From NCBI RefSeq assembly GCF_018977255.1, contig NW_024704743.1, positions 24,988,001-25,052,000 of the forward strand: DNA of 64,000 nt, given 5' to 3'. Origin of the DNA: Callorhinchus milii (taxonomy: Eukaryota). The notes below the pieces were generated by a model, which ran no database searches, was not told the origin of the DNA, and saw only the letters and a program-made list of their open reading frames with translations. The position numbers were made by a program, and so were the translations under genes. This document shows, in pieces, positions 1-64,000 of this stretch (position 1 is its first letter; each line of letters starts with the position of its first letter).

Positions 1-3
1 TAC

Positions 4-81
4 CTGGATTCTCGGATCCACTTCTTCCTCCTCCTCTTCTGGCGCCTGGATCACTTTGCTTCCTCGCGATAAACCGTCCAT
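4..81 (-). CDS. SH3BP5: SH3 domain-binding protein 5 (Sab), first coding exon; gene continues off the left edge
   Basis: Reverse complement reads MDGLSRGSKVIQAPEEEEEEVDPRIQ, followed by a phase-0 donor (CAG|GTA). EEEEEVDPRIQ matches the SH3BP5 N-terminus, and SH3BP5-METTL6-EAF1 is the known vertebrate gene order. Confidence 0.9.
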
Positions 82-639
82 CTTATTGCTGTTTTCTTTT
101 AATTTTTTGGGTTGGAATTAAAAATATTTACAAATTTCAACAATGCAAAATACGGGAAAGTGTGGGGGTGGGGTTATTACATTAAAAAAAAGAGGCAATT
201 AAGGATCTATGTAGATTGTGTATATGTGTATAAAAATATATATGAAACCAAGAAAAAATGACTGAAAGCAGAAAGGCAAAGAGGAGTGAGTGAGAGAGTG
301 AGTGAGTGAGTGAGTGAGAGAGAGGATGTGTTTGGGGGCAAAGCTCAGAGGCAACATCTGGATTGCATTCTGTAACAACAGCTGGAGAGCAGACCTTCCC
401 CTCCTCTCTCAGAGAGAGAGAGAAAAAAATTCCACGCAACCAGGGCAGGAAACACCCTAAATCACTGTTGATATGTGTGCGGGGAATAAAAGAGAAAACA
501 TGAGCTGAGGCTGAGGCTGAAGGGTCGGTGGACACAGCCTCCGCCCTGTGATTTCACCTTCTCTGTCCTGAGAGGAAAATCCTACTGACGTCTCTGGTCT
601 AATCTTCCCTTTCCTTTCTGAGCTCCAGTGAGGAGGATC

Positions 640-1720
640 TGCTCTGTGTGTGTGTGTGTGTGGCTGCTCTGCTCTGTGTGTGTGTCTGGCTGCTCTGCTC
701 TGTGTGTGTGTGTGTCTGTCTGTCTGCTCTGTGTGTGTGTGTCTGTCTGCTCTGTGTGTGTGTGTCTGTCTGCTCTGTGTGTGTGTGTGTGTGGCTGCTC
801 TGCTCTGTGTGTGTCTGGCTGCTCTGCTCTGTGTGTGTGTCTATCTGGCTGCTCTGTGTGTGTGTCTATCTGGCTGCTCTGTGTGTGTGTGTCTCTGTCT
901 GGCTGCTCTGCTCTGTGTGTGTGTCTGTCTGCTCTGATCTGTGTGTCTGTCTGGTTGCTCTGTGTGTGTGTGTGTCTGGCTGCTCTGCTCTGTGTGTGTG
1001 TCTATCTGGCTGCTCTGTGTGTGTGTGTGTCTGTCTGGCTGCTCTGCTCTGTGTGTGTGTCTGGCTGCTCTGTGTGTGTGTGTGTGTCTGGCTGCTCTGA
1101 TCTGTGTGTGTGTCTGGCTGCTCTGTGTGTGTGTGTCTGTCTGGCTGCTCTGATCTCTGTGTGTGTGTCTGTCTGCTCTGCTCTGTGTGTGTGTGTGTCT
1201 CTGTCTGTCTGCTCTGTGTGTGTGTGTGTCTCTGTCTGGCTGTCTGCTCTGTGTCTCTGTCTGTCTGCTCTGTGTGTGTGTGTGTGTCTGTCTGTCTGCT
1301 CTGTGTGTGTGTGTGTGTCTCTGTCTGTCTGCTCTGTGTGTGTGTGTGTGTCTGTCTGTCTGCTCTGTGTGTGTGTGTGTGTCTCAGTCTGTCTGTCTGT
1401 CTGCTGTGTGTGTGTATCTGTCTATCTGCTCTTTATGTGTGTGTGTGTGCAATCCCTGTCTGTGTGTGTGTGTGCAGTCCCTGTCTCTGTCTGTTTGCTC
1501 TGTGTGTGTGTCTCTGTCTGTCTGTCGGCTGTGTGTGTGTGTGTGTGTCTGTCTGCTCTGTGTGTGTGTGTGTGTGAGTGCAGTCCCTGTCTCTGTGTGA
1601 GTGCAGTCCCTGTGTGTGTGAGTGCAGTCCCTGTGTGTGTGTGAGTGCAATCCCTGTCTGTGTGTGTGTGTGAGTGCAGTCCCTGTGTGTGAGTGCTGTG
1701 TGTGCTGTGCTGTGCTGTGT
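640..1720. repeat. Compound (TG)n/(TCTG)n/(GCTCT) low-complexity tract
   Basis: Visible directly; explains the Cys/Val/Ser/Leu and His/Thr ORFs. Confidence 0.95.
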
Positions 1721-1734
1721 TGGCTGCTGTCACC

Positions 1735-1890
1735 CCTCTGCTCTCCTCCTATCGCCGCCGCTTTGTTACAGCGTTTTCACCGCAACATCGAGTCACCTCT
1801 CAGCAAAATCCGCCCCTTCCGATCATCTCAGTGCAGCGCAACACAGACAGCACCACAGGAGGGTCAGTGCAACCTTCTCAACACCACTGT
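1735..1890. promoter_or_regulatory. Small CpG-containing unique segment, candidate upstream promoter/enhancer of SH3BP5
   Basis: Local CpGs, GC-box-like CCGCCC, unique sequence between two simple-repeat tracts ~1.7 kb 5' of the SH3BP5 ATG. Confidence 0.3.
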
Positions 1891-1899
1891 ACAGCCAAC

Positions 1900-2238
1900 T
1901 TCCCTCACTCCCTCACTCCCTCAGTCAGTCACTCACTCACTCACTCCCTCACTCACTCAGTCACTCACTCACTCACTCCCTCAGTCACTCACTCACTCCC
2001 TCATTCACTCCCTCACTCACTCACTCCCTCACTCACTCAGTCACTCCCTCACTCACTCCCTCACTCAGTCACTCACTCCCTCACTCACTCACTCACTCCC
2101 TCACTCACTCACTCACTCATCACTCACTCCCTCACTCACTCACTCATTCACTTACTCCCTCATTCACTCACTCACTCCCTCATTCACTCACTCACTCAGT
2201 CACTCCCTTACTTACTCACTCACTCATTCACTCACTCA
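1900..2238. repeat. (CACT/CCCT)n microsatellite
   Basis: Visible directly. Confidence 0.95.
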
Positions 2239-2435
2239 ACATTAACACCAGGTAGAGACATGAGCTTTTAAGATTTTAAATCATTTTTTATTTACAGTCA
2301 ATTCACTTTACAGTATATCCTGTGAACCCCTTCGAGACGTCTCAACGACGTGATATAGACCTACATCAAATGCAAGGATTATTATTATCATTATTAATTA
2401 GGGATTGTGTCTAACCCACTCTCTCTTCATTTCAG

Positions 2436-2540
2436 GAATGCGAGGATCTGAAGGCAAAATGTCTTGAACGTGGTTTAGAAATAAAAGGAGATTTGATCGC
2501 ATCCCCGATTGCACCTATTTTATTCTTTAAATGTACTTGA
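2436..2540 (+). pseudogene. SAP-domain (SARNP-like) exon relic
   Basis: CTAAC branch point, pyrimidine tract and AG at 2434-2435, then ECEDLKAKCLERGLEIKGDLI, resembling SARNP ELKQECLARGLETKGIKQDLI; in-frame stop at 2538-2540. Confidence 0.35.
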
Positions 2541-3870
2541 ATTTTTTTTATCCTGCTCAAGGTGAGGGAAACCATGGTAAGCAAGGTGTTCGTAGATTCA
2601 ACTCCCCCCCCACCCCCTCCACCCAGCCCTACACACACACATACATACACACATTCACCCCACCCAACTCTGTCACCCCCAGTTTGCATCAAACACAGGT
2701 TGGATTCAACGAGACTATATAAAGAGCTTCTTCTACTATACCCCCGACTCCTACCTCAGAAGAGCTCACCCTGCTGCATCAAAGTGGCATTTTAAAGTCC
2801 GCAATAATACAAACAGAAGTCGCTGGTCAGGTATTTTAAACCCCTGCTGTTCTCACGCAAAGCTCTGAGTCAGATTTCATTGTCTTTTGTGCTATAATCC
2901 TTCCAGGAACAGAGTTGCGGTGCGTAGATGTATGATAGTAATCTTTGCATTTGATATAGCTCCTTATCACGGCATTGAGCTGTCTCAAAACGCCTTACAG
3001 GAAGGAATTACTGTGACTGTGCATTTGTGGGTGAACGAGACAACAACAACTTGGATTTATATAGTGCCCTCCACGCCGGACGGAGGCATCTCAGAGCGCT
3101 TTACAGTTTCGGTCAATATACACACAGCAATGTCCTACAAACAACCATGAAGTGAATCACCAACTTTTATCTGGTTCATTTCATACAGCTAGCAGAGAAA
3201 AGCGAGTTTCTTTCCATGAGTTTAGAACGAACCCCAGTCTCAAAGGTGAGAGCAAAGTGTATAACCTGCCAACGAGCAATCATTAATTTATTTATTATTA
3301 TTATTATTTTCATGAAAAATTAGGGCTCTTTTTTACAAGTAAAAATTGAAAACGTATTGTCAAAGTATGCATTGCAGCTGACACTAATTTGCCCCAGTTA
3401 CCTGAATGGTGGCAAGTAAGAGTTCAATAAATTTATTGTGTATTGGAGCTATGTAGTCAGGAACTGTTTGAAGATACTATTTAATTTCACTTTCCTGTCA
3501 CTCTTTGCAAGATGTAGTCTTGCCTGTCTATAGCCTGTTCTCATACTTTGCATTAATCTTCCCTATGCTGATGATTCCCAACATGACACAGTTACTATTC
3601 ATCACAGAATATCATTCTGTCGGTAAAGCTTGGAGATAGCAACTAAAGACAAGTAAAGGGATGACAGGTACATTTACTTTATAATCTTATTTAATTAACA
3701 ATAAAGGTTTATGGATTTTTTTAAAACAAGAAGATAAGCTCTGATTGGCACAATAGGATGGCAAGATTTAGGACCTGAGTTCAAATCCGGCCCAAACAGT
3801 TTCTTCCCTTTGCCCTTCCCTAACAATACTAACAAAATCCTATCATCATAATAATAATAATAGTAATAAC

Positions 3871-4008
3871 AGGAATTTGAGAGCCGAAACAGAAACAGAA
3901 GCTATCAGAATATCAGCACAAGATGAAGCTCTTATTACCCTTTATTATGAAAATAAGATTTTGAAGAAAAACATTGATCTGAAATGCTGAATATGCCATC
4001 AAGCAACA
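3871..4008 (+). mobile_element. R4/Dong-clade non-LTR retrotransposon ORF fragment
   Basis: Translates RNLRAETETEAIRISAQDEALITLYYENKILKKNIDLKC*IC, like the LxxETE...AQDQAL...KI...KCRxC motif before the CCHC finger; abuts a (TAA)n tract. Confidence 0.65.
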
Positions 4009-4059
4009 TGTAATGTCATCATGATCAGCCCTAGCGCTATTAGAGTACCTGAATCAAAG

Positions 4060-4640
4060 GCTGGGCGAAACGTTAGGCAGGTTTCCTTACTCCACACACC
4101 TATGTTTACCTAGTAGTAAGTAGGAACCTGTTTTTAGTTGATTAGCAGATCACTTTCCAGGGGTAATAATCCCTTCAAAAAATAACTGAATTAAAAAATA
4201 TATAATAATTTGGTCACAAAATTAATTCCTATAATCATCGCTGCAACTGACTCTGTACTTTGTGAGCGAAATGCGGTAGCCAGTTGCACACAGCAATATC
4301 CCACAAGCAGCCATGGAGTGAATGCCCAATGTTATTTGGGAGATTGAGTGACCAAATTATTATTCTTAGAATTTATTTTTTGAAGGGATTATTACCCCCG
4401 GAAAGTGATCCTCTGATCAACTAACAACCGGGTTCCTACTTAATACAAGGAAAACAGAGGCGTGTGAAGTAAGCAAACTTGCTTAAGGTTTCGCCCTGCT
4501 TGGGAATCAAACCCCAGATCCTCTCGCTTGTGATGCAAATGCTCTAACCAATATCCTGCAGGACTCCACATGTCCCCTGGAAATTGATCCACCAATTGAC
4601 TAATAACCGGGTTCCTACTTAATGCTAGGTGAACAGTGAG
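4060..4640. mobile_element. Cluster of long-variant Deu-type SINE pieces (+ copy ~4060-4225, - copy ~4255-4568, - fragment ~4575-4637)
   Basis: Shared SINE body (AAGTTTCCTTACTCCACAC...TAATAATCCC) in opposite orientations. Confidence 0.75.
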
Positions 4641-5649
4641 ATGGTGCTTGCCTTGTCAACCAGACATGCTCAGAGCTCCTCTCAGTCTCTGAACGAAACC
4701 AAGAATATATATATCAAATATATATCAAATGCAAGGATTAAGAAAGCAGAAAATATAAATCAGATTTCCCATTCCCAAACAGTCCACTGCTAGAAGCGAA
4801 TCACATGACTTTCCTTTGTATCATATCTTTGGAATGTGCTATTTTTACATTTTTGGTCATTAGATATGAGGTCCAACATTTTCATTAGTCCTGAGATCAA
4901 CAGAGACATTTTAATTGCCTTTACAATGTTAGTGACTTGAAAGAGTTTTTTTTAAAAAAAACAATGGTTCTGTTTTTATGGGCATAAGTACTTGGATTAG
5001 TGTGCACTGTAATGCAGTATTTCCAGGAAACCACAGCTAGGTTTGCAATGCATTTCAGTAAGTGCAAAAGGCATTTTGTATTATCAGATAAATATTATTT
5101 ATTTAATTTAAAATGACATTCCTGGTCCTTTAGTAATAAATATAATAATCATATATCACTGCATTATCATTGTAATTGTAAACTATCCCTGATTTTCAGG
5201 GAACAATTACATGTAGCTTCACATTGCACTAAAAAATTAAAGAGGCCTGTTTTCCTATTCTACTATATCCTCAAAAGAATTCTAATAATTTTAAGTATAA
5301 CCTGCTTTTTATTTAAAAGAGAGGCCCATTTTCCCCCCATTTGGGAGCCAGATACAATTTGGAATGCAATTCAAAACAGCACTAAGGCAATTGTGAATTG
5401 TTAATATCAGGCCATCATTTTTATAATTGACAGTTATTGGATGCTGTAGTGACCCTCTCAGTTATATCTTCTTGGCTTAACAAGTGACCAGTGAGGCCAA
5501 AAACATTCCTCGGGTAATGGATAGTTCTTGGTCACTGTGAAGTGATAAAAGGTAATTTACTGAACGATTCTGCAGTGAGGAAAGCACTGCTGATAACAAG
5601 GGGGCTGAGAATCCTCTGTTCATTAACATGAGTGAAAAAGTAGAGGTAT

Positions 5650-6030
5650 AACAACAACAATAAATCACATTTCATGTCGGGAAGACGTCCCAAAGCACTG
5701 GACAGTCAAGGATCTGCGCCCGAGCTGGGGGTTCGGATCTGATCCGAGGAGGGGTAAAAGGTAGAGGGGGCGGGGGTAAGAGGGTGACGGAAGGCGTGGT
5801 CGAAGAGGAAGATTTTGAGATGGGCTTTGAAGGAGGCAAGGGAGGGAACTAGCAAAGAGGCAGTGGAATGAACTTCCAAAGGGTGGGGGCAGAAAGGCTG
5901 AAAGCTCAACCGCCGATGGTGGGGCAAGCAGGCAAGTGGGAAGAAGAGCAGGCCAGAGTCCGCAGAGCAGAGGAGTAGACAGGCCGTTATGGGTTTAGCA
6001 GGTCACAGAGGTTGGAAGGAACGTTGCTAA
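5650..6030 (-). mobile_element. L2 LINE 3' fragment
   Basis: FKAHLKIFLFDHAF C-terminus, 3' stem-loop and (GTT)n tail. Confidence 0.8.
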
Positions 6031-6179
6031 GAGCAACTCCCAAAATGAAAAGTAACAATAATAATAATAATAATCCATGCTTTTGATATAGCACCATATC
6101 ACATTGTTAAAACATCTCAAAGTACTTCACAGGATATACTGTAAAAGTAAACAAAGTCCAAATTGAGCACACCCTTGAT

Positions 6180-6670
6180 GGCTGTCTCAGTAGTCCAGTT
6201 TCCGAGCCAAGGAGGTCACAGACAGCCTGGCTCATCCGCAGGACTTGGAGGGGCAGGCCGGTCTCTTGGGTTAGGGACTCTTCCCACTCAGCTCCTGTTA
6301 ACCCTGCAAGCCAAATCCCTAAGATGCTCCTAGCTTGAGAAGCAGCGGTAAGAAAGCTTACCCGACAGTGCTACAAAAGCCAAGCTATGTGGTTTTAGCT
6401 GGTTAGACTTCAGCAGCTCCCCAACACACACTCTGGGGTCTCCAAGCCTTGGCTCTTGCCAACCTGCACTTAATACTTTCTGGAGTTAGGTGAGCGGGAT
6501 GCGTCACTCCAGGGAGAGAGTGAGCATTCCATTCCAACAAAGATTTCTGGAATTTCCATGCATTGCTGGGATATGTGGAAATCTCAGTTTAGTTTGGAAA
6601 CTCTTCAGCATGCTGATGGGTTTATCGCATGTGTTAGACACCCGGCTGACCCCAAAAAAAGGGTAGTCAA
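6180..6670. repeat. Unclassified dispersed repeat, copy 1
   Basis: CTGGGGTC(T/C)CCAAGCCTTGGCTC core also found at ~8480 (inverted), ~15307 and ~43645; other parts of the element recur at ~31850 and ~51500-51660. Confidence 0.7.
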
Positions 6671-6934
6671 ACAAATATTGAGCTTGTTTCAGCTCAATTG
6701 CGCAAAAGACTCATCAAAAATTGATGTTTAAATATATTTGTTTAATACCAGATCAGACTGGAAAACCTGTGCAAACACACAGGGCATGAATAGCAGGTAG
6801 GTGGTGAAAGCAGTGAATCATACAGTAGATTTCTTACTAGCAGCAAAGGGTATTGGTCATAGGGAAAGGAGAAGGCAGAGGTCGTCCAATGGAGTAAAGG
6901 GCGCTGCTCTCATACAGTAGGCATTACCCTAGAT

Positions 6935-7018
6935 CAGGGATGGACAACTTTAGGCCTGCTGGCTGTTTGCTAGCTGCATTGTACATGCGTAAAATAGGGC
7001 TGCAATTAGCCATCCCTG
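6935..7018. mobile_element. 84-bp hAT (Charlie-type) MITE
   Basis: TIRs CAGGGATGG...CCATCCCTG with perfect 8-bp TSD CCCTAGAT at 6927-6934 and 7019-7026. Confidence 0.85.
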
Positions 7019-7633
7019 CCCTAGATAGTGGAAGACTACAGTAATTTTGTGAGCTACTCTGCAGTGACAAAAGAGTGATGACTGAGAAGTGTCAGCTCAC
7101 AAGGAAGCTGTGACGGAAGTGTAACATCTGGCCATTTCTCTCACTACGAAACCTGAGGAAACGTTCCCATTTTATTTATGGCATTAAAGTTGAACTAATT
7201 TTCAAACTTTGAGGACTTAGCTTTGACTCAAAAAAGGTGCTGTTCAAAAACGTGGTTAGCCTGGAACCATTTGTGCTTTGAAATAGAGTCAGACTCACAG
7301 AGGTGATATACTGTACGGCACATGAAAAACCACAAACTTCTTCGAACAACTTCTTCCATACAGGCAAACGTCATGTGTTCCTCAATACTGTATATCAATG
7401 TACTAGCAGAGTCTGTAAGCTTCACAACAAGTTTGTAAAATCTGTAACAATTATTGAGAGATGTCTAGAACTCACAAGTTTACAAGGTCACAAGGTTGAC
7501 TTGGATGAAGAAAGCCCTTCGATTCATTTAATCTCATAATTCCAAAATACCCACCCTATCATTTTCCTATCACAGCATCAGACTTTTTTTATTTTAAATG
7601 AGTCCAGTGGCCTTGCCGCAACCAGCCTCACAA

Positions 7634-8001
7634 TATAGTAATCCTTCCATTTGATATAGCGCCTTATCATCTCTTTGAGACGTTTCAAAGCGCTTCACAG
7701 AATATACTGTAAAGTGAATTGACTGTATATTTTTGTGGACGGAACGTGGCAGCCAATTGTGCACAGCAGTGTCCCACAAACAGTCGTGGATTGAAGTGAC
7801 CAATTTATCATTTTTTTTAAGGAATTGTTACCACCGGAAAAACGATCCGCCAATCAACTAACAACCAGATTCCTACTTACTGCTAGGTAAACAGAGGCAT
7901 GTGGAGTAAGGAAACTTGTCCAACATTTCACTCTGCTGAGAATCAAACCCAGGTCTCTCACTTGCGAGGTGAGTGCTCTAACTACTGAGTTATAGGACTC
8001 C
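7634..8001 (-). mobile_element. tRNA-derived Deu-domain SINE, long variant
   Basis: tRNA-like head, extra ~60-nt internal block, Deu-like core (TGTGGGACACTGCTGTGCACAATTGGCTGCC), L2-like tail. Confidence 0.85.
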
Positions 8002-9012
8002 ACATTCCTAATAACCTGTTCCACCCTCTGAGTAGATAAATACTTCCTGGTGTCTGTCCTAAAATTGCCTTTTGAAACCCTAAACCTGTATCCCCCTGTT
8101 CTGCTGTCTCAGTGCATCCAAAATTAAAATATAGCATTCAACTACAATATGAATCTAGCTGAGATCAGCTAACTGAGAACCTACAATCTTCTGTCTGCTT
8201 AGTGCTACACTGGGGCATATATTTACCTATTGTGCCACTGGGTGAAACTCTATGAAGTTTTTAACCTCATTTGTGTTGATACCTCAAACTGTTCAGTTTC
8301 AATTCTCTTCAGGTTTCCATCAGCAAGCTTAAGAGTATCCAAACCTGAGAGTTCAAATATATATGCCACCTATGCATCAAAACCTCCCTGTGTCTAGAAA
8401 AAAATGCACAATCTCTTCCGAGAGAGATGAACCTTGCTCACCTAATTTCGGAAAATATTAGGCATAGGTTAACAGGAGCCAAGGCTTGGGGACCCCAGAC
8501 TGGGTGTTAGTGTACTACTAGAGTCTAACCAGCTAAAAACATACAGCTTGCCTTTGAAAGCACTGTTTGTCCAGCTAAGATCCACTTGGGTTTTGGCTTG
8601 CAGCATTAATCGAAGCTGAGTGGGAAAAATACTGGCTACTGGTGTTTTTTTAAGTTTTTGTGATACAGGACTCAAATTGCCCACAAGGTACAGTCACTTC
8701 ACTTTATAATATATTTTGTGAAGCGCTTGGAGATGACCCCTGACATGAAAGACTCGATATCAAATGCAAAGATTATTAAATCTACAGTTATTATGAACTG
8801 CCAAGTAAGGTGGTAGAGGCTGGGGCCATTGTGGGTTTCAAGAGGGACATAACTAAGGTATATAAAGGACAGAGGCTTGAAGGGGTATTGGAATAGAAAC
8901 ACAGGAACAGGAGTAGGTCATTCAGTCCCTCAAGTCTGTTCTGCCGTTCTATAAGATCATGGCTGATCTGTACCTGAAAATCCAATTACCTGCCCTTGCT
9001 CCGTATCCCTTA

Positions 9013-10346
9013 TCCTTATCTATATGCTCTCTCTGAGCGATGTCATCTGCAGACACAGGGTAAACTTCCACATGTATGTGGATGACACACAAATCTACTT
9101 TGCCTCTGTGTACCAACTCCAGGACCACCAGTGTTCTATCAGCTAGTCTGGCAGACATCAAGGCCTGGATGAGTGTAAACATCCTGCAGCTGAATATGGA
9201 CAAACTGGAAACCATACTCCTTGGCTCCCATCAACGTCCTCACTCCTACGGATCTAAATTCCTCAACCTCCATGGACTCTCCCTCAAACTCACTGAACCA
9301 GTGTGCAACCTTGGCATCCATTTCCACCCTCCAGCTGTCCTTCCTCCCCCACATTCAGTCTCTGACCAGGTCCGCCTTCTTCCACCTCCACCACATTGCC
9401 CGCCTCCGACCGTACCTTATATATAAAAATATAATCCTTGCATTTGATATAGCGCTTTTCACGTCGGGAGGACGTCCCAAAGCGCTTCACAGAACACACT
9501 GTAAAGTTAATTGACTGTATATTTGTGGGCGAACGCAACAGCCAATTGCGCACAGCAATGTCCCACAAACAGTCGTAGATTGAATATGACCAATTTATTA
9601 TTGTATTGGGTTTTTGGAGGGATTATTATTAGGCGTTTGGAGTAAGGAAACTTGCCCAAGGTTTCGCCCTGACCTGCCTGGAATTGAACTCAGGTCTCTC
9701 GCTTGCAAAGCGAGTGCTCTAACCACTGAGCTACAGGACTCACGTGGTGGAGTCCCAAATGTAGCTGAAACCCTTGTGCATGCGCTAGTCACCTCCCGCT
9801 TGGATTACTCCAATACAGTCCTCGCTAGTTTCCCCAGCTCCACCATTCACAAGATCCAACCAATTCAAATTCTGCCGCCCACATACTGATCGGGACCAAA
9901 CTCCATACCCACATTTCACCAGTTCTGGTCAGGCTCCACTGGCTCCCCATCACTAAATGGATCGACTTCAAGATTCTCACACTCATGTTCAAATCCATTC
10001 ACTCCCTGGCACCTCCCTACCTCTCCGACCCCCTCATCCCCCAATCCACCGCTTGGTGCCTCCACTCGACTGGCACCAGTCTCTTGCTCATCGCTCACAC
10101 CCTCCACCCCCCCTATCAGGGGTCATGCTTTCAGCCATTACACCCCAAAACTCTGGAACATTCTCCCTCAATCCCTCCACCTTGCTCTTCTCTCCCCTAT
10201 TTCAAGTCCTCCCTGAAAACTTTGCTCTTCGATCGTGCATACGGCCACCTCCACCCGCCACTCGGCTCAGAGTCAGGCTCCACCACTTTGAAGCGCCCTG
10301 AGATGCTACCCTGCATGGAGGACACTATACAAGGTTGTTGTTGTTG
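9013..10346 (+). mobile_element. L2 LINE 3' part (RT YVDD motif onward), interrupted by a SINE
   Basis: HMYVDDTQIY, LADIKAWMSVNILQLN, AETLVHALVTSRLDYSN; ends in (GTT)n. Confidence 0.9.
9425..9741 (-). mobile_element. tRNA-derived Deu-domain SINE, short young variant, nested in L2
   Basis: Near-identical to the copies at 43038 and 44410. Confidence 0.9.
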
Positions 10347-10451
10347 TATCCCTTAATATATTGACCTAACAAATATCTACCCACCTCAGTCTTAAAGATG
10401 TGAATGGATATAGCATCCACAGCCTTTTGGGGAAAAAGTTCCGGATTTCCA

Positions 10452-11500
10452 CAACAACAACAACAAAATTACATTTTTATAGCGCCTTTCACATCGGGAG
10501 GACATCCCAAGGTGCTGGACAGACACAGTTTCAGACCCAAGCTGGGGGTCAGGATTGGGGAGTGTGGAGGGCAGGGAGGGAAGCAGGAAGATCGAAAGCA
10601 TGGTCGAAAAGGAGGGTCTTGAGATGGGTTTTGAAGGAGGTAAGGGAGGGACTACGGGATCGAGTTCCAGAAAGTGGGGGCCAGAGTGGCAGAAGGCCCG
10701 CTCGCCAATAGTAGGACGAGCGATGCGGGGGACGTGAAGCAGGCCGGAGCCCGCTGAGCGCAGAGGGTGAGCAGGATGGTCATGGTTTACGAGGTTGCAG
10801 AGGTAGGCTCCAAAACCAAAAACAATAACAAATTGGTCATTTTCAATCTACAACTGTTTGTGGGACATTGCTGTGCGCAATTGGCTGCCGCGTTCGCCCA
10901 CAAATATACAGTCAATTCACTTTACAGTGTGTTCTGTGAAGCGCTTTGGGACGTCCTCCCAACGTGAAAAGCGCTATATCAAATGCAAGGATTATTATTT
11001 TTATTATTATTATAGGCAGGGCGCATGAAGGTGAGGACCAGAATCTTGAACTGTGTCCTCTGTGTGATGGGAAACCAGTGGAGTTGGACGAGGATGGGGT
11101 GATAGGGTCACAGAGCCTGGTGCGGGAGAGGACAGGGGTTGCAGAGTTCTGGATGATCTGCAGCCTATGGAGGGAGGAGTTGGGGGGGCCGACAAGCAAT
11201 GAGTTTGCGTAGTCGAGCCTCGATGTAATGAAAGCATGTATGAGGACTTTGGCAGCCTGCGGTGTGAGACAGTGTTGGAGCCGTGTGATGCTGCAGAGGT
11301 GGGAGAAGGCAGAACGGGTCACGGCGCAGATGTGATTTTGAAAGGATAGTTGAGGGTCAATCAAGACCCCAAGGTTCCAGACTGGCTTAGCAAGGTGGAG
11401 TCTGCAACCATGGATGGTGATGCTGTCAGCGCCTGAGGTGAGGAGAGCCTCAGTCTTGTTGATATTCAACTGAAGAAAGTTAGCTCTCATCCAGAACTTG
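10452..11500 (-). mobile_element. L2 LINE 3' part, interrupted by a + strand SINE 3' half (~10808-11012)
   Basis: ORF 10912-11580 contains NFLQLNINKTEALL...AFITSRLDYANSLL; (CAA)n tail at ~10452. Confidence 0.88.
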
Positions 11501-11874
11501 ATGTACAACGGATATTCTGTCTGTGGTTCTGGAGTCAAGGGTGGAGGCAGAGAGGTAGAATTTGGGGTCATCCCTTCCATTTGGGTGAAAAACTGCCTCC
11601 TGATTTCACTCCTAAATGGCCTAGCTCTAATTTTAAATTTATGCCAATTGTTCTAGATTCCCGAGCAGAGGAAATAGTTCCTCTGTATCTATCGAATCCC
11701 TTTATTATTTTAGAAACCTCAATCAGATGTAACAATGAATTGTACAGTGGATTGTTTTACTAACAGCATAGGGGCTATATATTGGTCATACTCAAAAGGA
11801 GAAGATAGCAATCCAAGAAGCAAAAGGCACTGCTGTTATACAGTAGATATTATCCTATATAGTAAATATACAAT

Positions 11875-12255
11875 ACAATCCAAAATGACATTTGTAATGC
11901 ACCTCTCATGTTGGGAGGATGTCCCAAGGTGATGGACAATGAGGTATTTGGACCTGAGCAAGGGGGCCGGGATCGGGAGGGTGGAGGGCAGGGAGGGTAG
12001 GAGGGCAGCCGAAGGCTCCGTCGAAGAGGAGGGTTTTGAGACGCGCCTTGAAGGAGTCAAGGGAAGGAGGGAGTGAGGCGATGGGAACGTGGGATGGAGT
12101 TCCATAGGATGGGGACGGAAAGGCTGAAGGCCCAGCTGCCTGCCAGTGATGGAGCAAGCCGCACGAGGGATGTGGAGCAGGCCCTGTGGACAGGTTGATA
12201 AGGGGTCAGCAGGTCGCAGTGGTAGGGAGGGACAAGGCCGTGGAGGGCCTTGACA
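11875..12255 (-). mobile_element. L2 LINE 3' fragment
   Basis: KALHGLVPPY and FKARLKTLLFD motifs; L2 3' stem-loop. Confidence 0.85.
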
Positions 12256-13309
12256 GTGGGATTGTATGAATACCTTGCTTTGAGTGCTGGTGCAATGGCC
12301 TCCTTCTGTGCTGTAAATGTGTATGATTCTATGGACACTATTTAGAGCAGTGGAAGAGAAATCCTTTTAATTACAATGATTTCATTTCCACCTGAACTGC
12401 GTCAGAAGCAGTAACGCATAATACTATTGCCAAATGTGCATGTCTGTGTAAGTAGACAATCCATAAAGACACCTTTAAGTCATCAACTTTTCTGTTTTCT
12501 TTTCCTTCTTCCATTTCCACATTTCTTCAGTTATGTTTGGAGTCTAATTGGCCAGAAGCCCAAGAAATAAATAAATGGTTTAAAAAATTTGCCAAGAGAT
12601 TTAAGGGGCGGCAGCCTATAAGTCAATAAACATTCAGTGACCAGGGAAACAGCTTCAGTTGCTCCAATCTCCATGTGTGTCACAAGACCCTGAACTGCCA
12701 GTGGTATATAAGACTCCTTAAAAGGCAACTTAACCTAAGTTATTTTGGATATAGAGTCAAAGATCGCATACCACATCGATCAAGCTATACTTTAGTCAAA
12801 CTAAGCTTCGCACATAGCATGTGGGCTGTATAGTTTTTATTTAATGTAGATTATCTGTACTTTCTTGTTGTAAGATGACAGGGGACAGCAAGTTCCTGTT
12901 GCAAGTATTTCCTGTATTTAACAAGAAATTTAGTGGAACATTTTTGTTTAAATTTTCTTTATTTTCAGAGTCACTCCCTCCTCTCTCTCCTTTCATTTCC
13001 TCTGTGCATTTCACCGTCTGTCTTTGTCCCATCGATTGGCCAGACTATTTCTCCCCAGGACTTTGCCAGTACAATTCCACCTCGTAACTTTTCAGTACTA
13101 AAGCAAAAATTTCAGGTAGTGAGGTAAAACAATTCAGAGGTGTATAATCTTAATGAGCAAGGGTTATTCTAGAAATAATAATAATAATCTTTGCATTTGA
13201 TATAGCGCCGTATCACGTTTTTGAGACAATTTTGACATATAGCACACTGGACCTAAATGAGATATCACTGTTGGTTGATGATGTTGAGAAATAGTGAGAG
13301 GATAATCCC

Positions 13310-13500
13310 AAGGAAATATTTTGTTACTCAGAGGGTAATTAACAACTGGAATGAGTTACCAGGAAGAGTGGTTGAGGCCAGGATGCTGGACACATTTTTT
13401 AAAAAAACTTGATGCTGTGATGGGAGAATGGTAGAGTAGTATTCTGGAAAGATCAGATCAAATGAAGGTCTTCTTCTTCACCCACACATTGTTTATGATC
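13310..13500 (+). mobile_element. CR1 LINE 3' fragment
   Basis: TQRVINNWNELPGRVVEA...LDTF, typical CR1 ORF2 end; similar piece at ~15435-15550. Confidence 0.7.
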
Positions 13501-14065
13501 TTATAGTAATGTATAATAGTAATCCTTTCATATGACATTGTGCCTTACAGCATTGTCGACAAGTCTCAAAGGACTTCACAGGATTTATTGCAAAGTGGTG
13601 TGATTGTGTGTAGTTTGTTGATGTCTTCTAACCGCTTTGATGCTACCGGCATTCATACTTATGCCACTCATTTTATTGTTCCAATTTTTTCTCCTATTTC
13701 TAAGAACATCTCCAGTTCTCCGTGAATAATAGAAATATTCTTGATTTGCACAAGACTGTTTTGTAATCCTAATTCAAGAGTTTCTGTTTCTAGGTTCAGT
13801 TTAGTTAAGCAGTTACAGCTACAGATGCTTTGCTCTTTCGAGTATTATCATAGTGAAAGGCAAAATGTGACTTTGTTCTTCTTATTTGTTCTTGATGTTT
13901 ATGTCATATTGTAACTGAGTAAAAAAAGTGTTTGTTCTCAACCCTTGTGACTAAGTGGATGATTAAATGTAACTGGTCACACATTCAGTATTGCTGTAGA
14001 GAACAGACTAGTCCTTCTTAGAAACACAATGGTAAAACCATTGCTCTGCAACTCATCTTGGCTTC

Positions 14066-15030
14066 AACAACAACAACAACAAGATTCCATTTATAGAGCG
14101 CCTTTCACGTCAGGAGGACGTCCCAAGGCGCTGCACAGTTGGGTCATGACCCGAGCAGGGGGGAAATGGTCAGGGTGAGGGGAGGGAAGGGAGGGAGAGA
14201 GGAGGGGGGAAATGGTCAGGGTGAGGGGAGGGAAGGGAGGGAGCGAGGAGGAGGAAGAGAGTCGAGAGGGGAGCTGAAGGCTCGGTCAAAGAGAAAGGTT
14301 TTGAGACCGGCCTTGAAGGAGGAAAGGGAGGAAGCAAGGCGAAGGCACTGGGGGATGGAGTTCCAGAGCCTCGGGGCTGAGAGGCTGAAGGCCCGACCAC
14401 CGATAGTAGGGCGGTTGGGGCGGGGGACGTGGAGCAGACCGGAGCCAGAGGAACGGAGGGTACGGGCAGGTAGGTAGGGGATAGTAGGTTGGAGAGGTAG
14501 GAGGGAGCGAGGCCGTGAATGGCCTTGTAGGTGAGGATGAGGATCTTGAAATCAATCCTCTGGGGGATGGGGAGCCAGTGGAGGCGAGCGAGGGTGGGAG
14601 TGATGTGGTCCTGAAGCCTGGTGCGGGACAGTACACGAGCTGTAGAGTTCTGAATGACCTGCAGCTTGTGGAGGGAGGTGCCGGGAAGGCCGGCGAGGAG
14701 AGAGTTCCCATAGTCCAGCCTTGAGGTGACAAAGGCGTGAACCAGGGTTTCAGCAGCGTGAGGGGTGAGGTAGTGCCGTAATCTGGCGATATTCCGGAGG
14801 TGATGGAAGGCGGTGCCAGTTGTGGTGCGGATGTGAGGGAGAAAGGACAGCTCAGGGTCGAACAAAACGCCGAGGTTCCTGACTGGCTTTGAGAGGTGGA
14901 GAGTGCAGCCTTGGATGCTGATGGTGTCAGCGCCTGAGGTGCGGAGGCGCTGACGTGAGCCAATCAGGAGGGCCTCGGTTTTTCGCACGTTGAGCTGAAG
15001 AAAGTTGTCTCTCGTCCAGGACTTCAAGTC
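14066..15030 (-). mobile_element. Young L2 LINE, 5'-truncated (~1 kb)
   Basis: Long open ORF2 C-terminus (NFLQLNVRKTEALLIG...VRNLGVLFD...TSRLDYGNSLLAGLP...LHWLPIPQRIDFKIL), CpGs retained, (GTT)n tail. Confidence 0.95.
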
Positions 15031-15841
15031 CAGGACTGAATATCCTTGGGAGGTGGGTGGGGGGAGGGAGGAAGAAGTGGGGGGGTGGGGGGGCAGAGGA
15101 GGTAGGGGGGCGATGGAAGAGGGGGAGCAGAGGAAGGGGGGACGGAGGAATGGGGTAGCGGACGAAGTGGGGGTGGAGGAAGGGGGGTAGAGGAAGGTAA
15201 GCAGCTTTCTAACTAAGCATGTAATGGGAAGTTTGCCAGATAGTGCTCTCAATGGGAAGTTATATTAGTTTAGCTAGTTAAGCTCCATCAGTACCAAATG
15301 CACACTCTGGGGTCCTCAAGCCTTGGCTCTCACCAACTAACGCCGAATCCTCTTCAGAATTACGCAAACAAATTGCATCCCTCCAGGAGAGAGTGTGCAT
15401 TCCATTCCAAATACAGGGTAAGATATCATACAATTCCTTATTCAGAGGGTAATTCATGACTGGAACACGTTGGCAGGAAGGGTGGTTGAGACCAGGACAC
15501 TGGACTCATTTAAAAAGCAGCTTGATGCTATGATTGGAGGACGGTAGGGCTAAAGTTCCTTTATCCCACAGATATACAGTCAATTCACTTTACAGCCTAT
15601 TCTGTGAAGCGCTTTGAGATGTCGAGAAGATGTGAAAAGTGCTATATCAAATGCAAGGATTATTATTATTATTATTATTATTATCCACATCAATCTTGTG
15701 ATATGTGGAACTCTCAATCTGGTTTGGATACATTTAAGAATGATGTAGGTTTCTCATATCCCAGATACTTGCCTGACTGGAAAAAAATCCAAGACTGCTA
15801 CTGATGGATTTTTAAAAATATATTTATCATTGGATAATAGT

Positions 15842-16131
15842 GGAGTCCTGTAGCTCAGTGGTTAGAGCACTTGCCTCGCAAGCAAGAGACCTGGGTTTGA
15901 TTCCTGGCAGGGCGAAACCTTGGGCAAATTTCCCTACTCCACACTCCTGATAATAATCCCTCAAGAAAAGAAAACAATAATAAATTGGTCACTTCAATCT
16001 ACAACTGTTTGAGGGACACTGCTGTGTGCAATTGGCTGCCGCGTTTCACCCACAATTATACAGTCAATTCACTATACAGTATATTCTGTGAAGCGCTTTG
16101 AGACGTCTCGAAGACATGGATTATTATTATT
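15842..16131 (+). mobile_element. tRNA-derived Deu-domain SINE, short variant (tail type B)
   Basis: GGAGTCCTGTAGCTCAGTGGTTAGAGC head with A/B-box-like motifs, Deu-like core, (ATT)n tail. Confidence 0.9.
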
Positions 16132-17141
16132 GATTCTGAAATAGAAAACAATTTGCCAGTATGTTTTCCAAACCTGCATTATTCCTGTAAGTATCAACAA
16201 AGCACCTCTTTCATTCTCGCCAGTGGGATGTAACACCACAAGTATTATCTCCGTCACACTGGGAGTTGCAGTCACACTGGGTGCAGCAATTACATTGGGA
16301 GGTACAGTCATAGTGAAACTTTGCCTAACGTGACCGGTTGATGGTGATTCACAAAGATATTTAAGGAGTTATGTCAATGGCCCTAAAATTTTTGGGGAAT
16401 ACTGGCCAAGAGAACAGATTTCTCTAAAATTTGGACGACTAGCAGGAGGCAATAGCAGACTGTTAGCTAGGTAAGTTTATAAGAATAAAATGCACAGCTT
16501 GCAATGAAAGTTTAGCACTAGCAGTCAGTTCAGAATTTCACAAACCTTTTCATTAGGTTAGGCACACATCATTCAGGAGATGATCCCAATGGTTTTAGGC
16601 GATACTTGTGAGGGCACAGCTGGCCACTGGTGGTCCTCGGTTTAAATGAGGAGTATATTTTTTCTCTCTGTTTATGGTCCTGAAGGAATTCAGTCTAGAA
16701 ATTAAAGAAATCTCAATCCAATTCCTGATACGTTTTAGCAGCAAAGAACCTTGGTCATATTTGGCACAAAAGGCAATGAATTGGTTAATGTTCCATAGCA
16801 GATCTTAGCCCCCAGAGAATCTGAGAAATATGAGGGCTATTCACCTGAAGATGATGGATACACTGTATTAAGAAAATGCTATACTCAACTTAATGTTGTC
16901 ACTGAAAGTACATTGATATTTTAGCACTGTCATCCACTGCTTTCATAAACCTTCCAGATAATGTTTACGTACTACCAATTAGATTTTCTACCCGGGTTTT
17001 AGATTTACTCTTTTTTTAGCATTAAAGACTAATATTAAGATTGAACAGTTTTTTTAAAGACAATTTTCTGTACGCTTCTTTTAAGACTACCAAAAAAAGC
17101 TTCAAAATTAACACTGAATTCAACAATTTGCCAAATTCTGG

Positions 17142-17450
17142 ATAATTATAATCCTTTCATTTGATATAGCACTTTTCACATCTTTGAGTGTCTCAAAGCG
17201 CTTTACAGAATATACTGTAAAGTGAATTGACTGTATATTTGTGGATGAAACACGGCAGCCAATTGTGCACAGCAGTGTCCCACAAACAGTCGTGGATTGA
17301 GTGACCAAATTGTTATTATTTTTTTTATTGAGGGATTATTATCAGGCGTGTGGAGCAAGAAAACTTGCCCAAGGATTTGCCTTGCAAGGAATTGAACCCA
17401 GCTCTCTCACTTGCGAGGTGAGTGCTCTAACCACTGAGCTACAGGACTCC
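17142..17450 (-). mobile_element. tRNA-derived Deu-domain SINE, short variant (tail type B)
   Basis: Full-length reverse-complement copy. Confidence 0.9.
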
Positions 17451-19139
17451 ACATGCTCTTAATGCTAAGAAAATGCAGTGTCATATATATATATTTTCGT
17501 GCGTAATAATTGCTGTGGAAATCGTGAAACCACTACAGTATATGCAAAAATAAATCATTGCGTAATAATTTCCAAAGCAAAAAACAATCTACCAGCTGAG
17601 TGTGGGAAGCAGCTGGGCTGTGTGCAGGCCTTTTGAGAACGGTTTGAATTGTTCTTGCAAGGAGGGAGTGGGATTAATCGGATAGCTCTTTCAAAGAGCT
17701 GGCACAGGCACGATTAGCCGAATGGCCTCTTTCTGTGCCGTAAGATTCAACAATTCAATGATAGGTCGGCTGGTGCATGCTTGCACATAGCCCAGCAACT
17801 TCCCGCCCTAACAGATAAAGGTCTTTTTTTATTGCGTCCTGCTTTACCAATAAATTGACCATTTTCATTTCTTTTAATGTGGGCCATGGACCATCTGCGA
17901 GAATTTGTCGACACAACAAGATAAAAAAATCGGGGATTCCGCGAAAGTTTGACATGTGAAAATATTTACGATTACAGTAATTCTAGACCCAGATGGAATT
18001 TCTCCCCATACACATGGTTATATTGTTGATCTAAAGATGATGCAATCAAGGCCACAGGTAAATACTGTATCTACCTGAAACCATTTATCGTACTTCTAGT
18101 CTTGGCTGCAACAGTCGTATAATAACAACAATGCAATAACTAGTGCACACAATGTATTTATTGCATTTAATGTAGACAATAATCGGGTAATAAAGAATTG
18201 CAAGATAATGAGGCTAATGCTTTGCTTGTTAAAATAGTTATTGGTGTAGTTTAAAATAATTGCCATGGAAATGCCTTGGAGTTTAATATAGATTTCCAAG
18301 TACATCATCTATGTGTGAGAAGAAATTTGAAATAACAAAACACTTGAGATGTGCCTGCAAAAGGGCAGTGCTGATCAGTACCTTTTCCGTTAATGGGTTG
18401 ACCATCTAAATAATAGAGACTAAAGCAAGGAATTAAAATGTTACATATGAAGCCGTCCATTCTGTTCATGGAAAGACATTACATATATGTTTGATTTGGT
18501 TCTTAGCTCCTGCTCTGACCAAGAGTTGTGACTTTGCGAGGATAAGAATTACAAACAATGCTCTTTAGTTTTTGTGAAGTTTGTTAGGTGGGCAACTGAT
18601 GTTATGCAATGACTGAATAAGCTGTAATCTGTTTCAGCCAGGGTTCACTCAGTGTCACGCAAAATGAAATTGCTTAGTTCTCAACACTGATTCATTTCAT
18701 CCTGACAGAATGAGAACAAGTGCTCCATTTATTTCACACCAATCATGACCTGTCTCATGGAAATTAACGGTTTATTGTTACTGGATGATGGGATCTAAAA
18801 TGTCACATTTGCAAACTGGATTTGTCATGTTAATTGTGATTTCCAGTGTGTAAATATCGGATTGTGAAAATTACAAATGGAAAACAGATGCATAGATGAG
18901 AAAGAAAGGAAAAGGAGGGCTTGGGAGAAGAGATTAGGAGGGCTGGAGGCTTGTGTGGAGTGGAACCCTGCGCACACTAGTTGGGCCAAACGGCCTGTTT
19001 CTATGCTATAATGTTATATGTAACTTTAAGTAACTGTGTAAAAATTGAGCCCAGGCCAGCAGAAACAGATGATGAAACGTCAGTAAGAAATACACTACAC
19101 CAGCCATTTTGGTCACCAACCTTTTTTTTCAGACAAAGG

Positions 19140-19632
19140 ATTCTCCCCGGCTCCACCATCCAGAACAAGCTGCTGATCCAAAACTCTGCTGCCTGCGTAC
19201 TCACCCACACTAAACTCCATACCTTATCACACCAGTTCTAGTCAGGCTTCACTGGCTCCCTATCCTGAATGGATTAATTTCAAGATCCTCACGATCTTTT
19301 TCAAATCCCTTTGTGCGCTGGCACCTCGCTACCTCTCCGACCTGCGTACTCCGTAACCCACTACCTGCTGCCTCCGCTCGACTGGCTCCGGCCTTATGCA
19401 TGTCCCTCGTGCTCTCCATTCCACCAGCACTTTCAGCCACTACGCCCCGAAACTCTGGTACACTCTTCCTCTATCTCTCCTTCCCCATCTTCAGATCGCG
19501 CCTGAAAACCTTCCTCTTTGACTGTGCCTACGGTCACCCCCCGGCTCGGTATCGTGCTCTGCCACTGTCAAGCGCTCTGGCTGCTACCCTGCAAAAGGGG
19601 CGCTATATAAATGCAAGTTGTTCTTGTTGTTG
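19140..19632 (+). mobile_element. L2 LINE 3' fragment
   Basis: LIQNSAACVLT and FRSRLKTFLFD motifs; (GTT)n tail. Confidence 0.85.
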
Positions 19633-19984
19633 ATTCATGATTTTGCAGCCTTGAACTGTGTGATGTAACATTCATAAAGCAGCAGTTATGGTCAACCCAG
19701 TGAACCCAGCTTGTGAATGTTGCATTTTCAATCCGATGGTAAGGTGTCAGCTGGTGCTGGCTGTTATGCATGAGAACCAAAAAAAAGAGAGATTTTTTAA
19801 AAAAAGTATTAAATTCATAAATATGTGTAAAGCAGATCCCTACATTTACATACTTATGTGCAGATGCAGTGCTCCAATGACTGGTATCTGAATAACAGTA
19901 ACATTCTCTTTGGACATTTTTTTCTTCATTGAACTCAGCCGATTCAAACGGGACTCTTAACTCATATCGTGTTTGATGATGCTC

Positions 19985-20310
19985 CACTGCACTGTTCTGG
20001 CCAGGCTGCATTTTTTCAGGTGCTGTCCTTGTGGTGAGTCATTAAACCGAGGTCCAGTCTGCTTGTTCAGGTAGATGGTAAGGATCCCACAGAGGTATTC
20101 AAAAAGAGAAGAGAGTTTCCCGTGGTGTCTTGGCCAACAGTCCCCTGAATAAAACAATTGGTTATTCACTTCAAGGCTTTTGTGGTACATTGCTGTGGGT
20201 AAATTGGTCACCACATTCACTTACAAAACATGCAGACACTATAATTTACAATATATCTTGCAAAGTGCTTTGAGTCATCCTCCCAGTGTGACAGGCACTA
20301 TATCAAATGT
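19985..20310 (-). mobile_element. Old SacSINE1/AmnSINE1-like DeuSINE relic (orientation of the 5' part uncertain)
   Basis: TTAAACCGAGGTCCAGTCTGC...GGATCCCAC...GAAGAG...GGTGTCTTGGCCAA...TTGCTGTG...AAATTGG matches the Deu-domain layout, reading on the + strand as written. Confidence 0.55.
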
Positions 20311-20311
20311 A

Positions 20312-20640
20312 ACATAGAAATATAGAAATCTACAGTGTAGAAGGAGGCAATTTGGCCCATCATGTTTCTACCAGTTCACAGAACAAGACGATCAATGTAA
20401 TCCCTCTGCTCTGCATTATCCCCATACGCTTTCCAGCCCCTCTCTTTCATGTGGCTGTCTGCTTCCCTCTTGAAAGCTACAACAGAATCTGCCTCCACCA
20501 CCCGACCCAGCAGGGTGTTGCACATCCCAACAACTCTCAGGGTGAAAACATTCCTCTGAAGTTCTCCTTTCACTGTTCTCGTGATGACTTTATAACTATG
20601 TTCCCTAGTCACTGACTCCCCTGTCAAAGGAAATAATTCA
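20312..20640 (-). mobile_element. CR1 LINE 3' fragment
   Basis: ORF 20376-20627 KGELQRNVFTLRVVGMCNTLLGRVVEADSVVAFKRE. Confidence 0.8.
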
Positions 20641-22179
20641 ATGGAAATAATTCCATTGATACTTGTAAAGGATTTTAAAATTATATTGGATTAAAAATTT
20701 AAAATTGCACCGATCTTTCACGTAAAGGATGCTTCAAAGCCCCTTTGTAATGCACCTTTGGTAAATCCACTCACATTTGCAATCCACTCATGTTTCCTCT
20801 TTACACCCTCCCCCCATTTCCCACTTTTCTTGTTTTTCACTCAGTCCTTCGGGACATTATCCTACATGAAAGTTGCTGTATAAGTACAAGTTGTTATATT
20901 TCTGAGAAGCAATTTTGTTGTCTGGATTTATCATGTGCAAAGGTGCAACACTGAATTGTTGAAAAATAATTACAAAAAATAGAACTGCTGAAAACTTTGC
21001 ATATTTCACCACATGCCTATTCAATACCACCTTTCAGTTTGTTTTATTTCCTTCCCTATTAAAATGAATAAGAGCTTGTCTCTCACGTTGACACTCACAT
21101 GTGTCATTTCTGGAAACCACAAAATTGCAAAGTCCTTGTAAAGAGACAGTAATGTTCTCAACAAGATAATTTACTACAAGGAATCTGAGAATGAGTGCAG
21201 AAGACAGGTCTGGTGGTTGTGGAGATCCATTATGTGTGCCATACTGTGGTGAGAAATAGTTTGGGGTGCTTCCCACAGACAAAATTCTTGAACTTAACCT
21301 TGCTGTCAGCGGGAAGATGTTAAGCAGATGTAATTTATTCTTTCAGGGGTTAGAGGGAGGAAAAATCTGAGGTCAAATAAGGCTGTTCATTGTGTTTCCT
21401 ACCTGATAGGAGTGACAGTGGTGGAGGGCTAAGAAGAATTCAAATGGATGAGAAATGATAAGGAGACTTTAAAAAAGGGGAACAGAAAATGAAATCTAAA
21501 TTGAAAACAGGCCTAAAAATATTAATAATAAAAAGGAGTAGGGACAGTGCCACTTTAATTTCTTATTGTGCAAGATTTTTTCAGGAATTGGTAACCTCCT
21601 AACCCATCCAGATTCAACAACAACAACAACCTTTTTACATTTATCTAACGCCTTTCACATCAGGAGATTCAGTTAATTTAGTAAACTATCTCTGTCCTTA
21701 GTTTTTGAATTAAATGTTACAGTAATCCAGGGTTATTTAAATATCCATCACTAACATTTCATTTCTCATCAAGCTACAAAGAATTATGAGCCTGACAGTT
21801 ATTTATTACCGTCTATCTAAGTAAGCTCACTGGGCTATTGTACTGAGCTCCCAGTAGAAGGTGCAAAACAACAAAGTACACTTGTATAGCGCCTTTCACG
21901 TTGGGAGGATATGATAGAGTGATCACTGAAACCTGACTGTTATTGCAATGACAAGGAAAAACATTCTGGTTGCTGTTTTGAGATATTATTGTATTATGGA
22001 TTGGAAGCATGATCATCCAAGCAAAGATTAAATCTGTCCATTTGAAGCAGAGCAAGATTTAAGCAAGTTAGAAAATTACAGAAACCCAGGGGGCTGACAG
22101 CATCTCTTTTCTATCTCGCTGAATGTTCAAAGATCAAAGTTTAACTCTCTTTGAAACACAAATATTGTACTAAATATAG

Positions 22180-22545
22180 GTGCCCCACTGGCTCCCCATC
22201 CCCCAGAGGATAGAGTTCAAAATCCTCATCCTCGCTTTCAAAGCCCTCCATGGCCGTGGTCCTCCCTACCTCTGTGACCTGCTGACTCCATACCAACCCG
22301 TCCGTACAGTCCGCTCAGCAGGCTCTGACCTGCTGCATGCCACCCACCCCGTCCTGCCTGCCCCACCATCAGTGGTCGGGCCTTCAGCCTTTGCGTCTCC
22401 ACCTTTTGAAATTCCATCCCACAGTCTCTTCACCTTGCCCCCTACTTTGCCCCATTCAAGGCTCACCTCCAGACCCTCCTCTTTGACCGTGCCTTTGGTC
22501 ACCCTCCTACTTCCACTCTCTTTGCTCTCCACCCCTCCAGCTAAG
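22180..22545 (+). mobile_element. L2 LINE 3' fragment
   Basis: HWLPIPQRIEFKILILAFKALHG. Confidence 0.88.
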
Positions 22546-24569
22546 GTGCAAATACAATACAAAATTACACTACATAAAGCACCTTTCATGTCAGAAGAAT
22601 GTCCCAAGGCCCTGGACAGTCAGGGATTTGGACCCAGTGTGCTTTGAAACCACAAATTGTTTCTAGAGTCATACTTATGTTTCTATTGAGAAGAATAGAA
22701 ACATCTTTCAAATATAATATGCAAGCCTAGGAGCATGTTTCTAGTGCTTTTCTTTGTGAATAATCATTAATTGTCAGAATATTTCTGAGTCATCCTGCTT
22801 GGCTAACTGGAGCCAGCCTTGTTGCTTAATATTGTATCCTGTGAGCTGGCGAAAGCAATGCCAATGAGTAATTGGTACAAGGCAGACCGCACAATGACTG
22901 GCTCACATTCAGCTTTCTGAATCTGAGGGATTTCCTTGAGTGTCTTACTCACACTAATTCAATTGGCTGCCGCCTTTCGCCCACAAAATATACAGTCAAT
23001 CCACTTTACAATCTATTCTGTGAAGTGCTGTGAGATGCCTTAACGATAAGGCGCTTTATCAAATGCAAGGATTAATATTATGAGGAAAACCACATGATAA
23101 TGGACTGCAGGCTCTGTTGTTGACGTTGTTGGCTGCAAAACTGATAGAAAACAATCGGATTCACTGACTCGGGGTCTATCAGATGTAGCTGAGCTAACGT
23201 GTGGGGTTTGAAACAAGTGAGGGATTGTGAATTATATCGAAAAACCTGCTTTAATTGGATGATATTAACTATGTTATTTTGAACAAATATTTAAGAATCA
23301 ATCAAACAAAAGTTATGAATGAATTTGTGCAGTACTTAATATAATGGTTTCACTGCCACAAATTATATAGGGTGTTTGGCAAATAAACAAAGGATGACTG
23401 TCAGATACTCAGGCATAGTGTTCACATGCTAAAATAACAGAACTTCAGTCATATCAGTAAGATAAGTAATGTTAGACTCACTTATGGGAGGGGATGTAAG
23501 TATGTCATTAACAACTAGTGAGAAGGGTTGCAGTTGATTCCATAATGCTATCTTTGGTTAATTATATAAAGACCCCTGAGTGTGCTTGCACATAGTTAAC
23601 CTAACCCGCAAGTTGTCATTTAATGGACAGGTTTATAAATACAAGCCAAAGCAATTTTAACACCGGGTACTGACAAGATCTGTTTCCAAACCAATCATCA
23701 TGAATACAGATGAAGCAAAGATCAACAAAGCACAATCCATCATTAATTTTGTGCTGATAATGGCACATTACAAGAATAATTGCTAGAAAGCATATATTTT
23801 GATAGTATTGAATGAAGCATATGTGTCCACTATACTACTTAGATTTTTTTTAAACATAAATCATTCAGTCTCTACAACTTCCCTGCTGACGGTCTTAATT
23901 TGGAAACCTGTTCTTCTTGAGAACTGCAGAAAACAGCTTTAAAATTAAGCTGAATTTGTGATTTTTCTAAAATTATATTGATTTTATTTTCTAAAACAAA
24001 ATGGTCTTACAGGCTACGACTAGACCTTAAATGGTAAAGCTTCTTATCAATAGAAACATGAAAATGTATGAAATGATAGGAGGCTATTCATCCCATTTTC
24101 CACGTTCGTGTTTGCTCCTTCAAGACACTTTCTTATGAGATGGAAACATGTCTACCATTGTATTGTTAGCATTGAATCAACCTTTATCAGATGCTAAGTG
24201 CTCCGAGATGCCATCCAGTGTGAAGGGCGCTATATAAATACGTGTTGTTGTTGTGGACTTGCTACATACAATTTTAATTTCCTCACTTCTGGACATGTGA
24301 CACAAGTTTGTAGCTTGGAAATAGAATAGGTTTCCATTTATTTGTATTATTCTGCCTTGGTAGTTTCTTGCTGTAACACATAAAAATGTGTGAACCAAAG
24401 GTCAGATTTCTTAATGATGTAAATAAGAACTTTTATGTTTCAATTCAGAGAAAGATACTTTCCTGACTGGGAATCAAACCCAGTCTATAGCAGTGAAAGC
24501 ACCAAATCCTAACTACTGTACCATCGTTTGCATTTGTGTTGCACTTCTAATTTCCCCTACAGCCTCAGA

Positions 24570-24885
24570 ATATAAGATTATTCAAAGCTCTGCTGCCCGC
24601 ATTCTCACCCGCACCAAACTCCGCTCCCCGATTACCCCAGTCCTTGCCAGACAGCACTGGCTGCCTATCCCAGAGAGGATTGAATTCAAGATCCTCACCC
24701 TTGTTTTCAAATCCCTCCACTCCTCTGCACCCCCCTACCTCTCTGACCTCCTCTCTCCTCAAAACAGTGCCCGTTGCCTTCGTTCCTCCTGGTCTGGCCT
24801 CCTCCTTTTTACTGTAAAGTGCTCCGAGACACCATCCGGCGTGGAGTTAAATAAATCCATGTGGTTGTTGTTGTTCTTGTTGTAA
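24570..24885 (+). mobile_element. L2 LINE 3' fragment (internally deleted)
   Basis: IIQSSAARILTRT...HWLPIPERIEFKIL; tail. Confidence 0.85.
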
Positions 24886-25339
24886 CAAGCCACAAAAAAG
24901 AAAACGTTAGGATAGCTTGGTTTCTTTCCCCACTTCCAAATCCTCTACGTACTGAATAAAGAGCATCACCTGAGCACTGAGCTCTGAGACACCCCATTAC
25001 TTATTTCTGCCTGTTGAAGCTCCATATACAACTATCCATCTCTGCCTATGATTCAACCAATTTCCGATCCCCTTCAAAAGCCTCCCCATACCCTGCTTCT
25101 AACCCAATCTCCTGCATGGCATTGCGTAAAAAGCTTTATTAAAATATATAACATCCGCTTAGTTCTCATTATCACAAGATTTATTCTCTTCAAAGGATCC
25201 CAATAGGATTGTTATGCACAATCTTCCTCCAATAATGTCACCCTAAGTCTCTTTTATAATTCAATATTTCTCTACTTGATATACAGAAAAATCTTGATAA
25301 CTCATCACTCCAAGGGAAAAGGGTTCAGCAACTAATTAC

Positions 25340-25675
25340 CCAACAACAAATGACATTTGTATAGCGCCTTTCGCTTTGGGGGTTTGGGGTCAGGAGGGGT
25401 GGAGAGGTGGAGGGCAGGGAGCATAGGGGTAGGAGGTTGACCGAAGGTGGGGTAGGAGGGTGACTAAAGGCGCGGTCAAATTGTGTCTTAAGACATGCCT
25501 TGAAGGAGGCAAAGGGAGGGAGCAAGGCCAAGGGACTGAGGGATGGAGTTCCAGAGGATGGGGGCAGAGAGGCTGAAGGCCTGACCGCCGATTATTGGGG
25601 CAGGCCGTGCGGGGGACATGGAGCAGGCCAGAGCCTGCTGAGCGGAGGGAGTGGACAGATGGATATGGAGTGATC
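25340..25675 (-). mobile_element. L2 LINE 3' fragment
   Basis: FKACLKTQFDRAF; (CAA)n tail. Confidence 0.8.
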
Positions 25676-26226
25676 TGAAGACAGGGAAGGAGGGAATAAG
25701 GTGGAGCGATTGAAGCAGGCAGTTTCAGAGGGTTGGGTCATAGTGTCCGAAAGCTGAAAACAACCAAACCCTGGCCACGATCGTTACTGGAAATCATAGA
25801 GTTGAGACTGCCCGCACTTACAGGACCTAAGATCCAGTCAAAAGACTAAAACTGTGCACTGGCTTCACAAGTTAGAGTAAGCAGGCAGGAGAAGGTGGGC
25901 CAAGCAGGATTGGGTCAATTTTGTGAAATATTCACTTGAAGGAAATTAAAGCTCATCAAGACTGTCAGACAGTCTGTCGAGACCAGCAGTGGTGCTGGTG
26001 CCGTGGGTGGAAACTGGGAGTATTTCAATAACAAGAGATGCCAAAAAGCATCGCGTTCAAAGATAAATGCCATTGATATTTTTAATCAAGCATATGTCTG
26101 TATTGTATTTCCTCTCCACTTTGCTTCCTTTTCCCTTCTGGTTTCCTTCTTGAGATATAACATGGAATTCTGGCATCGTCTCATTCATGCATATAATGCA
26201 TCCCAGCCAGATAAGCATCTGTCTCT

Positions 26227-26644
26227 GCCCTTTCTACGACATTGTCACTTCATTTCTTTTGAGTTTCAATTTGAATTTCACTGCCCGCACCTGGATAAAA
26301 ATTGTGCCAGAAAGCTGTTCATATAAAAAATTATTAGGGTCTGGATATCAATGTTGGAATCCTGCTGTGTTTCAATGACAATTTGCATCAAATGACTCAT
26401 TTGTATCTGTGTAATAAATAAATAGTATTTTGTGGTGGGCCGGAAGTTGGTTTAAACATCCAAGCGCTTATAACATAAATTGTTCTGCCAAGCATATATT
26501 GTTGCTGTTTACTTTTCATAAGGTCGGGTTTAATTGACTCCACAGCGATGCATGTCTTGAACAGTCAAGCCCTTTCTATGACATCGTCACTTCATTTCTT
26601 TTGAGTTTCAATTTGAATTTCACTGCCCCCACCTGGATAAAAAT
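26227..26644. repeat. 76-bp direct duplication (26227-26302 and 26569-26644)
   Basis: GCCCTTTCTA...CACCTGGATAAAAAT twice, 3 mismatches, offset 342 bp. Confidence 0.92.
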
Positions 26645-27649
26645 ATCCAGTAAGCAAGGGACCATTGTGGCTACAGCAATTATATACACATACCTATGGG
26701 GTAAAAAATTCAATATTCTCAAACACATTCCATTTCTTATTTAAGGAACTGCATTAAAATGTTTTTGTAAGTGCCCCTGCCACACACACACATATGCACA
26801 AAGATGGCAACCATGGCTTACAAAGGTAGCAACCGGCCCACTTGATATACTTTAGTGGGCTGTTTTGGGATCATTTGGGATCTTTCAGTGTCACTTGACA
26901 GAATGCCAAATAAATCAATATACTGTAAACAATACCTGAATGTCTGCCAGTTACATTAAGGCTGGGCACGATTTAGCTAGCCTGTCATTTCAATTTACAG
27001 ATAGAATTGCTGACATGAGGTTTCTCTATGCCACCATCTCATTATAGAGAGACTGCAACCACCAGCTGCAGGTGACTTAACATAAATTTACATTATACAC
27101 ATGCAAAGCTCCTCAGCGGTGTATGCTGACCTTTTAAGCTGGTTCATGGTAATGCTTCTCCTGACCAGTGCTGAAGCACCCACAAGAATGAATTATTCCT
27201 GCTGATTTTGAAGCAACTTTGCATTTTGAGGTTGCAAAGAAAACACTTAAAGAGAGAACTGTCTCTGTCAAAATGTTAAATATTCACATAAACCGATTGG
27301 TACTCAGTTTACCATTCAATTATTTCCCGCCCCCATTATTAGGTTTCATTGTAATTTCTAAATTGCCTGTTAAGATTTATTTTAAATAAATATTTTGTAT
27401 TATATTGTACTCCGAAATCATGAATTCATGAAGAAGTTATTTTGCAAACACTTTCTTGCTTCCTCCTCCTCCCATATGTGCCCTGTTGGAATCATGATCC
27501 CAGTGGTCGGAAACACAATGGGCGGATCGATGGCACACAAGCTGCTGGCTTTTACTGGCTCCAAGGAAAAGACAAAATAATGGTGACTGAACCTAACATC
27601 CTAAATCCAATCAGCCCGTCCAAAGTGGTGACATTCAACAATACATTAC

Positions 27650-27990
27650 TGATAATCCTTGCAGTTGATATAGTGCTTTATCACGTTGATGAGACGTTTC
27701 AAAGCACTTTCAAAATATATTGTAAAGTGAATTCACTGTGTATTTTGTGGGCGAAACACGGCACATTAGTGTCCCACAAGCAGTCGTAGATTCAGTGACC
27801 AAATGTTTTGGGGGGAGGGATCATTACCCCTGGAAAACAATCTGCTAATCGACAACCAACCGGTTTACTACTTACTGCTAAGCAAACAGGGGTGTATGGA
27901 GTAAGAAAACTTGCCTAAGGTTTTGCTTTGCCCATGAATCAAACCTGGATCCTCTCGCTTGTGAGGCGAGCGCACTAACCACTAAGCCTC
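27650..27990 (-). mobile_element. tRNA-derived Deu-domain SINE, long variant
   Basis: Includes the internal block absent from short copies. Confidence 0.8.
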
Positions 27991-29473
27991 GGGGCATTGT
28001 CCCATGCTGCCAGATTGACAATCATGGACATAGCAATGAAGGGCGAGGAGTGAGGATCTCAGTAACATCTGAAATTTGAATATTAATTTAGTTAATTTGT
28101 GAAGCACCCCCAAGACGCTGCGCTCATAACAAAAAGTGTTCCCTCAGGTTTTCCCTTCCTTTTGAATGAAATGTTTAGCTTACATTAAAAAATGAACATT
28201 CAGATATCTTAAATATTTTTATCTCAAAAGAATATAATACAGTAAAAAAATACATTTATATCTTCACTGAGAACCAACAGTAACATCTAACTCTAGGGCC
28301 ATCTTGTGCAAAAAGCTGGTATTGCAGGACCTCGTGACTCTCAATCATAATCATCCCTTTAATGTCATTCAACAAAATTAACAATGTGAATCTTTTCCAA
28401 GTGGGAACTCATGTCCACAAGTACACACAGAGCTGCAATAAATATCCTGTACGTGTACAATTGGCTGCCGCGTTTCGCCCACAAAATAGTCAATTGACTT
28501 TACAGTATATTGCGTGAAGCGTTGAAACGTCTCAAAGGCGTGATAAAGCGCTATATCAAATGCAAGGATTATTAATATTATTATATTACATTCAAGGTAG
28601 GGTTAACCTGGCACTGAATAGGTGCCTGAATAACACTGGAAGTGAAAGTATAGTCGATCCATATCACATTAATGACAATAATCCTAGCATTTGATATAGC
28701 GGCATATTATGCTGTCATGACATCTCTAAGTGCTTCACTGTAATCTTACTGTAAAGTGTAGTGACTGTGTATTTACTTGGCAGCCAATTTGCACATAGCA
28801 ATGTCCCACAAACATCTATGAAGTAACCCAATTTTATTCAGGGGATTTGTTGGCCAGGACACAGGAAGAAACTCCCTTCATCATTCATCTGAACAGTCAT
28901 TGAAGGTGAATCTTTTCCGTTTGCAGCTATAAACCTTCCGAGTAGAAAATGTGTGAGATTTCCACAATCTTGGTGGAATCTCATGTAAAATCAATGCAAA
29001 CTGATCATTCCAAAAGTCAACTCATTCTTGACTTTACAGTTAGTCAATCTGGCATCTCTCTAATTTGGTCAGAGCTGGATCTGGTCAGATGCCTTAATTC
29101 CAAGAGTCAATGTGAAACAGAACATAATTGACTCTGCAGCAATGCAAGTCTTGAGCAATTTCAATCCCTCTGGCCTGGTCTATTTCAATCTCCTTCAAGC
29201 CTTCATATACCGATTTACTTCCTGCTTGAAACCTACAATGAACTCTGCCTCTACTACATCATTTAGCAGGGCATTCCACCGGTTGGGTTTTTGTAGCTGT
29301 GTAATGTGAAATGCTGGGTCACGTGCAGTTTTTGAACTTCCTTTAACGAGGGGGTGGCGTAGAATAAATTGGGAAAATGTAACATTACACGGTATGATTT
29401 TCTCCTGTCTATTTCAGAAATATTATTACTGTGTATTCAAAGAAGTATCTTTCACATACATATTAGAAAATGC

Positions 29474-29479
29474 TTTATT
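29474..29479 (-). terminator. METTL6: Candidate METTL6 polyadenylation signal (AATAAA)
   Basis: TTTATT on + strand ~335 nt downstream of the stop codon. Confidence 0.45.
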
Positions 29480-29812
29480 AAAGCCACGGATCAAAATACA
29501 TTTAAAAAATTCTGTCAAACATCTGTAACTTTACATTTTATAAAAACAATATAGTTCCAGAGAGTGGGAAGTATTTCAATTTGGCAATGTGCACACAATC
29601 ATGTTCATATAAGGAGCAGAACACAGCCAGGAACTCACTGTCTTGGAGGTGTTGGGAAATCAAACCAACTTCTCACCATCACGATGCTTCATTCCATTCT
29701 CCTTACATGCCCAGTGGCCATTGTAAGTCCTGAGGTTCACCTCAGATCACTACTTGTCTAACATCTTAGACTCGTAAAAAGAATCCTTGTGTTTCAACAT
29801 GTCCTACATTTC

Positions 29813-29952
29813 TCACTTTGGCTTTTTACATTTGCACTGCAGAAACACCCTTGGCACACAGAGACCTTCTTTCTTATTAATAGTTTCACGCTGTACATAT
29901 TCATTGACCAGCAATTCATATCCTGCAGCCGTCAAGAGCCGACACACATATT
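29813..29952 (-). CDS. METTL6: tRNA m3C methyltransferase METTL6, last coding exon
   Basis: TAG acceptor completes phase 1; (E)YVCRLLTAAGYELLVNEYVQRETINKKEGLCVPRVFLQCKCKKPK*. Confidence 0.95.
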
Positions 29953-31243
29953 CTATTGGCAAAACAGAAAGAAACAGACAACATGAAGAACAAGTGAGTT
30001 CTGGAAAGAAACATACATCCACAGTTCTGAAAGTTACAATAAGTTGCAATAATTGGCATAACAATTCTTATAATAATATAATAAAAATATGCATTTGATA
30101 TAGTTGGGCTTATCACATTGTCGAAACATCTCAAAGCACTTCACAGGATATACTGTAAAGTGATGTAACTCTATTTTGTGGGTGAAACACAGCAGCCAAC
30201 TTGCAAGCAGCAAGTGGCTTTTTATATAAAAGCTTGCAAAAAATAAGTGCACTGTGTGATGATACTTAGAACACATATTGTCTTAGACCCAGTCCTTGCT
30301 GAAAAATCTGTGAGAAGCTTCTGTGTAAAATATACACTTAGTGACGATGACTACCTCTTTCCTAGTGTTATTCTGTTCTATAGAAAAGAGATTCACAAAA
30401 GCCACTATCGCGTTAACTGGCAGCTAAAATCCACAATCTGCAAGCCGGAAATCACACCCAGGCCAGGGAGGGCGGCATTGAAAATGGTCGGGTGGTTAGG
30501 ATGGAAACCGGCACATTGGTTAATTCATATTCCACACTTCAGGAATCTTTAATTTGGACCGTATGTTATACCTAATAGAACCATAGATATATACAATATC
30601 AAGAAATTGCACTTATATAGTGCCTTTCACGTCAGGAAGTCATCCTAATACACAGTTGAGGTTTTGCACCCGAGTTTGAGATGGATTCAAGGGGTGGGGT
30701 TAGGGGGGGTGGTGGGGAAAAGATGACCGAAAGCACAGTCAAAGAGGAAAGTCTTGAGAACTCTCCCCCGTATTGCTTTGGAATGTCAACTTAGACTGTG
30801 TGTCAGGATATGGGGCTTGAACCACAATCCGCTGACTCAGAGGCGAGAGTGCTACCAACTTAGCCAGTCTGACACAAACTATCGTAACTATAGAACCAGA
30901 AGCATAACTTCACACAGCTAGAATTTAGCATTTTATAATAATAATCCTTTCATTTGCTATAGTGCTTTTCACGTTTTCTAGACATCTCAAAGCGCTTCAC
31001 AAAATGTACAGTAAAGTGAATTGATTGTATATTTGTGGGTGAAACAGGCAGCCAATTGCGCAATTTATGCAAATCTATTTCACCTTCAGATCCCTGAGAC
31101 AAAGTTATAATTTTTTTAAAACATATCTGCCTGTATATGTTAAGATGGCAGACACTTCAGAATGATAGGCAACGTGCATCTGAGCCCTCAATCAAAGTTG
31201 AAAATCCCTTCACTTCTTTAAACAATGACATACAGTATCTCAC

Positions 31244-31385
31244 CATCGGAAAAGAAGAAAGACCGGGTTCCATCTTGCCGAACATAAAAATTTGATCCAA
31301 GTTTGTGACCGGTTTTAAAACGGAGCATGGTGTGGTCATACAGTCCATAGTCTCGGAATAGTAGGCATCCACCTGGTTTCAATAC
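31244..31385 (-). CDS. METTL6: METTL6 coding exon 4
   Basis: CAG|VLKPGGCLLFRDYGLYDHTMLRFKTGHKLGSNFYVRQDGTRSFFFSD+1 nt|GTGAG; 142 nt. Confidence 0.96.
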
Positions 31386-32120
31386 CTGCCAGAAGCACAC
31401 AGAGAACCATCAGCAGCTCAGCTACAACAAGCACATTAACAACAACAACTTGGATTTATATAGCGCCCTCCACGCCAGACGGCGTCTCAGAGCGCTTCGC
31501 AGTAACAGATTCTCAACTACTGTAGGAATTGACACGTCTATGTCACATCAGTGCAACAATACAATTAATTCATAAAATATGCAACATTTAATGATTTAAA
31601 AGTAAACCATACACAACAACAACGAGGTTCTAATTTACGATATTGACAAACTAGATTTGGGGCATTAATTGCGAGTTCTGTTTTGCGGTTATCAGATTGC
31701 CAGTGAATCACTAATCCAGCGTTTACATTCTGACATTTGGTCAGATTGTTCAGGCCTTAGGGATAAGTAAGCAGGGTCTCCCTGTGGCTGGGCTGGCTCC
31801 AAGGTGATGTGTCTGCTGATGGAATGTCAATCCTCCGCGGCAAACTCAGGAGTCCAGCTCTAGAGCAATTGGATCCGCAAGACTCCAAGGCATTGCTGAT
31901 GATAGACCAGTCGGCCTGGCTTGATGGCACGACTTGGGAGGAGCAGACCAGGCACTGGGGGCAGGGATTCTTCTCCTAACAACTCTTCAAGCCAAAGCCC
32001 TAACATCATAGAAGAGCAGAGTCAAATAGTCGATGGAATATTATTGTTGAATCCTTTCAAATCTCCTCACTTGCACATTACAACTAAAGAGGCGAAGTGA
32101 AAGTGTCATTAGGTACTAAC

Positions 32121-32291
32121 TTTATAAATATTTTCTAAGACCAGCTGCATCTTGTCTGGGTGAATGGCAGAGAGAACAAAGATCAATGTTACAGCGTCCA
32201 CCGAGTCTGCTGGCACGTTCTCCAGGAGGTTATCTTTCGTCAGGTCACACTGGAAGGCATTGCACCGCTCAGGGTTGTATAAAGGGTTTTG
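32121..32291 (-). CDS. METTL6: METTL6 coding exon 3
   Basis: AAG|QNPLYNPERCNAFQCDLTKD...LIFVLSAIHPDKMQLVLENIYK|GTTAGT; 171 nt. Confidence 0.96.
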
Positions 32292-33068
32292 CTTTAAAAA
32301 CAAAACAAAGGCAAGTCTGTGCGAAATATTAACGACCATCATACTGTAGCAATAACAACAACAAATTATATTTGTATAGCGCCTTTCATGTCAGGAGGAC
32401 GTCCCAAGGCCCTATGCAATATGTAGCAAACTATACACAATAATAATGGTTCTAATTGACAGTATTTACAAAGCAGATTTGGTGCACTAATTACAACTTC
32501 TGTTTTGCAATTGTAAGTTTGCCAGTAAATCACGAAACCCAAATTGGTAAAATCCAGTGTTTGCCTTCCAACATTTTGTCCAATTTTTTTACAACCCTTA
32601 GAAATAAGATTTACATTTATTTCACTCTGAAACAATGCGACCGCGTTATGATATGCTGCAGGTTACCAAGTACAATAAGTTTAAAAGGTGAAGCAAGTAA
32701 TAACAATGGGGGAGTGGCACTAGTTGGATAGCTCTTTCAAAGAGTTGGTACAGGCACGATGGGCCTCCTTCTATGCTGTAGGATTCTATGATAGGAATAC
32801 ACCAATGGCAATATGTGGGAGAAAGTAAATTAACTTTATTCGGGAATTTTTATGTCAGCTAAAATTTGTTTTCGTACACAAAAAAAGTTACAAAGCACTT
32901 AAAAAATACAACCACCTACAAAATACAGTATCTTGTTACAAAGGTGTCACTGTTCTCAGCAGTGCCACCAACACCAGATGTGCCACCAACAGTGCCAAAT
33001 ATGCCAGAAAACAGTGCAGTACCAATAAATTAGTAGTCATTAAAAACAAGGGCCATTTATGCACCAAC

Positions 33069-33203
33069 CTTGACGAATTCTACAGCTCGGGGGGAGAAAT
33101 CACAAGCATAACTAAATATATTCAAATCTTCTTCCAGGAGAGGAAATAAACAGTTTCCCACTCCACAGCCAGCTTCCAAGACGATCAGTTTTTGAGCTGG
33201 AAA
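33069..33203 (-). CDS. METTL6: METTL6 coding exon 2 (SAM-binding motif I)
   Basis: CAG|FPAQKLIVLEAGCGVGNCLFPLLEEDLNIFSYACDFSPRAVEFVK|GTTGGT; 135 nt; too short for the ORF track. Confidence 0.96.
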
Positions 33204-33740
33204 CTGTAGGGAAGAGAAACACATAAAGTTAAGTACACAATCATTAAAATATTGCTGAATAACAAAACCATAAAGCAGAAAGGTGCTGACATTTCACCAA
33301 TTAAAGGAATCAGCTATATTTTGAACAAGGGTCAATATCAATATTGTGCAAGGGAATACAACAATCTTCATTTATATTCCTTGTTTCACATTAACAAATC
33401 TTAAAGCACTTGACAAATATATTGGTGGTTGCCAAGCAGGGAAATAAGGGATTCAAAGTTGTTGGTCAATGACACGGTGAAAGAGATATGTTTTTAGGTT
33501 CTTGAAGATAGTAAGAGAAGTAGCAAGACATTGTTAAAGAGGTTTTAAAGAATAAAAGCAGAGTATTTACTTGAAGAAAAGTATTCTTCTCATGCTATTT
33601 ATTTCCACCACAAAATAATCAAGTATTTCAAATGATCAATTTTTTGTTTTCTGCAGGTTTTCACTGAACTGATCACTGCATCAGCGTCTAAATGCTCAGC
33701 CTCGTTGTAATGCCCTCTTGCTTCAGTCAGCAGCACTTAC

Positions 33741-34070
33741 TTCTCTACATGCTTTCAACTCTTCAAATTCCCTAGTTGTCCAATGCCTGTCTTTGAAAAA
33801 ATTGGTACTGTTTCTCTTATAAAATAAGTCCCAATTCTTCTGCGCTTCTCTTTCCAGTTTTTCTTGCTTAAAATCAGACACGAGATTCCGGTCTTTTTCT
33901 AGTTTTTCTGCCTCCTCAGGGTCCAGGATTCTCGCACTGTGTCCTATTGTTTGAAAAGTCGCTTCTGGCCTGTAAGGTGTTACAGTCACCATTTTCTCTC
34001 TTAAAGTGCAATCACTTCGCTGTTCTGTTCTCTGTGGTTCAGTAACACAAGCTTCCTTTGTGTCACCCAT
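33741..34070 (-). CDS. METTL6: METTL6 coding exon 1 (exon begins at 34113; ATG at 34070)
   Basis: MGDTK...ARILDPEEAEKL...EAQKNWDLFYKRNSTNFFKDRHWTTREFEELKACRE|GTAAGT. Spliced CDS totals 918 nt (305 aa); start-codon choice is inferred. Confidence 0.93.
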
Positions 34071-34959
34071 TGTTTTTTTAAAAAATACTCTGGAAATGAT
34101 CCAAACAATTTTCCTGAGGAAGAAAAAACAAGGAGTCAACAGATTCCTCTAAGCAAGATTCGCTAAAAGGAGCAGAGTGGGATGAGAGAATTGGGTCACT
34201 GTGTAATGGAAATGACAGGATCCCAGGATGTCATTCCCCACCGCACGCTCCCCATGCTGAGATCAACAAAGTAATATCCAGTGCTTTAACATTCCACATA
34301 GTTCTGTGTAAATTGACTAAGCACTGCGCACGTCTAACCCCGGGCGGGCTGCGCCATGCCCAAGTGCCTGACGTCTAATACCGCACTATTACATGTCGCA
34401 GCCACACAACAGTCGCTACATACAGTGTACTTCCCCTGTAACCAAGCTTTCACCAGTCATATAGGGGTGGGGGGACGGTCTTCACTTTGATCTCCCAATC
34501 CCATTGACTAGTACCCACACAAGGGGTTTCCTGACAGGAGTTGAGAATCCCCTCTTTGTATGAATATCCTTGTTAGTTGCACACAATTAAGCAGTTTTGT
34601 GTTGCATGACTAACTACACGATGTACGTTTTCGTGACCAGCACTTGGCTGCTTAGAAGAAACTTTCAACTTAACCACTAAATTGAGCCATTTCAGGCGTT
34701 AACCCAATCCGAAGAAAATAGGCATCAAAGTATTTTACAATGGTCAATGGCAGATAGTTGGTGACTTTCCAAGTATGTGAGCTATGAGCTCAATGGTAAG
34801 TGGACTTTTTGATTGTGGTACTGAACAATGTACAACAACAACTTGGATTTATATAGCGTCCTCCACGCCGGACGCGTGGAGCGCTTTACAGTAATGGATT
34901 CTGGGAACGAGTCAGGGGGAGGAGGGGGAGGAAGGTGACCAAAGGCGCGGTCGAAAAGA

Positions 34960-35521
34960 AGGAGGGAGGGAAAGGGGGAGGGAAGCGGGGAGGAGGGGCA
35001 GGAGAGGGGGAGGGAGGGGGGAGGGGGGGCAGGAGAGGGAGGGGGAAGGGCAGGAGAGGGAGGGGGGAAGGGCAGGAGGGAGGGAGAGGGGGAGGGAGGC
35101 GGGGGAGGAGGGGCAGGAGAGGGGGAGGGAGGGGGGAGGAGGGGCAGGAGAGGGGGAGGGAGGGGGGGAGGAGGGGCAGGAGAGGGAAAGGGAGGGAGGA
35201 GGGGCAGGAGGGGGGGAGGAGGGGCAGGAGGGAGGAAGAGGGGAAGGGGGGAAGGGCAGGAGGGAGGGAGAGGGGGAGGGAGGCGGGGGAGCAGGGGCAG
35301 GAGAGGGGGAGGGGGGGAAGGGCAGGAGGGAGAGGGGGAGGGAGGAGGGGCAGGAGATGGGGAGGGAGGGGGGAAGGGCAGGAGGGGCAGGAGGAGGGAG
35401 TGGGGGGGAGGGAGTGGGAGGAGGGAGGAGGGGGGGAGTGGGGGGGGAGGGAGGGGGGGAGGGAGTGGGAGGAGGGAGGAGGGGGAGTGGGGGGAGGGAG
35501 TGGGGAGGGGGGAGTGGGGGG
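34960..35521. repeat. G-rich polypurine tract (METTL6 intron 1)
   Basis: Almost entirely G/A with many G-runs; starts at the 5' break of a small L2 3' fragment. Confidence 0.92.
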
Positions 35522-35573
35522 TATCAGATACAGTATAGACAGTATAGAGCACCACGTGATGAGGACTATTTAC

Positions 35574-35748
35574 CTCTGAGGCCGCTCTGACCCCGGGTGT
35601 CGCTGGGCTCCTGTGACGTCACAGAGGGGGTGGGGGGGCCGCGCACCGGAAGCGGAAGTTGCTCCTCCCGGGGTCAGGCAGTCGTCGCTGCTTCTCCTCC
35701 TTCTCCTCCCCCCCTTCCCCCCCCCAAGGCCCGGGCCCGGCCTCAGCC
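35574..35748. promoter_or_regulatory. METTL6/EAF1 bidirectional CpG promoter with candidate METTL6 non-coding exon 1
   Basis: 14-bp palindrome CTGTGACGTCACAG (35611-35624, full CRE), tandem ETS/GABP sites CCGGAAGCGGAAGT (35646-35659), minus-strand donor GAG|GTAAAT at 35573. Confidence 0.8.
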
Positions 35749-35863
35749 ATGAACGGCACCTCCCAGCCCGGCCTCGGCCTCAGCCTCGGCAAAGAGGAGC
35801 ACGTCCTGAAACTGGGCGAGAGCTTCGAGAAGCGGCCCAAGAGCTCCTTCCACACCATCCGCT
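35749..35863 (+). CDS. EAF1: ELL-associated factor 1, exon 1
   Basis: [38 protein letters not shown]+T|GTGAGT. Confidence 0.96.
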
Positions 35864-35879
35864 GTGAGTGCGGCCCCCG

Positions 35880-36352
35880 GGAGGGGAGGGGTGGGGGAGG
35901 GACTGAGAGAGAGGGGGGGGGGGAGAGGAGAAGGGGGAGAGAGAGAGAGGGGGTGGGGGGGGAGAGAGAGAAGGGGGGAGAGGGAGAAGGGGGGAGAGAG
36001 AGAAGGGGGGAGAGAGGAGAAGGGGGGGAGAGGAGAAGGGGGGAGAGAGAGAAGGGGGGGAGAGGAGAAGGGGGAGAGGAGAAGGGGGGAGAGGAGAATG
36101 GGGGGAGGGAGGAGAATGGGGGGAGAGGGAGAATGGGGGGAGAGGGAGAAGGGGGAGGGAGAGAGAGAAGGGGGGGAGAGAGAAGGGGAGAGAGGAGAAG
36201 GGGGAGGGAGAGAGAGAGAAAAGGGGGGGAGGAGAGAGGAGAAGGGGGGGGAGAGGGGAGAAGGGGGGAGGGAGAGAGAGAGAAAAGGGGGGGAGGAAGA
36301 GAGGAGAGAGGAGAAGGGGGGACGGGGTGGGGGGACACAAGGTGGGGGTGGG
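35880..36352. repeat. GA-rich polypurine tract (EAF1 intron 1)
   Basis: Visible directly. Confidence 0.92.
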
Positions 36353-37044
36353 AGAGTTGTCTGTGAGGTTGGGGGTAAAATGTCAGGTGGGTAGTTCATC
36401 AGCAGAGACAAAGTGCAAATCCTCCCGACGTGAAAGGCGCTCTTATAAATGCAATGTTGTTGTTGTTTAATTTTGGAGCAAGTCACATCAAAATTAGTTT
36501 CATACTTTTAACCAAAATAAGTGAATGTTAATCATTCCCAGCTGTCTCGCGCTTGACCGGAGTGTAATGCAAATTAATAAGTTGTTTGTGGAGGGCTTCC
36601 TTCCCTCTGTATTTTCTCGAACCAAATATTATCAAGATCAGGAAGTGTAAAATGTTGAAATGGTTCAGTTTGTATATTGTTTTTCACAAAAAAGTTAAGT
36701 TGCGGAATCACTCAGACTGAGATTTGGATCAATCAAATGGACATTGCACTTAACTCACTAAATTTTCCTTTCTATGTCTGTTGTATAGCAAAACGTTGCG
36801 TTTTATACTGCAATGAATGTCCTAATGATTGAGATATGGCGGGTCTGAGAGTGCCAATCACCTTGTCTCTGCCAAAGATCAGGCACAGATGGTGTTTATC
36901 ATGGGAAGATCAGAGGGACCAAAATAGTGGATAAATACTGTTTATTTTAAAAAGTTAAATTTGACTTGTAACTTTATCTAATGGGAGATTCGTGACCTCC
37001 TGATGTGATAGCTGCTGCGTAAATGCAATTTCCTGCTGTTTGTT

Positions 37045-37325
37045 GATAGAGCAGCTCAGCGAAACACCTGGGTTGGATTCCCAGCACGGTGAGACCTTGG
37101 GCAAGTTTCCTTACTCCACACGCCTGATAATAATCCCTCAAGAAAAAAGCAATAATAAAACGGTCACTTCAATCCACAACTGTTTGTGGGACACTGCTGT
37201 GCACAATTGGCTGCCGCATTTCGCCCACAAATATGCAGCCAATTCACTTCAAAAGTATATTCTGTGAAGCACTTTGAGATGTCTAGAAGACGTGAAAAGT
37301 GCTATATCAAATGCAAGGACTTATT
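37045..37325 (+). mobile_element. tRNA-derived Deu-domain SINE, degenerate head
   Basis: Body and tail match the family. Confidence 0.82.
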
Positions 37326-39530
37326 TTTATATATTTGTATTTAAATGTGCAAGCACAAATCTACAAACCTTGTGTGCTGTGAAACTGTGATGTACTGCAA
37401 TGGCACTGATTCAAGTTTAGAGCAGCTCCATATGAACAAGGTTCTTGCACTTCCGTGGACTTGGCAATGGTGGACAGTTTGTTTGGGAGATAGTAGCTCA
37501 AAGGTGCAAGAAGGCAGAATTAATGAAAATCATTGAGGATTGTGGTAGATTGGATTGGCAGACCAAACCTGATGTGTTGATTGAAAAGAGCAGTTGCATT
37601 AACTTGCATTTACACTCACAGTGCATTTCAAGTAAAAGAACTTATGAAATACTAGATAAATATAGCGGTGGACACAGATCGGGCAATTAATAATATAACA
37701 ATAATACTTGCATTTCATAATAACGTCAAAATGACTCCATCCACTTCACAGATTCTTTCTGTAAAACTTACTGACTGTATTTGGAAGCAAATGCAATTTG
37801 CACAAAGCAGTTTCCTGCAAATCATGAAGGGAATGACCATTTTTTATATGGGGGGTTGTTGGCTCGGACACCAAGAGATTAATGTCAAATAGTGCCATAG
37901 TCTTCAATGCCTGCATGAACAAGACAGTTGGAATCTCAGTTTAATGACTCATTCAAAAGATGCACCTATGCTAATTCAGCACTATGCCCTACACTGTATT
38001 CAAGTGTCACTTTAGAATATAAAGTACCAGTATGGTGTTTGAACATAAGCAAACTGAGTTCATGTGATTTCACACCATCCTACTACTTGATGCAGGAGCT
38101 TGCAAAAGCTAGTCTGGTCTTTTTGCTAGGTACATTGACCAGTACATTGACTAGTATTTTGCAGAAATTTCCTACTTTAGTTCAACCTAGGCAAAACATT
38201 TATACCAATTTTTTCTGAAAAGGGTCAACAAAAGTAAGGGATATAACCAGCTAGAAAATTAATATGGGAATTTGAATGGATACAATTCATCAAAGTTGAT
38301 GCAGTCCTGTTGAAATATACCAACTATCACCTCAGGATGCCTTGGTATATTTCAAACAGCAACCGAATGTTCCAGAAGGTTTGATATGGTTAAAATTAGC
38401 TTTGCTGGATGAGCTGAGGTCAGCTTCTGATTACATTTCATAGTTTCCTGGGGTGATGTTCACTCCTCTGAGATAATGAGTAATCGGGTCCTTGAGCATA
38501 GATGTAAGAACAATGAACCATAGAAAGAAAAGGCTACAGCCTCAGACACCTGCCTATCTCAAGGCTGAGAGACAAGTAGGCTGTGGAAGGCTGCCCAGAA
38601 GTCGTCCATATCTCTGTCTGCAAAGCAGCCCGTGATGGGTGGGGGCTATCTCTGTGACAAGGGGAGGTGGAGTCAGAAACACATGAAATAAAGATGTAAC
38701 TTTGAAATAGTTGAATTTGTGCAGAGGGTCAGTGCGCTTCCCAATGGATTCGATTCTACTGTGTGTGTGTGTGTGAAACTGTAAAGCGCTCTGAGACGCC
38801 ATCCGGCATGGAGGGCGCTATATAAATCCAAGATGTGTATATATACACAATATATATATATATATATGTATGTATAGGGGTGAGGGAATGTATCTCCAGT
38901 AAGAGAGTGACCATTAAAAGTGAAAGACGAGGGGTAGTGGGTAATATGTTTGTTTTTGGTTCTGTTTGCTAGGCAGAGAAGTGGTAACAGTAGTAGTGGT
39001 TGGTCTTTTTGATAACCAGAAGTCAGATTAGGCAGCACGAGTGAGGTGCTGGGCTAAGAGCTGATTGTTTCTGTTGAGTTTGCAGGAGCCACTCTCTGAT
39101 TCTGTGTGATAGTTCTATGATCTCTGCTCAGTATGTTTTATATAGGATTGGTTGTGTCCGAGGGTTTACCAGCGCCAGTCCCTATTAGGTTTTGTTTTAC
39201 AGAATCAGTAGTCCCTGAGGGATTTACAGAGGTTGCTCTCTGCTGTGTGCGTTGAGGTGCATTCTCAGGCTTATTGTTTTGTTTGGAGTAATTTCTGAGT
39301 GCATGCTGTTGTTTCTCAATTATTTGATTCATATATCTGTGTCATTACATGATGTGGACTATTGTGTTATATGGTCATATGATTTTTGAATTTTACTGTT
39401 TGTCTTATATATATTTGATATTAATGGAATAAACACTATACTCTTATCACCGCCTGTCGAATTATTAACAGTCCTGATCACTATAAGCTCATAAAACTAA
39501 CTGCTGATTTATGCTTCTCTTTCTCTTCAG

Positions 39531-39603
39531 ATGATTTTAAACCAGCATCCATAGATACATCATGTGAGGCGATCAGGTCACCATCACTTTGCCACACATC
39601 CCA
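39531..39603 (+). CDS. EAF1: EAF1 exon 2, apparently lacking 22 nt (frameshift as assembled)
   Basis: CAG|(Y)DFKPASIDTSCE-[GELQVGK absent]-gc-DQVTITLPHIP|GTAAGT; 73 nt versus 95 needed for the conserved peptide. Confidence 0.9.
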
Positions 39604-39763
39604 GTAAGTTAGCAGTCTTTGTCATTTTATGTGTTTTTGTAAACTATTTGCATTCTAAATGTAACGTGTTCAGCCAGATTCCATCAACTATTTGACAATT
39701 TCAGACTGTGGGTAACAAAATGCTAGAAAACTAAAATCCAATCTGTTTTTTGTTGCTCACCAG

Positions 39764-39902
39764 GGCTCCACCCCACCAATGACTGTGTTCAAAGGTAAAA
39801 TAAAAGGCCATATCAGAAGGACTGCGTTCTTATCATTAACCATGACACTGGGGAGTTTGTGCTGGAAAAACTAAGTAGCAGTATACAGGTGNAAAAAACC
39901 AG
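39764..39902 (+). CDS. EAF1: EAF1 exon 3, with 2 extra A (39797-39800) and an N at 39892
   Basis: [47 protein letters not shown]+AG|GTGAG; 139 nt versus 137. Confidence 0.9.
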
Positions 39903-40887
39903 GTGAGATTACATAGGTGTGCTAACTGAATCCTTGAATACTTGTTTTATTTTGCTTTTCATTTTACTGCAGTTTGATTCCATGACTCCTCAGTATGAAC
40001 TTTAAAGATTTGAATGGAATTGGCACATCTTCCTATTCAATTTCCATGTTTGTTTCTGCCTCGCAGTTTTTGGATATAGTTAGCAATGAGTCAACTGAGA
40101 TTTCTTTCAACTTCCTCTTTGGTGAGATTTATTCCATCATGGAATATTTTGGTACTTAACAGAGTATCTTGAATTTGTTTGTATTGAACTTTGCCACAGA
40201 TTAGTCCAGGTACTTGTTGAGTAAGATCTTAGGGCTCTCCTGTAATTAAACGCAGAGATTTTAGTCTCATGGATAGGTCTTGTTTGACAGAATGTTTTTA
40301 GGGGACGTTTGATGGTGTAAGTAGACTTTCATTTTGTTTTATATAACCAATCCTTTACTAATGGGTAATGGATATTTAAAGGTATACAGTTTGTTCATGA
40401 CTCCCTCCATTCCGCACAAAATTGATAAATGCAATCTCGTAGTTGGTGAAGAAAGAACAAAAATTCACACTTATGCTGACCAATCCACAATGATTTCTTC
40501 TGTAATGTCTTGTCATCAGCGGTAGAGTTATGAGACAGATCTGGCAAAACTCCTCTACTCCTCTCGCCCTTCATTTGACATCTTGACTCTTGAAAGGACA
40601 AGCTTTGTATTTTGTGAGTGTTGATAGCATTCTCACCTCTGAAGGATGTGGGTTCATCGGTATTTTGAACTTGTATAGCTTAGGCTCCAATGCAGTTTCA
40701 CTCCACTGCAGTAGTGGGGGTGTATTGCATTGTTGGGAGTACTATGATAAGTTGAAACAAGGTCCTGTCTGCTTGGTCAGGTTGATGTTAAAAATTCCTG
40801 GTCATGAGGTAATTGTGTTTGTTTTAGTGTTTGCATGGATGGTGTCTGAACACAGTGTGACATTTCAAAATGACCCAATTCTTTCAG

Positions 40888-41054
40888 AGCTGAAGGAAGC
40901 AGTAAAATTCAGGCTCAGTTTGAGCAGCAGCTGGCCCGAAGATCCCAGCCTTCCTCTCAATTCAGGGCCCCCAATAAGCCTATTGCTGGTCCAAAAACAT
41001 CTCCATCAAAGGACAACCCATCACCTGAGCCCCAACTTGATGACATAAAAAGAG
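40888..41054 (+). CDS. EAF1: EAF1 exon 4
   Basis: CAG|(R)AEGSSKIQAQFEQQ...GPKTSPSKDNPSPEPQLDDIKR+G|GTATGT. Confidence 0.95.
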
Positions 41055-41169
41055 GTATGTATGTATGTCCTATATAAATGTGAGAAACTAGAAAGCAGTG
41101 AGGTTCGGCAAGTCAAGGTTTTGTTTGAATCTAATTTTTGTTGGATGTCTTGTGTTTTGTGGTGATTTT

Positions 41170-41260
41170 ACAAAGTGATAAACCTCCACCATAATGTGGT
41201 TCGCTATAACATGGGATTAATTTATATCGCGATTGGGCTGTGGACCCCAACATTGATATC
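41170..41260. mobile_element. Possible Tc1/pogo (Tigger-like) terminal fragment
   Basis: AAACCTCCACCATAATGTGGTTCGCTATAAC...ATATCGCG resembles Tigger-type subterminal sequence; no partner end found. Confidence 0.3.
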
Positions 41261-41843
41261 TGAAAACCAAGCCCCCTCATCTTTACATTTAAATTCATGT
41301 TAGAGCAATGCAATGCTGCCAACGGCTTTCCACCCACGAATAGAGTGGCATCAACAGTTATGTGATTGATGATTTCATGACCCATAAGCACTGACCGCCA
41401 GCATCTCTTGAGCGCACTTTGGCATAAGGCATTTTATGGACCCACCTATGATGGAACAAAGAAGTGCAGCAAAGAAGATATTGTGCGCTCTTTGCAGCTA
41501 TGTGGGTATTTATGGTGATTGGCATTGAGGTACAGTGCAGACCTTTGAGTGATCACCGTAGTTCTAAATTGCTCACATAGTTGTCTTTTCAAGAATTGAA
41601 ATATACGGACATACACACTTGTTTGCAACAAAAATGTAGTTTCACCCACAAATATACAGTCAGTTTACTTTACAGCATATTCTGTGAAGCACTTTGAGAC
41701 GTCTAGAAGACATGAAAAGCACTATATCAAATGCAAGGATTATTATTATTAGTACATGTTGACTAGTGACCTAAAGAAGATAAATGAGAGCAGTTGACTT
41801 CTGAAATAATTTTTCCCATCTCCTCTCTCTTTCCTTCCCCCAG

Positions 41844-42101
41844 AACTGCGAGCTGAAGTTGACATCATTGAACAGATGAGCAGCAGCAGTAGTAGTTCCT
41901 CGGGTTCAGGAAGTTCCTCTGGCAGTGATGACAGCTCCAGCAGCGATGTGGAAAACGAAGCTCAGCCTTCATCTACGCCGCCACAACTGCAGCCTCAGCC
42001 TCAACCACAACCACAGCATCAGTACCAGCAGTACAGCAACCGAAACTCTGCTTCAAATGGCACAAGCAGACCAGGGAGCATTCAGCTCATGAGCACTCTC
42101 A
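41844..42101 (+). CDS. EAF1: EAF1 exon 5 (Ser/acidic transactivation region)
   Basis: CAG|(E)LRAEVDIIEQMSSSSSSSSGSGSSSGSDD...NGTSRPGSIQLMSTL+A|GTAAGT. Confidence 0.95.
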
Positions 42102-42394
42102 GTAAGTACTCTCTTATTGCTCGAATTACAGTTTGATAAGTTTGTTACCTTTTCTTTAAAATTGAGAAATGTAGGTGAATGGCATCCACCGCTAAGGTTG
42201 AAGAGCGAAAAACACACGAGGTCGAGAAGAATCGGTTTAGGTGAAAATAGATATTGAGATTTCTAGAGACAGCTGCAGCAATGGAGGACATGTGAGAATT
42301 CCATTTGAGATCGGAGGAGAGAGCAAATACTTAGTGAAGCTAGACACATGAAGAAAACTCTTGGAAGAATTTAAGTTAGTTAATTATTCCACCT

Positions 42395-42820
42395 CTCTGC
42401 TCGACAGAAGCTGTACAAGCTGTAGACCATCCAGAACTCTGCAGCCCGTACCCTCTCCGGTAACGGGCTCTGTATGTCCATCACCCTTACCTGTGCACGG
42501 CTCCACTGGCCAAACAATCAAATCCAGGTTCCTGGTCCTCGCCTTCAAGTATTGTGCATTCCTTGGGTGCAATCTGAAGAACATCATTTACATAATGCTC
42601 ACAGACTTTAATCTTGGAATTCTGATACTTTTAAGACTGATGTGACCTTCTAACTCCCTACCAAACTGTCTGCTCTCTCCACTCAGCGAGCTCCGGTCTG
42701 CTTCACGTCCGCTGCCTTGCCTGTCCCAGTATTGGCGGCGGGCCTTCAGCTTCTCTGCCCCACCATCTGGAACTCCATCCCACAGTCCCCTCCCTCACCC
42801 CATCCTTTGTCTCCTTCTAT
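42395..42820 (+). mobile_element. Degraded L2 fragments
   Basis: IQNSAAR, KSRFLVLAFK and GGRAFS-like motifs. Confidence 0.7.
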
Positions 42821-43037
42821 AAGCTTTAGTTGCCTATAATTCAAGAAGCATCCATTGCTTTGTATATATGGTAAAGGATGACTATAATAATCTGATGTGT
42901 TGCAAGGTACACTGAGACATCAAATCAGACAATTTATACTAATTGTAAACTTGCTCACCTACCATTTTTTTAAAGGTCAAAATTTTTAATACAGGATTGT
43001 CCTCTTTGGGGAAAGTAGCTAAACTGGCACCAGTTCT

Positions 43038-43351
43038 GGAGTCCTGTAGCTCAGTAGTTAGAGCACTCGCTTTGCAAGTGAGAGACCTTAGTTCAATTCC
43101 ACGCAGGGCGAAACCATGGGCAAGTTTCCTTACTCCACACGCCTAATAATAATCCCTCCAAAACCAAAAACAATAATAAATTGGTCATTTTTAATCTACG
43201 ACTGTTTGTGGGACATTGCTGTGCACAATTGGCTGCCGCGTTCGCCCACAAATATAGTCAATTCACTTTACAGTGTGTTCTGTGAAGCGCTTTGGGACGT
43301 CCTCCCGACGTGAAAAGCGCTATATCAAATGCAAGGATTATTATTATTATT
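43038..43351 (+). mobile_element. tRNA(Ala-like)-derived Deu-domain SINE, short young variant (tail type A)
   Basis: Full-length; TTTGCAA anticodon-loop relic, L2-type stem-loop, (ATT)n tail. Confidence 0.92.
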
Positions 43352-43394
43352 AAGGTGATATGCTTGGCAATATAATGTCAGAGATAAGTCAACC

Positions 43395-43850
43395 CTCCGT
43401 GGTAGTCTCGATAGTCCAGTTTCTGAACTAAGTGGGTTTGCAGTACTCCAGGGCAAACCTGATGACAGCCCAGTCAGCCTGGCTCATTAGCAGAACATTA
43501 AAGGAACACTGCGGTCAAGCCAAAGCCCTAATGGCTAGGGTGGTCCTAGCTGGTCAAGCAGTGGGAAGCTTCCCAGACAGTGTTTTCAGTGGTAAGCTGT
43601 ACAAGTTTTGCTGGTTAGACTCCCAACAGTACCCCAACGTACACTCTGGGGTCCCCAAGCCTTGGCTCTTACAAACCTGTGCCAAATCCTCTCTGGAATT
43701 GGATAAATGTGGTGCAGCCTTCTGGGGAGTGCACATTCCACCAGACGTGAAGGTAACAGGCACAAAACAGCCTGGTTTGGATACTCTGAAGCATGATGCT
43801 AGATATGGATATGTCAGACACATGGCTGATCAAAAAATGTCATTTTTAAA
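43395..43850. repeat. Unclassified dispersed repeat (same family as 6180-6670)
   Basis: Colinear similarity with 6180-6670. Confidence 0.7.
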
Positions 43851-43962
43851 ATGAGCTAGAATAGTTGCAAATTCTACTATCTAAGAATTGACTTTGTTTT
43901 ATTGGCTTACATATTCGTGAGAACTATTTTTCATTCATAAGGATGTAACACTTGTTTTTCAG

Positions 43963-44009
43963 GAAATGATTTGCAACTGAGTGAATCTGGAAGTGACAGT
44001 GATGATTGA
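43963..44009 (+). CDS. EAF1: EAF1 last coding exon
   Basis: CAG|(R)NDLQLSESGSDSDD*, the conserved EAF1 C-terminus. Confidence 0.96.
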
Positions 44010-44205
44010 AGACTTAAGAAAGTAATTCTTCACTTCCATTATGACTCAATGCGGAGATGGTGTTAAAGTTTGCAGAGAAAATTACCTGAACTACTGGTTT
44101 ATTGCAAAAACTTATTTTATCGTGTGCCCTAATACAGTTTTAATATCAGATGTGGTATCTTAGATAATTATTTAATGCAGTACATTTTGTTATGAAAATA
44201 TATTT

Positions 44206-44211
44206 AATAAA
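44206..44211 (+). terminator. EAF1: Candidate proximal EAF1 polyadenylation signal
   Basis: AATAAA ~200 nt after the stop. Confidence 0.35.
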
Positions 44212-44409
44212 GCTAGATATGCTGGAAATCCACAACAGGTCAATCTGCATCTGAAAAGAAAAATAGCTTGATTTTCAGGCATGACTTTTGCCATGAGTAG
44301 AAAAACTGAGTGACCCTAATATAGGTCACACGATCCCACGATTGATTTGGGTAAAGAAGGTCCTTTGACCCATCTGATCTCACCCTTCCAGGACCACCAC
44401 CCGTCCCAT

Positions 44410-44734
44410 GGAGTCCTGTAGCTCAGTGGTTAGAGCACTCGCTTTGCAAGCGAGAGACCTGAGTTTATTTCCAGGCAGGTCAGGGTGAAACCTTGGGCAA
44501 GTTTCCTTACTCCACACGCCTAATAATAATCCCTCCAAATCCAAAAACAATAATAAATTGGTCATTTTCAATCTACGACTGTTTGTGGGACATTGCTGTG
44601 CGCAATTGGCTACCGCGTTCGCCCACAAATATACAGTCAATTCACTTTACAGTGTGTTCTGTGAAGCGCTTTGGGACGTCCTCCTGACGTGAAAAGCGCT
44701 ATATCAAATGCAAGGATTATTATTATTATTATTA
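44410..44734 (+). mobile_element. tRNA-derived Deu-domain SINE, short young variant (tail type A)
   Basis: Full-length; nearly identical to 9425-9741 and 43038-43351. Confidence 0.92.
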
Positions 44735-45179
44735 CTGGATCTAGCTGCTATTTTTTAAATGAATCCAGTTTCCTGGCCTTTTTTTTTAACTGGCAATCTG
44801 TTCCACTCTTTAATTATCCTTTGCATACTTGTCTGAAATTGCTCTTTACATCTCTAAACCTACGTCCCCTTGTTCTACCGTCTTGTTGCATCCTAAAATA
44901 TTGATAAGAGGGTGGCAATTAAAGGAACAGAAGGGAAATAGAAATCTAGGAGCAAAGGTGGAAAATGAAAGATGACTGAAGTTTGATGATGGGTAGATAT
45001 GAAGACTGAAGGCTTCTGTCAACATTATTATACATCCACAACTAATTAGATTATTTTCCAGAATGAAATCTCAATTCCTTTTGCAGGTTATCTGTAGTAT
45101 CTACCACTTTCTGCACAAAAATTCTAAATCGCCTTTTTCACCCCAATGAGGCACACCCTCACGTGATTCAAAAGACCCT

Positions 45180-45345
45180 TCAAATGTAGGTACCCAATTT
45201 CCAATGCCTCCGTCCACCGTTGTCTCACAACAATGACAAATCCCTCTTGGTCCTTGCTTTCCATCTCACCAGCTTCAGCATCTAGCTACCAAGTCATCCT
45301 TCTCCTCACCTACAGCACGAGATACATTTCCCCCTCCACTGTATA
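45180..45345 (+). mobile_element. Degraded Penelope-like element fragment
   Basis: NDKSLLVLAFHLTSFSI and TARDTFPPP resemble the NKDRVPLVLTYHPTSL...IFPSPP region after the Penelope RT. Confidence 0.5.
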
Positions 45346-47799
45346 TCTTCTAACTTTGCAACTCAACCGTCAAAATTAAAATGTGTGAATTGCGTCTGTT
45401 CACCTATGCTGCTGGGAGAATGCTTATTTTCTGTTTAGTGTAAAACATCAGAATAACATTTAACTGCAAACAGTTACTCACAAGTAGGTTTCCAACTTTA
45501 AAAGGTTTGCATTTTCTCTTTTTAATTGAACTGGAATTTCACACCATCTTACTGTTGTCCCACTTGCTTCTATTTTTGTTAATCCTGCCATTAACAGCAT
45601 TCCACAATTTGCCTCTAATAATAATGTAATTCTATTAAACAATTCTCTACTCTAATGTTTTATTTGCCTTCCAATATAAGATATCCCTTTCCCAGTTCCC
45701 CGTTCATTTCCAATTTAAGGCAATGCCAAAACATAGTCTATTTTTCTCAGTCCAATGCTGGTTAACTTGCTGTACGCTTCCAGTGTTTTTATTTCAGAGT
45801 TTCAGCATTTTCAAGTTTTCTACTTTTATTCCTTCTCAAATATATATCTGTTTTAATGAAACTAGAATCCTTTGTCTTACTTGTGTTTTTGTCAAGTATC
45901 AGAGTTAATTTACTGAAACCTTACCGGCCAAAACATTTTAAATGGACTGAATGGCAAGCTTACATATTCATAGCAGAACTGGCCTCCAGACAAAAATAGA
46001 TTTCAATGCCTCCATTGTGTATGTAGCGTTTACTATACATATTCAATTTATATATCAGCATTGATATCATGCAATGTGTAATTAGAACAATTCTCCAGAG
46101 TTGGTATAAACTTTAAATTGTAGATGTTTGTAAAGTGACTATTTTGTGTTAATTTGGATGTTTTATGATTGCTTATTATACAGTCTTTTATGGATACAAG
46201 GATACTTTTATGTCTCACTGGAATCTGTTGAATTTTTCAGCAATTAAAAATATGCAATGAAGATTTGGAGATAACAAGTTAATACACTGAGTTTTTTTAA
46301 CCCTTCTCCCAATGAAAGTATTTTAGAACCACCTGATCCAAATATGCAAATGCACAATGTGATCGAAATTCATCTTAAAAAGCTCTTAGTGGGAGAACAT
46401 GTTGGGAACAGAATGCTGCATTGACTGAACCTTCTATATCCCTGTTTTTTAAAAATGGCATTTCTTACTGCTTGGGAAGTTCAGTAAAGAGGCTGAGCGT
46501 AATCTGTGTCCAGAAAAACTTTTGGAATTTTCTTCATTTGATTTATGCTGTTTTGGAATTTGTGTATAATTTATGTATAAAAATACAGCTGAAGCATTAC
46601 TGTTGTGATTTTTTTTAAAAATATTTTTTATTTCCCCTCAAGTCACGAAGTGCCATTCCCAAGCCTATTTTAGCGGAGGGGGAGGAGGATATCCTTGCTT
46701 TCTGCAGAAGTTGTCACAAAGCTTAGTGTGACTCACTTATTTTTGTCATTCCCCTTGGTGCCTCCATGAGTGACTCAATAATTTGAAGAATATATATAAT
46801 CATTGTATGTACCCAAAAAAAAATGTCATTTCTCAGTTGTAATGGTCATATCCAATAATTATTTCCTGCTTTTTGCGTCTTTAAAAACGTTAACAACTGA
46901 ATCCTGAAATAGTAATATGCGACCGGATGGCTGATGGGACATCCTCTCGGCGTGAAAGGCGCTATATAAATGTTATTTTGTTGTTGCTGAACCTGAATCT
47001 ATGAATGATTTAAAAAATTAAATACATGAACTAGAAACAGGATTAAACAGTAAGCAAAGGGTGGGATCAAAGTAAGAGGCTTTAGGGGAGACCAATAACC
47101 TGCAGAGAAATGCTGGGCTGAATGGTCCCTTTCTGTGCGGAAAGCATTCTATTCCATCAAGATTGACGTTACATGATTGTTTACAGATAGTGACGGGATC
47201 ACTTTGTCGAATCAGCCTTTTAAAAAAAAATTATAATGTAAAGTTTTAAACAGAGAATAGCACATCCCTAATGGTGTGTATTTAGAATTTTCAGCTGCTG
47301 GTGGACCTGTTATGTTAATATAATATTAATTATTGGGGATAAATGAATTCAGTAAAGTCATAATCATTGCATTTGATGTAGTGTGTTATCCACTAGGGGA
47401 TGGGGAGCCAGTAAAGCCAAGCAAAGATGGGAATGTTGGGCTCATGGAACCTGGAATATTACACCCACAAAATACAGTCACTACACTTTACAGTATATTT
47501 TTTCTGCAAAGCGCTTTGAGACCTCAGTGACGTGATGAGTCGCTATATCAAATGCAAGGATTATTATTATAGAATAGGACAGGTTCTGCAGCTTATGTAG
47601 AGCAGCGGAGTCCATCGAGCAAGTTGTTGGAATAGTGAAGCCTGGCTGGTCAACCATGTCAAAGGCCTCAAAGGGATTGGGGAGGATAAAGGCAGAAAGA
47701 GCCCTCGTCAGGCAGAGAGAATTGGTTTTGAGATTTTGCCTCGGGCTTTCTCAGTTCTGTAGACGGAAGGGAAGCAAAAGGGACTCCCCTACACGCATA

Positions 47800-48230
47800 G
47801 CCGTCCATGCTAAACTCCGTACCCCCATCAGACCAGTTCTAGCCAGGATCCACTGGTTATCGCTGAACTGATCAATTTCAAGATACTCACACTCGTTTTC
47901 AAATCCATTTATGCCCTGGCACCTCCCTACCTCTCCGACCTGCTTACCCCACAACTCGCTGCCTCCGCTCGACTGGCTCCGGTCTTCTGCCCTCTGTTCC
48001 ACCATTGGTGGCCGGGCTTTCAGCCACTCCAAAACTCTGGAACACTCTTGCTCTATCCTTCCACCTTGCCCCTTCGTTCCCCATCTTCAGCTTGCGCCTG
48101 AAGACATTCCTATTCAACCGTGCCTTTGGTCACCTCCACCCGGCTTGGGGTCGTGCTCTGCTACTGTCAAGCGCTCTGGGACGCTATCTTGCGTGAGAGG
48201 AGCTATGTAAATGTAAATAAAAAGTTGTGT
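47800..48230 (+). mobile_element. L2 LINE 3' fragment
   Basis: LRTPIRPVLARIHWL, IGGRAFS, LRLKTFLFNRAF. Confidence 0.85.
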
Positions 48231-48354
48231 CTGGAATGAATGGAGGAACAAATGGAGCTGGGAGTTGATGACTTCTTCCAGCACTTTGGGGAGGAAGGGA
48301 AATTGGAGTTGGGATAGTAATGGGAGAGTTGGGGAATTTTGTTTGAGAAAGATG

Positions 48355-49170
48355 TAACAACAACAAATTACATTTGTATAGTGTCTTTCACATCAAGAGG
48401 ACGTCACAAGGTGCTGGACAGCCAGGGATCCGCACCTGAGCTGGTGGTTGGGATCAAGAGGGGTGGAAGGAGGGGTAGGAGCGTGATCGAAGACAAGGTC
48501 TAAGAGGAGAGTCTTGAGATGGATTTTGAAGGAGGCAAGGGAGGGGACGAGGTGGAGGGATTGTGAGATGGAATTCCAGAGGGTGGGAGCAGAGAGACTG
48601 AAGGCCAACACGACAATGGTGGGGCAGGTGAGGTGGGGGATGGGAAGCAGGCCGGAGCCCACTGAGCGGAGGGAGCGGGCAGGTTGGTAGGGAGTTAGGA
48701 GGTCACAGAGGAGTAGCAAGGCCGTGAAGGGCTTTGAAGGTGAGGACCTGAATCTTGAGCTGTATCCTCTGAGTGATGGGAAACCAGTGGAGTTGGGCAA
48801 GGATAGGGGTGATGGGACTGCAGAGCCTGGTGCAGGAGAGGACATGAGCTGCGGAGTTCTGGATGATCTGCAGCCTGTGAATGGAGGAGTTGAGGAGTAA
48901 CGATAGCTTTGAAAAAGAGGGGTACTGTGCCAGAGAAAAGGGAGAGGTTGATGATGTCAGCTAACGGTAATGAGAAGCTGCAACTGGGTGAACAAGAGCT
49001 GTGTGGCAATGGGGTAAACTGAGTAAGTGGTTGGTTTCATAAGAAAAGAGAGGAAAGAAGGAGAGATGGTATCAACAATATGTAAGGAGGGAACTGTACG
49101 ATCAGTGGAGAGAGGATTGGAAGCACCTGAATCAATCCTGTCAATTTTGGATACTAGGAAGTCCACGGCT
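48355..49170 (-). mobile_element. L2 LINE, internally deleted
   Basis: LADIINLSLFSGTVPLFFKAIVTP joined to C-terminal FKIHLKTLLLD; (CAA)n tail. Confidence 0.85.
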
Positions 49171-50114
49171 TCACATTTAATAATAATAATAATAATTGGA
49201 GTGGGCGTAAGACAATGTGCAGAGGAGGTGGTTGGTAGTGGAGAAGATCATGCCTGATACCGACTTTAGACTTTAATGATCGGAGGTAACTGATTTAGCA
49301 GGGGGACTTGCACCCGTAGCAATCAGTTTGAGATTTTGTCAAAGTCGAGGTGTATGTAGAAGCAAGAGAGTCATTGAGAAGCTAAATAGATGTGTTGAGA
49401 TTATGATAAGCGGAGGGCTGGAGGAAGACTCCATTGTGTTTGTCAGTCAAAGAGAGGGATCCTCTATTTCCAAGGTTGGAAGGAATTAGTCCTGCAAATA
49501 GGGAAATAAGAGAGAAAATAATAATTGCATTTGATACAGTGCTTTATCATGTTTTCGAGACATTTCAAAGCTCTTCACAACATATACTGTAAAGTGAATT
49601 GACTACATTTTGTGGGCGAAACAAGATGACAAACAGTCCAAGATAGATTTTTTTGGAGATAGAGATCTCAGAAATGAAGATAATGGGGTTTATAAAATAT
49701 AATTATAACAATTTGTTGACCTTAATTAAGAACTGTTTAAACATATTTCTTTGTTTCATTCTATTGGTAAAAGCATATTCCTAGTTTAAGGGATACAGTT
49801 AAATCCAGAGCAAAATTAATACATAGTTTATTTATTAAAGCCTGTTAGTGCATTACAAAGCTGTAACTTATACATGTCTCTGGGGAATAAATTGGACGTT
49901 TCAATGTTTTCCATTATATTTATGTGTGCTATAGCTTTTTAAATACAGAATTATATATTTTGGCAAGTATCATACTCAAATGTTATGTTTTTACCAACTA
50001 TGTCTTCAAGACAGTTTAAACTCAGATAACTAGAAATCTTAAATAATTTCAACTAGGTGATCAAATTCACAAGGATATCTTAATGTCAAATTCTACAACT
50101 CATTATTGTTGGAT

Positions 50115-51045
50115 CCTTTCCAAGGTCCTGGAATGAGTCATTGCTTCCCAGCTTTGCCCACAGCACAGAAATAGCTTTGGTCAAAGTGACAAATGTTATT
50201 TTGTCCATCTGTGACCAGGACTCCCTCTGCCTCCTCGTCCTCCTTGACCTCTCTGCTGCCTTCGATATCGTGGACCACTCAATTCTCCTCCAACGCCTCT
50301 CCTCTCACCTCAACCTTCATGGTTCTGTCCTTGAATGGTTCCGATCCTGCCTCGCACGCCACCTCCACTTCATCTCCACAAACGGTTTCTCCTCTAGTCT
50401 CTGCAACATCGCCCAGCTCCGCCACTGCCTCACACCACAGGCCGCCGAAACCCTCATATACGCATTCATAACATCTAGGCTTGACAATCCAAACTCCCTG
50501 CTTGTCAGCTTCCCCAACTCCTCCCTGCATAGGCTGCAGATCATCCAGAACTCTGCAGCCCGTGTCCTCTCCCGCACCAGGCTCCGTGACCCTATCACAC
50601 TCATTCTTGCCCAACTCCATTGGCTTCCCATCACAGAGGATACAGTTCAAGATCCTGGTCCTTTCAAAGCCCTCCATGACCTCGCTCCCCCTTACCTCTG
50701 CGATCTCCTAAACCCCTACCAACCTGCCCACTCCCTCTGCTCAGCGGGCTCCAGCCTGCTTCACATCCCCCGCCTCGCCCACCCCACCATTGGTGGACGG
50801 GCCTTCAGCCACTCTGCCCCCACCCTCTGGAACTCCATCCCACAGAACCTCCACTATCTCCTTCCCATACCTCCTTCAAGACCCATCTCAAGAACTCTCC
50901 TCTTAGACCGTGCCTTCGGTCACCTTCCTTGGACCCTGCACTGCACCCTCCCTGATCCCAACCACCAGCTTGGGTCCGAAAAACTGATTGTCCTGCGCCT
51001 TGGGACATCCTCCCAGAGTGAAAGGCACTATACAAATGTAATTTT
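50115..51045 (+). mobile_element. L2 LINE RT fragment with internal deletion
   Basis: HSTEIALVKVTN...LLVLLDLSAAFDIVDH...EWFRSCL joined to NIAQLRHCL...SRLD. Confidence 0.92.
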
Positions 51046-51364
51046 CTGTTTGAAAATTGCTAATCTGTGCAACTGATTTGTGACGTATGCGGCTTGGAGC
51101 ACCAAGTGCTGCATGTTTTTATTGTTAGTCACAATTGTATTACATTTTTGTACACAGAGTACCATTAAACAGTGTTACAAAAGACAGGGAACCTATTCAG
51201 CATTATTATATTCAGTATGACTTATAGATACCCTTCACAAAGTGTAAAATCGAAAAACATTGACTGGGAAAGTACAAAACATCTGCAAACAGAATAATAT
51301 ATTTATACTATTTTTACCATCTTAATTATAACTAGATCCTGCCCAACCTCAGCGTACTTGTTTA

Positions 51365-51656
51365 GTCAGCTGGGTGTCTGACACATGCAGAAACCCATCA
51401 CCAATCTTAAAAGTATCCAAACCAATCTACGCAGAAATTCTAGAGATGTTTATTGGAATGGAATGCGTACCCCAACACACGGTCTTGGCTCCTGACAACT
51501 TGCACCTAATATTTTCTGAAATGAAACAGGATGTGTCCCTCCAGGGAGAGTGTGCATCTATTCCAATAAATATCTCTGAAATTTTCATGTACAGTTTGGT
51601 TTGGATACATTTAAGCATGGTGATGGGTTTCCGCACTTGTCAGACACCCAGCTGAC
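51365..51656. repeat. Fold-back: ~105-bp inverted arms around a ~70-bp spacer
   Basis: GTCAGCTGGGTGTCTGACA...AAACCCATCACCA versus TGGTGATGGGTTT...TGTCAGACACCCAGCTGAC. Confidence 0.9.
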
Positions 51657-52234
51657 CAAAAAAAAGATAGAAACCACAATTGCATTCTGGAACACTGATG
51701 GAATATGTGCCTTGGAGAGTCCTGTTGACCAGCACTGGGAGGGCAACTCCAAGGTGAGTTGGTGAGTTGGAGGTTTCTGTAAGATCCTCATTGTTCTCCA
51801 TTCCCCTTCCCTTCCTCAGAATAGCTCTTAGGAACTCATCATTGATGCCATCTGCTCCAGGTGCCATTAGCAATACTCTGCAATGCTGAGTCTACCTCCT
51901 CTCAACGGATTGGGTCAATCAGGCCTTCAATCTGCTCCATGCCTCACTTCAACTCTTCCAAACTCCATGGAGATGAATCTTTGCTATGGCCTGTTGAGCC
52001 AGACTCCAACTTTGCTTGGTGCTACATATTATTAGTATTATTGTCTAACACTGAAACCAGCCCTGTTTGACAACAGACTTCAGTCAGCGGAAGAAAGATT
52101 TATTTAGGATTGTTCTTGCATAGTTGGTGCGATCAATGACTGCATGTATCTGTGCCAACATAGCTTTCAACTCTCTCCAGAACAATTGAAATGCATCTCC
52201 TACCCACAATACTAATGCTAAAAATATGTTGTAC

Positions 52235-52520
52235 AGAACTGTGTTTGACTTGGTTCAGGTGACAGCACTCTCAACTCTGGGTCCGAAGTTTGTGAGTTGT
52301 CCCATGTTTGGTTTTGATCTCATGGTCCAGTTAGTGCATTATTAGGGACACACTGCATTGTTGGAGGTGCTGTCTGTTGCGGTAGCTGTTAAACTGAGGT
52401 CACGTCTGCCTGTCCCAGTGGACATTAAAGATTTGTGACACTATTTGAAAAGAAGGGAGTTTGTGCCAATGACTTGGTCGGCAATACTCCAGATAAATAG
52501 GACTGGTCACTGATCTCCAC
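52235..52520 (+). mobile_element. Old SacSINE1-like DeuSINE relic
   Basis: tRNA-like head followed by GCATTGTTGGAGGTGCTGTC...TTAAACTGAGG...GTGGACATTAAAGAT...CACTATTTGAA. Confidence 0.65.
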
Positions 52521-53064
52521 TTAAAGGACTTTGCTATTTAAGCAACAAACAATATTGATTTTGAATGAAGAATATTTTGAAAGCAGCGTTGACCTTGTAA
52601 CTGAAGAGCACCCCTTTACATTGCAGAATAGGACAAAGCATCAAAAAGCATCATGTCTCTGTTGAGTAGCCTCAAACGCATTGTATGTAACTAAAGAGTG
52701 ACCAGTAAATTAGGGAATTGTAACAATGGTGGCTAAGTAGCTGTTGGGAATTCTGAGATATGTTTTTTGTAAAGATTGGCTTCAAGACAATTGATATGGG
52801 TTTGTTATTGGTTAGTTAGGCAAAGTTTTTGTTCCTAAGAGTCAGATGCTGGATTTGAGAAACGTCTGCGGGCCGGATAAGCAATATTTAATATTTCTGT
52901 GTTTCCATTCCAGAAACATGATCCATAAGAATCATATAGGAATCCTATATTTTAAATTGTGTAACTGTATTACTTAATTTCACTGTATCTTAGTTACAAT
53001 GCAAACTTTAAATAGGCAATGTAAAAATTCATACAAATTTTAAAGCAATAATACAACCAGCGAC

Positions 53065-53235
53065 AAGGCTGTCTCTTTGTGTCTCTCTCTGTTTGTGTGT
53101 CTTGTATCTGTCTTGCCCTCTCTCTGTGGCTTTGTATTTGTCTGTCTGTTTGTCTCTGTATCTGTCTCTCTGTCTGTGTGTGTGTGTCTCTCTCTGTGTC
53201 TATGTCTCTTTGTTTCTCTCTCTCTGAATCTCTCT
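53065..53235. repeat. (TC/TG/TCTG)n low-complexity tract
   Basis: Visible directly. Confidence 0.85.
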
Positions 53236-53516
53236 CCTGTTGATTGACTGGCACCTCGTGCCATTGTTTTTCCCATTGGGTCAGACCGAGCCTGGGCATC
53301 GGACACCCAGTATGACCGTGTTCGCATTCTGGATGAAATCATCTCCCAGGCTGGATGTGGCCTGCGGGCCACCAGTTGGACCACCCTGAGTTAGGGAAAT
53401 GTTAGAATGACAATGTTATTGCAGCTATCCAGAAAGCAGAAATGTATTTGTTAGGTGAATGTTTTATTCATTGTGAATAAAGTATATTTTTAATAATCCT
53501 TGAACTTGACATAACA

Positions 53517-53830
53517 AGTCCTGTAGCTCAGTGGTTAGAGCGCTCGCCTCACAAGCGAGAGACCTGGGTTTGATTCCTGGAAGGGCGAAACCTTGGGCAA
53601 GTTTCCTTACTCCACATGCCTGATAATAATCCCTCAAGAAAAAAAATAATAAGTTGGTCACTTCAATCCACGACTATTTGTGGAACACTGTTGTGCGCAA
53701 TTGGCTGCCCCGTTTTGCTCACAAAATATACAGTCGATTCACTTTAGAGTATACTCTGTGAAGCCCTTTGAGATGACTAGAAGATGTGAAAAGCGCTATA
53801 TCAAATGCAAGGATTATTATTACTATTATT
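53517..53830 (+). mobile_element. tRNA-derived Deu-domain SINE, short variant (tail type B)
   Basis: Full-length copy. Confidence 0.9.
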
Positions 53831-54754
53831 AAGTCTAAATGGCTCAAAATATGTTTATTGTTGTAAAGTGTATTGAATTGGTGGCGAGGATACCAGAAAA
53901 ATTCATTTTGCTCTTGGAATAACTCCATGGCACCTTTAACCTGAACAGGCAGACAAGTACTTGGTTATATTCTTATCCAAAGGATGGTACCTCAGACAAT
54001 ACAGCACTCCCCCATCACTTACTGGACCTGTTTTCCCAACCACCCTTCCTAATCCTTCCAATATTTTATATACTAGAAGTACGTTCACTGAGATTTTTTC
54101 TAGACTCTGCATTTGGTCCATTTTAGACACCAGCGGTCTGAGACACTACCTCGCCTGAAAGGCGCAATAGAGTATGAATGCAAGTTGTTTTGCGATATTA
54201 CTGGAGAAATGTATGCTCTGGCAGATGGAGCCACACACTTTGAGACATCCTGTCTGTATTATGCTAATACCTTTCCAAATTGTGGTGGGAAGCACTTATT
54301 CTTTTGAATCCCCTTGGTCTTCATAGTCATTGTGTTTTTTAATTTGTTATTTTTCATTATAAATATATATGCATTGTCCATATATATGAAGTGTTGTAGG
54401 GGAGGGAATGAGTCACTGTGCATTTAATCAGCCCTGTGCCAAGTAGATATCATAACATGTTATTAAGGCAGGGGTGGGAGTGAAGAAATTGATAAGAAAG
54501 TAATCCCAATCATTGCACTGATGACATTATGTTCTTGGTATATAGAATAAAACAAACTGATGAGTGCCATTTGCAAAATAATTCAGAAGTACAAGTGGCT
54601 TACATAAGTGATGACACAAGGACTTTGTTTCCTGTAAATCACCAGTTCTTAATTTTCATTCTATTTGAACAACAAACACAATAAAAAGTAATGTTTTATG
54701 TTTAAAAGTAAAACAAAATACATAACAGGTCAATCATCAACTGAAAGAGAAACA

Positions 54755-55830
54755 TAACAACAACTTGGACTTATATAGTGGCATCCATGCAGGGTAGGGT
54801 CCCAGAGCACTTAACAATGGAGGAGCCTGACTCCGAGCCGAGGGGAGGGGGTGGCGAAGTGACCATAAACATAGTCGAAGAGAAAGGTTTTAAGGCGGGA
54901 CTTGAAAAAGGGGAGAGTGGGTAAGGCGAAGGGATTGAAGGAGAGTGTTCCAAAGTTTTGGGGTGTAGTAGCTGAAAGCGCGACCTCCAATGGTGGAGCG
55001 GAGGGTGCGAGGGACAAGCAGAAGGTCAGTGCCAGTTGAGTGGAGGTGCCGAGTTGTGGATTTGGTAATGAGGAGGTCGAAGAGGTAGGGAGGTGCCAGG
55101 GAGTGAAGTGATTTCAACACGAGTGTGAGGATCCTGAAAACAATCCGTTCGGCGATGGGGAGTGGGTGGAGCCTGGCCAGAACTGGTAAGACGTGGGTAC
55201 GGAGTTTGGTCGTGTATGGGTCGTGTTTGGTAAGTGTATGGGCGGCAGAGTTCTGAATGAGTTGGATTTTTTGAATGATGGAACTGGGGAGACCAGCGAG
55301 GAGTGCGTTTGAATAATCCAGGCGGGAGGTGGCAAACACATGCCCGAGGGTTTGAGTTGCATTTTGGGTAAGGTACGGTTGGAGGTGGGTAATGTGGAGG
55401 AGGTGGAGGAAGGGATCCTGGTCAGGGAGGAAGTGGGGGAGGAAGATCAGTTGGGAGTCGAACCGGATGCCTAGATTGCGCACTGATTCGGTGAGTGTGA
55501 GGGAGAGCCCAGGGAGGTTGAGAAGTTGAGAAGTTCACATCTGCAGGAGTGAAGACGTTGATGGGAGCCAAAGAGTATTACTTCCATCTTGTCCACACTC
55601 TGATGTCTGCCAGACAAGCTGATAGAACATCGGTGGACCTGGATTTGGCACTGGGGGAGGCAAAGTAGATTTGCGTGTCATCCACATACATGTGGAAGCT
55701 TTCCCTGTGTCTGCGGATGACATCGCCAAAAGGAAGCATATAGATTAGGAAAAGAAGGGGGGCCAAGGATGGAGCCCTAAGGTGCCCCGGAGGTGACCGA
55801 GGGGTTTTCAGGGTGAGTGGAAACATAGTT
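54755..55830 (-). mobile_element. L2 LINE 3' ~1.1 kb
   Basis: PLLFLIYMLPFGDVIRRH...FHMYVDDTQIY and RNLGIRFD...TSRLDYSNALLAGLP. Confidence 0.92.
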
Positions 55831-56654
55831 CAGGTATGAGCCTTCAGCAGAACGGCTGTAACATCTTACAGATTTCGAATTTATTTTACAAGACGAATTT
55901 AAATTGATATAGTGCCTGTCACATTGGGAGGATATCCCAAAGTGCTGATGGCATTTTATAATATATTTTATTTTAGGGTTTATTGCCAGGCTTTGGCACA
56001 TTAGATGAGGTCATGTTCTATATCAACATATTATGATATGATTGATTTTTTTTAAATTGGATTTTTGGGACCACAACTGCTTTATTCAAAACCTTAATGA
56101 AATCTTTATACAGCAACTAGGCCAGGATCGTGCCTTCCATAAGAACAGATAAGAAACGTGTAACCCTCTGAACTCAAATTTTAGTCAATTACAGGTGAAG
56201 ATATTCCGCCCTTTCTTCCAAAAACGAAAGGGATCCAATCGAAGCAAAAGTCAAGACATACAGATTGAGAAATACATTTTATCTATCTCACCTTCCCACT
56301 CTATTTAACTGAGAGAAAGTACTTCTGATGTTAAATATTTTTAAGTAACCAATGGAGGGAAGGTAACTACAGTAGCTAGGTGTCAGCTGGGTTCAGACGC
56401 TAGAAATCTTTTGCCCCTGGGTTTGGTCGCACAAGTTGAGCCTCAATTCAAACATTTTTATGGGAAACGACAGTGGGGTGTCTCAAAAGATATTGAGAGA
56501 AAATGGGAGACTTAAAGAAAAATAGAGATAGAGGGAGAGAGACTTCCTAAATTTCGCCCACAAAATATCCAGTCAAATCTACTTTATAGTATATTGTGTG
56601 AAGTGCTTTGAGACGTATCGAAGACGTGATAAGGCGCTATATCAAACGCAAGAC

Positions 56655-59240
56655 TGAGAAAAATAAAGAAATGTAGAAAGATAGAGACAGGGAAAGAAAA
56701 CAGAGAGACAGGGAGAGAAAAGAGAGACGGAAAAAGAGAGAGAAAACGAAGTTAAGAGAGATAAGAGAAAAAAAGAGATACAGAGAGAAAAACAGGAATA
56801 GAAAAGAGAGAAAAAAACCACAGCGAAACAGAGGGGAAAAGATGGAGAGAAAGTGAGATGAGAGAGAAAAAAAAACAGAAAGAAATAAAGAGAGAAAATA
56901 AGAGTGAGAGATTAGAAACAGGAGAGCGAGAGAGAATAAGAGAGATAGAAGAGAGAGGGAGGGAGAAGAAGAGATAGAAGAGAGAGGGAGAAAAAAAGAG
57001 ATAGAAGAGAGAGGGAGAAGAAAAGAGATAGAAGAGAGAGAGAGGGGGAGAAAAAAAGAGATAGAAGAGGGAGGGAGGGAGAAAAAAAGAGATAGAAGAG
57101 AGAGGGAGGGAGAAAAAAAGAGATAGAAGAGAGAGGGAGCAGAAAAGAGATAGAAGAGAGAGGGGGAGAAAAAGAGATAGAAGAGAGGGAGGGAGAAAAA
57201 AAGAGACAGAAGAGGGAGAGAAAAAAAGAGATAGAAGAGAGAGGAAGAAAAAAAGAGATAGAAGAGAAAGGGAGAAAAAAAGAGATAGAAGAGAGAGGGA
57301 GAAAAAAAGAGAGAGAGGGAGGGAGAAAAAAAGAGATAGAAGAGAGAGGGAGAAAAAAAGAGATAGAAGAGAGAGGGAGAAAAAAAGAGATAGAAGAGAG
57401 AAGGAGAAGAAAAGAGAGAGAGAGGGAGGGAGAAAAAAATAGATAGGAGAGAGAGGGAGAAGAAAAGAGATAGAAGAGAGGGAGGGAGAAGAAAAGAGAT
57501 AGAAGAGAGAGAAAAAAAGAGATAGAAGAGAGAGGGAGAAGAAAAGAGATAGAAGAGAGAGAGAGAAGAAAAGAGATAGAAGAGAGAGGGGGAAGAAAAG
57601 AGATAGAAGAGAGAGGGAGAAGAAAAGAGATAGAAGAGAGGGAGGGAGAAGAAAAGAGATAGAAGAGAGGGAGGGAGAAGAAAAGAGATAGAAGAGAGAG
57701 AAAAAAAGAGATAGAAGAGAGAGTGAGAAGAAAAGAGATAGAAGAGAGAGGGAGAAGAAAAGAGATAGAAGAGAGAGGGGGAAGAAAAGAGATAGAAGAG
57801 AGAGGGGGAAGAAAAGAGATAGAAGAGAGAGGGAGAAGAAAAGAGATAGAAGAGAGAGAGAGAAAAAAAGAGATAGAAGAGAGAGGGAGAAGAAAAGAGA
57901 TAGAAGAGAGAGAGAGAAAAAAAGAGATAGAAGAGAGAGGGAGAAGAAAAGAGATAGGAGAGAGAGGGAGAAAAAAGAGATAGAAGAGAGAGAGAGAGAG
58001 AAAAAAAGAGATAGAAGAGAGAGTGAGAAGAAAAGAGATAGAAGAGAGAGGGGGAAGAAAAGAGATAGAAGAGAGAGGGAGAAGAAAAGAGATAGAAGAG
58101 AGAGGGAGAAAAAAAGAGATAGAAGAGAGAGTGAGAAGAAAAGAGATAGAAGAGAGAGGGAGAAGAAAAGAGATAGAAGAGAGAGGGAGAAAAAAAGAGA
58201 TAGAAGAGAGAGTGAGAAGAAAAAAGATAGAAGAGAGAGGAAGAAAAAAAGAGATAGAAGAGAGAGTGAGAAGAAAAGAGATAGAAGAGAGAGGGAGAAA
58301 AAAAGAGATAGAAGAGAGAGGGAGAAAAAAAGAGATAGAAGAGAGAGGGAGAAAAAAAGAGATAGAAGAGAGAGGGAGAAAAAAAGAGATAGAAGAGAGA
58401 GGGAGAAGAAAAGAGATAGAAGAGAGAGGGAGAAGAAAAGAGATAGAAGAGAGAGGGAGAAGAAAAGAGATAGAAGAGAGAGAGGGAGAAGAAAAGAGAT
58501 AGAAGAGAGAGGGAGAAGAAAAGAGATAGAAGAGAGAGGGAGAAGAAAAGAGATAGAAGAGAGAGGGAGAAGAAAAGAGATAGAAGAGAGAGGGAGAAGA
58601 AAAGAGATAGAAGAGAGAGGGAGAAGAAAAGAGATAGAAGAGAGAGGGAGAAGAAAAGAGATAGAAGAGAGAGGGAGAAAAAAAGAGATAGAAGAGAGAG
58701 GGAGAAAAAAGAGATAGAAGAGAGAGGGAGAAAAAAAGAGATAGAAGAGAGAGGGAGAAGAAAAGAGATAGAAGAGAGAGGGAGAAGAAAAGAGATAGAA
58801 GAGAGAGGGAGAAGAAAAGAGATAGGAGAGAGAGGGAGAAAAAAGAGATAGAAGAGAGAGGGAGAAAAAAAGAGATAGAAGAGAGAGGGAGAAAAAAAGA
58901 GATAGAAGAGAGAGGGAGAAGAAAAGAGAGAAGAGAGAGGGAGAAGAAAAGAGATAGAAGAGAGAGGGAGAAGAAAAGAGATAGAAGAGAGAGGGAGAAG
59001 AAAAGAGATAGAAGAGAGAGGGAGAAGAAAAGAGATAGAAGAGAGAGGGAGAAGAAAAGAGATAGAAGAGAGAGGGAGAAGAAAAGAGATAGAAGAGAGA
59101 GGGAGAAAAAAAGAGAGAGAGAGAGAGGGAGAAGAAAAGAGATAGAAGAGAGAGGGAGAAGAAAAGAGATAGAAGAGAGAGGGAGAAGAAAAGAGATAGA
59201 AGAGAGAGGGGGAGAGAGAGGGAAGAAAGAGATGAGAAAA
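56655..59240. repeat. Polypurine tract with 27-bp minisatellite core (GAGATAGAAGAGAGAGGGAGAAGAAAA)n, ~56940-59210
   Basis: 9-aa periodic ORFs (RRKEIEERG) confirm the 27-nt period; length/27 gives roughly 84 units. Confidence 0.97.
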
Positions 59241-59289
59241 CGAGAGACGAGCGATGGGGAAAATGACAGTTGAAGACACAGCTGGAGAG

Positions 59290-59720
59290 ACACCTCAGGG
59301 CGCGCGCGCGCGAGCTCGGCAGTACGTCACACGTCACGTCACGCAGGCCGCAGGAGCTCCCCATTGGTCGGCGGGGAGGAGGTGGGGGCGGGGTCGAGAC
59401 GGGACGGGGACGGGAACGGGGGCGCGGACAGAGCGCGGCGCCGCGAAGGGGCCGTTCATTGCAATCCGGAATAAAGGGCGAGAGGCGAGCGGAGCGGCAC
59501 AGGGAGCGGAGCCGGGACCATGCGCTTCTAGAGCGGCCACAGCCGGCGCCGTGTTCGGTTCCCACACGACCCCTCCCTCCCTCCTCCTCATCATCATCTC
59601 CTCCTCCTCCTCCCTCCCCCGCCCCGCGCGAGGACAATAACAAAGGGCGGCGCGCGCCATGTGCGGGGCTCCCGCTCGTGCAGACAGGCGGCTGGTGACC
59701 TGCCTGTGAGGCACCCGCCA
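59290..59720 (+). promoter_or_regulatory. MTURN: CpG-island promoter of MTURN
   Basis: Very CpG-rich; (CG)6 at 59301-59312, three ACGTCA CRE half-sites (59324-59341), ATTGG (59363-59367), GC box (59385-59393). Confidence 0.75.
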
Positions 59721-59724
59721 GCCC

Positions 59725-60205
59725 TCTCCCTCACTCCCTCACTCATCCCTCATTGACTGACTCCCTCACTGACTCCCTCCCTCTCTCCCTCACTGATTGA
59801 CTCACTCACTAACTCCCTCCCTCCCTCACTGACTGACTCCCTCATTGACTGACTGACTCACTCCCTCACTGACTCCCTCCCTCATTGACTGACTCCCTCC
59901 ATCACTGACTGACTAACTGACTCCCTCACTGACTCCCTCCCTCACTGACTCCCTCCCTCATTGACTGACTCCCTCCATCACTGACTGACTAACTGACTCC
60001 CTCCCTCACTGACTCCCTCCCTCATTGACTGACTCCCTCCCTCACTGACTCCCTCCCTCATTGACTGACTCCCTCACTGACTGACTCCCTCCCTCATTGA
60101 CTGACTCCCTCCCTCACTGACTCCCTCCATCACTCCCTCCCTCCCTCCCCCGGTGACTGGCTGACTGGCTGACTGACTGCCTCCCCAGCCAGAGCAGCCT
60201 CTCTC

Positions 60206-60243
<38 letters not shown>
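59725..60243. repeat. (ACTG/CCCT/CACT)n tract ending in (CT)n(CA)n
   Basis: Visible directly. Confidence 0.92.
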
Positions 60244-60259
60244 GTGTGTTCACCGCAAC

Positions 60260-60421
60260 ATGGATTTCCAGCAGTTTGTCGACATTGCAGACAAATGGTG
60301 CTATAACACCCCGTTCGAGCTCATCGCCACCGAGGAGGCCGAGAGCCGCCTCGATTTCTACGCCGATCCTGGGGTTTCGTTCTACGTCTTGTGCCCCGAC
60401 AGCGACTTCAGAGATAATTTC
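60260..60421 (+). CDS. MTURN: Maturin (neural progenitor differentiation regulator, C7orf41), first coding exon
   Basis: MDFQQFVDIADKWCYNTPFELIATEEAESRLDFYADPGVSFYVLCPDSDFRDNF|GTGAGT matches the maturin N-terminus (MDFQQLADVAEKWCSNTPFELIATEE...). No further exon seen in the window. Confidence 0.95.
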
Positions 60422-60481
60422 GTGAGTATTGTTTTAAAGGAGAGGGGTTGGGGGTTGGGGGGGGGGATGTTTATATATATT

Positions 60482-60806
60482 CTGCTCTCCCCCACCATCC
60501 TCTCTCTCTCTCCCCCCCTCTCCCCTCTCCCCCTTCCCCCCCCTCTCCCCTCCCTCCCCCCCCCTCTCCCCTCCCCCTCTCCCCTCCCCCCATCTTCCTT
60601 CCCTCCCCCCCTCCCCCCCTCCTCCCCCTCTCCCTCCCCCATCTTCCTTCCCTCCCCCCCTCCCCCTCCTCCTCCCCTCTCCCCCCCATCTTCCTTCCCT
60701 CCCCCTCCTCCCCCCTCTCCTCTTCCTTCCCTCCCCCCTCTCCCCTCCTCCTCTCTTCCTTCCCTCCCCCCCTCTTCCCTTCCCTCCCCCCCTCTCCCCC
60801 CTCCTC
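60482..60806. repeat. C-rich polypyrimidine tract (MTURN intron)
   Basis: Visible directly. Confidence 0.92.
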
Positions 60807-61037
60807 CATCGATGTAAATCAATGAGGATTTGGGTGTGATTTAAGTCCCCACACGTCCCGCTGGAAGTGCGCCACTTTTGTGTACGTGTTGCCAGGACCA
60901 CCTGAACCCCTCTGATGTGATGTGATGTCTGTGTCTGTGTCTGTCTGTCTCCCTTATCGCAGCTGTTCGTGGCTCCCATCACACGCTCATTTCCAGGAGG
61001 ATGAGCCCCACAGTGGGTCTGGAGCCAATTTATATAT

Positions 61038-61160
61038 ACTGTGTGTGTGTATTATGTTGTATATGTGTCTATATATATGTGTGTATATATACACACACAT
61101 ATGTATATACACACGTATACATACATGTATATGTATATACACATTGCACATACATACACT
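61038..61160. repeat. (TG/TA/CA)n alternating purine-pyrimidine tract
   Basis: Visible directly. Confidence 0.85.
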
Positions 61161-62539
61161 TAAATGATGATGCATCCTGGAAAAGGCAGAGACCCGAGGG
61201 AATAAGCTGGAGGAGATGCAGTGTCTGGAATGAAGCGTTCCTCCAGCTTCTCTTCAATTTGTGTTTCGCCCACGAAATACACAGTCAGTTCACTTTACAG
61301 TAAATTCTGTGAAGTGCTTTGAGACGTCTTGGAGACGTAATAAGGCCCTATATCAAATGGAAAGATTATTATTATCATCACAAGATTGTGTGGTTGATCC
61401 TTATGTTATGATGCACGTTGGTTGACATTTAACAGATTACCTACACATATATTTTGTTTGCTTTCTGAATGCTATAGTATTGCTATGGTTGTATAATAAT
61501 AATAATCCTGGCATTTGGTATAGTGTCTTGTCACGTCATTGATACGTCTCAAATCGCTTCACAGAATATATTGTAATGTGGTTTGACTGTATTTTGAGGG
61601 TGAAATAATTTCTGAATGGTGAGCATTTAATTTGGGTGCCTGCCTTCTGATTTCTATGGGTGGTGGATTTTGCTGCCTTGTGCATTGTGGGGGAGAGAGA
61701 GTGCAGACTCTTTAAAATTAAGACCGACACTGCATCTGCTGTCTTCATAGAGACTTTGTATTTATAAGGTGAACAAGTTCTTAGCACAATATGCTTCCAT
61801 GTCTCATTTTCTAAAACTATTTACGTTCTAACATTTCTATTTCAGGTTTCTGTGACATAGAACTAAAAACAATTTTTTAAGAAGGGACACATGACAAAAA
61901 TCCAGGGTTTAGATAACTAGTTTTTTTTGTCTCTGGAGTATTGAGCTTATACAAGGTCATATAATGAAAGAGGGGAGGGGGTTACCATACTGCCCTCAGA
62001 CAGTTTTCAATCTGTCTGTTTTTATTATTAATGGTCAAATCTAATGTGCTGATTCTACAAACATGGCCATCCTTGCAATCATTTGGTTGCAGCTATGTAA
62101 GATTTCTTTTAGAAAATAATCAGCATGAATGATTACATATGTAATCAATAAGATTAATTAATTGTTTGATGATATCTGACTGGTACTAATATTTCTGTAC
62201 TTTTTTAAACAAATGTGTTGATTATAATGCTTTTCCTGCACTAGTTACTTTGTATCTAAGAATTGCATATTCATTTAGCCACTAAAAGGCTTTATAATTG
62301 ATCTTCATTTGATTTGTTTAAAGTGTCTCAGCGAGGATTATAACTGGAATGCAGCCTTGTGGGACTGGAAAATTAGGCCACAGGCTTGCATTGTTCTGAT
62401 TAAATAATAATCCTTGCATTTGATTGGTATATTGTCAAAGCATCTTGAAGTGCTTTGTGAGGAATTACTGTCAAATGTACTGACTGTATCTGTAGGCAAA
62501 TACCATAGCCAGTTTGCTCACAGCAAAATGCCACAACAA

Positions 62540-63200
62540 ATTGCTTTTATATTATGCCTTTCACGTCAGGAGGATGTCCCAAGTAGCTGGACAGTGAATG
62601 GTTTGTACCTTGTGGTGGGGGAATTAAGAGGGGTGGAAAGCAATAGCGGTGGGATGGGAAGATGACCGAAGACATGGTTGAAGAGTACGGTTCTTGAGAC
62701 GGGCCTTGAAGGCAGCAAGGGAGGGGCTCCAGGTGGGGTGTGTGGAGCAGGCGAGTGCCCACCAAACAAGCAGCAGGCAGGTTGGTGAAGGTTCAGTCAG
62801 GAGGAGCAAGACCGTGGAGAGCTTTGAAAGTGAGTTCAAGGATTTTAAACTTTATCTTCTGAGGTGTGGGGAGCCAATGAAGCTGGGTGAGGATGGGGGT
62901 GATAGGGTCACGGAGCCGGGTGTGGGGAGGCCACGCGCTGCAGAGTTCTGGGTAACCTGCAGCTTGTGGAGGGAAGAGTCGGGACGTCTGGCGAGCAGGG
63001 AGTTAGCATAATCAAGTCGGGGGGGGGTGGGGGAGAGATAGCGGCAGAAGGGTTCATAGTACGGATGTGGCTTTAAAAGACAATTGAGGGTTGAGCAAGA
63101 TACCGGCTCGGTGAAGTGGAGTATGCATCTATGAATAGTGATGCTGTCAACACCTGAGGTGAGGCGGTGCTGACGGAAACCAAGCAGGAGGGCCTCAGTG
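62540..63200 (-). mobile_element. L2 LINE 3' fragment
   Basis: RLDYANSLLA, QNSAAR and FKARLK motifs; a second smaller fragment at ~63500-63775. Confidence 0.82.
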
Positions 63201-64000
63201 CCTCAGATGACAACTTGGAGGATTGTTGAGCCGGAATAGGAGAAAATAGGCGAATAAGTCCTGACCTATTTTAGAGAGGGTTTTTCACCTTCTCCAATGT
63301 TCTCTGTGTTGCAATGGAATTAAAATTTTCCTGGATGAAACCGAGCTGGTTCAACCCATTTGGTGATGCAACTGATTCCACTGAATTATGTAACTCGTTT
63401 TAACAAAAACAATGTCCTTGGATCAGGAGTGGTGTCTTCCCAGATTTTCACATATTCAATGCAACAAAACCACTGATTTCAAGTACACAGTGAATGTGAT
63501 ACAATACATATTTAATTTATTATAGCATCTTTCACAGTGGGAGGACATCTTAAAGCACTTGACGGTGATGACTAGGCACCCCAGCTGGGGATGGGTAGCA
63601 GAACGATGACTGCAAACATACTCAAACAGAAAAGCTTTGAGGCAGGCATTGAATGAAAGGGGGAGGGAGGGAGGGAGCAAGCTGGGAGGATTCTGGGATG
63701 TTGTTCCAGATAGTGGGGGCAGAATGGCAGAAAGCCTCCTCATTGATGGTAGAACAGGGGGGACACGAAGCTGAACTAGAAAAGCTTTTCACTTCTCTCG
63801 TGAAGGCACTAGCTCTTCCTGGCAAAAGCTTCCAAATGCTGATTGGCCACTGCTATCTTGATGAACGTCTGGATTGTTAAGTGTCTGGTAGGATGTTGAA
63901 TTCTAAAGGGCATCAAAGATGAGCTTCTGCCACATCGTCCACAGCTCACCCCACTGTCACTGAAACACTTTCATCACATCCCGCTTAGACGTTTCCTCGC

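Follow-up and report, generated by a model that had tools for sequence, protein, structure and literature searches.

The window, i.e. the entire stretch of 64,000 nucleotides of Callorhinchus milii DNA analysed here, holds the gene EAF1 with six coding exons, a methyltransferase gene arranged head-to-head with it and the first coding exon of a DUF4581 gene (Table 1). The central gene is identified by its sequence as EAF1 of C. milii. The piece encoded by exon 3 matches the Pfam family EAF (PF09816) with an E value of 4.3e-07 and 30.7 bits (cut-off 26) and corresponds to residues 78-108 of human EAF1 (PDB 7OKX chain O). Exons 4 and 5 are identical in 55/55 and 85/85 residues, respectively, to the C. 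milii EAF1 proteins P0121 and P0122 from the database, and in the ten sharks and rays compared 45-51 of the 55 exon 4 residues are identical. Among the best 120 of 279 matches obtained with exon 4 none was named EAF2, and the informative names were EAF1 or EAF-domain proteins. Moreover, P0122 matches human EAF1 over residues 14-274 (E 1.4e-115). The organization into six coding exons is likewise found in vertebrate EAF1 (PF09816; human EAF1, PDB 7OKX/7OKY; C. milii XP_007887858.1, UniRef100_A0A4W3KAD7), whereas the assembled copy differs from it by a 22-nt deletion, a 2-nt insertion, an N and an exon 1 that is two residues shorter. All splice sites of the six-exon model are GT-AG, in agreement with the first-pass annotation, which had described them as intact. 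The listed alternative splice sites were rejected, since the RNA contigs take the canonical ones.

Table 1. Features of the EAF1 locus. Positions refer to the window; X1 and X2 are DNA-like runs, and the RNA contigs stem from runs X5 and X10.
Feature	Position	Strand	Remark
Methyltransferase gene, head-to-head with EAF1	29813-34070	-	five coding exons, open 305-aa frame, no lesion; control
EAF1 exon 1, coding part	35749-35863	+	115 nt, phase 1 donor
Intron 1, 3' end, single-copy	39471-39530	+	shares contig X1 record 3 with the deletion-bearing exon 2 and its intron-less joint to exon 3
EAF1 exon 2 as assembled	39531-39603	+	73 nt; 95 nt in the RNA contigs
Site of the 22-nt deletion in exon 2	39566-39569	+	RNA and X2 contigs insert 22 nt behind 39566
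EAF1 intron 2	39604-39763	+	160 nt, GT-AG; in the parent gene but not in the second copy
EAF1 exon 3 as assembled	39764-39902	+	139 nt; 137 nt in the RNA contigs; core of the Pfam EAF domain
Premature TGA	39780-39782	+	with the assembled exons spliced unchanged
Two extra A in exon 3	39797-39798	+	RNA contigs leave out 2 nt at 39797
Single N in a Lys codon of exon 3	39892	+	no indel
EAF1 intron 3	39903-40887	+	985 nt; in the parent gene but not in the second copy
EAF1 exon 4, intact	40888-41054	+	167 nt
EAF1 exon 5, intact	41844-42101	+	258 nt
EAF1 exon 6, coding part with stop	43963-44009	+	
DUF4581 gene, first coding exon	60245-60412	+	Pfam PF15167

When the assembled exons are spliced unchanged, the reading frame ends after 68 aa at the premature TGA, and leaving out exons 2 and 3 together produces a stop directly after exon 1. 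The computed spliced frames thereby agree with the earlier annotation on both the stop and the joint skipping of the two exons, which it had rejected as out of frame; it had missed that, with an exon 2 of 73 nt, the omission of only exon 3 keeps the frame and leaves an open product of 219 aa. The repaired protein has, by arithmetic (799+20 nt), the 272 aa given before, and P0122 reaches 274 aa because its exon 1 holds two more residues. Exon 1 of the window is shorter by these two residues, in frame, in a short GC-rich repeat at 35749-35790, and this difference could be either a polymorphism or another assembly indel.

The two length changes were also compared with 152 homologous proteins, comprising the best 120 of 279 matches and 32 cluster members. 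The flanks of the lesion in exon 2 have one single spacing in 129/129 spanning homologues and those in exon 3 one spacing, 15, in 124/124. Hence, the loss of 22 nt and the gain of 2 nt are real departures and not chance variation. Owing to a 3-nt direct repeat at its ends, which is visible solely with the intact sequence, the deletion can be placed at any point from 39566 to 39569. Such short flanking direct repeats are typical of biological deletions. A repeat structure accounting for the deletion was not found within the window. The 64000 bases contain a single letter other than A, C, G or T, the N at 39892 that had been noticed before; its count as a third lesion did not hold, since none of the contigs listed for the four runs has an indel at this site and both C. 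milii proteins have Lys there. A unitary pseudogene or a fixed loss of EAF1 was rejected, given that the splice sites and the remaining exons show no further decay.

The region 38900-41600 was compared with the assembled contigs, i.e. not the raw reads, of four sequencing runs from three studies (X1, X2, X5 and X10), which were taken from 24 listed runs (18 holders, 5 studies). The contig listings used here leave out 580 pieces, 127 loose ends and one indel row. X5 and X10, from two studies, were taken as RNA by guess and on the basis of their spliced contigs. X1 and X2 comprise 885 and 897 million letters with a flat depth of about 6-11 over introns 3-4; because of this genome-like size and flat intron depth they are read as DNA, their kind not being on record.

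Each of the two RNA-type runs contributes one spliced contig with an exon 2 of 95 nt (X10 record 8, positions 32-126; X5 record 18, positions 133-227) and an exon 3 of 137 nt, the loose ends of which join exon 1 sequence (to 39531) and exon 5 sequence. X10 record 8 has no substitution over exons 2-4 and differs from the window by the two indels alone, while X5 record 18 has one substitution in addition to them. The 22 nt missing from exon 2 and the two surplus letters in exon 3, which had been recognized from the assembled sequence, are thus exactly the differences to the RNA contigs at 39566 and 39797. Reads or transcripts with exons of 95 nt and 137 nt had been named as what would refute a biological lesion, and their presence in X5 and X10 does so for the species. 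In the DNA-like run X2, record 11 joins intron 1 to an intact exon 2 and record 12 reads through intron 2 into an intact exon 3, so that both indels are absent in RNA as well as in X2 DNA. Intact exons 2-3 were found in 2/2 RNA-type and 1/2 DNA-like runs. X1 shows neither an intact exon 2 nor any cover of intron 2, and the hole at intron 2 proves nothing. The other 20 listed runs gave shares of 0.06-0.08, close to the expectation of 0.083 for intact mRNA as against 0.104 for lesioned mRNA; these shares were not counted as evidence.

The database proteins P0121 and P0122 are both intact across exons 2-3. The start of P0121 is identical in 32/32 residues to the translation of window positions 39473-39568, after which it continues through the missing residues, suggesting that it was modelled on genomic DNA in which exon 2 is intact. 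Over introns 3-4 the window is free of gaps relative to X1 (records 4, 5 and 7) and X2 (records 14 and 16), with intron 3 being read through by X1 records 4-5 and X2 record 14; in intron 2, X2 differs from the window by two 1-nt indels. Collectively, these data show that EAF1 of the elephant shark is an intact six-exon gene for a normal protein of 272-274 aa.

In addition to this parent gene, the DNA-like runs contain a second copy of EAF1 that lacks introns. The joint 39603>39764, corresponding to the loss of intron 2, was found in X1 (depth 15.6) and X2 (8.46), and the joint 39899>40885 (cut +3), corresponding to the loss of intron 3, was likewise found in X1 (17.7) and X2 (12.5). The junction contigs carry 5 substitutions over 139 nt (X1 record 3) and 6 over 102 nt (X2 record 13). 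Carry-over of mRNA as source of the junctions in the DNA runs was rejected, because the RNA contigs lack these substitutions. At 39797 the second copy is longer than the mRNA by 3 letters in X1 record 3 and by 2 in X2 record 13. The substitutions listed as common to X1 and X2 are located at 39801, 39832, 39835, 40941 and 40945; those at 40941 and 40945 in exon 4 lie on merged contigs, and their assignment to the second copy is therefore deduced. Four of these five alter a residue, three of them at near-invariant positions (N in 135/135 and II in 129/136 homologues), a pattern as in a neutral pseudogene. Processed pseudogenes, or retrocopies, are products of the LINE reverse transcriptase. The second copy resembles them in that introns 2 and 3 are precisely removed, in its frameshifts and in its mostly residue-changing substitutions, and differs from them in that neither an exon 1-exon 2 junction nor a poly(A) tail or target-site duplication was seen for it in the DNA-like runs. 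Being diverged, frameshifted and without at least introns 2 and 3, it is a processed pseudogene. The lengthened A-run and several substitutions belong to this retrocopy, as they are linked on single contigs.

The extent of the retrocopy beyond exons 2-4 is less sharply defined. In X1 as well as X2, contigs break off where exon 4 ends, which suggests that intron 4 is missing from the retrocopy, too. At its 5' side, among the pieces listed, neither an exon 1-2 junction nor a break at the start of exon 2 was present in the DNA-like runs; hence, the retrocopy may have retained the last part of intron 1 or may be truncated on this side. X1 record 3 differs from the window in the single-copy end of intron 1 by one substitution and a 5-nt gap at 39491. 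Contigs specific for the retrocopy have a depth of 17.7 in X1 and 8.5-12.5 in X2, compared to 7-11.5 and 6.1-9.5 for the parent introns. Within the 64-kb window, tblastn detected no second EAF copy.

The comparison of the window with both copies gives an indication of how the false frameshifts arose. The window has the RNA or parent base at 5/5 listed sites of common substitutions and the state of the second copy at both indel sites, i.e. it appears as a chimera of the introns and single bases of the parent with the two indels of the retrocopy. Both lesions are exonic and match the second copy, while the adjoining introns 3-4 are free of gaps and the neighbouring methyltransferase gene is intact, so that the local base quality is not poor. 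The confinement of the lesions to exons is explained by the existence of the indels in a second copy without introns. We regard it as likely that the EAF1 frameshifts are an assembly artefact with the retrocopy as source via mis-mapping and polishing. Short reads of the retrocopy, resembling the parent only in exons and present at 1 to about 2x the parent depth, would have been mis-mapped onto exons 2-3. An indel-correcting polishing step, deduced here from the sequence comparison, might then have written the indels into the assembly, in which the retrocopy itself is presumably absent or collapsed. The earlier preference for a consensus or polishing artefact thus stands, owing to the intact exons in two RNA studies and X2, but its reasoning was incomplete: the lesions are not random slips but indels that exist as real DNA, probably both of them in the intron-less copy.

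Some observations fit less well to an artefact derived from the retrocopy. X1 record 3 bears the same 22-nt deletion as the window; however, the deletion appears in only one of the four runs, and none of the X2 contigs listed at 39566 carries it. Between the deletion and the intron-less junction there are 37 nt without a substitution, a distance longer than the 31-letter word, and therefore its location on the retrocopy is likely but not proven by linkage. Alternatively, the X1 contig could stem from a path in the graph along which a parent allele with the deletion is connected to the retrocopy. X1 shows no intact exon 2. Furthermore, the 5-nt gap at 39491 was not imported into the window, although this would be expected if it were fixed on the retrocopy, and the artefact gives no account of the N at 39892.

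These points lead to the possibility of a real lesion in the parental gene, which in all its forms together we consider unlikely. That the parent locus really carries the deletion, as a frameshift allele segregating in wild elephant sharks and possibly acquired via gene conversion from the retrocopy, appears improbable; a 73-nt exon 2 puts the exon-3-skipped product of 219 aa in frame, hence carriers may be partly rescued. Quite improbable is the more specific case that the deletion is a segregating parental allele shared by the assembled animal and X1, with only the two extra letters coming from the retrocopy or from error. The joining of intron 1 to the deleted exon 2 on X1 record 3, the lack of an intact exon 2 in X1 and the 3-nt direct repeat as a biological signature would all agree with such an allele, the transcript of which, if subject to nonsense-mediated decay, would escape the RNA contigs. 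Moreover, zebrafish eaf1-/- mutants are viable and fertile (PMC10066051). However, the X1 contig runs on into the intron-less, substituted exon 3 at about 2x the depth of the X1 parent introns, the second lesion of the window, 230 nt away, is of the retrocopy type, and X2, X5, X10, P0121 and P0122 are all intact.

Ordinary random consensus errors without any contribution of the retrocopy are very improbable as well. The N is situated 95 nt from the 2-nt insertion and the latter within an A-rich stretch, as errors might be; but random errors would hardly produce the identical 22-nt deletion in the independent run X1, nor a change in length precisely where the second copy is longer too, and the nearby introns are gap-free relative to X1 or X2. 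A real, patchy gene conversion from the retrocopy into one parental allele of the assembled individual would likewise yield lesions that match the retrocopy and are confined to exons, with the introns left in place, yet it requires two separate tracts, each with an indel and no substitution, and position 39801, four letters from the insertion, is of the parent type whereas the second copy differs there in both runs, which makes it highly improbable. Finally, a recent loss of EAF1 throughout the species with EAF2 as a buffer, which had been considered from the assembled sequence alone and which the survival of eaf1-/- zebrafish (PMC10066051) would permit, is refuted by intact spliced contigs from two RNA studies, intact genomic contigs of X2 and two intact database proteins, leaving it next to no probability.

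An artefact from retrocopy reads has a parallel in human variant calling, where reads of processed pseudogenes assigned to parent exons result in false damaging variants confined to exons, according to PMC11719938. The EAF1 lesions are similarly exon-confined and from pseudogene reads, but in contrast to the variant calls described there the error appears to be fixed in an assembly and is limited to the indels. Polishing is known to overcorrect when similar copies make the polisher overwrite authentic sequence; PMC12016036 discusses segmental duplications, satellites, transposons and haplotypes, while the case of EAF1 concerns a pair of retrocopy and parent. In listings of the openly accessible literature we found neither a description of retrocopy indels polished into the parent gene of an assembly nor an EAF1 pseudogene in sharks. 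The EAF1 retrocopy of C. milii is hence a by-product of the present analysis for which no printed record was found. The biological weight of the finding is small, as EAF1 is intact, and its importance lies in the trap it sets for claims of gene loss in a species that is much used as vertebrate outgroup. A reference can hold pseudogene frameshifts together with intact splice sites and short-read support, so that a lesion would be wrongly confirmed if the reads supported it uniformly. The signature, consisting of exon-only indels, parent-type substitutions and intron-less junctions in DNA runs, could be screened genome-wide.

Several repeats were observed in the introns of EAF1. Positions 38900-39470 of intron 1 are a multi-copy repeat with a summed depth of about 70-600 and many X1 and X2 contigs that are 90-95% alike; it ends sharply at 39470 and has no second copy in the window. 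An AATAAA is located about 40 nt before its end in ACA, which we take to resemble the end of an LTR. Within this repeat, the 63 nt at 39318-39380 are swapped for other sequence on a contig in X1 as well as X2 (joint 39317>39381), representing either a second haplotype or another copy of the repeat. A short repeat of high copy number, with a depth of about 900 in X1 and X2, occupies 40720-40810 in intron 3. Long G/A-rich arrays of low complexity lie on either side of exon 1 at 34960-35513, in the promoter region shared with the methyltransferase gene, and at 35905-36322, at the start of intron 1.

In the remaining window, Rfam gave eight tRNA-like matches between 7928 and 53588, none of them at the EAF1 lesions. 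The matches at 43040 and 44412 are at the head of a repeat that occurs about 29 times in the window, and from these two contexts the matches are probably tRNA-derived SINEs and not tRNA genes. Among 150/160 other stop-free stretches outside 29.8-44.1 kb, Pfam gave one weak RVT_1 match and no further control genes. The methyltransferase gene is presumably METTL6 by motifs and synteny, with a tentative N-terminus. The DUF4581 gene, which we assume to be MTURN/maturin, is preceded by a 2.3-kb tandem array at 56923-59210, comprising 84 copies of a purine-only unit of 27 bp with 92% matches.
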